Positions 1 through 64,000 of a DNA stretch of 64,000 nucleotides are shown piece after piece. Made by a program: the position numbers and the translations under genes. Numbering within the stretch: the stretch's first letter is position 1; every line of letters starts with the position of its first letter. Below the pieces are notes generated by a model that had not been told where the DNA came from, ran no database searches, and saw only the letters and a program-made list of their open reading frames with translations. This DNA is from Rhynchobatus australiae (lineage: Eukaryota), in assembly GCA_034780895.1 (NCBI GenBank), contig JAUZTB010000001.1, forward strand, positions 64,872,976 to 64,936,975, written 5' to 3'.

Positions 1-14
1 AGGCCAGACCATTC

Positions 15-425
15 TGTCACAATGTCAAGCAAAGAGCAAGCTCAGAGAACCCAAATGCAGCACACTGGGATGAGATTGGAGTCAGGATGCTTCCTCAGAA
101 CCAACTGCAGGCAGCAACCAGAAGGAATCTTACCTCAGGGCTCTGAGGTGGGGTCCCAAGATGAAAACTGGATATCCTAAGAGGAATAATGAAACTGGGA
201 CTGCTCTAGAGTTGCGAGCTCTAAGCAGCCAGGAGACAACATATACCCAAAGATTGACCATTACTCTGGCAACTAGTGCTAGTGAAACCAGGGATCTTAT
301 GCTAGTCTCCTGATGGGGCTCAGGTGTGTGTTGTTATGCAATTAGTAGTGCATGGACTGCATGTGCTGCACAACGAGGCACCATCAATGGAGCCGAATCA
401 AGGGCCAACACTCGGAACCATGACA
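15..425 (+). mobile_element. Solo-LTR-like element (TGTCA...TGACA, 411 bp)
   Basis: Short terminal inverted ends TGTCA/TGACA; homologous to copies at 47261-47367 and 58097-58402. Confidence 0.6.
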
Positions 426-2179
426 CCCTTATGCCTGGTCCATCTCTTGCCCATTGCCTGGAAATAGACTCATAAACACTGCATTGTTTTCATTATGGTG
501 ACAATTCACTTGCCCAGTCAGATCATTTCTGGCGATGGGGTCCTGAACCTGGAATTGCACACAGTGATGGCAAAATTTTCTGTATAATGTTAATGGGTTA
601 AAATACTCTCAATCTTGCCAAATATGGAGGCGGTTGACTGGAACTACACTGCTGACTGTGCATCATGCAATTGCACTGAAATCAGCCATGCACCAACAGT
701 GGGTGTTTGCCTGGAATATGTACAGACTATTACACCAAGGCATATAATTACCCCTCTAATATTGGTAATTGAAACAATAAAATGCTTATTAGGTATCAAT
801 GATGAGTGCAGCTTAATTTCAGACTCTTGTGTAAAACTTTATCTGAAGTCAGACTGTTATGAAACCATTTGCTGCAGGAGGTCCCTGATTTCTGAGTTTT
901 CATGCATTTGGAAATCAGTTTTCAGTTTTGGAGCCATGGACTATATTGCCACCCAAAAACCAGTCCATTTCCACCAGAAACTGCAGCCTAATAAACCTTA
1001 ATCAAATACTTAATAACAAATCTCCTGTTGTATGGCTTCCAACAAGTCAGAGGTTTTATAAGAATAGCGGTTTTAAGCCATTTCAAATTGGCAGGAAAAC
1101 TAAACTGTCAGCACTGGATCAAGGCACACATTCCAATCAATCCCCACCTAAAATGGTAATCATATCCTATTTTTATAATAAGACCCTAATATACACATTA
1201 ATAAAAAGGGGCCCATTGCCTGAAACAAGCAGGCGATTAAGACATATAATAGTAAGCCCTTTTACAAAATGAGCAGGCCACATTGCTGTTGCCAGGAAGG
1301 CCCCTGAATCCAATTTGAAGCTTATCTCGCCTTGTAATGCTGGATGAAAGGGATAAAAAGTTACTGCACTGCATTTATCCCACCAGCCACCTTCTCAGGC
1401 ACTCCTGCAACCCCTTAATGCACCATTTGGTAGTCCACTTTGCCCCATACCACTTTTCTGGTCGCTAGTCAGTCCCTGTGTCTCTGATCCCCCTCAGATA
1501 TCAATCTGCTTGAAGTAATAAGTGCAAAGTCACAAGACGGGGCCAAAAATGCACTCCTGAAGTATGCCCAGAGAACAGAATCAGAGTTTGCTATGTTGTT
1601 AGTGAGGGTGTTGATGTGCACTGTCTCTAATCCTGGAGAACAGTTTTGCTGAAAGTCGATGAGGTGCTGCCTGAGAAGAGCTACCTTTGTGTGGTCCTTG
1701 AGAGCTTGCAAACCTGCTCAGTTAAAGCAGATGTTCGGCGGCCAGGTTAGAATAACAGAGCAGATTAGATAGTGATCAGTCCAATAGTTATCAGTACTTA
1801 TTATGGCAGGGATCTTGCAATCACCTTTGCTGTTTCTTGAACGAATGATGATACCATCTAATAGGTGCCAATACTTGGACTAGGGATGCTACCATGACAT
1901 TGTGCTTTCTGGTGAAACAGTATTGGGAACGTCAAGACTAAGCTCCAACCATTGTGTCATGAGAAGGACCCCATTGGAGTTGGTCTTCCTTACCAATCAT
2001 ACCTTGTGAGGGGATTGTACTCTTTCCCACTCTGGCATTGGAGTTGCCCAGCAGGATCTTTGTCTCCCTCTGGCATGCAGTCCAAGAACTTTTCAAGGTC
2101 GGTTAGAAGCCCTCCTTTGTCTCATCTGAAGTTTCCAGGGATGGGATATAAGCACTGGTGACAATAGCTTACTGGTTCT

Positions 2180-2830
2180 GTGTTAGAGTGAGTCAAAGAG
2201 GTCATAAAGCATTGAGATCCCCACTGAAGTTCTAAAGATCAGCAGTGAAGAGCTACAGTCACAATTCCACAATGTCACCATCAACATCTGGAAAAAGGAG
2301 GACATATGAGGGGACCTCAGAGATGCTATAATCATAACTGTTTTCAAGAAAGGAGACAAGTCCATCTATAGTAATTACAGAATGATCTCCTTGCCATCTG
2401 CCACAGGGAAAGTCATGACCATGGCCCTAAAAATGCCTCGTCAGTGTCCACAGAGCTACTCCCTGAATCTAAGTATAGAATCTGTCTCTCCAGAGGCACA
2501 GTGGGCATGGTCTTTATTATGTGACAACCCCAGCAAAGATGCAGGAAGCAGCACCAACCCAGCATTTGTGGCCTTTCTTGACCTCACTAAAGCCTTTGAC
2601 TCCATTTAACTGAGATGGACAGTGGAGCAGTCTCCACAGATATTTGGCTCCATTTCAAGTTTGCTTCATGATAGCATGCACACTATGATCCTAACCAACA
2701 GGTCTACAAAAGAGGGAATCTCAGTGAAGTCCAATATCAAACAGGGATATATCATTTCCCTGACATTTTTTTCCAATCATTCTCCCTGCAATGTTGAACC
2801 TCACCTCTAAAAATATCCCTTCACAAGTGG
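2180..2830 (+). mobile_element. Decayed RTE-clade LINE reverse-transcriptase fragment
   Basis: Broken frames read IWKKED..DLRDAIIITVFKKGDKSIYSNYRMISL..ATGKV and AFVAFLDLTKAFDSI. Confidence 0.75.
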
Positions 2831-4009
2831 AACTAATTTTCTTTGCCAAGGTCGCCTGAACCTCAAGGTGGAGAAGGAACATTCAGGGTGACCTCGAGAG
2901 ATTTAAGTCCATGCACTGGGAGCTTGCAGAAGTACTGAGTAAATGGCAGAATGATCACACCACCTCACACACTATGCAACCACCCACTGTCTCAGGCATA
3001 TCTTAGCCCACCTGGGGTAGAGTCTGCAGTTACCACATTGACCTCATCAACCACTTTATACCCCACAAAACCAAAGTGAAAGCAAGTCATCCTGATCCCA
3101 AGGGACTGCTTAAAATGAAGAAAAGTTCAATCACACCTGAATGCTCCAACTCTAACTTTATCTACTCTGTGACAGGGATAATTAGGAGGTAAGCCATGAT
3201 ACCTGATATAAGTTTATTACTATATTGATTAAGCTATTGGTGGGAGCAATGTTTATGGTGGAGGACAAACTGAACAGCAGCTTCCCTAATGTGCATTGCA
3301 GAAGATGGCTATCCTATTTACACCAGCAGTCTCACTGTTATTCTTACCATAAAAGTTGGGCTATTATGATGCACACAATTCAGTTATGTGGGATAAGCTG
3401 AAGGGATTGATGGCTCTTTCGTGTTATTGGCTGTTCTTAATAAACGTTTACTTTGAGAAGCAACAAAAATCTCATAAAAGGGCTCAAATGTTGGACATTT
3501 GGATTGCAAAGGGAGAATGGTCAGCAATCCAACCACTATAAACCATGCCTTTGTTCTTTCTTCTGACCATACACAAAGCAATCAGTCACAACTTCTTCAA
3601 TGGGTCAATCTTCTTCCTCCTTCAAAATATTTGGGAAGAAGCAAAAAAAAAACTCTTAAATTATCACAGTATGAGGTGTTCACAATTGTCTACATTTCAA
3701 CATCTAACTGTATACAGATACCATGATGAAAAGTTCTTCAGCTTGCATATTCCAAATCCATGTATTTGACTGGAAGTCCTCTCCCAAGTGTTATGAAAAT
3801 TAACCAATGAAAATTCAACTTTTGGAGAGCTCAAGTGTTGAAGTAAACATTTTTGTAAAGATATTAATATGCAAAATGAATGCATTGCTGGCAATGATTT
3901 GTTCTGGTCAATGAGCATTAACTGTAATTTATTTAAATAAAGCAGGAATTAGGATTGTGGCAATTGAATTATTTGATGAAATATTGTAGAGGCTTCATGA
4001 GGACCATAT

Positions 4010-4940
4010 GGTTGCTGTGGATGTGGCTTTAAAAAATGTTCCACATAATAGACTTGTTAGCAATACTAAAGGCCATGAGATTGACGGGGGTGTGACTGTG
4101 TAGACATGTAATTGGCAAAGAGACAAAAAGCAGAAAGGAATGGTGAAAAGTTGTTTACCAGCCTGGAGGAAAATATTCACTGGGGTTTCCCAGGGGTCGA
4201 TATTGGAACCACAGCTCAACTTATATTTATCAATGACCCGGGCATTGGTGTATTGGGCATAATTTCAAATTCTACAGATCACAAAGCTTGGAAGCAGTGG
4301 GAAGGATAGTGGCAGACAGAACCTAATTGCTGAAACGAGTGTATATATGGTACAGTATATTAAATTTAATGCCAAGAAGTATAAAGTGATGTATTTTGGA
4401 AGGAAAATGAGTAGAAATATGCATTAAATGATTCAATTTGAAAACTGGTGTGGGAACGGAGAGATTGAATAGTTCACATACACAGTCTTTGAAGATGGCA
4501 GAACAGTTAAAAAGCTGTTCATAAAAGCTTATAGGATCTGTGTCTTTATAAATAGAAGAATAAAGTACAAAAGCAGTGAACTTAATCAGTCATTTCTGAA
4601 GATTTAGTGTAAGTCTCAGTCTGGAATATTGTGTTGAGTTCTGAACACCACATTTTAGGCAGGAAAAGCCTTGGGGAGGGAACAGAGAACTGAGGGATTT
4701 ATGTTTGGAGAGTGGAAGAGCCAAGATTGTCCTCCTCAGAACCAAGGGGGTTAAGGGGAGATTTAATCAAGAGGACATAAGCGGTTTTGATAATGGAGAA
4801 GCCCTGTTATCTGAAATTTGGTGTCTGAAGAATATAGTGAAATAAATTCAGTAGTAATTTTCAAAATGGAGTACTTGGAAAGGAAAAAACTTACAAGGCT
4901 GAAGAGAGAAAACAGGGAACTGAGATCACTTGGATTGTAG
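4010..4940 (+). mobile_element. Decayed CR1 LINE (RT to 3' end)
   Basis: VPHNRL, G.PQGSILEP.., IFINDP, LEYCVEF remnants with stops and frameshifts. Confidence 0.7.
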
Positions 4941-4944
4941 AATT

Positions 4945-5220
4945 GGCCCTTCAGCTCACTGGGTTGACACCAACCACTGAGTACCTATTTACACTAATTG
5001 GACATTAATCCCATTTTTTATTCTCCTCACATTCTCATCAGTCTGCCAGATTCCACTACTCACCTACACGCTAAGGGCATGAGAGAAAACAGGAGCAGCC
5101 AGGTGAAGCCCACACATTCACAGGGAGAATGTGCAAACAGCACACAGACAGCATCCGAGGTCAGGGTTGAACCTGGGTCCCTGGAGCTGTGGAGCAGCTC
5201 TGTGTCTTTACTGCCATCCT
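4945..5220 (-). mobile_element. V-SINE/HE1-like SINE
   Basis: Reverse complement shows a tRNA-like head (GGTTCAAC) and TGTGTGCTGTTTGCACATTCTCCCTGTG core shared with 37340-37625 and 61950-62277. Confidence 0.65.
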
Positions 5221-5254
5221 CCTCTCACATATATTCTCCAAGTACTCCTTCGAG

Positions 5255-6322
5255 TGCTCCATGATAGGCTGGTCTGGAAGGTTCAATCATATGGGATCCA
5301 GGGTAAGCTGACAAATTGGGTACAAAATGGCTTGGTATTAGGAGTCAGAGGATGATAGTGGAGAGTTGTTTTTCTAGATTAGAGGCCTGCAGCCAGTGGT
5401 GTGCCACAGGGATTATTGCTGGTTCTCCTGTTGTTTGTCATTTATATTAATGATATGGACAAGAATGTAGGAGGCAAGATTCGTAAGTCTACAGAGTTAA
5501 GTGGACAGAGAAAAACTTGTCTAAGGTTACAATGGGATCTAGATCAACTGAGAAAGTGGGCAAAGGAACAGCAGATGGAATTTAACTCAGACAAGTGTGA
5601 AGTGAGGCACTTTGGGAAGTTAAATCAGGGCAGGACTTATCCAGTGTTGCAAAACAGAGAGACCTAGGGGCACAAGTACATAGTTCCCTGAAACTGTGAC
5701 ACAGGTAGGCAAAGTGGTGAAGAAGTCATATGGCATGCTTGCATTCATTGGACGGGGAAGTGCGTACAAGTGTTTGGAAGTCTTTTTACAGCTACATAGA
5801 ACATTGGTGAGACCGCACCTGGAATACTGTGTGCAATTCTGGTCACCATGTGATAGGAAGGATGTAATTAAGCCAGAGAGGGTGCAGAAAGAATTCACGA
5901 GGATGTTGCCTGGACTGGAGGACTTATAAGGAGAAATTGGATAAGCTGAGACTGTTTTCTCTGGGGTGAAGGAGGCTAAGGAGTGATGTTGTACAGGTTT
6001 ATAAAATCACAAGGGACATATGTAGGGTAGATAGCCACAGCCTTTTTCCCCCGCAGTAGGGGAGTCTAAAATTAGAAGGCATGGGTTTAAAGTGAGATAG
6101 GAAAGATTTAAAGGAAACCTGAGGGCCAAGTTTTTCAACACAGTAGGTGGTGGGTATATGGAATGAGCTGCCAGAGGAAGTGGTAGAGGCAGGTACAGTT
6201 ACAATGTTTAAAAGACAGGTTCATGGATAGGAAAGGTTTAAGGGTTATGGGCCAAATGCGGGCAAATAGGACCAGGTCAGGTAGGCATGGATGAGTTGGG
6301 CCTAAGCTCTATAACTCTATGG
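5255..6322 (+). mobile_element. CR1 LINE 3' fragment (RT C-terminal half and 3' tail)
   Basis: HDRLVWKVQSYGIQG, VPQG..LFVIYINDMD, LQWDLDQLRKWA..QMEFNSDKCEV, LVRPHLEYCVQFWSP; ends in a CTCTATAACTCTAT tail. Confidence 0.9.
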
Positions 6323-6594
6323 CTCTTCTGAGAAGTTGTTTACTTGAGTGTCTCCAGTATTTTCTGTTTTTATTTCAGGTTTCTTGCATCTTACTTTTGT
6401 GCTGTCCCCAGCATGCTGGCGAGTACTTAGCACTCAACCCATAAACCATATTACTATGTACAGATTATATCACCATTATCATGCTGTTGTTTCTGGGAAT
6501 GTCACTGTGCACATCTTGGCTTTTAAGTGCATCCTTGGGACTTGGGCATTGTGTGGAAGACAAACATTTAATACCTCTCACTAATCATTGCTAG

Positions 6595-6855
6595 ACTATT
6601 GAAAAGGCAGTTGAAAATCGACCATCAGCAGTGGGTCTGAAGTCACATACAGACCGACCAACCTAAACAGGGATGGCAACTGTCCTTCTCAAATGGACAT
6701 GAAGGAATTAGATGTAGTTTTGTGACAATCTAATGGTTTCACATTCATTATTACCAAAACTATCTTTGTATTCCAAATTNNNNNNNNNNCATCTTTGAAA
6801 ATTTGGTCCAGATCTCTGGATTACTAATCCAGTTAAATACCCACTATGTCACTAA
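6595..6855 (-). mobile_element. tRNA-derived SINE (family shared with 33500-33940 and 36400-36605)
   Basis: Homologous body among the copies; head TAGTGG..ACTGGATTAGTAATCCAGAG on the minus strand. Confidence 0.5.
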
Positions 6856-9844
6856 ACACTGTAGACTAACATGTTTCCTACCTCACAAAAGCAAGTACAG
6901 ATCAAAAGCACGTTGTTGGCTATCCAGTGCTTGGAACATACTGAGGTTATGTACGGTGCTAAATATATAAAAATCTTTTCCCTTTTCAAACGCCCATCCT
7001 GTGTGTTCTGTAATTCGATTCCATGACTGTTTAAATTGGCATATCCATCGAAAGTTGTGCTTTAGTAGGGAAATTCAAATAAAAGTATTTACAAAGGAAA
7101 TGTTAAGCAGTGACCTGAAAGATTGACAAGGATTGTGACTGCAGCAATAGATCTTTGAGGCTAAAAAAGACAAAGATTTTAATCAGGGACTGACCTAGAT
7201 CTTAGAGGCTGGCGAAATGACGGTACCTACCACTAGCCTGCAAGAAACCTGCCAGGAAAGATCCAGCGATCTTGGTAGCGTGGATTCCAACTGTCTGCAT
7301 CCAAAAGTAGTTACGTCATCAACTCAGCTAACCCAATCCAATGACCGGCAGCAAACCCCAATTTTTAACAAACTTATTTACAGAGGGTAAAAGAAAGATT
7401 CGGACACGCCTAAGATAAAAGCTGAAGTTGAAACTTCACATTTGTAAAAATGTTTTCTTTTCTTATTTTGAAATAAATTATGTTTTGAGATGTTCATCTG
7501 AGGAATTGATAATTTATCATATAACTTTATCAGAGCTAGAGAGGTTGGTGAGCAGTATTTCTAGTTTAGCACTATATTAAAGCCTCACTTACACCTCCTA
7601 CGACGTTTTCAGGGATTCCCTACAGAGGAAAGCGTTGCTGTTTGCCCGAAGTCTGGTTCACTGACTTCTGAAGCTTCAAAATAGCGCACCCGGAGGAGGA
7701 GAAGGGAATCGCCGGCAGCAATTTCTGGATTTCCACTAGTGCACATGTAAGTACTCCAAATAGTGGAGTCGGTTTCACGGTCTTAATTACTGCCAATGTT
7801 GACTACTGCCATCACCAGAAATGCAAAATCTGGACTATAACATTTTCTAAAACGTTAAACACTGCAGGGGATAATGTTGATTTTCAATGCCTGGCAGTAA
7901 TCTGATAGAGTAGATGTATTCAGTTGAAATCATTGTAATGAAAATCACCAGTGTGTTACGTGCAGACAGGTGATTGCACATCACAAAAATCACTGCTTGG
8001 GCTGCGAAGCTGAAGTATTAGCACAACATAAGAATGTACATTTATTTTATATCGCAGTTTCCTTAATCTTGGGACACCCCTAAATTCTACAACAATGGAG
8101 TACACCTCTGTAATAGGCATATTACAAGATCAGGAAGAGCGATCTGTATCATAATATCCACACTATACACCGACCTTGGCTCCATAACTAGCAAAAATAC
8201 ATGGACTTCTGATTTTTTAAATTATAATTAATGTAGCATCCACTTTTTTTTTCCTGTCGTAGAGAATTACTTTACCGACATTTGTCCGAAGTAGTGTCTC
8301 CTGACCGATTTAGACTCCCCTCCCAGCGAAAGAAAATCCTCCGATTTACTGAACCATTGCTATCTAAACTAAAAGAAAACCAATTAAATATACTATGCCA
8401 GGGAATACGTCTAGTTTATGTAATCCTTGGAGTCTTGCTGACATTTAGAAGAATCTGCAAAGCACTCCTCCCAATGCCAATATATTATTTGTACTGTCAA
8501 CGAGTCCCCTTACAGTATAGCTGTGAATAAATTTCCTACGTTTGCACGTTTTCTTTAACACTTATTTTATTTGACAATAATGAAGTAAGTGGCGACAGGA
8601 ATATTATAACGTAATGTATAAAATAATTAACTTCAGAACAATTACTGCACATTGGAGCTATCTTTGATTATGCAGTATCTGCAGCTTTCAAACTGGTCAC
8701 TGGCAATATATCTCATTACTGCTGAGTGTTGCCAGCGAGGCACTCCAAGATGAAGCGTTTAGAATATTTGGTGGGATTGGGTGTCTTGAAGTCAATTAGT
8801 CCAAGGAAGAGAAATCTATTTCTCACCAACACGAATGAATTTACCGATGGAATTCACGGATGATCCCTGTCGTTTAACGTGAACAACCGCGAGATCAGTT
8901 CAGGCGACGATGCTTCAGCAGTGCGGGGGCGCGTTTATGAGTCAGTCTCATTAACCGGGAAACTTCCCTTTTACACAGATTGTAGACAGGTGCAACGGAC
9001 TCGACTCATAAAGCGAGCAAAACTCATTAGTGTTCCGTCTCACAGACGTTTCACCTCCCGAGGGGTCTTTCAAAACCTGCCCGCAGTGATATCCGATTAA
9101 AAGGACTGTCTGTTGCATCGATTCTTTTTAGTCTGCTCTTGGGTTTGCAAGGAAAACGGTTACTAATGAAATCCGTTTGACTTTTGCAAAACTGTACTTG
9201 GTCGAAATGAAATTCAACAGGAAAACGTAAAATAGAAACCCCCATTCGTCATCCCTGCCATTCTACATGTTCACCCGACTTAAAAGCCCCAGTTGTCAAT
9301 TTCATGTTCACGAGGCTGAAATAGCTTTTATTGAGTCTAATTGAAACTAATGCTGATACACGACACACAAAAGCTCCACGTGTTCGTGCAGAATAAAGGA
9401 AAATGCGACCCCGGGAGAGATCCGGCACAGCGTACGAACAAACCGTTTTGCAATCGGGATAACCTGTATAATTTACACCTTTACCAGAAATGAGCGTTCA
9501 AGTGGTTCGATTCTTCACTCTGCCAATGTCAGAAAAGTCGTAATCCTATCAATGTCTAAATAGGCGCACAAGGGAATAAACGAATATACAGGGGAGATGA
9601 GAAAATAGAGATTAAAATAAGCAAACTACAGCGGACACTGGAGATGTGAAGTAAAAGCAGGAACATAAGTTCTCTCTCTATAGATACTGCCTAACCTGCT
9701 GGGTATTTCCAATATTTTCTGTCTCGTCAGATTTGCATTTGTATAGCACATTCATTTTCTTTCCCCTTCATGTGAAAATTCTCGTGTATGGAGCTTCTGT
9801 GAGTATGTGAGTAACCCCTGTCTTCATCTACTATAAATTTGTTA

Positions 9845-10230
9845 AAGACTTGCATTGATATAGCGTCGTGCTCGTCACTTACAGACCTTCCGATGAAGTA
9901 CTATTGAAGTGAAGTCACTGTTGGGTTGCAGGTTTGCGGTCGCCAATTCGTGCACAGCAAGCTCCCATAAACAGCAATGTGATAATAACTACATTATCTG
10001 TTTTGATTATTCTGAATAAGAGATAAGCATTGAACAGATCACCAGATCTGGTTTCTTTGTAATAGTAGCAAGAGATACTTTGTAGGCACCGCGAAACTGG
10101 AGGACGGATCTCCGGCAGGGTAAAATCCCCTCAGATCTGCCCTGGAGTATCAGGTTAGATGTTTGCAAAAAGGTCTGCGAGGAGAGGCTTAAACCCAGAA
10201 GTAAGAGAGCTACCGAATCGCAGGTGACAC
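9845..10230 (-). mobile_element. Deu-domain SINE (SacSINE1/AmnSINE-like)
   Basis: Reverse complement has TTATCACATTGCTGTTTATGGGAGCTTGCTGTGCACGAATTGGCG..ACAGTGACTTCACTTCAA..CAATGCAAGTCTT, matching the recalled Deu-SINE body. Confidence 0.7.
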
Positions 10231-13200
10231 TGACGCATTATCTATCTTATGTATGGTAGTTGTAGCTGGCGCTGGCGCAGTTCTCTTATAACGGCTCCAG
10301 CAGCATTTCTATTACAACAATAAGATGCCCCTCTCTCCTGTGAGTCCACCGGAGTCGATCATACTGCGATTCTAGTCAAAAATAGAATTTAACCCTAAGC
10401 AGACAATTGAGTATTAACTTTGGAGCTAGTTCCTTGGAACTGAGTGCGGGGGAGTGGGGAACAATGCAGTGTAATAAATCTGGCAATGATTTGGATCACA
10501 TGGGAACACAGCTGGACATGCTGCAGAGAAGTGCGTGTTAAGAGCAAAATGCCGGCGCGTCGCGGAGACTCGCTCTCTGCAGCTGTGNNNNNNNNNNNNN
10601 NNNNNNNNNNNNNNNNNNNNNNNNNNNNNNNNNNNNNNNNNNNNNNNNNNNNNNNNNNNNNNNNNNNNNNNNCAAGTACCTGCCACTATATCGCTCATTT
10701 ACACGCACCGGGCACAGGGTAAAAATGCGGATTGGTTTGGCTGTAAACGGACAGGAGTCGGTAAGGATAGTCGACGAAACCCAATCCTTGAATCGACTAC
10801 CAAAATACTAGAAAGCTGTAGAGAGGAACTGTTAAAATCATCTCAGTACCTGCAATATTTCTAATCGTAATACAAAGCCTTTAGTACGGTTAAAAAAATA
10901 TCCCTCGCTTACAATAGCATCTTGTAATAATTATTTTATAGTCCAGCACCGTAAAGCTTAATATGTGTGCTTAAGATTTTTAATTTCTCGATTCGCCTGA
11001 CCTGACGCACACATATGAGCATAAACAAAACAATCAGATATGCGCGATATCCGCCGCGCCGCTACATTTGGGCTCTGGGATGTGCATATATTGTCCTGAG
11101 GAATGAGCATCGAGGCTTATTATTCTCGTCTCACCTTCACATAGAGATTCAGTGTATACCAGCTCTGTATAAGTCAGTCAGTGGAGCAGTGTTGATTGGA
11201 TTGACGGATCGACAGTTTAACGTCTGGGCAGCCACTTAAATTGGAACATTATTGTTGCGCATATACTTCCACGTAACCTGTGTTTGAGTCGGATAACCAC
11301 AGTTGTTGTTTGTAGAAATCAACATAATCAAAATTCGGATAACTACCACTCATTAGTTAGAATGTGGAATTCTGTATCCATAATTCATAATTGTTAAATA
11401 AACTGCAATTAATTTGCCTCTGCCTTTACAATTGTTCCCCTAAAGAAAGTTAATTGACCTTAATGATGCTTCTTTAGAATAAAATATACGATAAATCTGG
11501 TGGATACTAACATACTGAAATCTCTGAACCATTAAATATATGCTCCAAGTGAACACACGTTTATCTGCATAATGTTCATTAATTGCACATTACAGAAGTT
11601 TAGACATTTAATGATAAAATGGTTATTGGCTAATTCAAAGTACAGATTGTTAAACTTTAGAAAATAGCAATAAATGTGAATTGAAATGATACCAAGATGT
11701 TTAAAATCTAATTTGACAGAGCTGAAAGCTAAGGCAAGAAACTTTCTTCCATTTTACACAGACTCACTGATCAGAAAACTCTGCCGTGATCCATAAATTC
11801 TTTAACCTCCCTGGTTCAACGACGAAACAGGCAGGCGGCGCAGGTTTAGTGTCAGGTCATCTGGGGGGTTCGCAGGTTAAATGTACATGATGTAGGACGA
11901 AAGAACAAGCATTGGATATCGCCTTTCTGGCTTTGACCCACGTAAGATAGATAACACTTCGAATTTAAACTAAGTTCTTCATTTTACCAGTCGTTAATTG
12001 GGGTTTGCGAACACGCCATACCACACCTGGAATAGTCTCTCATTCTCACTCTCTCACTCCACAACTTCCACTTTCCATTTTTGTAGAGTTTTTCCCCCCG
12101 TAGTTTTAGCATGCTTTAAAATAGTTGTGCAAAGATATAAAACATACACTGAAGGAACCAAGAGAAACCTACAGGAACACTCTCGCAAACATTCGGTCGA
12201 AAATAGTGCTTCCTGATTCCCACAACGTATTATGACCTTCGCTTATTTGTCGTATTTTTGGGAAGAACGTAAATGAAGCTGAAGGTGGCTTCGTCCAGTT
12301 CGTGTAACAGACTAGCCGGTTAGCAACAGAATCGTTGGAAGTTCAACATTCTTATCATGCACAGAATGTACTAGTTAATTCTGGCGGAGTTAATTTCACA
12401 AGACACGAAATTGTATTGAGACATTTAGGGAAGAAGAGGTTGGAAAAGGTTTAGTATGGCAGCAATCCGGGATGCGATTCCGTCGCTTAAAGCTTCCTCT
12501 TTAGATGTTATGAACAACATCCGGAAAAGATCAGCGAATCCTTTAGAAAGGATTCACGTTTTTCTATCATTTCTAAATTAAAGTTTCCATCTGCAACAAG
12601 TGAATGGGTGCTTCTCCCACCTCCGTGCCGAATAGAAGAGGTATGCACCTCCTAATTGCGAACATCATATCGAGTTAAATATGCCTCGATCAGAAATGTG
12701 TTTATATTTGTCTGACAGCTGCCATGTGTTTCGATTCGTCGACATTTTTACCAGAATATGTGGTGTTGCCTCCAAGTTTCGGTGCACATTTGAGTTTTAA
12801 AACCCCCTGGCTCCCTGTTATACTCGCGTAATGGCGAACAGTGTTCGGTCCATTATACACACTGTTTGCACTTTGACTTATAGTGGCAAAAGTAGGGATA
12901 AGACGGTAAACGAGGTGGACTCCAGACATGAAGTGACTCAGGTCAGAAAACTGACGTGTCTGGTAGTGGAGCCATTTTATGACGATACAGAAAAGGAGAA
13001 GTGGAAATGTTATGGGAAATTTTTGGATATTTTATGGGTCCCGCGAGCAAAGATTTGATAGTCAATTGATGCCTGATCGTCGTTCCATAATTTTAAGTGA
13101 TTGAAAGTGCGCGGTCGTATCAGTAAAATATTCAGATTCATTCATTGATGAGTCTTCTCACGAGCACTGATTCTGAAGCTAGGTACTTAACAGTGGCGCC

Positions 13201-14176
13201 AAATCCCACCAAACATGCATGTTCCGTTTCCACAGAGTGAAGTGGGGTGGCTGGGGGAGGGGGGGTGGGAAAGACCATCTTTCAAATCGAAAGATGCTGT
13301 ATTGAACGTCGTGATCACCGTGGTGACCCACCAACTCTCAACCCAAACCAATCCCAATGTGTTTGCTGAAAATTGAAGGGGTAGAGCTGGAGATGAGCGG
13401 ATGGCGCCTCGGACAGGTGGGCACAAGCTCAGAGTGGGAACTTCACCGTGAGAGTGGGCCCTTTTGACTTCCAGTAAAAGTGAGGAGAAGCAGGTATGCT
13501 TGGCCAGTGTGTCCACCTTGGGTCGGAAGCAATGAGGCCGTTTTCAAGTCCCCCAACTCGCAGGCTGCCCAGATTCGGGCCCTGGCCTGGAGGCATTTGG
13601 TGTTCAATCAGCGTAAAGAGCGTAATATATACCAAGCAAAATTTTGCAATGTGCGAAGTTTGTTAAAATATGTATCTTCCCTCTAAAACTAGGTATTTAA
13701 TCCAATCGCTCTGTACTACTCTCCTAGATTAAGCGATGCATTATTAGATGGTAGAATAACTCCAGGATCCCTTAAGAGTTTAACCTTGTCAAATAGTTGG
13801 GTTTTGTAATTATTTATAACGTAGATGACTGGGCAGTTGGAACACAAATGTGCTGTAGACTCTATCGTTATTCTACCAAGTAAACAGAATTTCAGTTCAC
13901 GCGGTTTGACACTTTTCCGCTATTGAAACCCATACTTTCCACTGGACGCTGTAATGTACAGTTTAGCCTTTTCTGCAAATATAACCCCCCCCCCACCCCC
14001 ACGCACACACAGGCACACACAAATTCTACGACCCGCTCTGTCATCGACATATGTTGTGCACTATTTTTTTCTAAATCAAGACGTGTTCTTGGGCAGGAAA
14101 TAGGAGTCCTCGAAGGTGCACCTGGAATGGGGCTTGCTATCGACTGGAACCTTTCGGATCTATCTATCTATCTACG

Positions 14177-14179
14177 CTC

Positions 14180-14240
<61 letters not shown>

Positions 14241-14251
14241 CCCCCCCCCCC
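14177..14251. repeat. (CT)n microsatellite followed by a poly-C run
   Basis: Seen directly. Confidence 0.95.
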
Positions 14252-16267
14252 TGTATATCTCTATTTAACTACCTATATATTTTATATCTACTCGCCCCTC
14301 TCTAACTCTCACACGGTGGTAAGAGGTGGGCCAACTGTTTGATTTCCACCTGCATTTCATGGAAGGAATGAAGTGAATGCTTTGGAGAGGGTGTTGAAGA
14401 AAGTGAAAGAAGAGTATTGGGAATAACGCCCAGAAATGCGAAATGGAGCCAGAATTGAATCTTTAACACTGTGATCCCCAATCCCCACCCCCCCCCCCCC
14501 GCCAAGTGCGAAGGAAGGGAGGCTATTAGTCGCGTAGATTCCTTAAAGTCGCCTCTTTAGATGTTATGAACAACATCCGGAAAAGATGGCTACAAGCTTC
14601 AATTTATAGACAGAAAAGATAATGGAAGATCACCGTGTGGGGACAGGGCGCTGCGGGATCCACCGCTGCGTCCCATGCCTGGCATCACCTTCAGCCAGTA
14701 GCGGCTTTGTATCAGCATTCCAGAAAGTAGGAGTTTTTTTGTGTGTGTTAGGAGAGGTAACGGCGAAGGATAATGGGCGGGATGTCATATTACAAATCGA
14801 GGAGTTTAAAGGGCACCGGTTAAGGCCTGGCCAATATGTGCCGAAGAGAGAGTAGGGCAGATGGTGGGCAGGGGGAAGATCTAAAGGAGGAAGGTCGGGT
14901 AAGAAAATTCAATGGACATCAAAGATCACCCGTGTGTTTCAAATGAGCTCACTTTTGGGCCCCTAGAGTTTAACGACTCACCAGCCTGCCATGAAATGGT
15001 TAATTCTCTCCAATTTTGGCGACTGTTCGCGACAACCCCGGGAAACTAATTGGCGACCTTTTTGTTGTGAACGGCCAACACTTGGAGCCCTCCTCCAGTC
15101 TTTATCGACAGAGCTCTGCGTCTTGTAGGATCCTTGCTGGCAACCTGTTTCCTCTCTCCCGCCTGCTACAATATCAGGGGTGATGTGAACGTCCAGTTTC
15201 ACAGACGTCCCGTCTCCGGACGCTATCTACCTCACTAACTCGTTTCCATAATATTTTACTGCACGTTTACTTTATAGTATATGTATCTCCCAGAGGCACA
15301 TTTGTTTTCTCCTCTGTCTTTCTCAAGACCTGGCGCAGAGAGATCTGTAAAATCAGTGTTTTAAAAATCTAGGTTTTTAAGAAGAGTTAGCAACCTCTGG
15401 ACTGTGTGAAACTGACTAACCGAGTCTCAGACTTGAAACCTGTTTTCTTTGTGTTTATACGAAGATCTTTAGATACCTTCAGTTCGCATTCTTTCTACAG
15501 AACCAGCACACATTGTTAAAAAAAACAGCAGGCCTTGAAAGCTTGAACAATCTGGCTCACTCTCCATACTGATTTGGACCATTCTATGTCCCAGATACAA
15601 GCGAGTGATTGAGCTAATTCTGATCTGGAGTTAGGTGCAAAGGTTCCATTTGGTGAGCTGGTTGCCTTACTTTCTGTTTTAGTCGTTAGTTAGGATTGAA
15701 TTCCCGCAGGCTCGGGCTGTTTTGCTGATTATCTATTATTACTGCAGATGTGCTCAGCATATTCACATATACATACACGGGTGACATATTATGGATATCT
15801 GCTAATCCTTGACATATAATATCCAAGCATATTATCTGGAATTTTCAGAAAAAAATAAGGGAAATGAGAAGANNNNNNNNNNNNNNNNNNNNNNNNNNNN
15901 NNNNNNNNNNNNNNNNNNNNNNNNNNNNNNNNNNNNNNNNNNNNNNNNNNNNNNNNNNNNNNNNNNNNNNNNTTTTCAGAAAAAAATAAGGATAGTGAAT
16001 TAAAACAATATTGTTCTTATCATTTCTAAAGCTTTGTCTAATTCTACTTTTCCGTTGTTTGTCACAATAGAGTTTAAAAAATTCGGAAATGAGAGTTTTT
16101 ACAATTGACTGTATTGCTAAATTGGTTTTAATATACCGAGAGTTTTTTTTAACTTTTGCTTAAAACATGCAACCCCTTCCCACAGAAACGATTAAAGAGG
16201 ACTAATTCTGAATCTCCAGAACAATTTTACCATACAACTGCCTCGTACACTCAATAGGTGGTAAAAC

Positions 16268-17047
16268 TTTAATAAATAAACTAGCAAGATTTACACGCGA
16301 TAGGAAAAAACAGTAATAATGTGAAGCTTTGCTAATTCCAGGTTTACTCGGGGCGAACATGCAGTACCACAGGTGCTGATATTTTACGTTTGCTTTTCTT
16401 GATCTGCTTTGGTGCCATTGTATGCGCTTCAGTATTTTTTCTCTCTCTAAATTATCTCCATGATAAACCTCAACGACCGACTATGTTTATTCTAATGCAT
16501 ACAATGTACAGAAGGATCCCCAGCGTGTCTTGGGTGAACGATGTCCTTCCTGAATGCAGATTCATCCGATTGCCAGCACACTCTTCCCATACTAAACGAC
16601 GATATTTCACATCTTTAAAAATCACTGCTTGTTGTTGTCACGTAGTTGGAAACTTTAGTTCATTGCTCAGTCTGGAAGGACTCTTCTGAGAGTTCAAAGC
16701 GAGTATCTGTTGAGACGTGGCCGATATTTCAGCGTGGCCGTCTGTGGGAAGAGAAATCCCACTCAACACCAGCTCCCTCCGTCGATTCCAGCAACCTTTT
16801 TAACAGCCTGTCAACGCACAAAACAGAAAGGCGACTTTAACCACTCATCCCATACACTTAACGAGCAAACCACAGAAAGAAAATACACAGCATAAAGTCA
16901 AACGCGTCGCAATGATCTGAATCAAAGGAGCGAGCGGTGGCCGGGGAACGCGACTGGGGGAAATGGCCGTTTTAATAATGGGATCAGATAGCCATTGTTT
17001 ACTTCATTACTCAGTAAATCTAAGTGGACTGATGAGGAGGTTTTATT
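16268..17047 (-). promoter_or_regulatory. twist2: Candidate twist2 polyadenylation signals (AATAAA 17042-17047; ATTAAA 16268-16273)
   Basis: Hexamers on the minus strand downstream of the predicted 3'UTR exon; which is used is unknown. Confidence 0.35.
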
Positions 17048-17680
17048 TGCAAGTAATATGATATGATGATGTCTTATTTGCACTGTTCATTTCCTTTATA
17101 TTGACAATAGTAGCACTGCGAACATTAGGTTGATTAGATAGGTGAGACAATTTCTAAACAATCAGTAATCGCCTTCATGTGAAAATTTGCAGTTTGCTAA
17201 CGGAAACATGGTGCGATACTAGATTGGTCCCAATGCTGAGTTGTTCTTATTGTCCTGTTCTCAATCCTGATGGAGATTATCATCATCCTGGGATTCACAT
17301 CCATCTCTGGCACACTGGTCTTCCCAGATCCAATATTTATTTAAAACAAAACCCTGAAGTCCGTGATAGTCTTTCACAATCACCGAAAATAATATTAAAA
17401 TCCAATTTATTACTTAACATATAAATAACCTAAACTCAGACTTCATCCGCTGTAACTTTCACTCAACTTCATCAATCTTTTTAAAACTATTTACTTTTTG
17501 TGAATGACGTTTGTAAACATAAACCCCGACCAGTCAGCGGGCGCTCACATTTTTAACATTAGAATTATTCCCTTTGGGGAAATATATTTTGTTAGCAAAT
17601 AGACAGTCCAGACTAAAATTTGTAATCTGTAAGGACGTTGTAATGAGAAAATGACGGGGTCTGGTTAGTGTTACTGTATT

Positions 17681-17892
17681 CTAAAGAAAAAAAAGTTAGC
17701 CATCAAAAGTGAAAGATCTGGGAACTGAGTTTACTCCGTAAAGAGACCAGAGTATATGTTTCCACAACTGTTTCATAAACAGTAAGCGTGTGTTTCAGTC
17801 TGCCATCCCCGCTGCCCCCCTTCTCCACTTCTACCGATCTCCAGGACACAGGGTGCAAACTGCAAGAGTAAAATTTTAAAGAGTTCACGTAC
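17681..17892 (-). other. twist2: Predicted intron in the twist2 3'UTR
   Basis: Donor CCG|GTACGT 11 nt after the stop codon. Candidate acceptor with CTAAC branch point, T-rich tract and TAG ending at 17681. Vertebrate Twist genes have an intron just after the stop codon. Confidence 0.6.
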
Positions 17893-17903
17893 CGGCTTGG
17901 GCG

Positions 17904-18389
17904 CTAGTGGGTGGCCGACATTGACCAGGCTCCTTCCATCCTCCACACGGAGAACGCGTAACTCAGTCTCTCGTGGGCCACATAGCTACAGCTGGACATT
18001 TTTTGGTCCATTTCGTCGCTCTGCAAGACCTGGTAGAGGAAGTCGATGTACCTGGCAGCCAGCTTGAGGGTCTGGATTTTGCTGAGTTTGTCGGACGGCA
18101 GGGTGGGGATGATTTTCCTGAGCGACGAGAACGCCTCGTTGAGAGACTGAGTCCTCTGGCGCTCCCTCACGTTGGCCAGGATCCGCTGATTCTGCAGCTC
18201 CTCGTAAGACTGCGAGCTTGGGCTGGACTTTTTGTTTCTTTTGCCGGGGTTCGGGCTCCCGTCCTCGCTGGATTTTTTGCTGTACCTCCTCTTTATGTCG
18301 TACCTCTTCTGCTGTCTGTCCGCCTCCTCCTCGCTGCTCGCTAGACTGTCCGCCGGAGAAACAGGGGCACTGCTCGGGCTTTCTTGCAT
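17904..18389 (-). CDS. twist2: Twist-related bHLH transcription factor 2 (161 aa; an in-frame ATG at 18404 would add MPSDI)
   Basis: Translation [87 protein letters not shown] contains the Twist bHLH and WR box. [20 protein letters not shown] and the lack of Gly-rich tracts match TWIST2 rather than TWIST1. Confidence 0.95.
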
Positions 18390-18569
18390 GATGTCTGACG
18401 GCATGCCACACCGCCCTGGGAGAGGGGGTTGCGGGAAGGAAAGTAGAAACAGAATCAAAGGAGCAAAGTGACTTATCCTCCCGCTACAGAACAAAACCCG
18501 GGAAAGAACCCCCTTCTCGCCTAAAATGGGGACCGAGTTTGGTAGAGTCAGAAACTTCACCAAGTATTT

Positions 18570-18800
18570 CCCAACTTTTTTGGCTGATTATTGGGAATAA
18601 GAGTGGCTGGAAAGTTGTTACGAGTGCGGAGGTGGCAGGAGTCTGTGATTGGCTGCGACGGGGGTGTAGGAGGGGCCAACTCTTTCAGGAGGCTGACAGT
18701 TAAAGATAATATTTTAGTCGGGGGGAAAAAAAACTTCAGCCAGCCGTGGAGAACGTCATATATTACACTCCTGCAATTAAAAGGGAGACAGTTATCCCCA
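18570..18800 (-). promoter_or_regulatory. twist2: twist2 proximal promoter / 5' region
   Basis: CAGCCAATCA CCAAT box (18648-18652) and a TAATATATGACGT TATA/CRE-like element (~18754-18766), immediately 5' of the CDS in CpG-rich DNA. Confidence 0.4.
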
Positions 18801-21118
18801 AATTTACTCTCCCTCTCTTTCGGTGCCAAAGGCAACAAAACATTAATAGGTCATTTTTACCAAGTCGGGGAGAGGCGAGCGCGCCCAAGGATTTTGTATC
18901 AGGAGGTGGAAAATGTTATTTGCACTAAAAGTAGCAATTCAATTTACAATAAGTATGGATGTTAAATTTGGAAGCACCTCCGAACTCCCTCTCATCCCAG
19001 CGCCGCTCCATTCACACCTAGCAGTCTGTAATATTATTAGTAAACTTATCCCCAGGGATGTAATTTTCAAACGTGCTTGAGATATTCTCAGGACTGTTCA
19101 GGAGTCGAGTTTACTTCCCTTGGGAGTACATATCTATTCCTCTCTCTGTCTTTCTTTTTCTCTCTCCCCGGCCCCAACTCCCAACCCTTGAGCAAAGTAA
19201 CACCTTCGCATAAAGACAATGCTCGGCCCGAGCATCTCGAGCAACCCCCCCTAGTTATTGACTGTGTACAGTCAAGTACACAGGGAAAACGTGCCCTGAC
19301 CGAGTGAAGAAGTGTAGCCCCGTTTTCCAGTGTTAGCTACGATGAAATGCTCCTTCACGGGTTGACAGGTAAAATGGGAAGTCTTTTGCTAAATTTTACC
19401 ACAGCGTTGACAGTATTAAAATACATTGACTGCATGGAATGAAATGCAAGTAGGAAAATCGACAGGCGACGTGTGATCTGTGACTGGTGGCACCTTAAGT
19501 CCTGATGCCTGGGATCTTGTGCCTGTGCATACGCCATGCCCCCAGAGCCTTCCACCAACTGGGGTGGAGTTGTCCTTGCGACCACGATCCAATTCATAAA
19601 GGCCAAACAGCTTCAGGAACATTCATGGCGAAATAACATCTGTAGACACGCTCATTAAACAATTGGACAATTCCCAAGCAGCGCACTAAGAGGTTAGATG
19701 CCGGTGACCCGCTCTAAAGTTAACGATCAGACTCATGAGAATGGAACGGCCACGGAAAGAGTGCAGTTATCTGTGATAGCACGACCCTGCCTTTAACAAA
19801 ACGAGAACACTTGCCTATCTTGTTAAACTAAACAGTCCTAACTCAAGTCCTGGCTCATCATGGTTCCCTGATAATTGAAAAACGGGATATTGCCACCGAG
19901 TTCTGCAAGTTGTTCAAACCGCCTAGAAATGCGGGGTACGGTTCCCTCCCTTTCCAATTCAGGTTTGTGATGTTCTGTGTCGAAAGACAAACCTGCTGTA
20001 ACGACAAAACACGGAAATGTCTACAACTACTTGAATTCTATTATATTAATCCTATGATGTATTTTTAAGAAGTAAGTTTAGGTTGGTAAACCGGCATCTA
20101 ATTACAGCGCCCCAGTCACTANNNNNNNNNNNNNNNNNNNNNNNNNNNNNNNNNNNNNNNNNNNNNNNNNNNNNNNNNNNNNNNNNNNNNNNNNNNNNNN
20201 NNNNNNNNNNNNNNNNNNNNNAGTCACTAAACGAGGACCATAATTTGCTTAGTAACCATGCTGCCCGTTGATATTAAGTGACCATTGCGTACAACACAAT
20301 GTAAACTTAAAATATAATAATTAACTTTCACAACCTTTTTAAATTTCACAATTTTATTAGGGATTCGGGCTATTTGAAGAAAAAGATTATTTTTATCTTG
20401 TTAACGATTGCTCCTCGCCAATCTGATTCTCATGGCCCTGTGACGGGAGGGGTTGGGTTAGGTTGTGAAGCCTCAGAATTTACAGCAAACTGTAAAAATA
20501 CCGAACGCTTGTGAAATCTTGTCATCGCTGCTCCATCTTTCAATGGCAAGTGTGTGTGTTTTTGGACAATCGTCCCTTGAGTCCACACCGAGGCGACTCA
20601 TTCACTTTTTGTCTCTCTCCGTCTTTTCCCAAGTATTTCAGTCTGAGATTCCGATTCCCCATGGAACTATAGGATTCTTCAATCCTGCGTGCCGTTCCCA
20701 CGGTAACCCACAATATCACCTCTTAAAATCGTTTCGTATTATTAATAGCAACTGGCACAATAATATCTGCTATATTTGTTGCATCTTATTGAATTTATCG
20801 ACAAACACTTAACTTTACCCTAAGTTAACAATTAAACATTCAGTTCATTCACAAAGGTGACAACTCAAGAATTTCTTTGTCGGTACATGGTCTTCAAACA
20901 AATAAGTAAAATGTATTCCTGTATTAGTGGAGTCACGGCCGTGGTTGGAAGAAAAGTCAACATTTGACATCCAGACAAGCTTTGTTCTATCCCACTTTTA
21001 TAAAGGGCTCCACGTTCTGTCGCCGGGGATTTCTATTTGCACTTAAAGATTCACAGCTTCAAACTCCTATCCTTTAGTTAGATTTTACAGCTCCTTCCTC
21101 TCACCCTCCCTCCCAGTC

Positions 21119-21250
21119 ATAATTCCAAGTCTTCGGGATGAGTTATGAGGTACACCTCGTGACTCCATAACTCACCTCGAAAACTTGGAATTATATAATG
21201 CAATTATTTTTGAAAAGAGGAATTTTTTTGGAATAATGATCAGCAAAGTA
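21119..21250. repeat. Palindromic ancient repeat, Eulor11-like
   Basis: 29-bp inverted arms (26/29 matched) at 21119-21147 and 21166-21194, followed by ATAATGCAATTATTTTTGAAAAGAGGAA; resembles the Eulor11 consensus as recalled. Confidence 0.55.
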
Positions 21251-21260
21251 AATCAATATC

Positions 21261-21261
<1 letters not shown>

Positions 21262-21295
<34 letters not shown>
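21262..21295. repeat. (TG)n(AG)n compound microsatellite
   Basis: Seen directly. Confidence 0.9.
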
Positions 21296-24252
21296 AAAGA
21301 GACAATTAGATGAAAAGGTACTTAAAGCGATATTTCACCCCCACCTTCCGCTCAAAATACGATTATTATGTAGCCATACAACCCGGAGGGGATCAAAATA
21401 GAGCGAGATGAATAGCGTTTGAATAGCATTTGATGCACTCAGGTTTGTGGCTCCCTGGCGGCTAGATTCTGTGGACGGTTTCATATCACGCGATCATTTA
21501 ATGGCTCGTTAGTGTTTTAATGTGTTATTAATTCCCAATCTCAATCGCGGGATCACCGGCGCCTTTCATCTACTTCCCTGGGAAGGAGGGGGAAAGAGAT
21601 GCAAATTTTTATTGCAAATTTTCAACAAATAAAGAAAGGTATTACTTTGTTACCCGATAATAGACCTTCTGTTGAAAATTCGTGTGGGATGCATTGAGAT
21701 TGAACAGTTTCTAAAGGGAAATGTAACGGAATGTATTAATAGGATCGAGTTTTAGAGGGATGTCTATAACTTTCAAACATAATCTGAAGTAATAATTGCA
21801 TCCCATGAAAAACTAGGACAGTTCTATTCAAAATTGAATGCAGAGAACCAGCCCTCCAAATCTTTCAACGCCAACNNNNNNNNNNCCTGACTGAGGCACC
21901 TTTTTGCCACCACCGCTTGATTCTTCCAGAAAAACGTTCAGTAAAGTAAATCTTAGGGTTTATCCGCACAGGCTTTGCCTCAGGTACGAATGGTGGCAGG
22001 CATCGAGACGGTGTGAGAGCGTATAATACAATCAATATAATCAATGCTTTTGGTAAACAGTATTTAACGCAAATGAACCGACGGTTCGTTTATCAATTCC
22101 GGAAGTACTTAAAGCAAAAGGAATTTGCATTTAAATCGGATTGATCGTTGTCCGAGCTTTAATTCCTGACAGATCGGGGTTGGCTCCTGATGCTTAAGCG
22201 AAGAAATGAGCAGAAAATTGTGGTTTTCCCCGCTGAGGATTTTTTTGGAGTGAGGTGGGTGGGGGTAGTGCAGCAGTGGTCACTCTCAGTTCCACGACGA
22301 CAGTAACTGCTCGGTAAAATCTAATGATGAACTTTTTGTCATTAAAGACTGTGTTTCTCCTATTCCGGTTTCGGAAAAGCGCCAACCCCACGTTTTCTGT
22401 TTAAAACAAACTTTCGCTTAAATCATTCAATGTTCCCCAAATCTATTAACTTACTTTTCGCTCTGTCTTTAACAATTAAACATAAATTTCTTTGAAAATC
22501 ATTATTCTGTTATGCTTCGTGGGCTAATAGTTATACAGAGCTGTTACCTGTAAAATGGTTGTCAGATAATATTGTAAACCTCACAAGTACTCGAATCTTT
22601 TTATAATTAATTTGCGTAAAATGTACACACCAATGGCATCTGCTTTGGTAATCCGACAAGATCGTCCTCTGTACTAGTATTGACCGCTGCTGCCAATATC
22701 AGGTTAATCAGGAGGATTTTAAAGGCATCAAATATAAAAGATTTCATTTTAAAAGTATTTTCATTGCTTTTGGGCGTTATAATAAACTCAATTTGTGTCA
22801 GATTCGTTTGAATGGGGCACTTGTTCCGCTTTATTTTACAAACAAAACTCTAAGGTTTCGTGAGTAACTCCACTTCGAAACATTTTTCTGATTCCTCTTG
22901 TCACCAGTGGTGTGTAAAGTCACTTTGTAATTTGGGATTAGAGATCGCAGTGGGAATAAGTGTGTTGTGTTAATCCTCGTGAGCATCTGATTAGTTTCAT
23001 TCCGCAACACTGACACTAGAGGGTGCTAATTTCACGTTTGGACCCTTCCCCAGGTTTGATGTGTTTAAAGAAAGTAACAATGAATAACAATGCGTATTAT
23101 TCCACGTACTCAGTTAACATCTTTATGCTTAAAATTGCTAGGCGGCGAAGGCAAGGTAGCAGTTTCCATGTGCTGAGATCCAGTTTGCTTCTGAATGATT
23201 CTTAACTAATTAGTGGCAGTAACAAATGTAAAGACAAACCGATAACTAAGCCTTTTCCATTATTATTATCGTATAATTTAGACAAGTCCTGGGTGCAGCA
23301 TTAATAATGGTTCAAAAATTGGCCAATGTGTGGAATTGCTAGGTTTAATGGAAACCACCTTAATCCAACAATGCGTTCTCAATGCGTTTCTCAATGCCCT
23401 ATTTCGTCTGAAATAGTGTCAAACAACTAAAATCAGTGTTTTTGTGTTATAATCCGCTGGAAATAGATTATGTCTCGGCGTGGGGTAAATATACCCACCT
23501 CTGTAGCTGATCTGATTTTCTCATTGGGAAGCTTTGATCATGCAGTTTCAATATCCAGATCACAACTATACTTGGTATAATTCTGATCAGGAGGTTGTCT
23601 TTGGGTGCATTTAATGCGAACCAGGAAGGAGAATCCTTAATCTGTTGCATTACTAAAAGGAAGATTTTAACCGTTATATTAAGAAGAGTAAGACTTAAAC
23701 TATCGCATATTGGAAAATGATCCTTGACTCTTTAAAATATATTTTTTAAATGACGAAATGTTGAAGTGCCACTTTTTTTCTGAGATTTTGACTTGAGTGG
23801 TAACAAGGAGTGGGGGACAGATTGTACACTGGCTGCTCTATGTCCCGATAGGACAGGCAGGTTGGAATACTTGATATGTCAATATACCAGGTATAAGGTG
23901 TACCTGTGTGGAGATTTGACATCACCCTGGTCTTGGAAAGCTTTTAAAAAATGTTTCAAACCGCTGTAAACAGGTTAGCATTTTAATATTACAAGTTAGC
24001 TATATTGTTTTGGGGGATTTAAGTGTAAAGGACAAAATAATTCGAATACAAACTGTAACTCTTTTAATGGCGGGATGACATTAATTTAGAATTGCATTGC
24101 GGTTTAACAATTAATTGTTCATTATCTGGAAAGTTCTTCCCGAAATGACATCGTCATTAAGTGTTACGGGTAGGGCACAGTGTAATGCACAGGACATTTA
24201 GACGGAGATCGGTATCATTGCATCGTTGACATCATTTCTTTTGTCACTTTTA

Positions 24253-24375
24253 TTGATGCAGGGTCTCGACCGGAAACGTCAACCATCTCTTTGTTTCCAC
24301 GAATGCTGCTCGGCCCACTGAGTTTCTCCAGCATTTTTTCCCCTCCAGATTCCAGCATCTGCAATCACTTGTGTC
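24253..24375 (+). mobile_element. Penelope-like terminal fragment with a degenerate hammerhead motif
   Basis: TTGATGCAGGGTCTCGACCGGAAACGTC..CTGAGTTTCTCCAGCA..CCAGATTCCAGCATCTGCA. Confidence 0.65.
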
Positions 24376-25127
24376 ATCATTTTCTTTTTCTTCATTAAAT
24401 TCTTAACAAATACTCAATAATAAACACACATTTGCAGCATTGGTCCGATCCATAGTTCAGCAATAACACTAAACTAAAAATTCATTCGTTGTGAACATAA
24501 ATACTACCGGCACGCGTTCGACCGGCGGGAGAAGAGTCCAAGCCTAGCCACTTTCAAAATCAAAATTAATTCGATAACAGGCGGCAGGATTCAGGCAGAT
24601 TGTAATACTGAATTGTATCTGACCTCCGCAATTTTAAAGTCGAGCTTCCTTTCAGGAATATCGTTCTCACTGGTTTGACAAAACGAGATTTGTTTAACGT
24701 CACATGATAAAAATAAATCCTACAGTTAGTAGATAACCAGTCAATAATGCATCCGCCCTTTAATTTATCTCAAGCGCATCCTTTTAACCGTGTTACCTTT
24801 TTAACAAGTGATCTTGAGTTTTTAGGCGGTCGCGAGGGAAACATCGTCTTAACCTGCACCATAAATTATTTATTACTTTCCGATTGATGTGCCTTCTGCT
24901 TCACTGGAAAGAACACTAAATGAACGCCAGTTGACATGAGGTTTGGGGATTTCCAAGTTCGATTTATTCTCTGACTTCTGTTTAAATGTTTAGTTTGTAA
25001 CAGGTTTGAAGAAAAATTATAGCGAGGTCAATAGGGAATTTTGAATTCAAAATCTATTTTAAATCTATCAAAAACTTAAAAAAAACAGTAAAATGAATGA
25101 CCAGTCTCCCAAGCAGAACAAATTAGA

Positions 25128-25275
25128 CAAATAAAAACAGAAAATGCTGGAAATGCTCACCAGGTCAGGCAGCATCCGTGGAGAGAGAGAGACAGGGTTA
25201 ACACTACAGGTTGGTGACGTTTCATCAGAATTTTTTTTCCAGATTTTCAGGATCAGCACTATTTTGCTTTTGGAT
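25128..25275 (-). mobile_element. Penelope-like terminal fragment
   Basis: AAAACAGAAAATGCTGGAAATGCTCACCAGGTCAGGCAGCATC..TTTCATCAGAA, shared with many other copies. Confidence 0.65.
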
Positions 25276-26779
25276 TACAAATTGCTATTTGCTCTGGAAT
25301 CTGAGTGATCTGAAATTCGCTGTAAAAGCATACACGTCAACATCACCAGCAGAAGATCAGTCATCCAAGCACACCCACAGACAGGTACAGCTCCAGCTTC
25401 AGGTTGAAGTAGAATGCCGCTGGACCTGATGTGGACCGGCTTCATAACTGGGCGAGTGATTTATTGAGCTGCGAAGTTCACCACAGATCTCGCTTATTTC
25501 TGTATTATAAGGATTTGTAGATTAGTCGAGCAAGTACTGCAAATTTTCACGACAACAATCGGCGGTTAATTGTTGGCTTCTGGCCAACAGCACATTACAA
25601 TGTGGCAAAGCCTCACTGCCTCATGGTTCGACGCTTCAGTCGCACATGTACTGTCGGAGAAGGCTGGGGTAACCGCCTGGCTCCTCCCAGCAAGTCCCTC
25701 CATGCCGGCTGAGTCCACTGGGGCCGCCCAGCATAGGACATCGTCTTCGACAACGTCCCTTCATTTTGATGAAGTTGGATGGCCCAGTGCGGAAGTATGA
25801 CCCCAGAATGTGGAGAAAAACGAGTTGCTGGTCGCAGTCAAATATTTGCCACATTGGTAACGATGATGTCAATGATGCAATGCTATCGACCTTCGTCTAA
25901 AAGTCCTGTGCATTACATTGAGGAGGATGGCCAGCAGGAACCTTATTGCTCCTTGATTCATTATTAACCTGATAAAACCAGTATTTATTATCCGTCTCCA
26001 AATGCGCTTGAAAAGGTGGTAGTGAGTCTCCTCCTCTAACCATTCAATCGGTTAGTGAAAATAACCCCAGGCTGCTGTTAGGTACCGAGTTCCTGGATTT
26101 TGATCCCATGAAGACAATGGAAGAGCAGTGCAAGTTCAAAGGACCCACCAGTGCAGAGTGCTGTTTCGGAGGCGTGGTCTTCCCGACCAAACGGGAAACC
26201 CAGGCCTTATCTGCGCTCTCCAAGCAGCGCAGCGCCTTATTCCTTGTGAGTTGGGCCAATAGGCAAACTTTTCTCGGTTCCCGGACTCTCCCCATCCTCC
26301 TGGGCCTCCCGGTCGCTGACCGAGGTGGCGAAGTGTCGGGTGGTTTTGGAGGAAATTAGGGCTTCAGCCCGCAAACCACTTGAAGTCCTGCCACAGAACG
26401 CCCTCAACAGGAGGGAATACTTGTGGACAGGCCGTTGTCCTCTATCAGAGTCCGTCAGTTGTGGTAGTCTCAAAAGGTTTTTGCCATGTAGAGGCATTTA
26501 AAGAACTAGTAATTGTTTAAAAATTCAATTTTATTAAATAAACAGAATTAATTCCGCACTAATTCATTATTAAACAAGATTAAGCTCATTTAGTTGAACG
26601 GAAGCTCCGATCCAATGCCAGGTCTGACTAGGTAGGACCTCAGAGGCAGATTCCACAGCCTATTGCTGGACAATCCCAGCATGATCTGGTCCATGCGATG
26701 GGACAGACCGACAGATCCTCTGGCATCTGTGGCGCAGCTTGTGCCAGACCTACGGGATATTCCAATTTACTAACTGCTG

Positions 26780-27035
26780 AAAGCCAGCGGTTCCCTTGAG
26801 AGCCGCCAGCGTGCTCCATTTGCGCTTTCTTTATCCCATCCTCAACATCATAAAAGAGGACACGCGATCATTATCGCACTGCTGTCGGTGGGAGCTTGTG
26901 GTGCGGAAAATGACAACCTGTTTCTTAGATCATGATGGCGTTTGCAATCCACAACTGTCCATAAGGTATGTTGGGACATTTAGGAAAGGATGTGGACGGT
27001 TCCATAGTAGTATGAGTCTTTCCTTTGTTGAAGCC
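26780..27035 (+). mobile_element. Deu-domain SINE fragment
   Basis: ATCATTATCGCACTGCTGTCGGTGGGAGCTTGTGGTGCG, homologous to 9845-10230. Confidence 0.55.
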
Positions 27036-28051
27036 ATTGATGGTGCTTAATTCGCAGAGGACCTTGGAGGTGTTCTCAGCCGCTGCTCCCGTTGTCCTTT
27101 TAGTTAATGGGGGTGTTGAATACAGCGGAGAACAGAACCTTCGACCCATCCTGTCTTGCACCAACCGTGATGCCGATCTAAACTAGCCCTACCTGCCAGC
27201 ACACGATCCGTACGCTTCTATTCCTTGCCTGTTTAAACGCCTCTATTGCTAATTATATCCTGAGTATTGGCCTGCATAGGGGAAAAGCTTTGTGAGTTGT
27301 TGCATCATGTAGCTAATCTCTACTGTGGCATCTGTGTGTCAGTGGTGGGAAGCACGAAGACCTAAGGGCCCTTTGACTTGGCTTGTTCCAACCTTCACGA
27401 GTATTGGGGCATGCAGACCATATTCCGCCCCACCTACCCTCTGCCTTGCAGGCAGTATAAGGCTCCGGGACGCAGAAGGTGAGCCACTCACCTCAGAACA
27501 CACAGCTTCCACCGCCACAGCATCCATGTGTCTTGGCCCATGAAATTCTCGTTTTGGTACTTTGAAACCAGTCAATTTTTACCTATTTTCTGGTGAACGT
27601 TGTTGTTCAAGCTGGTCCAATTTCTCGCCGTTTCTGCAACAGTTCTTCCTTTTACTTATGTTGCTTCTAGTTTTGGTGACGGGATGCCCCAGTGTGGAAA
27701 CTCTTTGCAGTCTGTCTACCAAAAAGCAAGGGTGGAGCGATGGGGATGGATATGCTGAGGGGGAGCTGCTGCTGGAATCTGCGAGGTACTATGATGTCTC
27801 CTTTACTGAGGCGACAATTGCCACGCAATGGCGATCCGTTTGGTTTCGACACAAATTGGAGCTCACTTTTCTTTTTGTGCATTAGCCACGTGCTGCGTGC
27901 AGACCCAACGCTCATTTGGATCATTTGAAGCATTCATAAAATTGGACATCAGAAGTAGTGGTGTCGCGGTTTGCAAGGGAACCCATGCGTTAAAATAGGA
28001 CCTGTGCACTTCCCATCATTGATGTACTGAGCGCGGGAAAAGCAAATCAGT

Positions 28052-28202
28052 GGAGACACAAAGACTGCAGACGCTGTAATCTGGAGCAACAAACGCATTT
28101 CTGGAGGAACTCAGCGGGTCGAGCAACATCTGTAGGGGGAAGGACCTGATGCAGCCTCCACAGATGCTGCCTGAACCGCTGAGTTCCTCCAGCAGCTCGT
28201 TT
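28052..28202. mobile_element. Fold-back Penelope-like terminal element
   Basis: CTGGAGGAACTCAGCGG..CCGCTGAGTTCCTCCAG inverted arms. Confidence 0.7.
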
Positions 28203-28439
28203 AAAAAAAAACAAATCAGTGCCGTAAGTTCCTTCCTAAAGTAGAGCGCCAGGAAGGGATGCAGTGGAGGCCAGGAGATTGCAGTCAGGGAGGATGTGAT
28301 TGTGTCTGACTGACAGCTCTCACCACCCTCACCACCCGATGAACTAGCCCAATTTCAAGTTGCAGGTTGCGGGCTGATCAGAGGCAGCTCACGGGAATGC
28401 CCGCCTTGAAGAAGTCCTACAGCTCTCTCCGACCGGCTG

Positions 28440-28590
28440 CCATTTGTCTCCGTTGCCTGCTCGCCCTCAGTGCTTTCCAATTCCCCTCAATTCTGATGAA
28501 GGGTCCAGACCCGAAACGTTAGCCCTATTCCTCTCTCCACAGATGCTGCCTGGCCTGCTGAGTGTTTCCGGCATTTTCTGTTATTTATTT
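28440..28590 (+). mobile_element. Penelope-like 3' terminus with an intact minimal hammerhead core (28493-28520)
   Basis: CTGATGA-A-GGGTC-CA-GACCC-GAAAC-GTT followed by CTCTCCACAGATGCTGCCTGGCCTGCTGAGTGTTTCC. Confidence 0.7.
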
Positions 28591-29605
28591 TACAATTTAA
28601 TATAGTTTTCAAGAAAAGCTGCGATCAGCGCAGGGAGCACACTGATTAATTCTCCACTACCTTGCCCCTATGAAGCAAATACCATGTCATCCGTGGCTTC
28701 ATTGGCCGCCAGAAGCACGCGGGCTATGCTGAGGTTTCAGGTGTGGCAGGGCCGTGGTCGATCTCCCGATGGAGGCAAGCAGGCCGGAAAGACTGGCTGG
28801 CACTGTCCAACGTTGGGAAATCTGTTTCCGAGCACGATTCCCACGTGCGCAAGGGGTAATATTATTCAACCCCCGCCCTTGCCCAAAGAACCAAGACCAT
28901 TCTTAGGAAGAGAAAGCAAAAATAAATAACTCCCCGGCGAAAGACAGAAAAAAGTAAACGCCCACCGTCCTTTCCCCCCAATTTAATTACACCNNNNNNN
29001 NNNNNNNNNNNNNNNNNNNNNNNNNNNNNNNNNNNNNNNNNNNNNNNNNNNNNNNNNNNNNNNNNNNNNNNNNNNNNNNNNNNNNNNNNNNNNNNNNNNN
29101 NNNNNNNNNNNNNNNNNNNNNNNNNNNNNNNNNNNNNNNNNNNNNNNNNNNNNNNNNNNNNNNNNNNNNNNNNNNNNNNNNNNNNNNNNNNNNNNNNNNN
29201 NNNNNNNNNNNNNNNNNNNNNNNNNNNNNNNNNNNNNNNNNNNNNNNNNNNNNNNNNNNNNNNNNNNNNNNNNNNNNNNNNNNNNNNNNNNNNNNNNNNN
29301 NNNNNNNNNNNNNNNNNNNNNNNNNNNNNNNNNNNNNNNNNNNNNNNNNNNNNNNNNNNNNNNNNNNNNNNNNNNNNNNNNNNNNNNNNNNNNNNNNNNN
29401 NNNNNNNNNNNNNNNNNNNNNNNNNNNNNNNNNNNNNNNNNNNNNNNNNNNNNNNNNNNNNNNNNNNNNNNNNNNNNNNNNNNNNNNNNNNNNNNNNNNN
29501 NNNNNNNNNNNNNNNNNNNNNNNNNNNNNNNNNNNNNNNNNNNNNNNNNNNNNNNNNNNNNCCTAACAATCCCCGGCGATGCTAACCGCAGACATTCATA
29601 GACGC

Positions 29606-29606
<1 letters not shown>

Positions 29607-29640
<34 letters not shown>
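29607..29640. repeat. (CA)n microsatellite
   Basis: Seen directly. Confidence 0.95.
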
Positions 29641-29642
<2 letters not shown>

Positions 29643-30559
29643 TGCACAGTCTTCTTTGCCTAAAACATATACATATATAGGTGCAAGTACACCGATGTGC
29701 AAAACGACACTCAGGCCGAAGTATGCACAGGATTCTTATGCATACCCGCAAAAGCATTCAAGTACAGCAGTCTTCTTGAGCGCAAATACATACAGAGATA
29801 TGCAGGCAGCTACGAACACTTTTCACCAGCAGATACATCCAGGGCAAATTTACAGTCACAAATAATCATATTTTGATACGTAGATATACCCATTTATAAA
29901 GATGAACAGAAACGTATTCCATCATACACCTGGATATTTGAGGTATATCAAACGATACCTACACTCAATTGCACAGGAATCTACTTCGAACCCTATTAAG
30001 GCAAAAGGGCCAACGTGTATATGTGCAAACTGGCACCTTAGATGTTCAGACTCAGATACGTGCAGGTGCACAACTTTGGCAAGAAAACACATGAAGGTAA
30101 AATGATGTGTCAAAACAGAACACTGCTCGGGAAATTAATTGGTAGATTTAATGTATTTGTACCAGGAAGGTGGTCATTTGCTTGAGTTGGTTATTTGCTT
30201 GGTCCTCTGACTGCAGTCTCCGTGATTAAGGGGGTGATTTTATTCTCCTTTTAATATGTATATTTAATTTAATTTAATTCTGCAGCTAACTTTTCTTAAC
30301 CTTGCAGTTTTAAGTTGCAGTGATGTCGAGTGGTAAACAAGTAACCAGGCATCAACTAGAACTGATTCATCAAAGTCAGGTGACTGGAAAGAACGATATC
30401 TGGGAAAGTGAATCTATGGTCCAGTTAAAAGCACAACATGTTTTTACCACAGCATCCATTGAGTGCAGTCTGCACAGCGTGTGAGGTTTGGTAAATAAGG
30501 GACTTGGATGAGGTCAACCCGATAGTGATGGAATGAATAATTAGATAAATATGTTAAGA

Positions 30560-32185
30560 CAGGGAGGGCAGGTGATGTGTTGGGACTCATGGAGTCCGAG
30601 GTGAGCACATCTGTAGTGTGTGTCTGCAGCTCGAGGAACTTTGGCTGAGAATTGATGAGCTGGAGTCTGAGATTCAGACGCTGAGATGGATCAGGGAGCG
30701 GGCGAGTTACCTGGATAATTTGTTCTAGGAGACAGTTGCACCCCCTAGATGAAAAACAGTTGAATTGGCCAGACGAGAGGGACTGGGGAGCATGTTTCCA
30801 AGTAGGCAAATATAGGGACCCATGGCATGGTGCATCAGAAGCCTTCGTCTATCCATTGGTATAGGATTCTTGCTGCCTATGTGAATGAGAGCAGAGATTG
30901 CACGGTGCTGAGCAAACTGACGGCAAGAAGGGAGCATTCAGGTTGGGAAGAGAAAAGGAATGCAATGACAATAGGAGATGGTATAATTAGTGCTATAGAT
31001 AGAGTTCGCTGCAACCATGACTATGAATGCCAAAGGCTGCCTTTCCTGCCTGGTGCAAGGGTTCAATTTCCGATGGAGAGGAACTCAAAGTGAGAGGGGA
31101 AAGATCAAATTGTCATGATTCATGTGGGAACAAGTGATGTAGATGGGATAGAGAAGAGGGTTCTGCTGAAGGAATGTGACTGGCTATGATCCAAATTAAA
31201 AAGCAAAACAACAACGGCAATGATATCTGGCCTGCTACGGGAGCCATGTGTACATGTCATCGGGTAGATAAGATTAGAGAATTTAATGTGGCTCAAAGAT
31301 TGGTGTGGGAGAAATACGTTTCTTTTCATGGGGCACAGAGCAAGAGGGAGCAATTCTGCTGGGACCAGAGACGCAGTGAACTGAATAATTAGGATGGTAG
31401 ATGAGACTTGAAACCAAATAGTAGGAGGGAGGAAGCATGTTCTAGTCAGGGAAAATTTAGGAAGTTAAGGGAAAAAGACAATATAATTAGTTATCAAAAC
31501 GGGTAAGACTAGATTAACAACGGACTGCAGATGCTGGAATCTAGGTGAAAAACACGATGATGCTGGAGGAACTCAGCAGGCCAGGCAGTTTCGGGTTTCG
31601 AAACGTTTACCGCCTGCTTTTCTCCGCGGGTGCTGCCTGGCCTCCTGAGTTCCTCCAGCATCATCGTGTTTTTCGTTTTTAATCAAAATGGGTAATGGAA
31701 CGTAAAAAAGAACTATGAGAGTATGCCTCCAGTTAGAAGCAAAGCAGGGGAAAATGGTAAAAACACAAACATGAAAGCCCTTCACCTGAAATGTGTGTAG
31801 CATTCATAACAAGANNNNNNNNNNNNNNNNNATTCATAACAAGATGGAGGACTTAATGTCATAAATAAAGGTAAATGGAGACAATCTAATAGCCCACTAC
31901 AGAGACATTGTAACAAAGTGACTAAGGCTGGGAATTATACATTACAGAATGCTGAACTTTCAGAAGAGATAGCCAAAGTGAAAAGGAGACAGGGTAGCCC
32001 TGATATTAAGGAGTGGACTAACGCCAGTAGTAAGGACGGATCTTCACTCAGCGAGTTATGTCGAATCAGTTTAGATGAAGTTAGGACATAACAAGGGCCA
32101 AAAACAATAGTAAGTGCTGTGTACAGGCTCCAGACAGTAGCGGTAAGGTAGGGCACAGTGTGAATTAGGAAATTAGCGGTGCGTG
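30560..32185 (+). mobile_element. Decayed CR1 LINE 5' portion (ORF1 SGNH-esterase-like region and start of ORF2 endonuclease), interrupted by an insertion at 31517-31676
   Basis: TIGDGIISAIDR..LPGARV, MIHVGTSDV, then KALHLKC and VSAVYR remnants. Confidence 0.75.
31517..31676. mobile_element. Fold-back Penelope-like terminal element
   Basis: 42-bp inverted arms at 31547-31588 and 31633-31674 with one mismatch. Confidence 0.8.
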
Positions 32186-32249
32186 TGCTCTTCTGGATCA
32201 GTAGGCCGAGCAACCAATGAAGGTGCACGCACTTTTAGACGAAAAATCA

Positions 32250-32400
32250 AAAAGGAATTGCAGGTGCTGGAAATCTAAAACAGAAATAGAAAATGCTGGA
32301 AATACTCAGCAGGTCAGGCCGGATTTGTGGGAATAGAAACAGAGTCAACATTTCTCGTCGGAAACCCGGAAATGAAGGGTTGATACCCTTGATTTTTTCC
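32250..32400 (-). mobile_element. Penelope-like terminal fragment
   Basis: TGCAGGTGCTGGAAATCT..GAAAATGCTGGAAATACTCAGCAGGTCAGG. Confidence 0.6.
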
Positions 32401-33099
32401 GAGGTCTAAAAGGAGGTGTTGCCCTCTTATGGTCCTCATAGAACTTCCATTGCAGTTGATCGTCTGGGTAAATAAAATACTAACCATGGAATGACTGGTT
32501 GCATTAATAAGATTTCTNNNNNNNNNNNNNNNNNNNNNNNNNNNNNNNNNNNNNNNNNNNCACTGGCTTTCGGTTATTTTACAGTTCCCTATCGGTATTT
32601 TCATCATTATGTTTCTTGGTCACGAAAATCTTAGAAAGTGCGTGCAATTTTTCCTCCCGATTGAGAGCAATCAATGCTCCTTGAGTCGCAACTAGGTTGA
32701 CAGGAACAGGAGAGCCTGCACCGGGCGCCGGTGCATGTACGATTGACTAATCGCGACTGTCCATTGCTTCAGATCATAGAGGGCGCATTTTAAAAAAAAT
32801 ATAACTAAATTATCGAATACATTTTAATACAATCTTTGCCAACAATTCTTCCTCCAACAATTTAATGTAAGCGTTGCTGTTATTGTTGCGATTTAAGCTG
32901 TCCGCTCACTTTAACAACTTCAGGGGCAAACAATACTCCCTCGCATCCCACACCCATGGGTTCCTTTTGTACTTTGTCATATTTTTTTAAAAAATATGAA
33001 TAAATGTTTATTATTAGATTTAACATCGGTGACACCTGAGGCAAAATACAATCTAAAATACAAAATACAATACAATACAATCTACGAATATTGGAGTAA

Positions 33100-33265
33100 A
33101 GAAACAAAACTGCTGGAGGAACTCAGCGGGTCACGCAGCATCACTGGACACAGAAGGACGGTCGACGTTTCGGGTCGAGGCCCTGCATCAGGTCCTTTGC
33201 CTCCACAGATGCTGCTTGACCTGCTGCGTTCATCCAGATTCCAGCATCTGCAGTCTATTGTGTCC
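33100..33265 (-). mobile_element. Fold-back Penelope-like element with a hammerhead-like motif (33161-33194)
   Basis: Minus strand reads GGACCTGATGCAGGGCCTCGACCCGAAACGTCGACC between inverted termini. Confidence 0.7.
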
Positions 33266-33499
33266 GCCAGATTTAACCGAAGCTACATCAGTCGCAGAAA
33301 TGCATTTAGCTTAAAAATAAGACCCACCACTGGTTTTACAAGACCATTCAGAGTAAGGTAGAATAAAGGGCGAATAAGTGCGAATCCCCGATTAGGTCGG
33401 TTTTGACCCTAGGCATCTTGATTTTATTTGAAACATTTTGCAAAGATGTATTCATAATAATAAGAATCGAATTAGTTACATCTTTATTCGTACATGGGA

Positions 33500-33940
33500 G
33501 AATGGGCATCGCGATCAAGGCCAGTATTTTCTGGCTATCGTGACTTGTACTCGATCATACTTTGGGTTTTGTAGTGGCGAGTGTACGTTCTGTAGCAGTT
33601 TGGTACAGAGTCAACCTCATTGCTGGGGGTTTGGAGTCATGTGAAGGCTAGAACGATAAGAAAGACAAATTTCATTCCCTAAAGGATCTGGGTGAATGAA
33701 ATGGGTATTCACAATAATATTAAGTTTCGTGGTCATCATTACCGAGACTGGCCGTTTAATTCCAGTTTTCATTTCTTGTTTGGAATTTGAACTCATACCT
33801 CTGGACCAGAGTNNNNNNNNNNNNNNNNNNNNNNNNNNNNNNNNNNNNNNNNNNNNNNNNNNNNNNNNNNNNNNNNNNNNNNNNNNNNNNNNNNNNNNNN
33901 NNNNNNNNNNNNCCACTAACATAATCATCACGCTATCATG
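33500..33940 (-). mobile_element. tRNA-derived SINE (same family as 6595-6855), with an internal gap
   Basis: Shared body with 6595-6855. Confidence 0.5.
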
Positions 33941-34097
33941 ATCCCGGATAAGCTTCTGAGAGAATAATAGGAAATATGCCATCAGCACAAACAGCTTTCA
34001 TCTGAAGCGTGAATCGGATAGCAAATAATTTTTGAATAAAATACAGCGAGCTACTTATACAGTGAAAATAAACCCTAGAGATTGGAAGAAAAGTACC

Positions 34098-34103
34098 TTT
34101 ATT
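34098..34103 (-). promoter_or_regulatory. Candidate polyadenylation signal of the Fer2-like gene
   Basis: AATAAA on the minus strand ~420 nt after the stop codon. Confidence 0.45.
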
Positions 34104-34524
34104 TAGCTTAGTAAAAAAAACAGTTAATAGAGGTCAGCTGGTGGTCGTTCGGGGAACATCCTTTCGCTCTAAGTATCAGCTTCGGTGATTTGCAAGTGTT
34201 TATGTCTTGCAGCTCGGGGAACCCTTGGAAAGGAGATAGCTGGGAACTTAGACTAACTGTTATTTGTGCATTCACAACCTTCGACTCAATATGACTTAAG
34301 TGTCAACGGTGCAAATGAAAGGTAAACCTTAAGTGGTGGTTGCTTATCGCGTCTAGGGGGACAGAGAGAGGAGGCAGGCGCGGAGCCTGGTGAATCGCAC
34401 GGCCTCCAACACGGCGCTGCCGCGCAGGCGCAGTGGCGGCACGAAAGCGCTGAGAAGCAACAGCTGGTCCCCGGGCGTGACGTCACAGCAGGCCGCTGGC
34501 CCAGAACCAACTCACAAACAAGCA

Positions 34525-34562
34525 CTAATCCCACTTTATCCAAGAAAGACGGGCTGTCAGAT
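34525..34562 (-). CDS. Fer2: Fer2-like gene, coding exon 2 (DLTARLSWIKWD*)
   Basis: Acceptor gtttttgttcctttccag|AT CTG ACA GCC CGT CTT TCT TGG ATA AAG TGG GAT TAG. The phase matches exon 1 (577+38 = 615 nt, 204 aa) and restores the Fer2 C-terminal motif WNTSDLTARLSWI.W. Confidence 0.9.
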
Positions 34563-36399
34563 CTGGAAAGGAACAAAAACACGAAAGATAGATAGATGGC
34601 TTTAATTACATTTCAATTAGCATTTGTTTTACAAGCCAAGTAATTAATCCCTCATTTGTAAAGAGCAACTTAATTCATTATATTTATCCAAAGTAACAAT
34701 CAAATTGGTTAACTAAAGCCCAAGGTATAATTGCTGTCAGTGAAACCTTTTTATGGACTGCAGCGCTTCAGGAGTAAGGGTTTAGGCAGCTGGGATATAA
34801 AAAGAACGGCAATACAGCAATCTGCATTGAGTTGTCTGGCATCCTGCACACTGGCATTAAGTTTATATTGACCTGTTAACAAGTATGCGTCAAATATAAT
34901 AATCCTGTTTTGTTAGGAAGGCAGCCTGTTTCTCCAGGAGTCAAAGTTATCCTGGATGGGGCCAGTCATTCGCTTCACTTCCCCTGACAGATCTGTCAGA
35001 CTGTAAAGCTTGAATTAATGGAGAGTGCGTTTTTAATTTACTTTTAGCCATCAGTGCAGTACATAATTTGGGAATGAAATTTCGGACTGAATTGTGTCAA
35101 GGAGAGGAAGGGGCCTCATATTATTTGGGCTTTTGGCTGCCGTGTGAAGTTCGTATCTATTATTTAAAAAAACTGTAACCCACACAACCTCTTGGACATA
35201 ATTGTTAATAATTCTGACAATGAATTATTTGTGCTATGAGAGTCGGTGACTCTGGCTTCATGCGTAGTGCCTGGCCGGAGAGCAATGTGGCCTTGGCATA
35301 ATAGGATTTATTTTAATGATGCTTAGCCTCTCTCCAGGAGTACGTACTGCAGCCGCAGTCCCCACTCTTTTTTTTTCAAACCATTAATTTCAAGGACTAA
35401 AAATTGATGGCAGCGTGCCTGCAACTTCCCGCTGTGCGGGTCCCCCTGTGGGATGAACATTCGCGCCAGAGTTCTACAAGAGGAAAACCGTGCCGGTTAA
35501 CTCAGTCTTTGGTTGGTGTGATCCGTCTCACAAGTTGCGGAAGAAGCTAACTTTGCTCAAACTGGAGAGTTTCTCAGAACAGTACATCATATCAAACCCA
35601 TCAAATGTAACCCACGAAATACCCAGACTCCAAGATGAATGCTGGCACTGTCGGTGTCTTCAAATGGACACCAAGGCAGCCACTGAGCGCCAGGTTTCTT
35701 TCTGAAAACTTGCGCGACCGATCACTCCGACCGAAGACTCAACAATCAACTTATCATGTAGAGAATACGCAGTTGTAGCAACTTTATTCTAGGCAATGTG
35801 TCAGGCTGTACAATAGGACTGATTCGTCTCTCTGGAGGACGGGTGGAGTGGCGGAGGGAGATGGGGGGGGGAATTATCTTCAGCGAGGGAGATGTATCTA
35901 GATTATTTTTGACATTTAAAGTTATTTTGGAAAGAACCACTTAACATGATGATGGAAATGGATTCAATGGCGATTTTTCAAAAGGAGATTGGATTCATAC
36001 TAAAAAAAATGCAGGACTGCATGGAAAGAATAGGGAATTGCGACTGATTGTTTCTTTTTTGGAAGAGCTTACGCATCTCTCTCATTATGTGATCCCTCAT
36101 TGTTAACATTCTATGTAATTGATACAAATAGTAGGTAGCAGCAGAAAGCAGCCATTGTTGGCAAATTAGAGTTCTACCATGTCCACTCCACATTTAAATT
36201 GTTATTTAAATCATTCCTTCACAGTTAATTTTCTTTGATATCTGTTCATGGTAAGTGAGGAAACTGTGTGGTGCAGATGTAGCCCACCCATCGTCATGCC
36301 CACCGGAGCCCATCTGGTAATGTCCCCATGTACGCTTTTGTTATATCCATACTCTACTACTCCAACGCACACGGGCACACACTATCCCCCACAACATTC

Positions 36400-36605
36400 T
36401 GTAACTATATCCAAAACAACACGGGATTGTCCTAAAAAACAATCCTGTTCACTAATGTCTCTCAGGAAAGTAAATACTCGGTTGGACTATATGTGACTCA
36501 ACACCCACGGATGCGGTTGGCTTTAATCCCATTCGGTCCAAGAACAAATAAGGATGGACGATAAATGCCGACGTTGTCAGCTGTGTACGTCCCGTGAACG
36601 AATGA
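36400..36605 (+). mobile_element. SINE 3' fragment (same family as 6595-6855)
   Basis: GGATTGTCCTAAAAAAC..GTTCACTAATGTC..GGACTATATGTGACTC..ACCCAC. Confidence 0.5.
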
Positions 36606-36939
36606 GCAAGGAGAACTCCTTAAACCGTGCGGTTAGTGTTTTATTTCTGCGGTAATAGCGGTGAAATGGAAGGGGCGGGAGATGGGAGTGGGCACGCGGG
36701 ACATGTTCCTTCCATTTATTTTACAAAATAAAAAAACGTGGACAGAAATACAAAGTAGAATCAGGCTAGCATTACAGTTGATTTACATAAATGGCTGCAT
36801 TTTGTATTCAGGTTATTTGTGGTATATTCGTACTCTGTGAAGTATTTAAGTGATACTGTAAGAATCGTCACCACACATTTTCCCTGTATTTAAAGCCTCC
36901 CTTTGCTTGGCTCTTTCTTGCTCTCACATCTCCATCAAA

Positions 36940-37300
36940 AGCTCCTGGGTTGAAACCCCACTCCGGGTAGGGAAGAGATACAAGACCCTGGGCTAACACG
37001 CCAGCGCAACTTTGGTAAATCGATATACTGTGTTAAATATCGCCTTTCAGGTCAGATATTAATTGGAGGCACCTAGGCGGATACTTATCCAATCCGAGCA
37101 ATGGCGTTATCCCTAGTGTCCTGGCTAATATGTATCCCTAAATCGGTATCTCTCCGATAACCCGGTCCTTATTGCTGTTAGGAGGCCGTGTTTGTCGTGT
37201 GCATATTCGCTGCCCCGGTTCCCCCAAATGCTGCAGTGATTACACCTCACTTCAGTCGGCTGTGAAGTGCAGGGATTGCGTTGCTAAGTCTATCATAAAT
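36940..37300 (+). mobile_element. Deu-domain SINE inside the Fer2-like intron
   Basis: GGGTTGAAACCCCACTCC head; GTGTCCTGGCTAATATGTATCCCT..CAGTGATTACACCTC body. Confidence 0.6.
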
Positions 37301-37339
37301 CAGGTCCAGCCGTGGACGACGGCTCTGTGACTATGCCTA

Positions 37340-37625
37340 TGGCCGCGGCGCCGTCTGTGTGGAGTTGCGTGTTCTCCCGGGTGATCGTGTGGATTTTTCC
37401 TCGGGTGCTCCAGTTTCCTTCCATATCCCAATGATATGAGGATTGGTAGGTTAATTGGCCGCTGTAAATTGTCACAAGCGTGTAGGAGAATGGGGTAGAA
37501 TCTGGAGGGAATTGATGGGAATGTGGGGAAAATGGAATGGGATTAGTATAGGATTAATGTAAATGGGTGGTTGATGGTCTGTGCGTACTCGGTGGGCCGA
37601 ACGGCCTGTTTCCTTATTGTATCAA
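37340..37625 (+). mobile_element. V-SINE/HE1-like SINE inside the Fer2-like intron
   Basis: GTCTGTGTGGAGTTGCGTGTTCTCCC..GGGTGCTCCAGTTTCCT..GGTAGGTTAATTGGCCGCTGTAAATTG..GGGCCGAACGGCCTGTTTCC. Confidence 0.8.
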
Positions 37626-38067
37626 AAAAGCGGCACGGTACTGCTACATCTAGGGGTCCAACGCTAATTGGATACAGGGCTGTGAGGCCCATTAAATTCG
37701 GAGTAACACGGAAAAGAGCCCGGCTACCCCCGGTGAGCTGAACAGTTTGCGGAAACACCTTGCTTACCAACTGCTCTCGCTGCTGCAACTTTGCATCTTT
37801 GAAAAGCCAAATTGTTTAGCACTGAAGGAGAAAATAAAATTTTGCAACCAATACTCCAGGATTGTGTTACTCATTGAAAATATGCACTTTTATTTTTAAT
37901 CGTTGATCATTCACTGTACAACCCCATGCAGACAGGTCATGGGGGCCTTTTTGTATCAACAAAGGCTTGCTGCGGGATCAGGCGGATTGTTTCTTGCCAC
38001 TTNNNNAAAGACTTGCTAGTTTCAACTGCAGAAACGAATACTTTATTTAATAAAAGAATCGGCTCAC

Positions 38068-38644
38068 CGCTAGTGTTCCACATTGCATCAGTTTTGTTCT
38101 GGTAGCCACCCTTCATACACTGTTCCACATAAGCCTTGGGGTCACAGCCAGAGAGCAGGATCTCTCGAAGAAGGGCGATGTAGGCTATGGCGAGCCGCAG
38201 AGTGTCAATCTTGGACAGACGTTTCTCGTACGGAAAGGTGGGGACGTGACACCGGAGCTCGTCGAAGGCTGAGTTGATGCTGAGCATTCTTTTCCGTTCC
38301 CTGATGTTGGCCGCGTACCTCTGCACCTTGTAAGGCTGCGAGGAGACCAGCCTGCGTTGCCTTCGCCTGGGATCCGAGGGTTCTTCCAGGCAGGAGCTGT
38401 CCCCTCCAGCACTAGCCTCGATCTGCAAGGCCTGGAGATCCAGATCGGACAGGGCAAACTGCGCATCGGGGAACGCAGTCTGGCAAACGTAGGATGACCA
38501 AGGAGACAGCTGGGGGCTGGCGGGAAGACAGTCGAAATTCAGGCCATCCAACTGGTTCTGGTTCTGATAACTTGAGTCAACCTGACCCCAAAACGACAGA
38601 TCTCCAGCATGGTCCTGATCAAAGTCTAAAAGGCACTCGTCCAT
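38068..38644 (-). CDS. Fer2: Fer2/HLH-13-like bHLH transcription factor (PTF1 family), coding exon 1
   Basis: [72 protein letters not shown] closely matches the Drosophila Fer2 bHLH and post-HLH region as recalled. The exon ends at a phase-1 donor AGC G|GTGAGC. Confidence 0.88.
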
Positions 38645-38721
38645 TTCCAGCTATACCTGTCACGCTCCGGAGGGGGAGATACACCCGTTTGAGTAGTCAG
38701 GCGCGATGATGGATCTCTGGG

Positions 38722-38801
38722 TTAAATAGTTTGCTGTTGTATCGCGGGTCGCGTGTACCTATTCTGTTCACCTTCAATGAAGAGGCGGCTGAGGACACGT
38801 G
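38722..38801 (-). promoter_or_regulatory. Fer2-like core promoter: TATA-like TATTTAA (38722-38728) and E-box CACGTG (38796-38801)
   Basis: Motifs ~80 and ~155 nt upstream of the ATG. Confidence 0.45.
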
Positions 38802-40898
38802 GGTGCTCTTTCATTGCCCGCCTGTGGCTTTGTGCAAGTTTGACATCATGACAATAAATTCACCGATTCCAGTTAATAAGGTACAACTAACTCTCTTGTC
38901 ACCGCCCCCACCCCCAACCCTTTAACAACATCCTATACCGGTCTAGCTATTTACAAATGACATAAACACTTCTAATCTCTTTGGCCTGATTATGTAATAA
39001 TTGAAGATTTCAGTGGTTGGGGCTTGTAAGGAAGTTCTGAGCATTAATTAGACTGTAAGGACAAACTGTCAAAAACACATGGTCTTTGAACCTGCATAAG
39101 TAATGAGGAAGAGGTATTTGAATTCACTGATTCGAATTCATCTTCTCCCACCTTGGGCTTTTAATGTAATTAATAATAAAACAGGAAAAGTACACAGCCG
39201 CGCCATTGAAAGGAAATAAACCTTAAGTACCGATGCGGTTTGTTAAATCGCCGCGTGTATGTAGAATTACATATCTTTCAGACGCTCTGCACAACTTCGT
39301 GTAAGAATTGCAAAAGCAACTAAGTGTAAGTCACAGCACAGTGAAATGCTCTGGAGAATATTATTCCGCGAATTTTCAGAATCTGATCTGAATCATTTAA
39401 ATCAGGTTGCCACAAAGGTGGAGTGTTTCCAATGGCGAACTCCGCCATCTATTTGCCTATGGGATATATGATTTTGACTCAGAGAGTTGTTGCCTGAGAA
39501 ATTAGCGAAAGGCGGGGAGCAACTATTGAGAATTTGAGAGATGCTCCTTTGAATTGCCTTTCTTTAATTCCGGCCCAGCAAAAATAAAATTAATTATTAA
39601 AATTTCCTCCGCATTTTTTACTGACATTGAGGAAAGGGGCAGATCCAGCATCAANNNNNNNNNNNNNNNNNNNNNNNNNNNNNNNNNNNNNNNNNNNNNN
39701 NNNNNNNNNNNNNNNNNNNNNNNNNNNNNNNNNNNNNNNNNNNNNNNNNNNNNNTATCAATAACCGCTTTGTTAAATTTTGATAAAGCTAGGTACTATAA
39801 GGACCCGATATTAACCAATTGGACGTGAGAATCAACAGTCCAGTCAGTTTTCTGAAGGATTCAAGACATTCAGCTGCACGATTGGTTACCAGGTAACAAG
39901 TGCGTGGCAAATATTGAAACACGATTTCGTCAATTGTACATCAAAATTAGGAGAACAAAACCAAAAAGAAAGAGGGTAGAGAGAAAAAAATGAATCGAGT
40001 TTAAAGAGAGAAACCAAAATAGTGAATGAATGCGCCGAATTGGCATCACGTTTCTTGCTGTGCTTCTTGGCGCGTTTCTTCCCTCTGCACTGCCATCCGG
40101 CCCCCACTCCCTTGATGCTGGCCTTCGTTCACTGGAAAATCGCTGCTTACGTTAGATAAAGTTTAAACATATCCAAAAGATGCGATTTCTCTCAGAATGC
40201 TGATGTATCCATTGGTGACATCAGCCAAGAAACCAATGATTACATTTCAAATTTTAATTGACTTTGAATAAACACAGTTCCCCCGAATGCCACGGCGCCG
40301 GAATATTGTGAATGTTTACCCAAAAAATAAATTCACTGGAAACCATTGAGTTTCATGCGAAGTTCCAAGCGCACAAGGAAACCCCGAGCAAATAGCAAAA
40401 GAAAGTGCAGGAGTGTTTGGCGAATCGGGTAGGATCCGCAGAGAAGAAACAGCTTTAAGGATTCAGGTCGCTGACTTTGCACCGGAATTTTGTCTAAACA
40501 GTGCGCACAAGAAGCAAATCACGATTATATATATTCCTATCCCTTCTCTCCTCGTTGGACAATGTAGTTGAAACCCTACGCGTAATTTAAACTGCTCTAT
40601 CCATAATCCAATTATAATCCCTTACTCCATTTTTACAAAAGAGACAAGCCCACCCACAGCAGTATAACAATATCTCTCTCCTTAATGTAACAATAATCCC
40701 CTCTCTGTAACTGTAATCTCTCATGCAATATTATGGCTATAACTCACCGTCCCCTGGTATAACAATTGCACCACATCTAATAAACAATTATAACCCCANN
40801 NNNNNNNNNNNNNNNNNNNNNNNNNNNNNNNNNNNNNNNNNNNNNNNNNNNNNNNNNNNNNNNNNNNNNNNNNNNNNNNNNNNNNNNNNNNNNNNNNN

Positions 40899-41310
40899 AT
40901 GTGACCTTCAATGTGACCCCTGGTTCCAGATATTCCAGCTGGAGTAAACGTCATCCTGTTCGGGCCCTTAAGAATGTTGCGTTTTTCAATGAGATCACCT
41001 CACATTCTTCTAAACTCTAGAGAGAACTGCCGCCTTAACCCATCCTCACAGGACAAACTCTCCACCCCGGGAATCAATGCGGTGAGCCTTCCTTATGAGG
41101 AGTTGGAGCCAGTATGTTGAACCATACTCATATAATGGGGTTATAATTGTTTATTAGATGTGGTGCAATTGTTATACCAGGGGACGGTGAGTTATAGCCA
41201 TAATATTGCATGGGAGATTACAGTTACAGAGAGGGGTGATGAATCTTCGAAATTATCTGCCGAGGAGGGTTGTGCGGAATGAGTGAACTCAAGACATAGA
41301 TTGATAATTG
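40899..41310. mobile_element. CR1 3' fragment split into oppositely oriented pieces
   Basis: 40899-41095 reads as CR1 on the minus strand; 41231-41310 continues as the CR1 3' end on the plus strand. Confidence 0.55.
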
Positions 41311-44300
41311 TACTTTATATATTCAGGGAAACGAGGGAAATCGGGTTAGTACTGAAAAGATCAGCCAGGACGTTTTCGAATAGCGGAGCAACTGCAAGCG
41401 GCCAAATTGCTTACTTCTGCTTCTGTTTCTAATGTTCTTATAACGATAGTCTTCTTCCCTAGAACTATTAACTCCCCTCCCCATAACATAACTAGCATCC
41501 CTCTTTCTGTACAGTACCACCAAATCTCCCCCTCCGAAGGACATTGCGAATTGTTGGTGACGATGGGAATTGAATCCAGGATATGATGCCCTCCAACATT
41601 GTCGTCCCCCCAGCAGGGGTACTTCATGGTTGCAAACATTAACGGTAACCACCTGCCATTTTACCGGGACGCCCAACTCTAAATGGGTAAGTGGTCGACT
41701 GACCTCTGTAAGGTTCCAGCGTGCTGTTCCTCTCCACCAACCCCTCCAGTCGACCCGTGCAACTCCAGGAATGGAATCTGGTAAACGACATTTGATGGAA
41801 AAGCAAAAATCACCCGTCTGAATCTACGGTTCGAGACATTGCCAAGAAATACCCAAACCAAATCTGCATTATACAATTATGTCTTAATGTTAATTTTACC
41901 GACATACCATTAAAATCCACGTACTCATACTGCCTAATACGGAACTTGAACGCTGGGATGGATTTTGTATATTTTGCATATATAACTGCTACCGCGAAGT
42001 TTGCACTCACATTTTAGGTTATATACACCATACAAGGACCTTTGTTGCATGCTCGATTGTGAATCGTACTTTATTATTTAAGGTTATTATTTGCAACAAT
42101 TGATGAAGCATGAAATATAAAGGCAAACTAAGGGATGAACATGCTAAAAGTATAAGAGGAATAAAACTGGAATGTCAAACAAATTCACAAACTTAGGGAC
42201 TAAGAGTTTTATTACTAAGTACATAATGGTAAAACATACCCTCTTTCTACTTTACAAATGTGAGAACGCCCACAGCATTGAATTACATATCTGTACAGAT
42301 GGATAATGGACTATTCACACATAAGACCCAGTCAGTTCAAGGTAGAATCAACAGCAATTTTTATTACCAGTGGTGATATTTTTGGGTTACCAATCCAAAG
42401 CACTTGGGAGGACCACTCACACCAGGCAAGTTTTAATTTCAATGTAACCAGGTAAGTTACCAAAAATGATATTTATAATTACATTTTTGAAGGTAAAATG
42501 CCGGAATTTACTAGCAACCCTGTTTTGTTCAGATCGCTGCGATAGAGCGATCTAATAACAGTTTCTTCTTTAAATTGTATGGAATTATGACTTGTGGTTT
42601 TATGTGTTTTCTTTTTAAAAGATTTTAGCCTTCAATAGTACCAAAGAATTCAATAGCCATATGGGTTGATATCAACACAACATCCCCTCGTTGATTTTAA
42701 AACCTCACTGGTTTTGAAATGAACTTAAACCTTAAGAATTAAAATAATGCTGGTTTGTTTCAATCTCCCGACTCTCCTCTTATCAAGCACTCGCTTGACT
42801 TTGCCTCGTTGGCAACTTAACTCTCTGGTTACAACCAGTTTTTTTTCCAAATCAAGTTTCTGAAACCTCAAGAATGTCTATTTATCTGAAGTATTGTGCA
42901 CACCATCCATATCTCCCCTTGACACGATGCTGTGAGTATCCACTTACAGATTATGTATTATCCCGAATGGAAATGGTCGCGGATAGCGCTGCTACTGGTG
43001 TTTGACAAATTCAAAATCAAACATCTGAGCCCAGTGAACCTGTACCTTCAAAGGGTAGGTTAGGGCATTTGCTTTTCATAAAGGCACTGGGAGATGCCTG
43101 GGACTCCTCCTGAGATACCCAAGTCATTAGCAAACTGGAGTGATTTTTATGGCATAATGGGGAAACGGAAATTTTCAAAGTTCAGCCATTTCAGTAGTCT
43201 GATTTGCAGGCTCTTAAAGGTGATGATAATTTGTGGTCGGGGTGACAACAAAACAAAAAAAAGAATACCAACGGTATGGAATTTCCCAACAGGCAGAATG
43301 TCCCAGACAGCATAGCAAATTGGACCCTCTCAAATTACTCTGAGACCCTGTGTAATTTTCAAAGATTGGGATTATTAAAAGACGGGACAGAAGGAGAGCC
43401 TTCATCTTAATTTTTTTCTTTCTGCAGTTCTCCTCATATTTGCAGTTTCCAGTCATTCCATCTGTGAAGCTCCGACCACTGGTGCATTTCCATAACACGA
43501 CATTCCTATCTTGGGAAGTGGGTTAGAGATCTTCGCCTGTATTGAACCGGACTCTGACAAGCTTAACATCTCCAAAACCCACTCCATACCTTGAGTGGTT
43601 GCCATGAAGAGATGAGCAACGCCGCCCGCGAAAGAATGTGCTACCACTCACATTTCATCTAGCTTCGTGTAAAGTGATTTTTTCATTGGCAGATTTAATG
43701 TGTTGATCAGCCTCCAGTGCTCAATCTTTCTCAGTTAAGTAGGCAGCAGGAGCCCGAACGTGCAGCCGGGCGGCGCGGGGTTCCCGAGGCGGGCCCTCGT
43801 AATTCAGCACCAGGCGCTGTCCTCTACCCTGACTCAAGAGCTGTAACAGCCCGGGTGCATGGCCAGCGGCCAGTTTATAACGAAGGAGAATCTCCAATCA
43901 ATATTGAAATAGTTGAAATAAAAGGACAAAGAGCGGGCAACATTCAGCAGACCGGACGGCATCATCTGAGCATTCCCAGCATTTTCTGTTTTTATTTCTG
44001 CAGTTTTTGTTTTTTTTTTCTCTATTGAAATAATGGATAAGTTTAAGCGGAATTTATTCTCTGGGGTTTCGGGAGGCACCTCGATTAACCGATTCAACCT
44101 ACTACACCAATTTTGAATGACAGAGTGACGCATCAGTTGATGACTATGTGTTAGTACAAAGTATTTATTACAGGGTGGTTACGGGCTTTTAAAATATGCC
44201 ATTTTGATAATAAGAAGATAAACGTTGTTGAGTAGTTTCCTTGGGCAGTCTGAACGGTTGCGGGGAGCAACCGGCCCGGACCTGCAGTGGAGAATATTCC

Positions 44301-44789
44301 CGCACCATTATACTGGGAGTCTTACCTTCCGTTTGTCCAGCGGCTCTCTGTTCCCAACACCTCTCTACTTTCTCTTTCCCCGCTTGTTAACGCAGCAGGA
44401 TTATGTTTGCTATCTTCAGTTTACAGGGACCATTCTAGAAGCAAACCGGTGCATCTGCTGTGTGTGTTACTATCTCTTTAAAAAGAAGCGGCCGAGTTGA
44501 AGTCAGAAAGAGCTCTTTCTCACCTGAATCCATATCGACCGATGTTGGTCAGGCCGTGTAGTTGTGATGTTGTCCAGATTTTGTTTGTGATTACCAGTTC
44601 CATTACTTTACATGGAATGGAAGTAGAATTAATATGCCCATACCTTACTGGTTTTTAATGGGTCGTCCTATTTATTAACCCTTTTCCAAACTACTCAAAC
44701 CAGCTTGTATCAAATTTGCATTAATCTTTGTTATATTTAACTTCGTCCTTAGCTATTGTAACACAAGTGCGATGCTTACTACTACAAAA

Positions 44790-44960
44790 GATAACAAACA
44801 ACTGGAGGAACTCAGCGGGTCAAGCAAATCCAGTCCTGATAAGGGTCTCGACCCGAATCGTCGACCATTCCTTTCCCTCTACAGATGCTGCCTGACTCAC
44901 TGAGTTCTTCCAGCAGTTTGTTTTTTTTGCTCCAGATGCCAGCATCTGCAGTCTCTCTGT
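44790..44960 (+). mobile_element. Fold-back Penelope-like element with a degenerate hammerhead
   Basis: CTGGAGGAACTCAGCGGGTCA..CAGTCCTGATAAGGGTCTCGACCCGAATCGTCGACC..CTGAGTTCTTCCAGCAG. Confidence 0.7.
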
Positions 44961-45529
44961 TGACTATTATTACTATTACTTTGGGTTACTCAACTTCCCT
45001 TATTTTCTCACAATGTTTAATTATTTACATTTGACTGAATCATATTTCAAATACCATTTCTCAATTCTTTAATACAACATATTAAGTTTATCCACCAGTT
45101 CTGCCACTTCAGAATTAATTGCCTCCCCCATTACCAGGTTTGATGTAAGTTTCTGAATGCAGCTCTCTCCTTTTATTGGAACTTTAAGAGCAATCTCTGG
45201 AGTATTCTCCATGCTAGGTTCCATTCCTCAACCTTGATGTCAATCCTCAAACAAGTTTTTCACTCATTCTTAATCCTCAGGTGGTTGCTTTCCTTTTGAA
45301 TCACAACCTTTGAACCAGAAGTCATCAAGTAATGCTGAAGGATTGAATTTTGCATTGTAAACACAACAGGTTGATTTTGATGCACATGGAACACAGTTTG
45401 GCAAACCATCTCTGGAGGTTTAAGAACGGTTTTAGACTTGTAATGGTCCCAACTCACATTGATCACTGCTTATTTGGGATCAGCAATAGCAGCAGTGACC
45501 CGAAAGCTCACTGCCCACATCAGCTCCCA

Positions 45530-45830
45530 ATTGACCTTTTAAAACCAATTCTCAGCTTTGTTTCCAAATCCATTCAAGACCTGCAGCCTTTGATCTCCAA
45601 AGCTTCTTCCAGCCCTACAACCCTCTGTGCTGCTCTAATTATGGCCTATTTGCCATCACTGATTTCAATTGCTCCACCATCTGCAGCTATGTATTGAGGC
45701 ACTCTCTCAGAATTCCCTCCACAGCCCTTTCTGACTCTGTACTTCCTTTTCCTCCTCTAAGATCATCCTTAACATTTATGCCTTTGACCATGCTTTGGTA
45801 ATTTGTCCTAAAATCTTATTATTTGGCTTG
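45530..45830 (+). mobile_element. L2-like LINE 3' end fragment
   Basis: CCAGCCCTACAACCCTCTG..GCTCCACCAT..GAATTCCCTCC..CTTTGACCATGCTTTGG, typical of an L2 3' region as recalled. Confidence 0.5.
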
Positions 45831-45939
45831 GTATTATAACTTGATTTATACTCTTCTGTGGGAGATTTTAAATGGAGTGATGTAATTGAAGTTTTGTTGT
45901 TTTGGAGGGATGGGATAAGGCCAGAGGCAATCATGCCAA

Positions 45940-47460
45940 CAATTGGAATTGGAATTGGCTTATTATTGACACATGTACCAGGTTCAGTGAAAAACTTGTC
46001 TTGAGTACCATTCATACAGATCAATTCATTACACAGTGTGTTGAGGTAGCACAGGGTAAAACAATAACAGGATGCAGAATAAAGTGTAACAGAGAGTGGA
46101 ATAAAGCTAGAGAGAAACTGCAGTGCAGATTCAGTGCAAAATTGTAACAAGGTAGATTGTAAGGTCAAGAGTCCATCTTATTGTACTAGGGAGCCGTTCA
46201 ATAGTCATAACAATGGGTTAGAAGCTGTTCTTGAGCTTGGTGGTACGTGCTTTCAGGCATTTGTATCTTGTGCTTGATGGGAGGGGGAAAAAGAGAGATT
46301 GTCCGGCATGGGTGGGCTCATTGATTATGCTGGCTGCTTTACTGAGGCAGTGAGAAGTATAGACAGAGGCCATGGAGGGGGGGCTTGTTTCCGTGATGTG
46401 CTGAGCTGTGTCCACAACTCTCTTCAGTTTCATGTGGTCATGGGCAGAGCAGTTGCCATACCAAGCTGTGGTGTGTCCAGATAGGATGCTTCCAAGAGTG
46501 CATCGATAAAAATTGCTGAGGGTTGACGGGGTCATAACAAATTTCTTTAGCCTCCTGAGGAAGTAGAGGCACTATTGAGCTTTCTTGGCATGACATCTAC
46601 ATGGTTGGACCAGGAGAGGCTATTTGTGATGTTTATTCCTTGGAACTTGAAGCTCTCAATCCTCTGGACCTCAGCACCATTGATGTAGACAGGAGCATGT
46701 GCATCGCTCCCCCTTTCTGAAGTCAAAGACCAACTCTTTTGTTTTGCCAACATTAAGGGAAAGGTTGTTGTCATGANNNNNNNNNNNNNNNNNNNNNNNN
46801 NNNNNNNNNNNNNNNNNNNNNNNNNNNNNNNNNNNNNNNNNNNNNNNNNNNNNNNNNNNNNNNNNNNNNNNNNNNNNNNNNNNNNNNNNNNNNNNNNNNN
46901 NNNNNNNNNNNNNNNNNNNNNNNNNNNNNNNNNNNNNNNNNNNNNNNNNNNNNNNNNNNNNNNNNNNNNNNNNNNNNNNNNNNNNNNNNNNNNNNNNNNN
47001 NNNNNNNNNNNNNNNNNNNNNNNNNNNNNNNNNNNNNNNNNNNNNNNNNNNNNNNNNNNNNNNNNNNNNNNNNNNNNNNNNNNNNNNNNNNNNNNNNNNN
47101 NNNNNNNNNNNNNNNNNNNNNNNNNNNNNNNNNNNNNNNNNNNNNNNNNNNNNNNNNNNNNNNNNNNNNNNNNNNNNNNNNNNNNNNNNNNNNNNNNNNN
47201 NNNNNNNNNNNNNNNNNNNNNNNNNNNNNNNNNNNNNNNNNNNNNNNNNNNNNNNNNNNNGATTCCTTCCAGTTGCTGCCTGTGTTTGTCCTGAGGAAGT
47301 ATCCTGACTCCAGTCTTGTATCGGTGTGCTGCATTTGTGTTCTCTGAGTTAGCTCAACATTGTGACAAACATAGATATCTTTACAGTCCAGATGCTCCAG
47401 AAATAAGTGTAGGGCCAGAGAGATGGCATCCACTGTTGACCGGTTTCAGTGGATGCCAAC
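45940..47460 (-). mobile_element. Rex1/Babar-like LINE (RT and C-terminal domain) with a gap and a nested LTR-like insertion
   Basis: DAISLALH..LEHLD, APVYINGAEVQRIESFKF.GINITNSLSWS.H, TLSNFYRCT..SILSG..TAWYGNCS; ends in a (CCAATT)n tail. Confidence 0.85.
47261..47367 (-). mobile_element. LTR-like element end (family of 15-425), nested in the LINE
   Basis: Near-identical to 58097-58212 over most of its length; terminus TGTCACAATG. Confidence 0.65.
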
Positions 47461-47569
47461 AAGAACCTCTGGGCAAGAGTCCAGTGTAATAAAATGACTA
47501 ATCTTGATCAACTGCCATTTGTAACATGTTGACTTTAGGCAACCACCAAAGGTAAAAGCATATCAGATG

Positions 47570-47830
47570 AAATATAAGGAGAAGTAGGCTATACAGCCCC
47601 TTCAGCTTCCTCTGCATCTTACAAGATTAAGGGTGATCATCTGTCTTTACCTCTTGATCTCCAATTCCCATGGAGTCTAAAAAATCAATCACTTCCATCC
47701 CTGAATATCCCAATGTCAGAGGATCCACAGCCCTCCAGGGTAAAGAATTTCAAAGATTCACAACCCTGAGTGAAAAGATTACTCCTCACCTCAAGCCTGA
47801 GTACCTGAGCTAATTCTCCCTTGTTTTAGC
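47570..47830 (-). mobile_element. CR1 3' fragment
   Basis: TCCACAGCCCTCCAGGGTAAAGAATTTCAAAGATTCACAACCCT is the reverse of a CR1 3' region. Confidence 0.6.
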
Positions 47831-49144
47831 CTTTTGCAGTCAGTTTATCTGCAGAATTTATATTTGTGCTCTCAATTTCTTGATCTCTTTATAATGTGAA
47901 TGAATTCACATTAATCTTCATCTTCATTTATCTATGATATTTCGTAATTGGATTACTCATCTCTGTTTTAGTAGTTCTTAGCAGTTTACATTTCTCCTGA
48001 ACTGTATGGCCCTGTTTTAAATATTTCCCACTGCTCTTGCATCACTTTGTTTGTCAAAGCACTTTTCTGTTTTGCTAGGTTCCATTGTCATCTGCTCAGA
48101 ATCAGATTTCGTGCCCCCATCCAATCTACTGCTTCGATCTTTCTCTTACTTATGCCTTTTTCATTTCATTCACCCTGTCAGTTAAATAAAATCAAAAGCA
48201 GACCACTTTTGATTTTGTTTCATTGATGACAAAATTATTATATTTCTAAAAAAAATGGACTTGTACTTGAGCAAACACATTTCAGCGGTGATTCTTGAAA
48301 GTAATGAATTGAGTGGGCTGTGACTGATTTGTGCAAGAGCTTGCAACTTTATCTCAGTACGGGCTAGTTTTTTACATTGCATTTATGATAATGACTCAGA
48401 AATTCAATCGTGCTTTAAAAAGTAAGTTGGAATCACAATGGACAATGAGTCCACATCAGAACAACTCACTGGAGGGCATGCCTTGAATCTGCACCTTCCA
48501 CTTCCTTCCACCAAGCAGCAACCATGCTATATATCACATTAACACATTTTCACTGTGGCTGTCAGCAACAACTAACAATAACTGGCTCCAGTTGATGCCA
48601 TGAGAGCATCTCTTACAGATGGTGACTGATGGGAACTACATCAAGATACTTGTGCAAAGTTAGGTTTGCTGGTAGCTTGGATATGATGTCAAGGACAGCG
48701 CTGGTTTAGTGCAGAGCCTGGAGCCTGTTCCTCCTAGCACAGAAGTGACGACTGCTCCATTTCAACAGTTGCAAACCCAGCTATAAGTGATGCCTGTACT
48801 CTCAATATCCATGCATCACCAAATAACCCAGTATATCAGGGCTGCTGTGCAATATCAGACCACTGCCATGAACAATCAGACTGCTTCCATCATGGCCAGT
48901 GTTCAAAGGAGATTTGAAGATATAAAACTGGGGAGTAATATAGATGCTGGCTTGTGGGGGTGACAGCAGCTCATGGAGCACGAATCAGCTGCACTTCTCA
49001 GGTTGACATCATTTATGATCCCGTGACTGCCAGTCCAGCAGTGACCTTGTGTTACCTGGCAACCAGCCGGCCCAGACTGCTGTAGCTCATTGTGAAATGG
49101 GGTACAGTAGTCTGAAGCCTGGCACTCAAGCTCCCGAAATTTAA

Positions 49145-49290
49145 AAAAAAACAGTAAGTGCTGAAAACACTCAACAAGCCTTTGACCTGAAACATTAACT
49201 TTCTTCCTCTTTCCACAGATGCCGCATGCATTTCCAGCACTTTCTGTGTTTTTTTATTTTAGATTTCCAGCATTTGCAATTCTTTTTGAT
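49145..49290 (+). mobile_element. Penelope-like terminal fragment
   Basis: GACCTGAAACATTAACT..TCCACAGATGCC..AGATTTCCAGCATTTGCA. Confidence 0.6.
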
Positions 49291-50099
49291 TTTCCCTCCA
49301 GGTCTTGAGCTGTTCAAGTTCATGGAGCATGAGCACCTGAAGCCTCCCTTACAGTTACAAAGCAACCTTAGCTGGGCTCTCTATCCTCCATTAAGAAGGA
49401 AAGAGTGGTGAAAGGGAGCTTTTGATTGCACTGCATTTTTATTTATTTGTGTGGGTGTCACAGGCTGCTCAACACTTAATTACCAGAACATCTGCAGTGC
49501 GTGATGAAGACCCAGTGACAATTGAGTAATAGTGATATATGAGGGAATTGCTCCATATGTCCCCCTGCTGATGGATCCTTGGCAAGTTATAGAAGGTTCA
49601 CACTGTAACTACAGTGCATCAAGTGTAAACAGATGTGGATACAGGGTGGTTGATGGAGGTGCCAAATGAATGGACTGCTTTGCCTTAGGCTGTTCATTGT
49701 GATCGGAAATACACTTAATTCCTCTATGTGGTTGGAGGCTGCAGTCATCCATTCAAGTAGATCATCTGCTTTTGGCTCCATGACATGCATAGTCAATGGT
49801 GGTAAGGCTTTGAAAAATCAGTGGTTGGAACCATCACTACAGAACACAGTGTCAAGCCTCCACCATGCTCTTGCAGCTACAGGATTAAGTGCCTGTTTCA
49901 GGTCAGTTTTGGGTCAATGGTGATCCGCTGGATGTTGATAGTGGCAGATATGACAATGTTAACATCATAGAATGTCAAAGGGGAATGGTTAACCTCCTCT
50001 TGTTGAAGGTAATGATTGTTTGACACGTCATGTTTGAAAATAACATGCCATTTATCAGCTTAAGCTGAAGCATTGTCAAGGGCCTGCTGCATCTGGGCA

Positions 50100-50600
50100 G
50101 AAATGACTTCTTCATCTTCTCTTCTTCATCATCTCCTAGAAGTTGGCTTCTCTTCATCATCTCCTACCCTCAGCTTTGTCCTGCTATTTTTCATTTCCTC
50201 TTCATCCTTTTCCTCTTCCTTCCCCTCTCTCATCCTCTTTCTCCTTTAGTGGAGTCATGAAGACGGGCTGTGCCCACATAATAGCCAGGTTAGGCAGGGT
50301 ACAGAAGGAATTGATACTGCATGGGACCCTCTCTCTGAAAGGTACTGCAGTGGGCTTTCAGACTAGTGCAGTCATTTGAACCTTTGCCTGAGGACTTCCA
50401 TGATTGTCTTCACAATATTCCATGTTGTGTGATTGTTCCAATTCCATGTGCATCGGACAGGTTGTGAGGTTGCAGGGGGTTTCCCACATCACCCAAGTCA
50501 GCAGTTAGTCTTGTGTAGTGGCTGATATATGGCAGGCACCGCAAATCACTTAGGAAAGAATGGGCCATGTGCAGTCCTCCATGGCATGGCATTTACCATC
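50100..50600 (-). mobile_element. Possible Harbinger-like transposase remnant
   Basis: Broken minus-strand frames give HTTWNIVKTIMEVLRQRF..LQY..NLAIMWAQP followed by an acidic tract, resembling the Harbinger transposase C-terminus. Confidence 0.4.
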
Positions 50601-51929
50601 GATACTTTGCTCTGTCCAGCAGAAAGTATCTTCAAGGGGAGAGCAGTGTGGAGCACTTAACAACACATATTTTCACCTGTCATTCCCTGATCTGACTATT
50701 CCTCCTGTTGTTCACCCCAGATATTATGTGTGTAGTTGACGCAGTGTGTTAGATGCAGTAATTCTGTTAATGTGGCAGGATAAGCATCAGAGTTACAAGA
50801 GGATTGGCATCATCATGTGGCTCCTCCGGTTACTTCTGGACAGTGTACAAGACATGCGAAACTGTGCAATCTAATTGGACAAGTGGTGCAAGGTGGGCTA
50901 GTATGCTGTGAGGATAATTCATAATTGTAATTTTGACCACATCTATCACATGGGAAGAAACATCACCATGTAGTCCATTTTCTGGGGCAATTTAGGGTTA
51001 GAGTAGTTTATCAAATTCAATTTCTGTACAATTAACTTCTACCATTCCCTCATCATTAACAGATCCAATCCTCTTCTGGAGTGAGGCAGTGTGTGAAAAT
51101 TTCAACAAATATTCAAACTCAAAGGCCTGTGACTGCCAAACCATTGAACAGCTTTTGTCATGAAAAGGTGAATTTCCTGCAAAATCCACCTGCATCAGTG
51201 CCACTCACTCTGCTCTGTCGGAGTGAGTCAGATTGCATTGCTTCCATTGGAAAGGATGAGGGCACACTTTCAAAGGATAACAGAGGATAGATTATAGTAG
51301 GTTTAATAGTCAGACTGAAAGACAGTGGACCAATCATTGTGTAGGGGTCTATTGCTGAAATAGGAGCTACCCCAGAGAGTCACAGAGATTATTTCACTCT
51401 TAACTCTGCAATTAATAAACTGAAAGTTATCCCTTTGGAATCTAATTATCAGGGTTCTTCCACATGCAGTAAATGAAGCATCTATATCTACTAGAGTTAA
51501 TGTTTGAACTAATGAACAAAAACTCCAATATGTAGGTAGAGATCAAATCTTAATTTGCTTTCTGCTCTATCAAATGCAGATTTGTGTTTGATTGTTGCAA
51601 GCAAGGAACTGAAGAAGATTTATCAAAGAAGTTGTCGGGTATTAAGAGTTTAAATTACAGTGCGATAGATGCAGTAATTCTGTTAATGTGGCGGGGTAAC
51701 ATCAGAGTCACAAGAGGATTGGCACCAAGGTCCGTCCCAGAATCCACTTCCATCGCTGCTTGAGGGTGAGCCTCCTGTAAATTTACTGCCTCGTCCTGTG
51801 TCCTCAGTAGTTCCCGTTTAAGAATGTTGCCACTTAATGTCTTCTCCTGCTTCTTCAATGCTGAGACCAAATGGCAACCTTAGATCAATTCTTTTATCAG
51901 TATGTTGCCTTTATTTCACTGCAGTACAA

Positions 51930-52225
51930 TCAGGAGGATGCGGAAGCGCAGTACTGAGAATGCGCCACGATTGGACGTGCCATCTGTCAAATAAAATTTC
52001 ACACTAAGGACTTGCCAGGCTTCCTGTGTTAATGCACAAGGTGCCACGGCACTATTCAAATAGCAGCCAGTCTGTGGGCTTGTAACCATCCACAGAACAG
52101 CATTAACAAAAGACAAATTATCTGATAATTCATCTAAGTGCTGTACGTTGGATCTTGCTGTGTGAACATTTCAAAAGCTTTTCAGACTACACTGAGGTGA
52201 TAAAAGATATCCTGTGAATGCTCCT
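51930..52225 (+). mobile_element. Deu-domain SINE, decayed
   Basis: CAGTACTGAG..CCACGGCACTATTC..AATTATCTG..GGATCTTGCTGTGTG. Confidence 0.5.
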
Positions 52226-55200
52226 TTTTTTCATTCATTAGCTTTTCTGATCTTTGTTTTGCTCTTTTCTTTCTTTGGTTCAACCTTTTACTCTTCCTTT
52301 TCCATTTCCAGTCTTCCTTATTTCATTATTCATTAGGCAGCTAAGCTATATTTTTGTACAACAAAGTCTGCTTTTGGATTATTAGAACCTTTGTTTCCTG
52401 CTAATCACCCTCCATTTAGAACTTTATGTACTGTGTTTGATGTGTTGGAATGTCTTTATCAAAACAAGCTATATTTAACACACTGTGTGCATTATTAATG
52501 TGCATTTGAGCAGGATGTGAGTATCATATTTGGCTGAAATCTGCACCAACAGGGTTGAGGGAGTNNNNNNNNNNNNNNNNNNNNNNNNNNNNNNNNNNNN
52601 NNNNNNNNNNNNNNNNNNNNNNNNNNNNNNNNNNNNNNNNNNNNNNNNNNNNNNNNNNNNNNNNNNNNNNNNNNNNNNNNNNNNNNNNNNNNNNNNNNNN
52701 NNNNNNNNNNNNNNNNNNNNNNTTCTTCATCTGCTTAAACATAGAAACTCAGTAATTGTTCTGTCAGGAGCTCCAGGCTAACTCTCTCAACCTGATAACT
52801 AGCAGTGTCCCAAGTCTTGTGGACTGTGGAACTGCCAGTAATAAATTAGCCATTTAATTTAATAAAACAATGTGAATAACAATAATTCAACACAGAGCAC
52901 AAGGGTGAAATATTAGATTTGGACCTATGCATCACTATATTAAAAAACAGTTGTGTGCATGTTGTATTTTCAAAAGAAAAAGATAGTTTTATCTCCTCTG
53001 CAGTATTTCAGGTAAAATTCAGATACTGTAGAACACGTTGATCAGTTTGAATGCCTATATTGACCTATTGAAACAATTCCATCTCTGCAAATAACTTCTT
53101 TATTAATGTCAAATGTTTCAACTTCCAATGCCAACAGCAGAATGCTCACATTACCCCACCTTGCGAATGAAAGTTTATAATGGCATGAGCTGAAAACTAC
53201 AATGGACAGATTTCAAAACACAAATTTATTCCATAAGGATTTTAGGGGAAGATGCCAAAAATCTAGTCTGGTGTGGGTTTTTTTGCCTTTGCACATAAGC
53301 CTGACTTCTGAACTTGATGCCTTGTTAAATTCCCACACCTAGTTTTTTTTTGTACAGCCTGCTGTTTGAAGTACAACAAATATGCATTTTCTTTTGAGAA
53401 GAATGGCATGCTGGTTTATTTATATTCAGTTACCAAATCATCAGGATTTTTCTGTTCACTGGTTTTATGACAGTGCGTATAACTGATGAACTGACATCTG
53501 TATGTCTCATTTTCCACTTTCCAGAAATAACATAGATGTTGTCTACTTGATTGAAATTTATTAGTTATTGGAATATACATTCATAGTAATCCTTCAAAAA
53601 GCAAAGGATAATCGCAAGGCATATCAACTTTCTACAGGAAGAAACATCTATTTAAAATCAAATCATTACCAAACTAAAGGTATTTTTTGGTAAATACAGG
53701 ACAGGCCATGATTTTACTTTATAAATCCAGAGCTGGGGGAAAGGGAAAAAGCACCAGAGGGAAGTTGGTAAGAGGGAAGAGTGCCAGGGGAGGAAGGGTC
53801 ATTCCTTGTGAATGCGAAGCCTCTGCTAAATTGACATGCCATGGTTAGAAAAGGTTATTGATTCAACCACCTATCCAGGGATAATCTACAGAGACAATTT
53901 TTTTAATGGAAATGAGGGAGTTGCATTTCAGAAGATGGGATCATCTGAAAAATGTTAAATCAAGACCCTGTCTCATAATTATATGGCCATAAAAAGGTTC
54001 AATGTGGCTTTTCCAAAAAGATGTCTCAGCTTGTCTCACAGCTAACTTTCCCCTTCAACTGGAGCTATTGATATAGATTGATTGCCTACTCATCTCATTT
54101 TCTCATTTTTGGAGTATCTGCTGGATGAACAAGTTGGCTGCTGCATTGCAAAATAACTTTAAAAGTGATGAATTGTGAAGACATAAAGATAGGAAGAACA
54201 TTACATAAATACAAATTCTTTTCTCAGAAGGAAAGGAATCACAATATTTTCTGATGTATAAATAAAAATAGACATAAACATGTCTGAGCATCACTAATTT
54301 TGAGTATTCGCTGTAAAGGTCAAGTGTCGCTCCACTTTTCCAAGGAGGCTCTTGATTTTAGTTTCTTCAACTTAACAAGCCTAAATAAGCTGAATGCTTA
54401 AGTTTTGGCAACTGTATGATAGCCCAAGCAGAACTGCCAGACATATACTTTATAGCATAAGTCTTTGGAATTAAGCTGCACAATATTCGCATATGGATAC
54501 CGAATGCAAATTTTGAAATGTGTGCTGGTTAATTTATAACATATGCAAGATCTCCAGTAGCATTCTTAACATAAGGTGGTGAAATTATTTTAAACTCTAT
54601 GTAAAATTATTTTAAAAATGCCACTAAATTATCGAAGAGATTTTATGTCAATAATTTAAACACTTGTTCATTTGTGTGACAAAATTTTGGAGCAGGTCTT
54701 GTTTGCTTGCTGTTGTTTCCTTTCACAGCCACCTAGAGTTTCCCCACACATGGGCTGGGTGCTGAAGACCCTCCATTCCCTGGAGTCTAGCAGTAAGATC
54801 TGCATGGGCAGATGGAACTTGGTGGGTGCTGTGGTGAGACCTTGCCCTGAAATGTTCCTGATGGTCTTCGACAGCAGACAAAGAGTTTTGCCAGCTGTAA
54901 AACTTGTTAATTATTTTTATAATTTTTAAGTGTCTTTAACTTTGGAATTGAAATAATTAATAAAATAACAATTAAAATGTTTAAAAGACAGAAAAATGAA
55001 GTTAATTAAAAACATAAAACTTTTATGAGTGTGTAAAAACATGAACCTAAATAATTTAAAAGGAATATTTCCCTTCCACACTCCCACCTAATCTTCTGCC
55101 CTCCAATCACCAGTGAAGTCAATGAGATCCTGTGCCAGGTCTAACTGAGTGCAGCATCTGAGTGGCTGTTCCCCAGAATAATTAACAGGAGGGACTCCCA

Positions 55201-56049
55201 GCAAGGTCCTGGTCAACCGCTGGCTCCACATTTCACTATGCAGGCATGGAAATGTGTGCGTCAACTTGTGATTGTTGGCACATTTGATTAGAACCCCTGC
55301 TGAAAAGATCACACAATATTTATGAAAATGTCTTTGAAGGCAGGAGATGTTAGTTAATCAAACCCCATCATTGGTCAACAAAACTGCAGCTGCTGGAAAT
55401 CTGAAATAGAAACAAAAATGCTGGAAACAGTATCGTGGGACTAGCTCAGGAAGGTAGCTTAGTCAGCATGGAGGAGTTGACCCATAGGGTCTTTTTCCAT
55501 GCTGTATAACTCAATGACTCCNNNNNNNNNNNNNNNNNNNNNNNNNNNNNNNNNNNNNNNNNNNNNNNNNNNNNNNNNNNNNNNNNNNNNNNNNNNNNNN
55601 NNNNNNNNNNNNNNNNNNNNNNNNNNNNNNNNNNNNNNNNNNNNNNNNNNNNNNNNNNNNNNNNNNNNNNNNNNNNNNNNNNNNNNNNNNNNNNNNNNNN
55701 NNNNNNNNNNNNNNNNNNNNNNNNNNNNNNNNNNNNNNNNNNNNNNNNNNNNNNNNNNNNNNNNNNNNNNNNNNNNNNNNNNNNNNNNNNNNNNNNNNNN
55801 NNNNNNNNNNNNNNNNNNNNNNNCTATTATGGAGCCTTGGTAGACGGTAAACACACAACACATGTAGTACATGTGGGACCTCGACCCTAGTCACTGAATT
55901 ATTTACAGGAACAAAGCCGGCAACCTGGTCTTTTGAAATAGAGGAGAAAGAATGTCAAGGTTTTGCTCTTTGTTAGGAAATTTAGCTGGTGCTTGCACAT
56001 ATGTTATACATAAAACAGCATGCATTTTGTGATTCACAGCATGTCATTG

Positions 56050-56372
56050 GATATGGGTGAGTGGTAGAATCTAGGAAGGAATTGATGAAAAGGTAAGGAG
56101 AATTTTAAAAAATAAGTTTAGGGTAGGATTCATGTAAATTGGATGGTTGATATTCAGAAAGACACAAGACATAAGATACTGGAATCTGGAGCAACAAACT
56201 ACTGGAGGAACACAGTGGGCCTACCTAAAACATCGACAATTCCTTTCCCCACACAGTTGCTGCCTGACCTGCTGAGTTTCTCCAGCAGATTGTCGGTTGC
56301 TGTTAGTTGATATTCAGTGTGGACTCAATGGGCCAAAGCACCTTTTTCTGTGCTGTATCTATTAATGACTCT
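56050..56372 (+). mobile_element. V-SINE 3' part interrupted by a fold-back Penelope-like fragment (56160-56302)
   Basis: GGTGAGTGGTAGAATCT..GGTTGATATTCAG [insert] GTTGATATTCAGTGTGGACTCAATGGGCC; the duplicated GTTGATATTCAG looks like a target-site duplication. Confidence 0.6.
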
Positions 56373-58096
56373 GAGACACTGTATTTAACTTGGACAATAC
56401 TGGTGCCTTAGTTATTGTGGTGGTTTCTCAGTGTGGAGGCATTGGAGACTGAAACNNNNNNNNNNNNNNNNNNNNNNNNNNNNNNNNNNNNNNNNNNNNN
56501 NNNNNNNNNNNNNNNNNNNNNNNNNNNNNNNNNNNNNNNNNNNNNNNNNNNNNNNNNNNNNNNNNNNNNNNNNNNNNNNNNNNNNNNNNNNNNNNNNNNN
56601 NNNNNNNNNNNNNNNNNNNNNNNNNNNNNNNNNNNNNNNNNNNNNNNNNNNNNNNNNNNNNNNNNNNNNNNNNNNNNNNNNNNNNNNNNNNNNNNNNNNN
56701 NNNNNNNNNNNNNNNNNNNNNNNNNNNNNNNNNNNNNNNNNNNNNNNNNNNNNNNNNNNNNNNNNNNNNNNNNNNNNNNNNNNNNNNNNNNNNNNNNNNN
56801 NNNNNNNNNNNNNNNNNNNNNNNNNNNNNNNNNNNNNNNNNNNNNNNNNNNNNNNNNNNNNNNNNNNNNNNNNNNNNNNNNNNNNNNNNNNNNNNNNNNN
56901 NNNNNNNNNNNNNNNNNNNNNNNNNNNNNNNNCTATTAATACCCAAATGTACTTTTATTTCCCCTTTTTTACCCTGTTACACAGAAATGTAATACATTTT
57001 CTAGTGAACCCAATGAGCTTAAAAAGAGCAGAAAATATACAAGCACTCCAGATCCTGGCTCCAGTCGCAAATCTCTCCAGGTTCTTGACCCCTGGTGTTC
57101 CGGACCCCAACCCGAGCTCTGGCCACACACCTCACTCACACTGTGGACTAACGAATGAGCTAGAAGCCAAACTATCAGGGCTTCTGAACAATCAGATGCC
57201 AAAGTATCAGACTTTTCCTGTAGTTATTGTCAGCTCAAGTTGCTTCAAGGGCAAGCCACCTTTTTTTTAATAAATACAACTCCAACAGAACCTTCCTTAC
57301 CACATATTCAGAAAATCAAGTATCAGCTGACATCCAAATGTGAGAATCAACACGACATGCAGTAGTCGTATCCCACCCTTCCATTGGTTCTGATACCACA
57401 GGGAGCTGAGGATAGAGATATTACTTGGCAGGCTAGAAGAGTTATAGGGAAAGTTTTGTGCAAGAGTAAGCTGGAATGTGGGTTATGAAAAATCATCTTA
57501 CCAAATTTGAAAGGAATTGAGCTTAGTACAAGAACAAACTGTGGTGTATAAAGATTTCTCATCTGCAATGAAGCCCATTCTCTACTTTAGTAATAATTGC
57601 CTAACTAATGAGCTTGCCGGTTTTGATCTTTCAATAGGATGTGGGATGTTGAGGGTAGAACAGAGGGAAATCAATGGATGCATTTTTAATTTTTATTAAA
57701 GTCCACTCCTGTTCATCTGCCCATGTAGAGCAAAGTAATCTCACACTTTAGAGGAGCTCCCGGTTAAGAATGAAGTGTCTTGCAGAAATCCAACTTTCTG
57801 CAAATTCTCCCATACATTTTTCAAGTTAATGATAATAAAATGTTTTATGGTATTTGTTAATGTCTGGATATAGTATGTATTCCAATAGTTTAATTATGGG
57901 TAGGGTTTGGGTAATTATTCAATGAAATGACAGAGTTATTGCAGTTTTATGTAGAGTGATGCAATATGAGTTATTAGAGAAACAGATGCTTCTGACTTCC
58001 AGAGAAATTGGCTTATGGACATTTCTCAGGAACAGAACCTTTGTGTAACCAGGGGGACAGCCTGTATTTTAAAAAAAGCTGGAAATAGATGGACTA

Positions 58097-58402
58097 TGTC
58101 ACAATGTTGAGCAAGAAGCAAGCTCACAGAGAACACAAATGCAGCACACCGATACAAGACTGGAGTCAGGATACTTCCTCAGGACAAAACACAGGCAGCA
58201 ACTGGAAGGAATNNNNNNNNNNNNNNNNNNNNNNNNNNNNNNNNNNNNNNNNNNNNNNNNNNNNNNNNNNNNNNNNNNNNNNNNNNNNNNNNNNNNNNNN
58301 NNNNNNNNNNNNATTATACAATCAGTCCAGCATGGAATCCATGTGCTGGACAACAAGGCATCAAAGGAGCCAAATTGAGGGCCAGAACCCAGAACCATGA
58401 CA
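58097..58402 (+). mobile_element. Solo-LTR-like element with an internal gap
   Basis: TGTCA..TGACA ends flanked by GACTA/GACTG (candidate 5-bp TSD, one mismatch). Confidence 0.65.
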
Positions 58403-60659
58403 GACTGAGGCTATTGAATTTAACACCAGAACTTCTTTAAATAGGAAGTTTCTGACTGCTGCCAGCCACAATGTAACTCATCTGATGGGTGGACCTGTGG
58501 CAACAGAGGGTGGGTTGTTGTTGTTGTGATTTTCAGAAAGGGGCTCACAGATTTACTTTGCTAAGCCTGGGGAAAATAGCATGTGAAAGTGTTTCTCTGC
58601 CCCACTTGGCCCTTTGTGTTGCCAGTCTTCCCAAGGCCTATGAAATTCAATCCTGAGCAACTAAAACTGTTTTGTGAATCAACCTGACTCCATTAAAGAC
58701 AAAGTTGGTGGGTGAGAGATGCCTTCCCTCCCTCCCATCTCCTCCTCATTGCCACCTTCTCTCCCTCCCCTCTCCTCCACACATCTAATATCTCCTGGTT
58801 CTAGATTAACCCACAATGCCACCAGGAGGAATATTACAGCCCTAATCAGATGATGGATGCCACAGCTATCAGCAAGTTAGGAAGTACTGACCAGGCCTTT
58901 CTACAATGACATTCAATATCAATATTTCACATGGTTTGAAATATTTACTTAATTACAGACACAGATGTAACCTTGTTCCAAAATTAAATGCTGATGCAAC
59001 TGGTAAATAGAAAAGTGAACATCTGGTTGCAAAGGGGGATCTATCAAAATCCATTGCTTGGAGCATGAATATTCAACAATCATTGTGGCTAGTGAGATTA
59101 CCAAAAAGATACTCAATAAGGCCGCGTATAATAAGAGAATGGATTTTGCTTGCCAAACCTGTTGCCCTCATATCAAGGAAATTGTCAAAGTTTAAAGGAA
59201 GCTGTGTGCTGTGTTGATCTCTGTTTATTCACAGGCTTGATGGTGCACAAGGCCCTAACCAGTGCCCAATGCACCTTGGAGTCAGAGCGTCCAGCTCCCT
59301 TGAAGGCTTTGCATCACCCTGTAAATGATTGAGCACACATCACAAAATTCATTCACGCTGTTTATTACACATTGTACCCTCCTAAAGTGTTACTTGTCAA
59401 AGGAAAGCAACATTTAGAGATTTGCAAGATTTGTCAGTGCCCTATCCTGAGTATATGTTAACAAGTCTGGAAACAGGAAGTGACATGATCTTATTCACTA
59501 GGAGGTTTAAATGAGCTGAAGCCAAAAAGAGAGAAGAGGTTAAATATTGAAATGCCAAAAACTCGCTGTGCAGATCCAACCTTAAAAGTGCATCTGTTGT
59601 ATTTTTAGAGATTGATGATGAAAAATAGATTTCCACAGGGAGCCAAAACTTGATGGAAGTCTGTAAAGAAAAATGTCAGAATTCATCCTGACCTGATATC
59701 AAGGAGACCTTTCTTTGATGTAAGCGAAGGAATGTTATTACCTCAAAGAAGCATTACAGCTGAATCGCTTCTCAATAAAACATTAATGTGGTTCTGAACA
59801 AGACAGAGCATTTAGTTTACCACTTATTAGCTTCAACTTAAATTTTAAAAAATGGCCAGACTTTTCCCTACAGTCTTTGAGCAAAATTAAATTGAATGGA
59901 CACAGTCATATTCTCAGTGGAGTTCCATCCGCAGCACACAGCTCCCTTTAAACTTTGGCATGATTGGCATTGATTCAGTAATCACATAAAGATAGCATAA
60001 GGAATGTCAACATGGGAAATGAAAGCATCTTACTGAATATTCTTTTGGGCCCTTTCCCAAGCCTATAGCCTGTGCTCTAAATTGTAATACCATCTATTCT
60101 CATTCTGAACTGCTATTGCAATCTATAGAAAATTCTGAACTGTTCCATTTTTCTAGATGTGTACCTCTCTATAAATATATAATTGTTTTTATGAATTTAC
60201 TCGTGTTAAAGAAGAACAAAAACACTTAAAGTATCAGTAGGTTTCAAAGGCAAAACATTTTATGAGTGCTTTCCTGTAATTGTATCACTGTCCGTTGAGT
60301 ATCAGAAGCGGGATCTTCCCGAAAGCCCTTTGAGGTTTCCACATACAGCTGTAGATCTTCCATAGAAGCTCCTGTACAATCTTTAGTAGGTCCCTGGCAA
60401 TGTTACAGATATCTCTTACTCCAGGAATGGCTAAATATTCAATCCGATGGGTCAACGGACCGGATGCACAAAGTTTATTGTTCCCATTCTATATATCAGG
60501 CAGCTAGTACATTAGCTCTGAGAGTTCTGCTTAAGGAGTTTCCCACCAGTGTGGTTACACTTCTCTGAATATCCCTTCCAAAATCCTTCATTAGTGAAAT
60601 TCAAAGCAGTATAGAGCATATTGTAGGATACAAATGAAGAGACTGTTGGATCTGCAGAG

Positions 60660-61248
60660 CAATGATAGAGTTCTCACCTTCTACCCCATCAGCCTCTGCA
60701 TTCAATGGATCCTTTGCAGTTTCCACAACTGGACACAAGGGAAGATGTATCCCTCCCCTGCTCTTTCAGCATTCCAAAGGGACTGTTCCCTTTGTGATCC
60801 TTGGTTCCCTCTCCCATCCCCATCAGCCACTCCCCATCCTAGACCACTAATTTGCCAATCACTCCCCTTCTTTTCCATGCAACCATAGGAGGTGCAACAC
60901 CTGTCCCTTCACCTCTTTTCTTCCCACCATCCAGGGACCCAAACAGGTTTTCCAGGTAAGGCAGTGATTTACTTGAGCTTCTTCCAATCTAGTGTACCAC
61001 ACTCAGTGTTCATAATGTGGTCTCCTCTGCGCTGGAGAAACCAAACACAGATCGGCTGACTGCTTTGCAAAGCACCTACATTCAGTCTAACCCTGAGCTT
61101 CACATTTACTTATATTCTCTCCTTCCCAGTTTTGATGAAAGATCAAAACCTTAACTCTGTTTCTCTCTCTGTGGATGCTGCCTGACCGGCTAAGTGCTTC
61201 CAGTATTTGCTCTCCTTATTTCAAACTTCCAGCATCTTCAGTTTTACT
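60660..61248 (+). mobile_element. Penelope-like retroelement 3' part (GIY-YIG endonuclease remnant and terminus)
   Basis: TIQGPKQVFQVRQ*FT*ASSNLVYHTQCS*CGLLCAGETKHR..FAKHL is a decayed GIY-YIG region, followed by the same terminal sequence as the short copies. Confidence 0.8.
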
Positions 61249-61949
61249 GATTTACTTAAAATTTCACCAGGGTTCCTATTGTTGTCTAGTAAAACCTTCC
61301 TATTCTGTTAATTCTAATAATGACAACACGTGAAGGAATTGTGGACTTCATTGTTACGAAGAATGGGATCTCCTTAATCCCTGCCACTTCCCTCTCTTGT
61401 CCAGCCTGCTATGCCAAACTCCTTATTTCCCCAGGATAATCACTAAAGGCTTCATTATAGCCATGATCAAGCCCTACCACACCTTTCCAGGTGGTAATTG
61501 TAGACTCTTCTAAAACATAAATAATAATTTTCTGATGCTGATTGAAATCGAAGTGCACTGAAATGCAACACATGGGTTCATGTACCACAGGTGAGTTGAA
61601 CTCGCATCTTTCTCCATTTCCTCTCCCATCTCACCTCATTTGTACCTCAAATTCACCTTGTCCATGAAACCCATCCCCTGCTACCTGGATGCTAATTTCA
61701 CTATATTACTGACCACCAAGCTTCCCTGCTTTGCCCCATTACCCTCAATTTGTTCACAATTTTCTCCCCTCAGGCACTGTCCCCTCTCCTTCAAATCTGT
61801 TGCTATCACCCTCTGTTGCAGAAAACTTTTGGCCCTTGGTCCTTGTATACTGCTATCACATCCCTAAACTCGCTTTCCTCTCCAAAACCCTCAATCATGT
61901 GGGGTCTTCTAACTTTGGGTCTTTTTTCTGCAACATCATCAATAACACA

Positions 61950-62277
61950 TTGGTGCAGCTACAAGAGCTGCTGCTTCACAGTTCCAGCGACCTGGGATCA
62001 ACACCAACTTTGGAAATTCTGTGTGGAGTTTGCACATGCTCCCTGTGACAGCATGGGTTTCCTCAAGGTGCTCCGTTTTCTTTACCCACATCCCAAAGAC
62101 GTGCGGGTTGGTAGGTTAGTTAGCCACTGTAAATTGTCCCCTTGTTTAGGTGAGTGGTAGTATCTGAGGCGAGTTGGTGGGAATGTGGGGAAGATAGTGT
62201 AAGAAGGTGCTTGATAGTCAACACATACTCAGTGGTCTGAAGGGCCAGTATCCGTACTCTCTATCACCCTATGACTC
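61950..62277 (+). mobile_element. V-SINE/HE1-like SINE, near full length
   Basis: tRNA-like head, TGTGTGGAGTTTGCACATGCTCCCTGTGAC..GGTGCTCCG..CCCAAAGACGTGCGGG, CR1-like tail. Confidence 0.85.
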
Positions 62278-62524
62278 ATCTTCCAATTTGAAACAGAGCC
62301 TGAACTTTTGTCCATTACACTGCCAATCCAATGGTGTAGCAGCTTGATGAGAGGAAAATGAGGCAGCATGACCTATCACAGGACTCTTGCTCTGAGCTCT
62401 GGTTTCCTTTGTCTAGCTGGGGAGATCAGAGGCACCCACCTAACACCCTTCTCATGTCAGTGAGGTCTGTGCGCTGAGAGGAGGGGGAACGCCCGCTGCA
62501 GTGCAGCTGCCTCCATCACTTGTC

Positions 62525-62830
62525 AAAAAAACTGCAGACCGCGGAAATCTGAAATAAAAACAGTGAATGCTGGAAATACTCCATAGGTCAGGTGGAGTTT
62601 GTGGAAAGAGAAAACAGAGTCAGCGTTTCTGGTTGAAGTCCCCTTGTCAGAACTGGAATGAGGAAAAAGTGGTTATCCAGTATCAGTTCAGTTTCTGCAT
62701 TGTAGAAGAGATCACACTGTGAACAGTGAATGTAGTGGCCGAGATTGGAAGAAGTGCAAGTAAGTTGCTGCTTCACCTGGAAAGACTGTTTGGGTCCCTG
62801 AATGGTGGGAAGGGAAGAGGTGAAAGGACA
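62525..62830 (-). mobile_element. Penelope-like fragment (GIY-YIG remnant and terminus)
   Basis: LTCTSSNLGHYIHCSQCDLFYNAET plus the terminal motif. Confidence 0.75.
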
Positions 62831-63519
62831 GGGTGTTGCTTCCCTGTGGGTCCATGGGAAAGTAGTTTAAGTAGGGGAGTGGTTGGCAAGTTAGCCATTG
62901 GTTGGCAAGTGGGCAGTTTGGCTGAAGCTAGGAGTTATTTTTGGATTCCAGAATAATTCTGGGAATAGTTTGAGCAGATCTTGGCAGTTTTAGCCTGAAG
63001 TTGTATGAAATTATGAGAGGCCACGAACAGCTGAACGGGAATAACCTACTTCTCGCAGCAGGGAGAGCAATAGCTGGGGGGGGGGCGGGTGGGCAAAGAT
63101 TTAGATTAATTGGTAGTAGGAGCAGAGGAAGGTTCATTTAACAAGTGGGGTTTGGAACTCACTGCCTGCAAGTGAGATGGAGGCAGACACTCTCACCATA
63201 TTTAGTACCTGGATAACCACCAATGGTCACAACCCACAGGGCTATGGACAAGGAAGTGGCATGTGGGATTAACATTCATTTTTGGCCGGCATGGACAAAT
63301 AGTCTCCTTCCGTGCCAGGTCTAGCTGTGAATGGCTAAACCAGTTTTCTGGTAAATCCTTTCAATCCCTGCATCTTTTGGATCCAAGGGTGTGAGGGTAC
63401 CAGGATGAGAGACAGCAATGGTTTTGATGGGGACAGGAATATTCCTATTCTTCATACTTCATTCAAAGAAACAGAGTCACTGAAAGTGACTACAAAATGT
63501 TTACTGTTGCCACTAAATC

Positions 63520-63890
63520 TTCTTTGGCATTCCCTTGGGATCGGGGATGACTTACTACCACTCCAGTTCCATGAAGCCAATGTGGGAACTGCAGGTCCTC
63601 CCACTGATGGAGCAGGAGGAAGTGGCTGATGGAGTGGTAGGTGGGTAGCTAGTCAATGATGCACCGCTTTGGCCACTTACACAGAGCCTCTGTGTGCTCC
63701 TGATGCATGGACTCGCGATTCTTGTTACCCTCCTGAATGTTCCTTCTCCACACAGAGTGGTCATGGGCGAAGCTTTCCCAGGAGTCAGTGAGGATGTTGC
63801 ATTTCTTCAAGGAAGCTTTGAGCATATCCTTGAATCTTTTCCTCTGTCCTCCCGGTAATCCCTTCCTGTGACTTGTTTCAGGAGTTTTAT
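63520..63890 (-). mobile_element. RTE-like LINE 3' end fragment
   Basis: Minus strand gives GRDYREDRGKDSRICSKLP, resembling an RTE C-terminus, plus a typical 3' region. Confidence 0.5.
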
Positions 63891-63904
63891 ATCACACGTG
63901 CGAG

Positions 63905-64000
63905 CAACAATTACAACATTTGCAAGACATTTGGACAGGTACTTGGATAGCAAAGGTTTAGAGGAATATGGGCCAAACACAGGTAAATGGGACTAGCTCA
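63905..64000 (+). mobile_element. CR1 3' tail fragment (runs off the window)
   Basis: ACATTTGGACAGGTACTTGGATAG..ATATGGGCCAAAC, homologous to 6200-6270. Confidence 0.7.

Follow-up and report, generated by a model that had tools for sequence, protein, structure and literature searches.

An intact Fer2 (48-related 2) family gene beside a twist gene in the ray Rhynchobatus australiae

Drosophila Fer2 is described as acting in the PAM dopamine neurons (PMC4207665, PMC8931002) and as being needed by clock neurons too (PMC4207665), and it also marks non-dopamine cells (PMC13421315). Related observations come from other invertebrates. The Ciona fer2 gene KH.L116.39, formerly named Ptf1a, is reported to be specific to dopaminergic cells (PMC7596717); the functional Ciona ‘Ptf1a’ of PMC6169837 is ambiguous, since PMC7693978 attributes the work to KH.C3.967 instead of KH.L116.39, and the argument via ‘Ptf1a’ that the Ciona coronet cell equals the retinal amacrine cell (PMC3414799) hinges on gene identity. 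Gsc/Fer2/Nkx2.1 neurons of Platynereis are reported to bear catecholamine and histamine markers (10.1101/2025.10.30.685666). The dopamine premise for Caenorhabditis elegans hlh-13 is contested, because this gene is presented as the terminal selector of the octopaminergic RIC neuron, with HLH-13 protein reported there and not in dopaminergic neurons (PMC11703107).

Bao et al. are cited for the separation of Fer2 and Fer3 into distinct ancient families (PMC5381572); Table 1 of that paper counts one human 48-related2 gene, and no human row stands among 8 of the 18 matches in its supplement. In mouse, Nato3 is reported to fill a Fer2-like dopamine role, and the Parkinson's models based on fly Fer2 took mammalian stand-ins, Ptf1a and then Nato3, because BLAST gave no one-to-one match for the fly protein (PMC8931002). 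Here we describe a Fer2 gene in a 64-kb window, the whole stretch of ray DNA that was analysed (64,000 nucleotides).

Gene structure and splicing

The coding sequence of ray Fer2 consists of two exons on the minus strand, whose in-frame join encodes a 204-aa bHLH protein followed by a stop (Table 1). The initial annotation had the open reading frame passing through a donor, with a distant exon in compatible phase completing the tail; this holds, and the homologues agree with the spliced tail. The intron begins with GTGAG and ends with a pyrimidine tract and CAG. The 30 kb that follow the donor contain 26 acceptors with a pyrimidine tract, but the family tail follows only from the one at 34562, where its match is unique across both strands of the window. 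The Fer2 stretch is single-copy in the ray genome, and all joints shown in the contig sets covering the Fer2 intron are contained in an intronic repeat. The 38068/34562 splice junction is supported by sequence and by homology.

Table 1. Features of the Fer2 locus in the window
Feature	Position	Strand	Details
Exon 1, coding part	38068..38644	-	577 nt (192 codons + 1 base); encodes the acidic N-terminal half, the bHLH and the opening half of the tail
bHLH domain	38168..38323	-	residues 108-159; Pfam PF00010, E 5.3e-20
Phase-1 intron, GT..AG	34563..38067	-	3505 nt; from sequence and homology
Last exon, coding part	34525..34562	-	38 nt, 12 residues and stop; finishes the 16-residue Fer2 tail
Putative 3' UTR	34098..34524	-	~420 nt; boundary inferred from AATAAA at 34103
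twist gene, twist2-type	17904..18404	-	same strand as Fer2, about 16 kb downstream of it

The terminal exon was initially taken to be 38 nt long and hidden. That length applies to its coding part; the whole exon would be longer, as a putative 3' UTR follows, rich in GC and CpG at 34300-34499. As to its being hidden, plain ORF calling does miss it, but most named annotations include it. Of the 120 homologues listed, 74 terminate in the spliced tail, 42 continue past the donor from the same codon, and the other 4 fit neither pattern; read-through accounts for 33/33 unnamed contig ORF calls but for only 9 of the 87 named records, of which 74 carry the last exon and 4 differ in other ways. The expectation that the gene is easily mis-annotated as truncated is overstated. 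In a further 148 representative proteins, vertebrate and invertebrate, the tail is spliced in 49, the donor is read through in 72, and 27 do neither; the intron position recurs across bilaterians as the read-through point in 72/148.

Could the gene be a relic, or its true product the unspliced read-through? The unspliced frame (38644-37937) would encode 235 aa and, as the last exon completes the tail, its product would lack the tail. The 9/87 named records that pass through the donor agree with this possibility, but the read-through tails in the homologue listing are mutually different whereas the spliced tail is nearly invariant. The open frame is intact, and comparison of exon 1 with a close relative reveals six silent changes over 128 sites against one replacement over 422 (Fisher p=0.0008), although 5/7 of these coding differences fall in contigs with depth under 5 and errors are possible among them. 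We therefore consider the probability of a relic or read-through product negligible. The pattern of substitution indicates that ray Fer2 is under purifying selection, in line with the earlier view of an intact gene. Gene structure, family assignment, purifying selection and the position adjoining twist2 can, taken jointly, be regarded as highly secure.

Family assignment and the C-terminal tail

The ray protein carries a class II (group A) bHLH domain, identical at 63/70 positions of the bHLH region to Saccoglossus, compared with 41/63 for ray Ptf1a and 40/66 for ray Fer3. With the tail included, identity is 82/98 to an acorn worm protein, 73/98 to Capitella ELU03737 and 72/96 to a drosophilid. 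ELU03737 is placed in 48-related/Fer2 by Bao et al. 2017, and it and our other Fer2 anchor, XP_013073777, are filed as 48-related in the supplement of that paper (PMC5381572).

The last 16 residues of the ray protein match those of the annelid Capitella (ELU03737) and of Saccoglossus at 16/16 positions, Daphnia at 15/16, amphioxus and a drosophilid at 14/16 each and Biomphalaria at 11/16. Tryptophans W189, W200 and W203 are invariant in 35/35 aligned rows, these rows having been selected for carrying the tail. Tail and internal intron are both present in the ray gene and absent from ray Ptf1a and ray Fer3; we use them as a family signature, which is derived in the present analysis and is not a published definition.

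The trees, built on about 70 columns, reject a clade of the ray gene with ray Ptf1a (first tree, AU p=0.001). The first tree, which has no invertebrate Fer3-like rows, leaves the Fer3 grouping standing (p=0.205); in the second tree, with such rows added (unnamed metagenome loci), a clade with ray Fer3 is rejected (p=0.004 and 0.0008). By identities and AU tests alike, published Fer2 members are the closer relatives of the bHLH, ahead of Fer1/Ptf1a and Fer3. The monophyly of Fer2 itself is weakly supported: it receives 80/79 in the first tree, where the Ptf1a branch has 99/96, and in the second the Ptf1a and Fer2 rows form a single unresolved clade (88/87), with 42% of bootstrap trees recovering Fer2 by itself. 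On these comparisons the ray gene is a member of the Fer2 (48-related 2) family, as initially proposed; the assignment is borne out by the tail shared with Capitella, the shared intron position and the rejection of the Ptf1a and Fer3 groupings. The ray also has its own separate Ptf1a (C98:30.22 Mb) and Fer3 (beside twist1, on C98).

A different origin, as a whole-genome-duplication ohnologue of FERD3L/Nato3, would account for the side, strand and ~20-kb spacing from twist, which equal those of Fer3 at twist1, and is not rejected by the first tree. It is largely refuted by the AU tests with invertebrate Fer3-like rows and by the tail and intron, which are common to the ray gene and invertebrate Fer2, whereas ray Fer3 terminates just past helix 2 without a tail; the separation of the two families by Bao et al. 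also speaks against it, and we rate it as highly improbable.

What might the tail do? A structure model of the stingray orthologue contains two bHLH helices (pLDDT about 75-92) and a helix at tail residues 191-198 (pLDDT 54-69). The best solved-structure matches of the bHLH domain are TWIST1, NeuroD1 and TAL1; a fold search gave only generic bHLH hits, all with E above 0.001, and an Atlas search returned bHLH clusters only. The tail is thus predicted to be a short helix flanked by three invariant tryptophans, and it likely docks a partner protein. The tryptophan motifs of PTF1A mediate RBPJ binding, and the Fer2 tail might in the same way dock RBPJ/CSL, so that Fer2 would join an E protein and RBPJ in a trimer resembling PTF1. 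PTF1A binds both RBPJ and E protein (PMC8508133, PMC8289040), the Fer2 and Ptf1a rows cluster in the second tree, and ray Fer2 and ray Ptf1a each have a phase-1 intron at a similar distance past the bHLH and an L-S-W in the last exon. This likeness, however, amounts to three residues, at differing distances from the junction. WxP, the motif used by RBPJ cofactors and present in ray Ptf1a, is missing from the ray Fer2 tail, none of its three tryptophans being followed by xP, and the model gives the tail a helical rather than an extended form. Co-folding of the stingray-orthologue tail (residues 163-204) with the killifish RBPJ core scored 0.00, in a run without alignments by a method unproven for peptides, and this score weighs neither for nor against the trimer. 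We regard an RBPJ trimer as unlikely.

Genomic neighbourhood, naming and proposed role

The neighbouring twist gene is one that we take to be twist2, partly from its sequence traits and partly from synteny. The C1 block comprises HDAC-IIa, twist, Fer2 and TRAF3IP1, and the C98 block HDAC-IIa, twist and Fer3 in matching order and orientation. Fer2 lies upstream of twist2 as Fer3 does of twist1, on the same side and strand and at a spacing of about 20 kb, with a class IIa HDAC adjoining each pair. This parallel arrangement is a new observation. Scans for further bHLH neighbours, in which assembly gaps or split domains could conceal a gene, found none near twist2 in the window or in 50 kb on one side and 150 kb on the other, none besides Fer3 near twist1 in the stretches examined (~40 kb upstream), and none within 40 kb upstream of twist3. 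The matching positions suggest reciprocal loss, with Fer2 and Fer3 as reciprocal survivors of an ancestral Twist-Fer2-Fer3 block. Most likely, an HDAC-Twist-Fer2/Fer3 block existed before duplication, and the twist2 copy retained Fer2 while the twist1 copy retained Fer3.

The name Fer2 is borne by 0/120 of the homologues listed. Labels among them include Ptf1a, Fer3, Tcf15, Tcf21, HLH-13 and si:dkey-34f9.3, so the suspicion of mis-annotation as ptf1a-like was justified; the protein encoded by ray exon 1 shares 95% identity with a named protein from a stingray. The gene also proved to be poorly characterised, as had been thought: the literature searched, which covers journals outside subscription, yielded no treatment of vertebrate Fer2, and the papers searched no mention of the zebrafish symbol si:dkey-34f9.3. 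No mammal is found among the best 120 of 1165 or the best 120 of 1044 matches, and divergent passerine copies also rank below these. Databases already contain this gene model, which is in itself routine; naming, not exon detection, is the real annotation problem for vertebrate Fer2.

From class II bHLH biology, the Fer2 protein likely heterodimerises with an E protein on E-boxes. Its invertebrate relatives suggest that it would specify, or else maintain, a limited group of monoamine-making neurons in the forebrain. A role in monoaminergic neurons is, by our analysis, slightly favoured, and the whole reading of an intact single-copy Fer2 gene, acting with an E-protein partner on E-boxes in forebrain monoamine neurons, seems moderately probable. 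A functional Fer2 with a vertebrate role elsewhere (other neurons, endocrine cells, or mesenchyme via twist2 enhancers), Nato3 and Ptf1a having taken over the dopamine role, is a lesser but real possibility. It accords with the closeness of twist2, only 16 kb away in a block conserved with HDAC-IIa, with the part reported for mouse Nato3 (PMC8931002) and with fly Fer2 activity in clock neurons (PMC4207665). Some lineages also seem able to do without Fer2: surveys in the literature count a single PTFb gene for mouse, rat, chicken and Xenopus versus two for zebrafish and fly. Against it, the family (or hlh-13) is tied to monoamine neurons in four invertebrate lineages, and the 82/98 identity of the acorn worm bHLH and tail fits a retained role.

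The monoaminergic reading can be extended, more doubtfully, to a wider scenario. Non-mammalian vertebrates would keep, unrecognised under wrong names, the true Fer2, a gene that would have been the selector of anterior monoamine neurons in the bilaterian ancestor. It would specify hypothalamic cerebrospinal-fluid-contacting dopamine cells or the coronet cells of the saccus vasculosus, counterparts of Ciona coronet cells. Mammalian loss of Fer2 would have accompanied loss of those cell types, and Fer2 and Nato3 would be reciprocal survivors of one Twist-linked pair, which, if true, would explain the use of Nato3 in mammals where flies use Fer2. A true Fer2 orthologue exists in fish, reptiles and birds, with zebrafish offering a test system, and it makes testable whether the link between Fer2 and monoamine neurons in flies, annelids and Ciona is ancestral for vertebrates too.

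Comparison with known systems

Among vertebrates, zebrafish si:dkey-34f9.3 (XP_021334761.1) is an orthologue identical at 142/204 positions overall and throughout the last 16 residues, with no substantial difference from the ray gene; further orthologues occur in sharks, coelacanth, turtles, crocodile, lizards, birds and hagfish, in records under other genes' names. With Drosophila Fer2 (48 related 2, CG5952) and the bilaterian 48-related2/Fer2 family the ray gene shares the bHLH type, the 16-residue tail and the intron position within it, D. melanogaster Fer2 itself being represented only by the bHLH string given in a supplement (PMC5381572). Protostome proteins continue beyond the tail, whereas the aligned jawed-vertebrate ones end there, and the N-terminal half is not alignable.

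C. elegans HLH-13, considered here from published accounts, is termed a Fer2 orthologue on partial cross-species rescue in PMC4207665 and a PTF1a/NATO3 orthologue in PMC11703107, and is a selector of a monoaminergic neuron. On a paralogous chromosome, FERD3L/Nato3/Fer3 occupies the matching place relative to a twist gene and a class IIa HDAC, but it is a separate C98 gene without the tail, with 40/66 identity and a rejected joint clade. PTF1A/Fer1 (p48), the nearest paralogue family in the trees, resembles Fer2 in its two exons, its phase-1 intron after the bHLH and the tryptophan motifs of its last exon; it differs in being a separate C98 gene with 41/63 identity, in possessing WxP and in the rejection of a joint clade (p=0.001).

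Gene structure and coding constraint

The gene model is real and ordinary. ORF calling in the window gives a minus-strand frame from 38644 to 37937, within which a GT donor after 38068 opens a 3505-nt phase-1 intron closed by a pyrimidine tract and AG before 34562. The phase-compatible terminal exon proposed in the initial annotation is borne out: the in-frame join 38068/34562 encodes 204 residues and terminates at 34525, and of 26 candidate acceptors in the 30 kb scanned only 34562 gives the family tail, a 16-residue C-terminal stretch with three invariant tryptophans whose match there is the sole one on either strand of the window. A genome search finds the exon region in one copy, and the closest homologue among the matches listed, a stingray protein under a database name, is identical at 194/204 residues. 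Because an AATAAA at 34103 lies downstream of the stop, the last exon probably spans some 450 nt, 38 bases of it coding.

The suggested selection analysis favoured a constrained gene, for exon 1 only. Compared with a related organism's contigs (run X2), the seven listed differences comprise six silent third positions and one Leu-to-Met change, five of the seven sites lying in contigs of depth <5; pN/pS is ~0.05 over 128 silent and 422 replacement sites (Fisher p=0.0008). Intron divergence is 89 in 2714.

Two further elements were observed. Directly past the stop codon, 34300-34499 (minus strand) has a GC content of 0.64 and 19 CpG (observed/expected 0.97), with TGACGTCA at 34485 and GCGC-NN-GCGC at 34431, which we take to be CRE-like and NRF1-like, respectively; this patch may be a promoter or enhancer within the 3' UTR, 16 kb upstream of twist2. 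The intron repeat at 37370-37610, interspersed and of very high copy number (contig depth of tens of thousands versus ~6 around it), is probably a SINE.

Family membership and the paralogous blocks

The protein is already in databases and its family is already known. Over the last 16 residues the tail is identical at 16/16 positions in Capitella (ELU03737) and Saccoglossus, 14/16 in amphioxus and the drosophilid, and 11/16 in Biomphalaria (XP_013073777); the Capitella and Biomphalaria proteins are classed as 48-related (Fer2) among the 8 of 18 matches covered in the supplement of PMC5381572. These belong to thirty proteins looked up by name (29/30 being 50%-identity representatives), which also include crinoid, hagfish, Daphnia, tick and mite. 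Of 148 further representatives, counted after setting aside three proteins that were in the first list or identical to its members, 49 carry the spliced tail, 72 read through into the intron from that same codon and 27 belong to neither class; lineages far beyond vertebrates therefore share the intron position. Together with bHLH identity, tail and shared intron uphold the initial assignment to Fer2.

Branch support is low, and membership therefore rests more on this combination. In a 36-row tree, support for the Fer2-type clade (20 rows) was no higher than 80/79; placing its vertebrate rows with ray Ptf1a was rejected (AU p=0.001), and placing them with ray Fer3 was not (p=0.205). In a 32-row tree with six invertebrate Fer3-like domains, part of the bHLH matches in 27 metagenome loci, the Fer3 grouping was rejected (p=0.004; window gene alone, p=0.0008), and Fer2 and Ptf1a were not separated within one 88/87 clade, the bootstrap not having settled. 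Among these loci, a 12-kb invertebrate contig (L059) carries three Fer3-like bHLH genes, matching the lophotrochozoan Fer3 clusters described in PMC5381572, and six AT-rich loci (L051, L052, L053, L057, L062, L063) have a second bHLH ORF 1-2 kb downstream of a Fer3-like gene; a NeuroD-Fer3 linkage was described by Bao et al. (PMC5381572). Another metagenome contig (L072:860-1730) holds a divergent gene of Fer2 type that lies in three or more pieces, its tail split at the position seen in the ray gene, and may be nematode HLH-13-like.

Ptf1a (C98:30.22 Mb) and Fer3 (C98:63.79 Mb) are present in the ray as separate genes. In the latter (Fer3/Nato3; L037:5750-6379, C98, ~63.786 Mb) an assembly gap of N falls in the bHLH loop, flanked by open frame; this gene scores low and could be overlooked in searches.

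Gene order in the two paralogous blocks of the ray genome
Gene	Contig	Position	Strand	Place in order
Class IIa HDAC	C1	64.66 Mb	+	first
twist	C1	window 18404-17904	-	between HDAC and Fer2 gene
Fer2 gene	C1	window	-	between twist and TRAF3IP1
TRAF3IP1	C1	65.2 Mb	-	last
HDAC	C98	63.42 Mb	+	first
twist	C98	63.766 Mb	-	between HDAC and Fer3
Fer3	C98	63.786 Mb	-	last

Fer2 and Fer3 occupy the matching slot in these blocks. Contig C71 carries a third twist that faces a third HDAC, and the 40 kb upstream contained no recognised bHLH; the labels twist1, twist2 and twist3 are presumed from sequence traits and the order of the human genes. Most simply, a single HDAC-Twist-Fer2-Fer3 block would have existed ancestrally and been copied with the genome, each copy later losing the opposite Fer gene. 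Both families predate vertebrates (PMC5381572).

Naming and distribution of homologues

Among the best 120 of 1165 homologues, 74 have the spliced tail, 42 are read-throughs and 4 are other. All 33 ORF calls on contigs without a protein name read through, and named records are spliced in 74/87 cases (9/87 read-through, 4/87 other). The terminal exon is thus 'hidden', as first described, from contig ORF calls but not from standard annotation, which recovers it; the failing point is naming. Names seen are Ptf1a, Fer3, Tcf15, Tcf21, HLH-13 and si:dkey-34f9.3, and 0/120 are called Fer2, so that the expected mis-annotation holds for names, Ptf1a among them. In one amphioxus record (P0411) the Fer2 bHLH is fused with a sialyltransferase domain, probably because the gene model joins neighbouring genes.

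Named orthologues come from sharks and rays, bichir, paddlefish, bowfin, teleosts, coelacanth, turtles, crocodile, lizards, ratites, passerines, wood quail and hagfish; no mammal or amphibian occurs among the rows named (best 120 of 1165 and best 120 of 1044). Published PTFb gene counts agree in direction with this lack: PMC2862960 gives two for fly and zebrafish but a single gene for mouse, rat and chicken, and PMC3842043 likewise gives a single gene for Xenopus. A mouse BLAST obtained only Ptf1a, Nato3, Tcf15 and Twist1 (PMC8931002); Table 1 of PMC5381572 gives one human gene, and no human row is among the 8 of 18 supplement matches. The zebrafish count suggests that older surveys had already included the gene without taking it further. 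Divergent bird copies lay outside both best-120 sets and were found solely by the representative search. Passerine copies (P0162, P0144, P0157, P0159) are much more divergent, matching at 53/70 in the bHLH region versus 62/70 for rhea, which hints at relaxed selection; the chicken survey gave only one PTFb gene (PMC2862960).

Tail function and cell type

The bHLH domain is canonical, from which dimerisation with an E protein and binding at E-boxes would be expected by family membership. In the AlphaFold2 model of the stingray orthologue, residues 1-91 are disordered and two short helices follow the bHLH (169-179 and 191-198, the second with pLDDT ~54-69). The last exon encodes most of this second helix and two of the three invariant tryptophans, and the tail is likely, on this model, to be a partner-binding surface. 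RBPJ is a weak candidate for the partner: ray Ptf1a likewise has a phase-1 intron and L-S-W within its last exon, but the WxP motif present there is absent from the window gene.

No paper naming or studying vertebrate Fer2, and none using the zebrafish symbol si:dkey-34f9.3, was found in the literature searched, which left out most subscription journals. The gene offers the vertebrate case that was lacking for testing whether the link between Fer2 and monoamine neurons is pan-bilaterian, and it forms, with Fer3, a tidy pattern of reciprocal retention.

The dopaminergic premise of the initial annotation stands for the fly, where Fer2 is required for PAM dopamine neurons to be born and to survive, as well as for clock neurons (PMC4207665, PMC8931002), and marks their hemilineage (PMC13421315). 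For C. elegans such a role is contested: hlh-13 selects octopaminergic RIC identity and HLH-13 was not found in dopamine neurons, contradicting an earlier report (PMC11703107). Ciona fer2, earlier named Ptf1a, is described as specific to dopaminergic cells (PMC7596717); coronet cells are lost on Ciona 'Ptf1a' knockdown (PMC6169837), a study that PMC7693978 assigns to a different gene id than fer2. Gsc/Fer2/Nkx2.1 neurons of Platynereis carry catecholamine and histamine markers (10.1101/2025.10.30.685666). Across these invertebrate relatives, as far as the cited accounts extend (further literature covered: PMC1828162, PMC3414799, PMC8289040, PMC8508133), 'monoaminergic' fits better than 'dopaminergic'.
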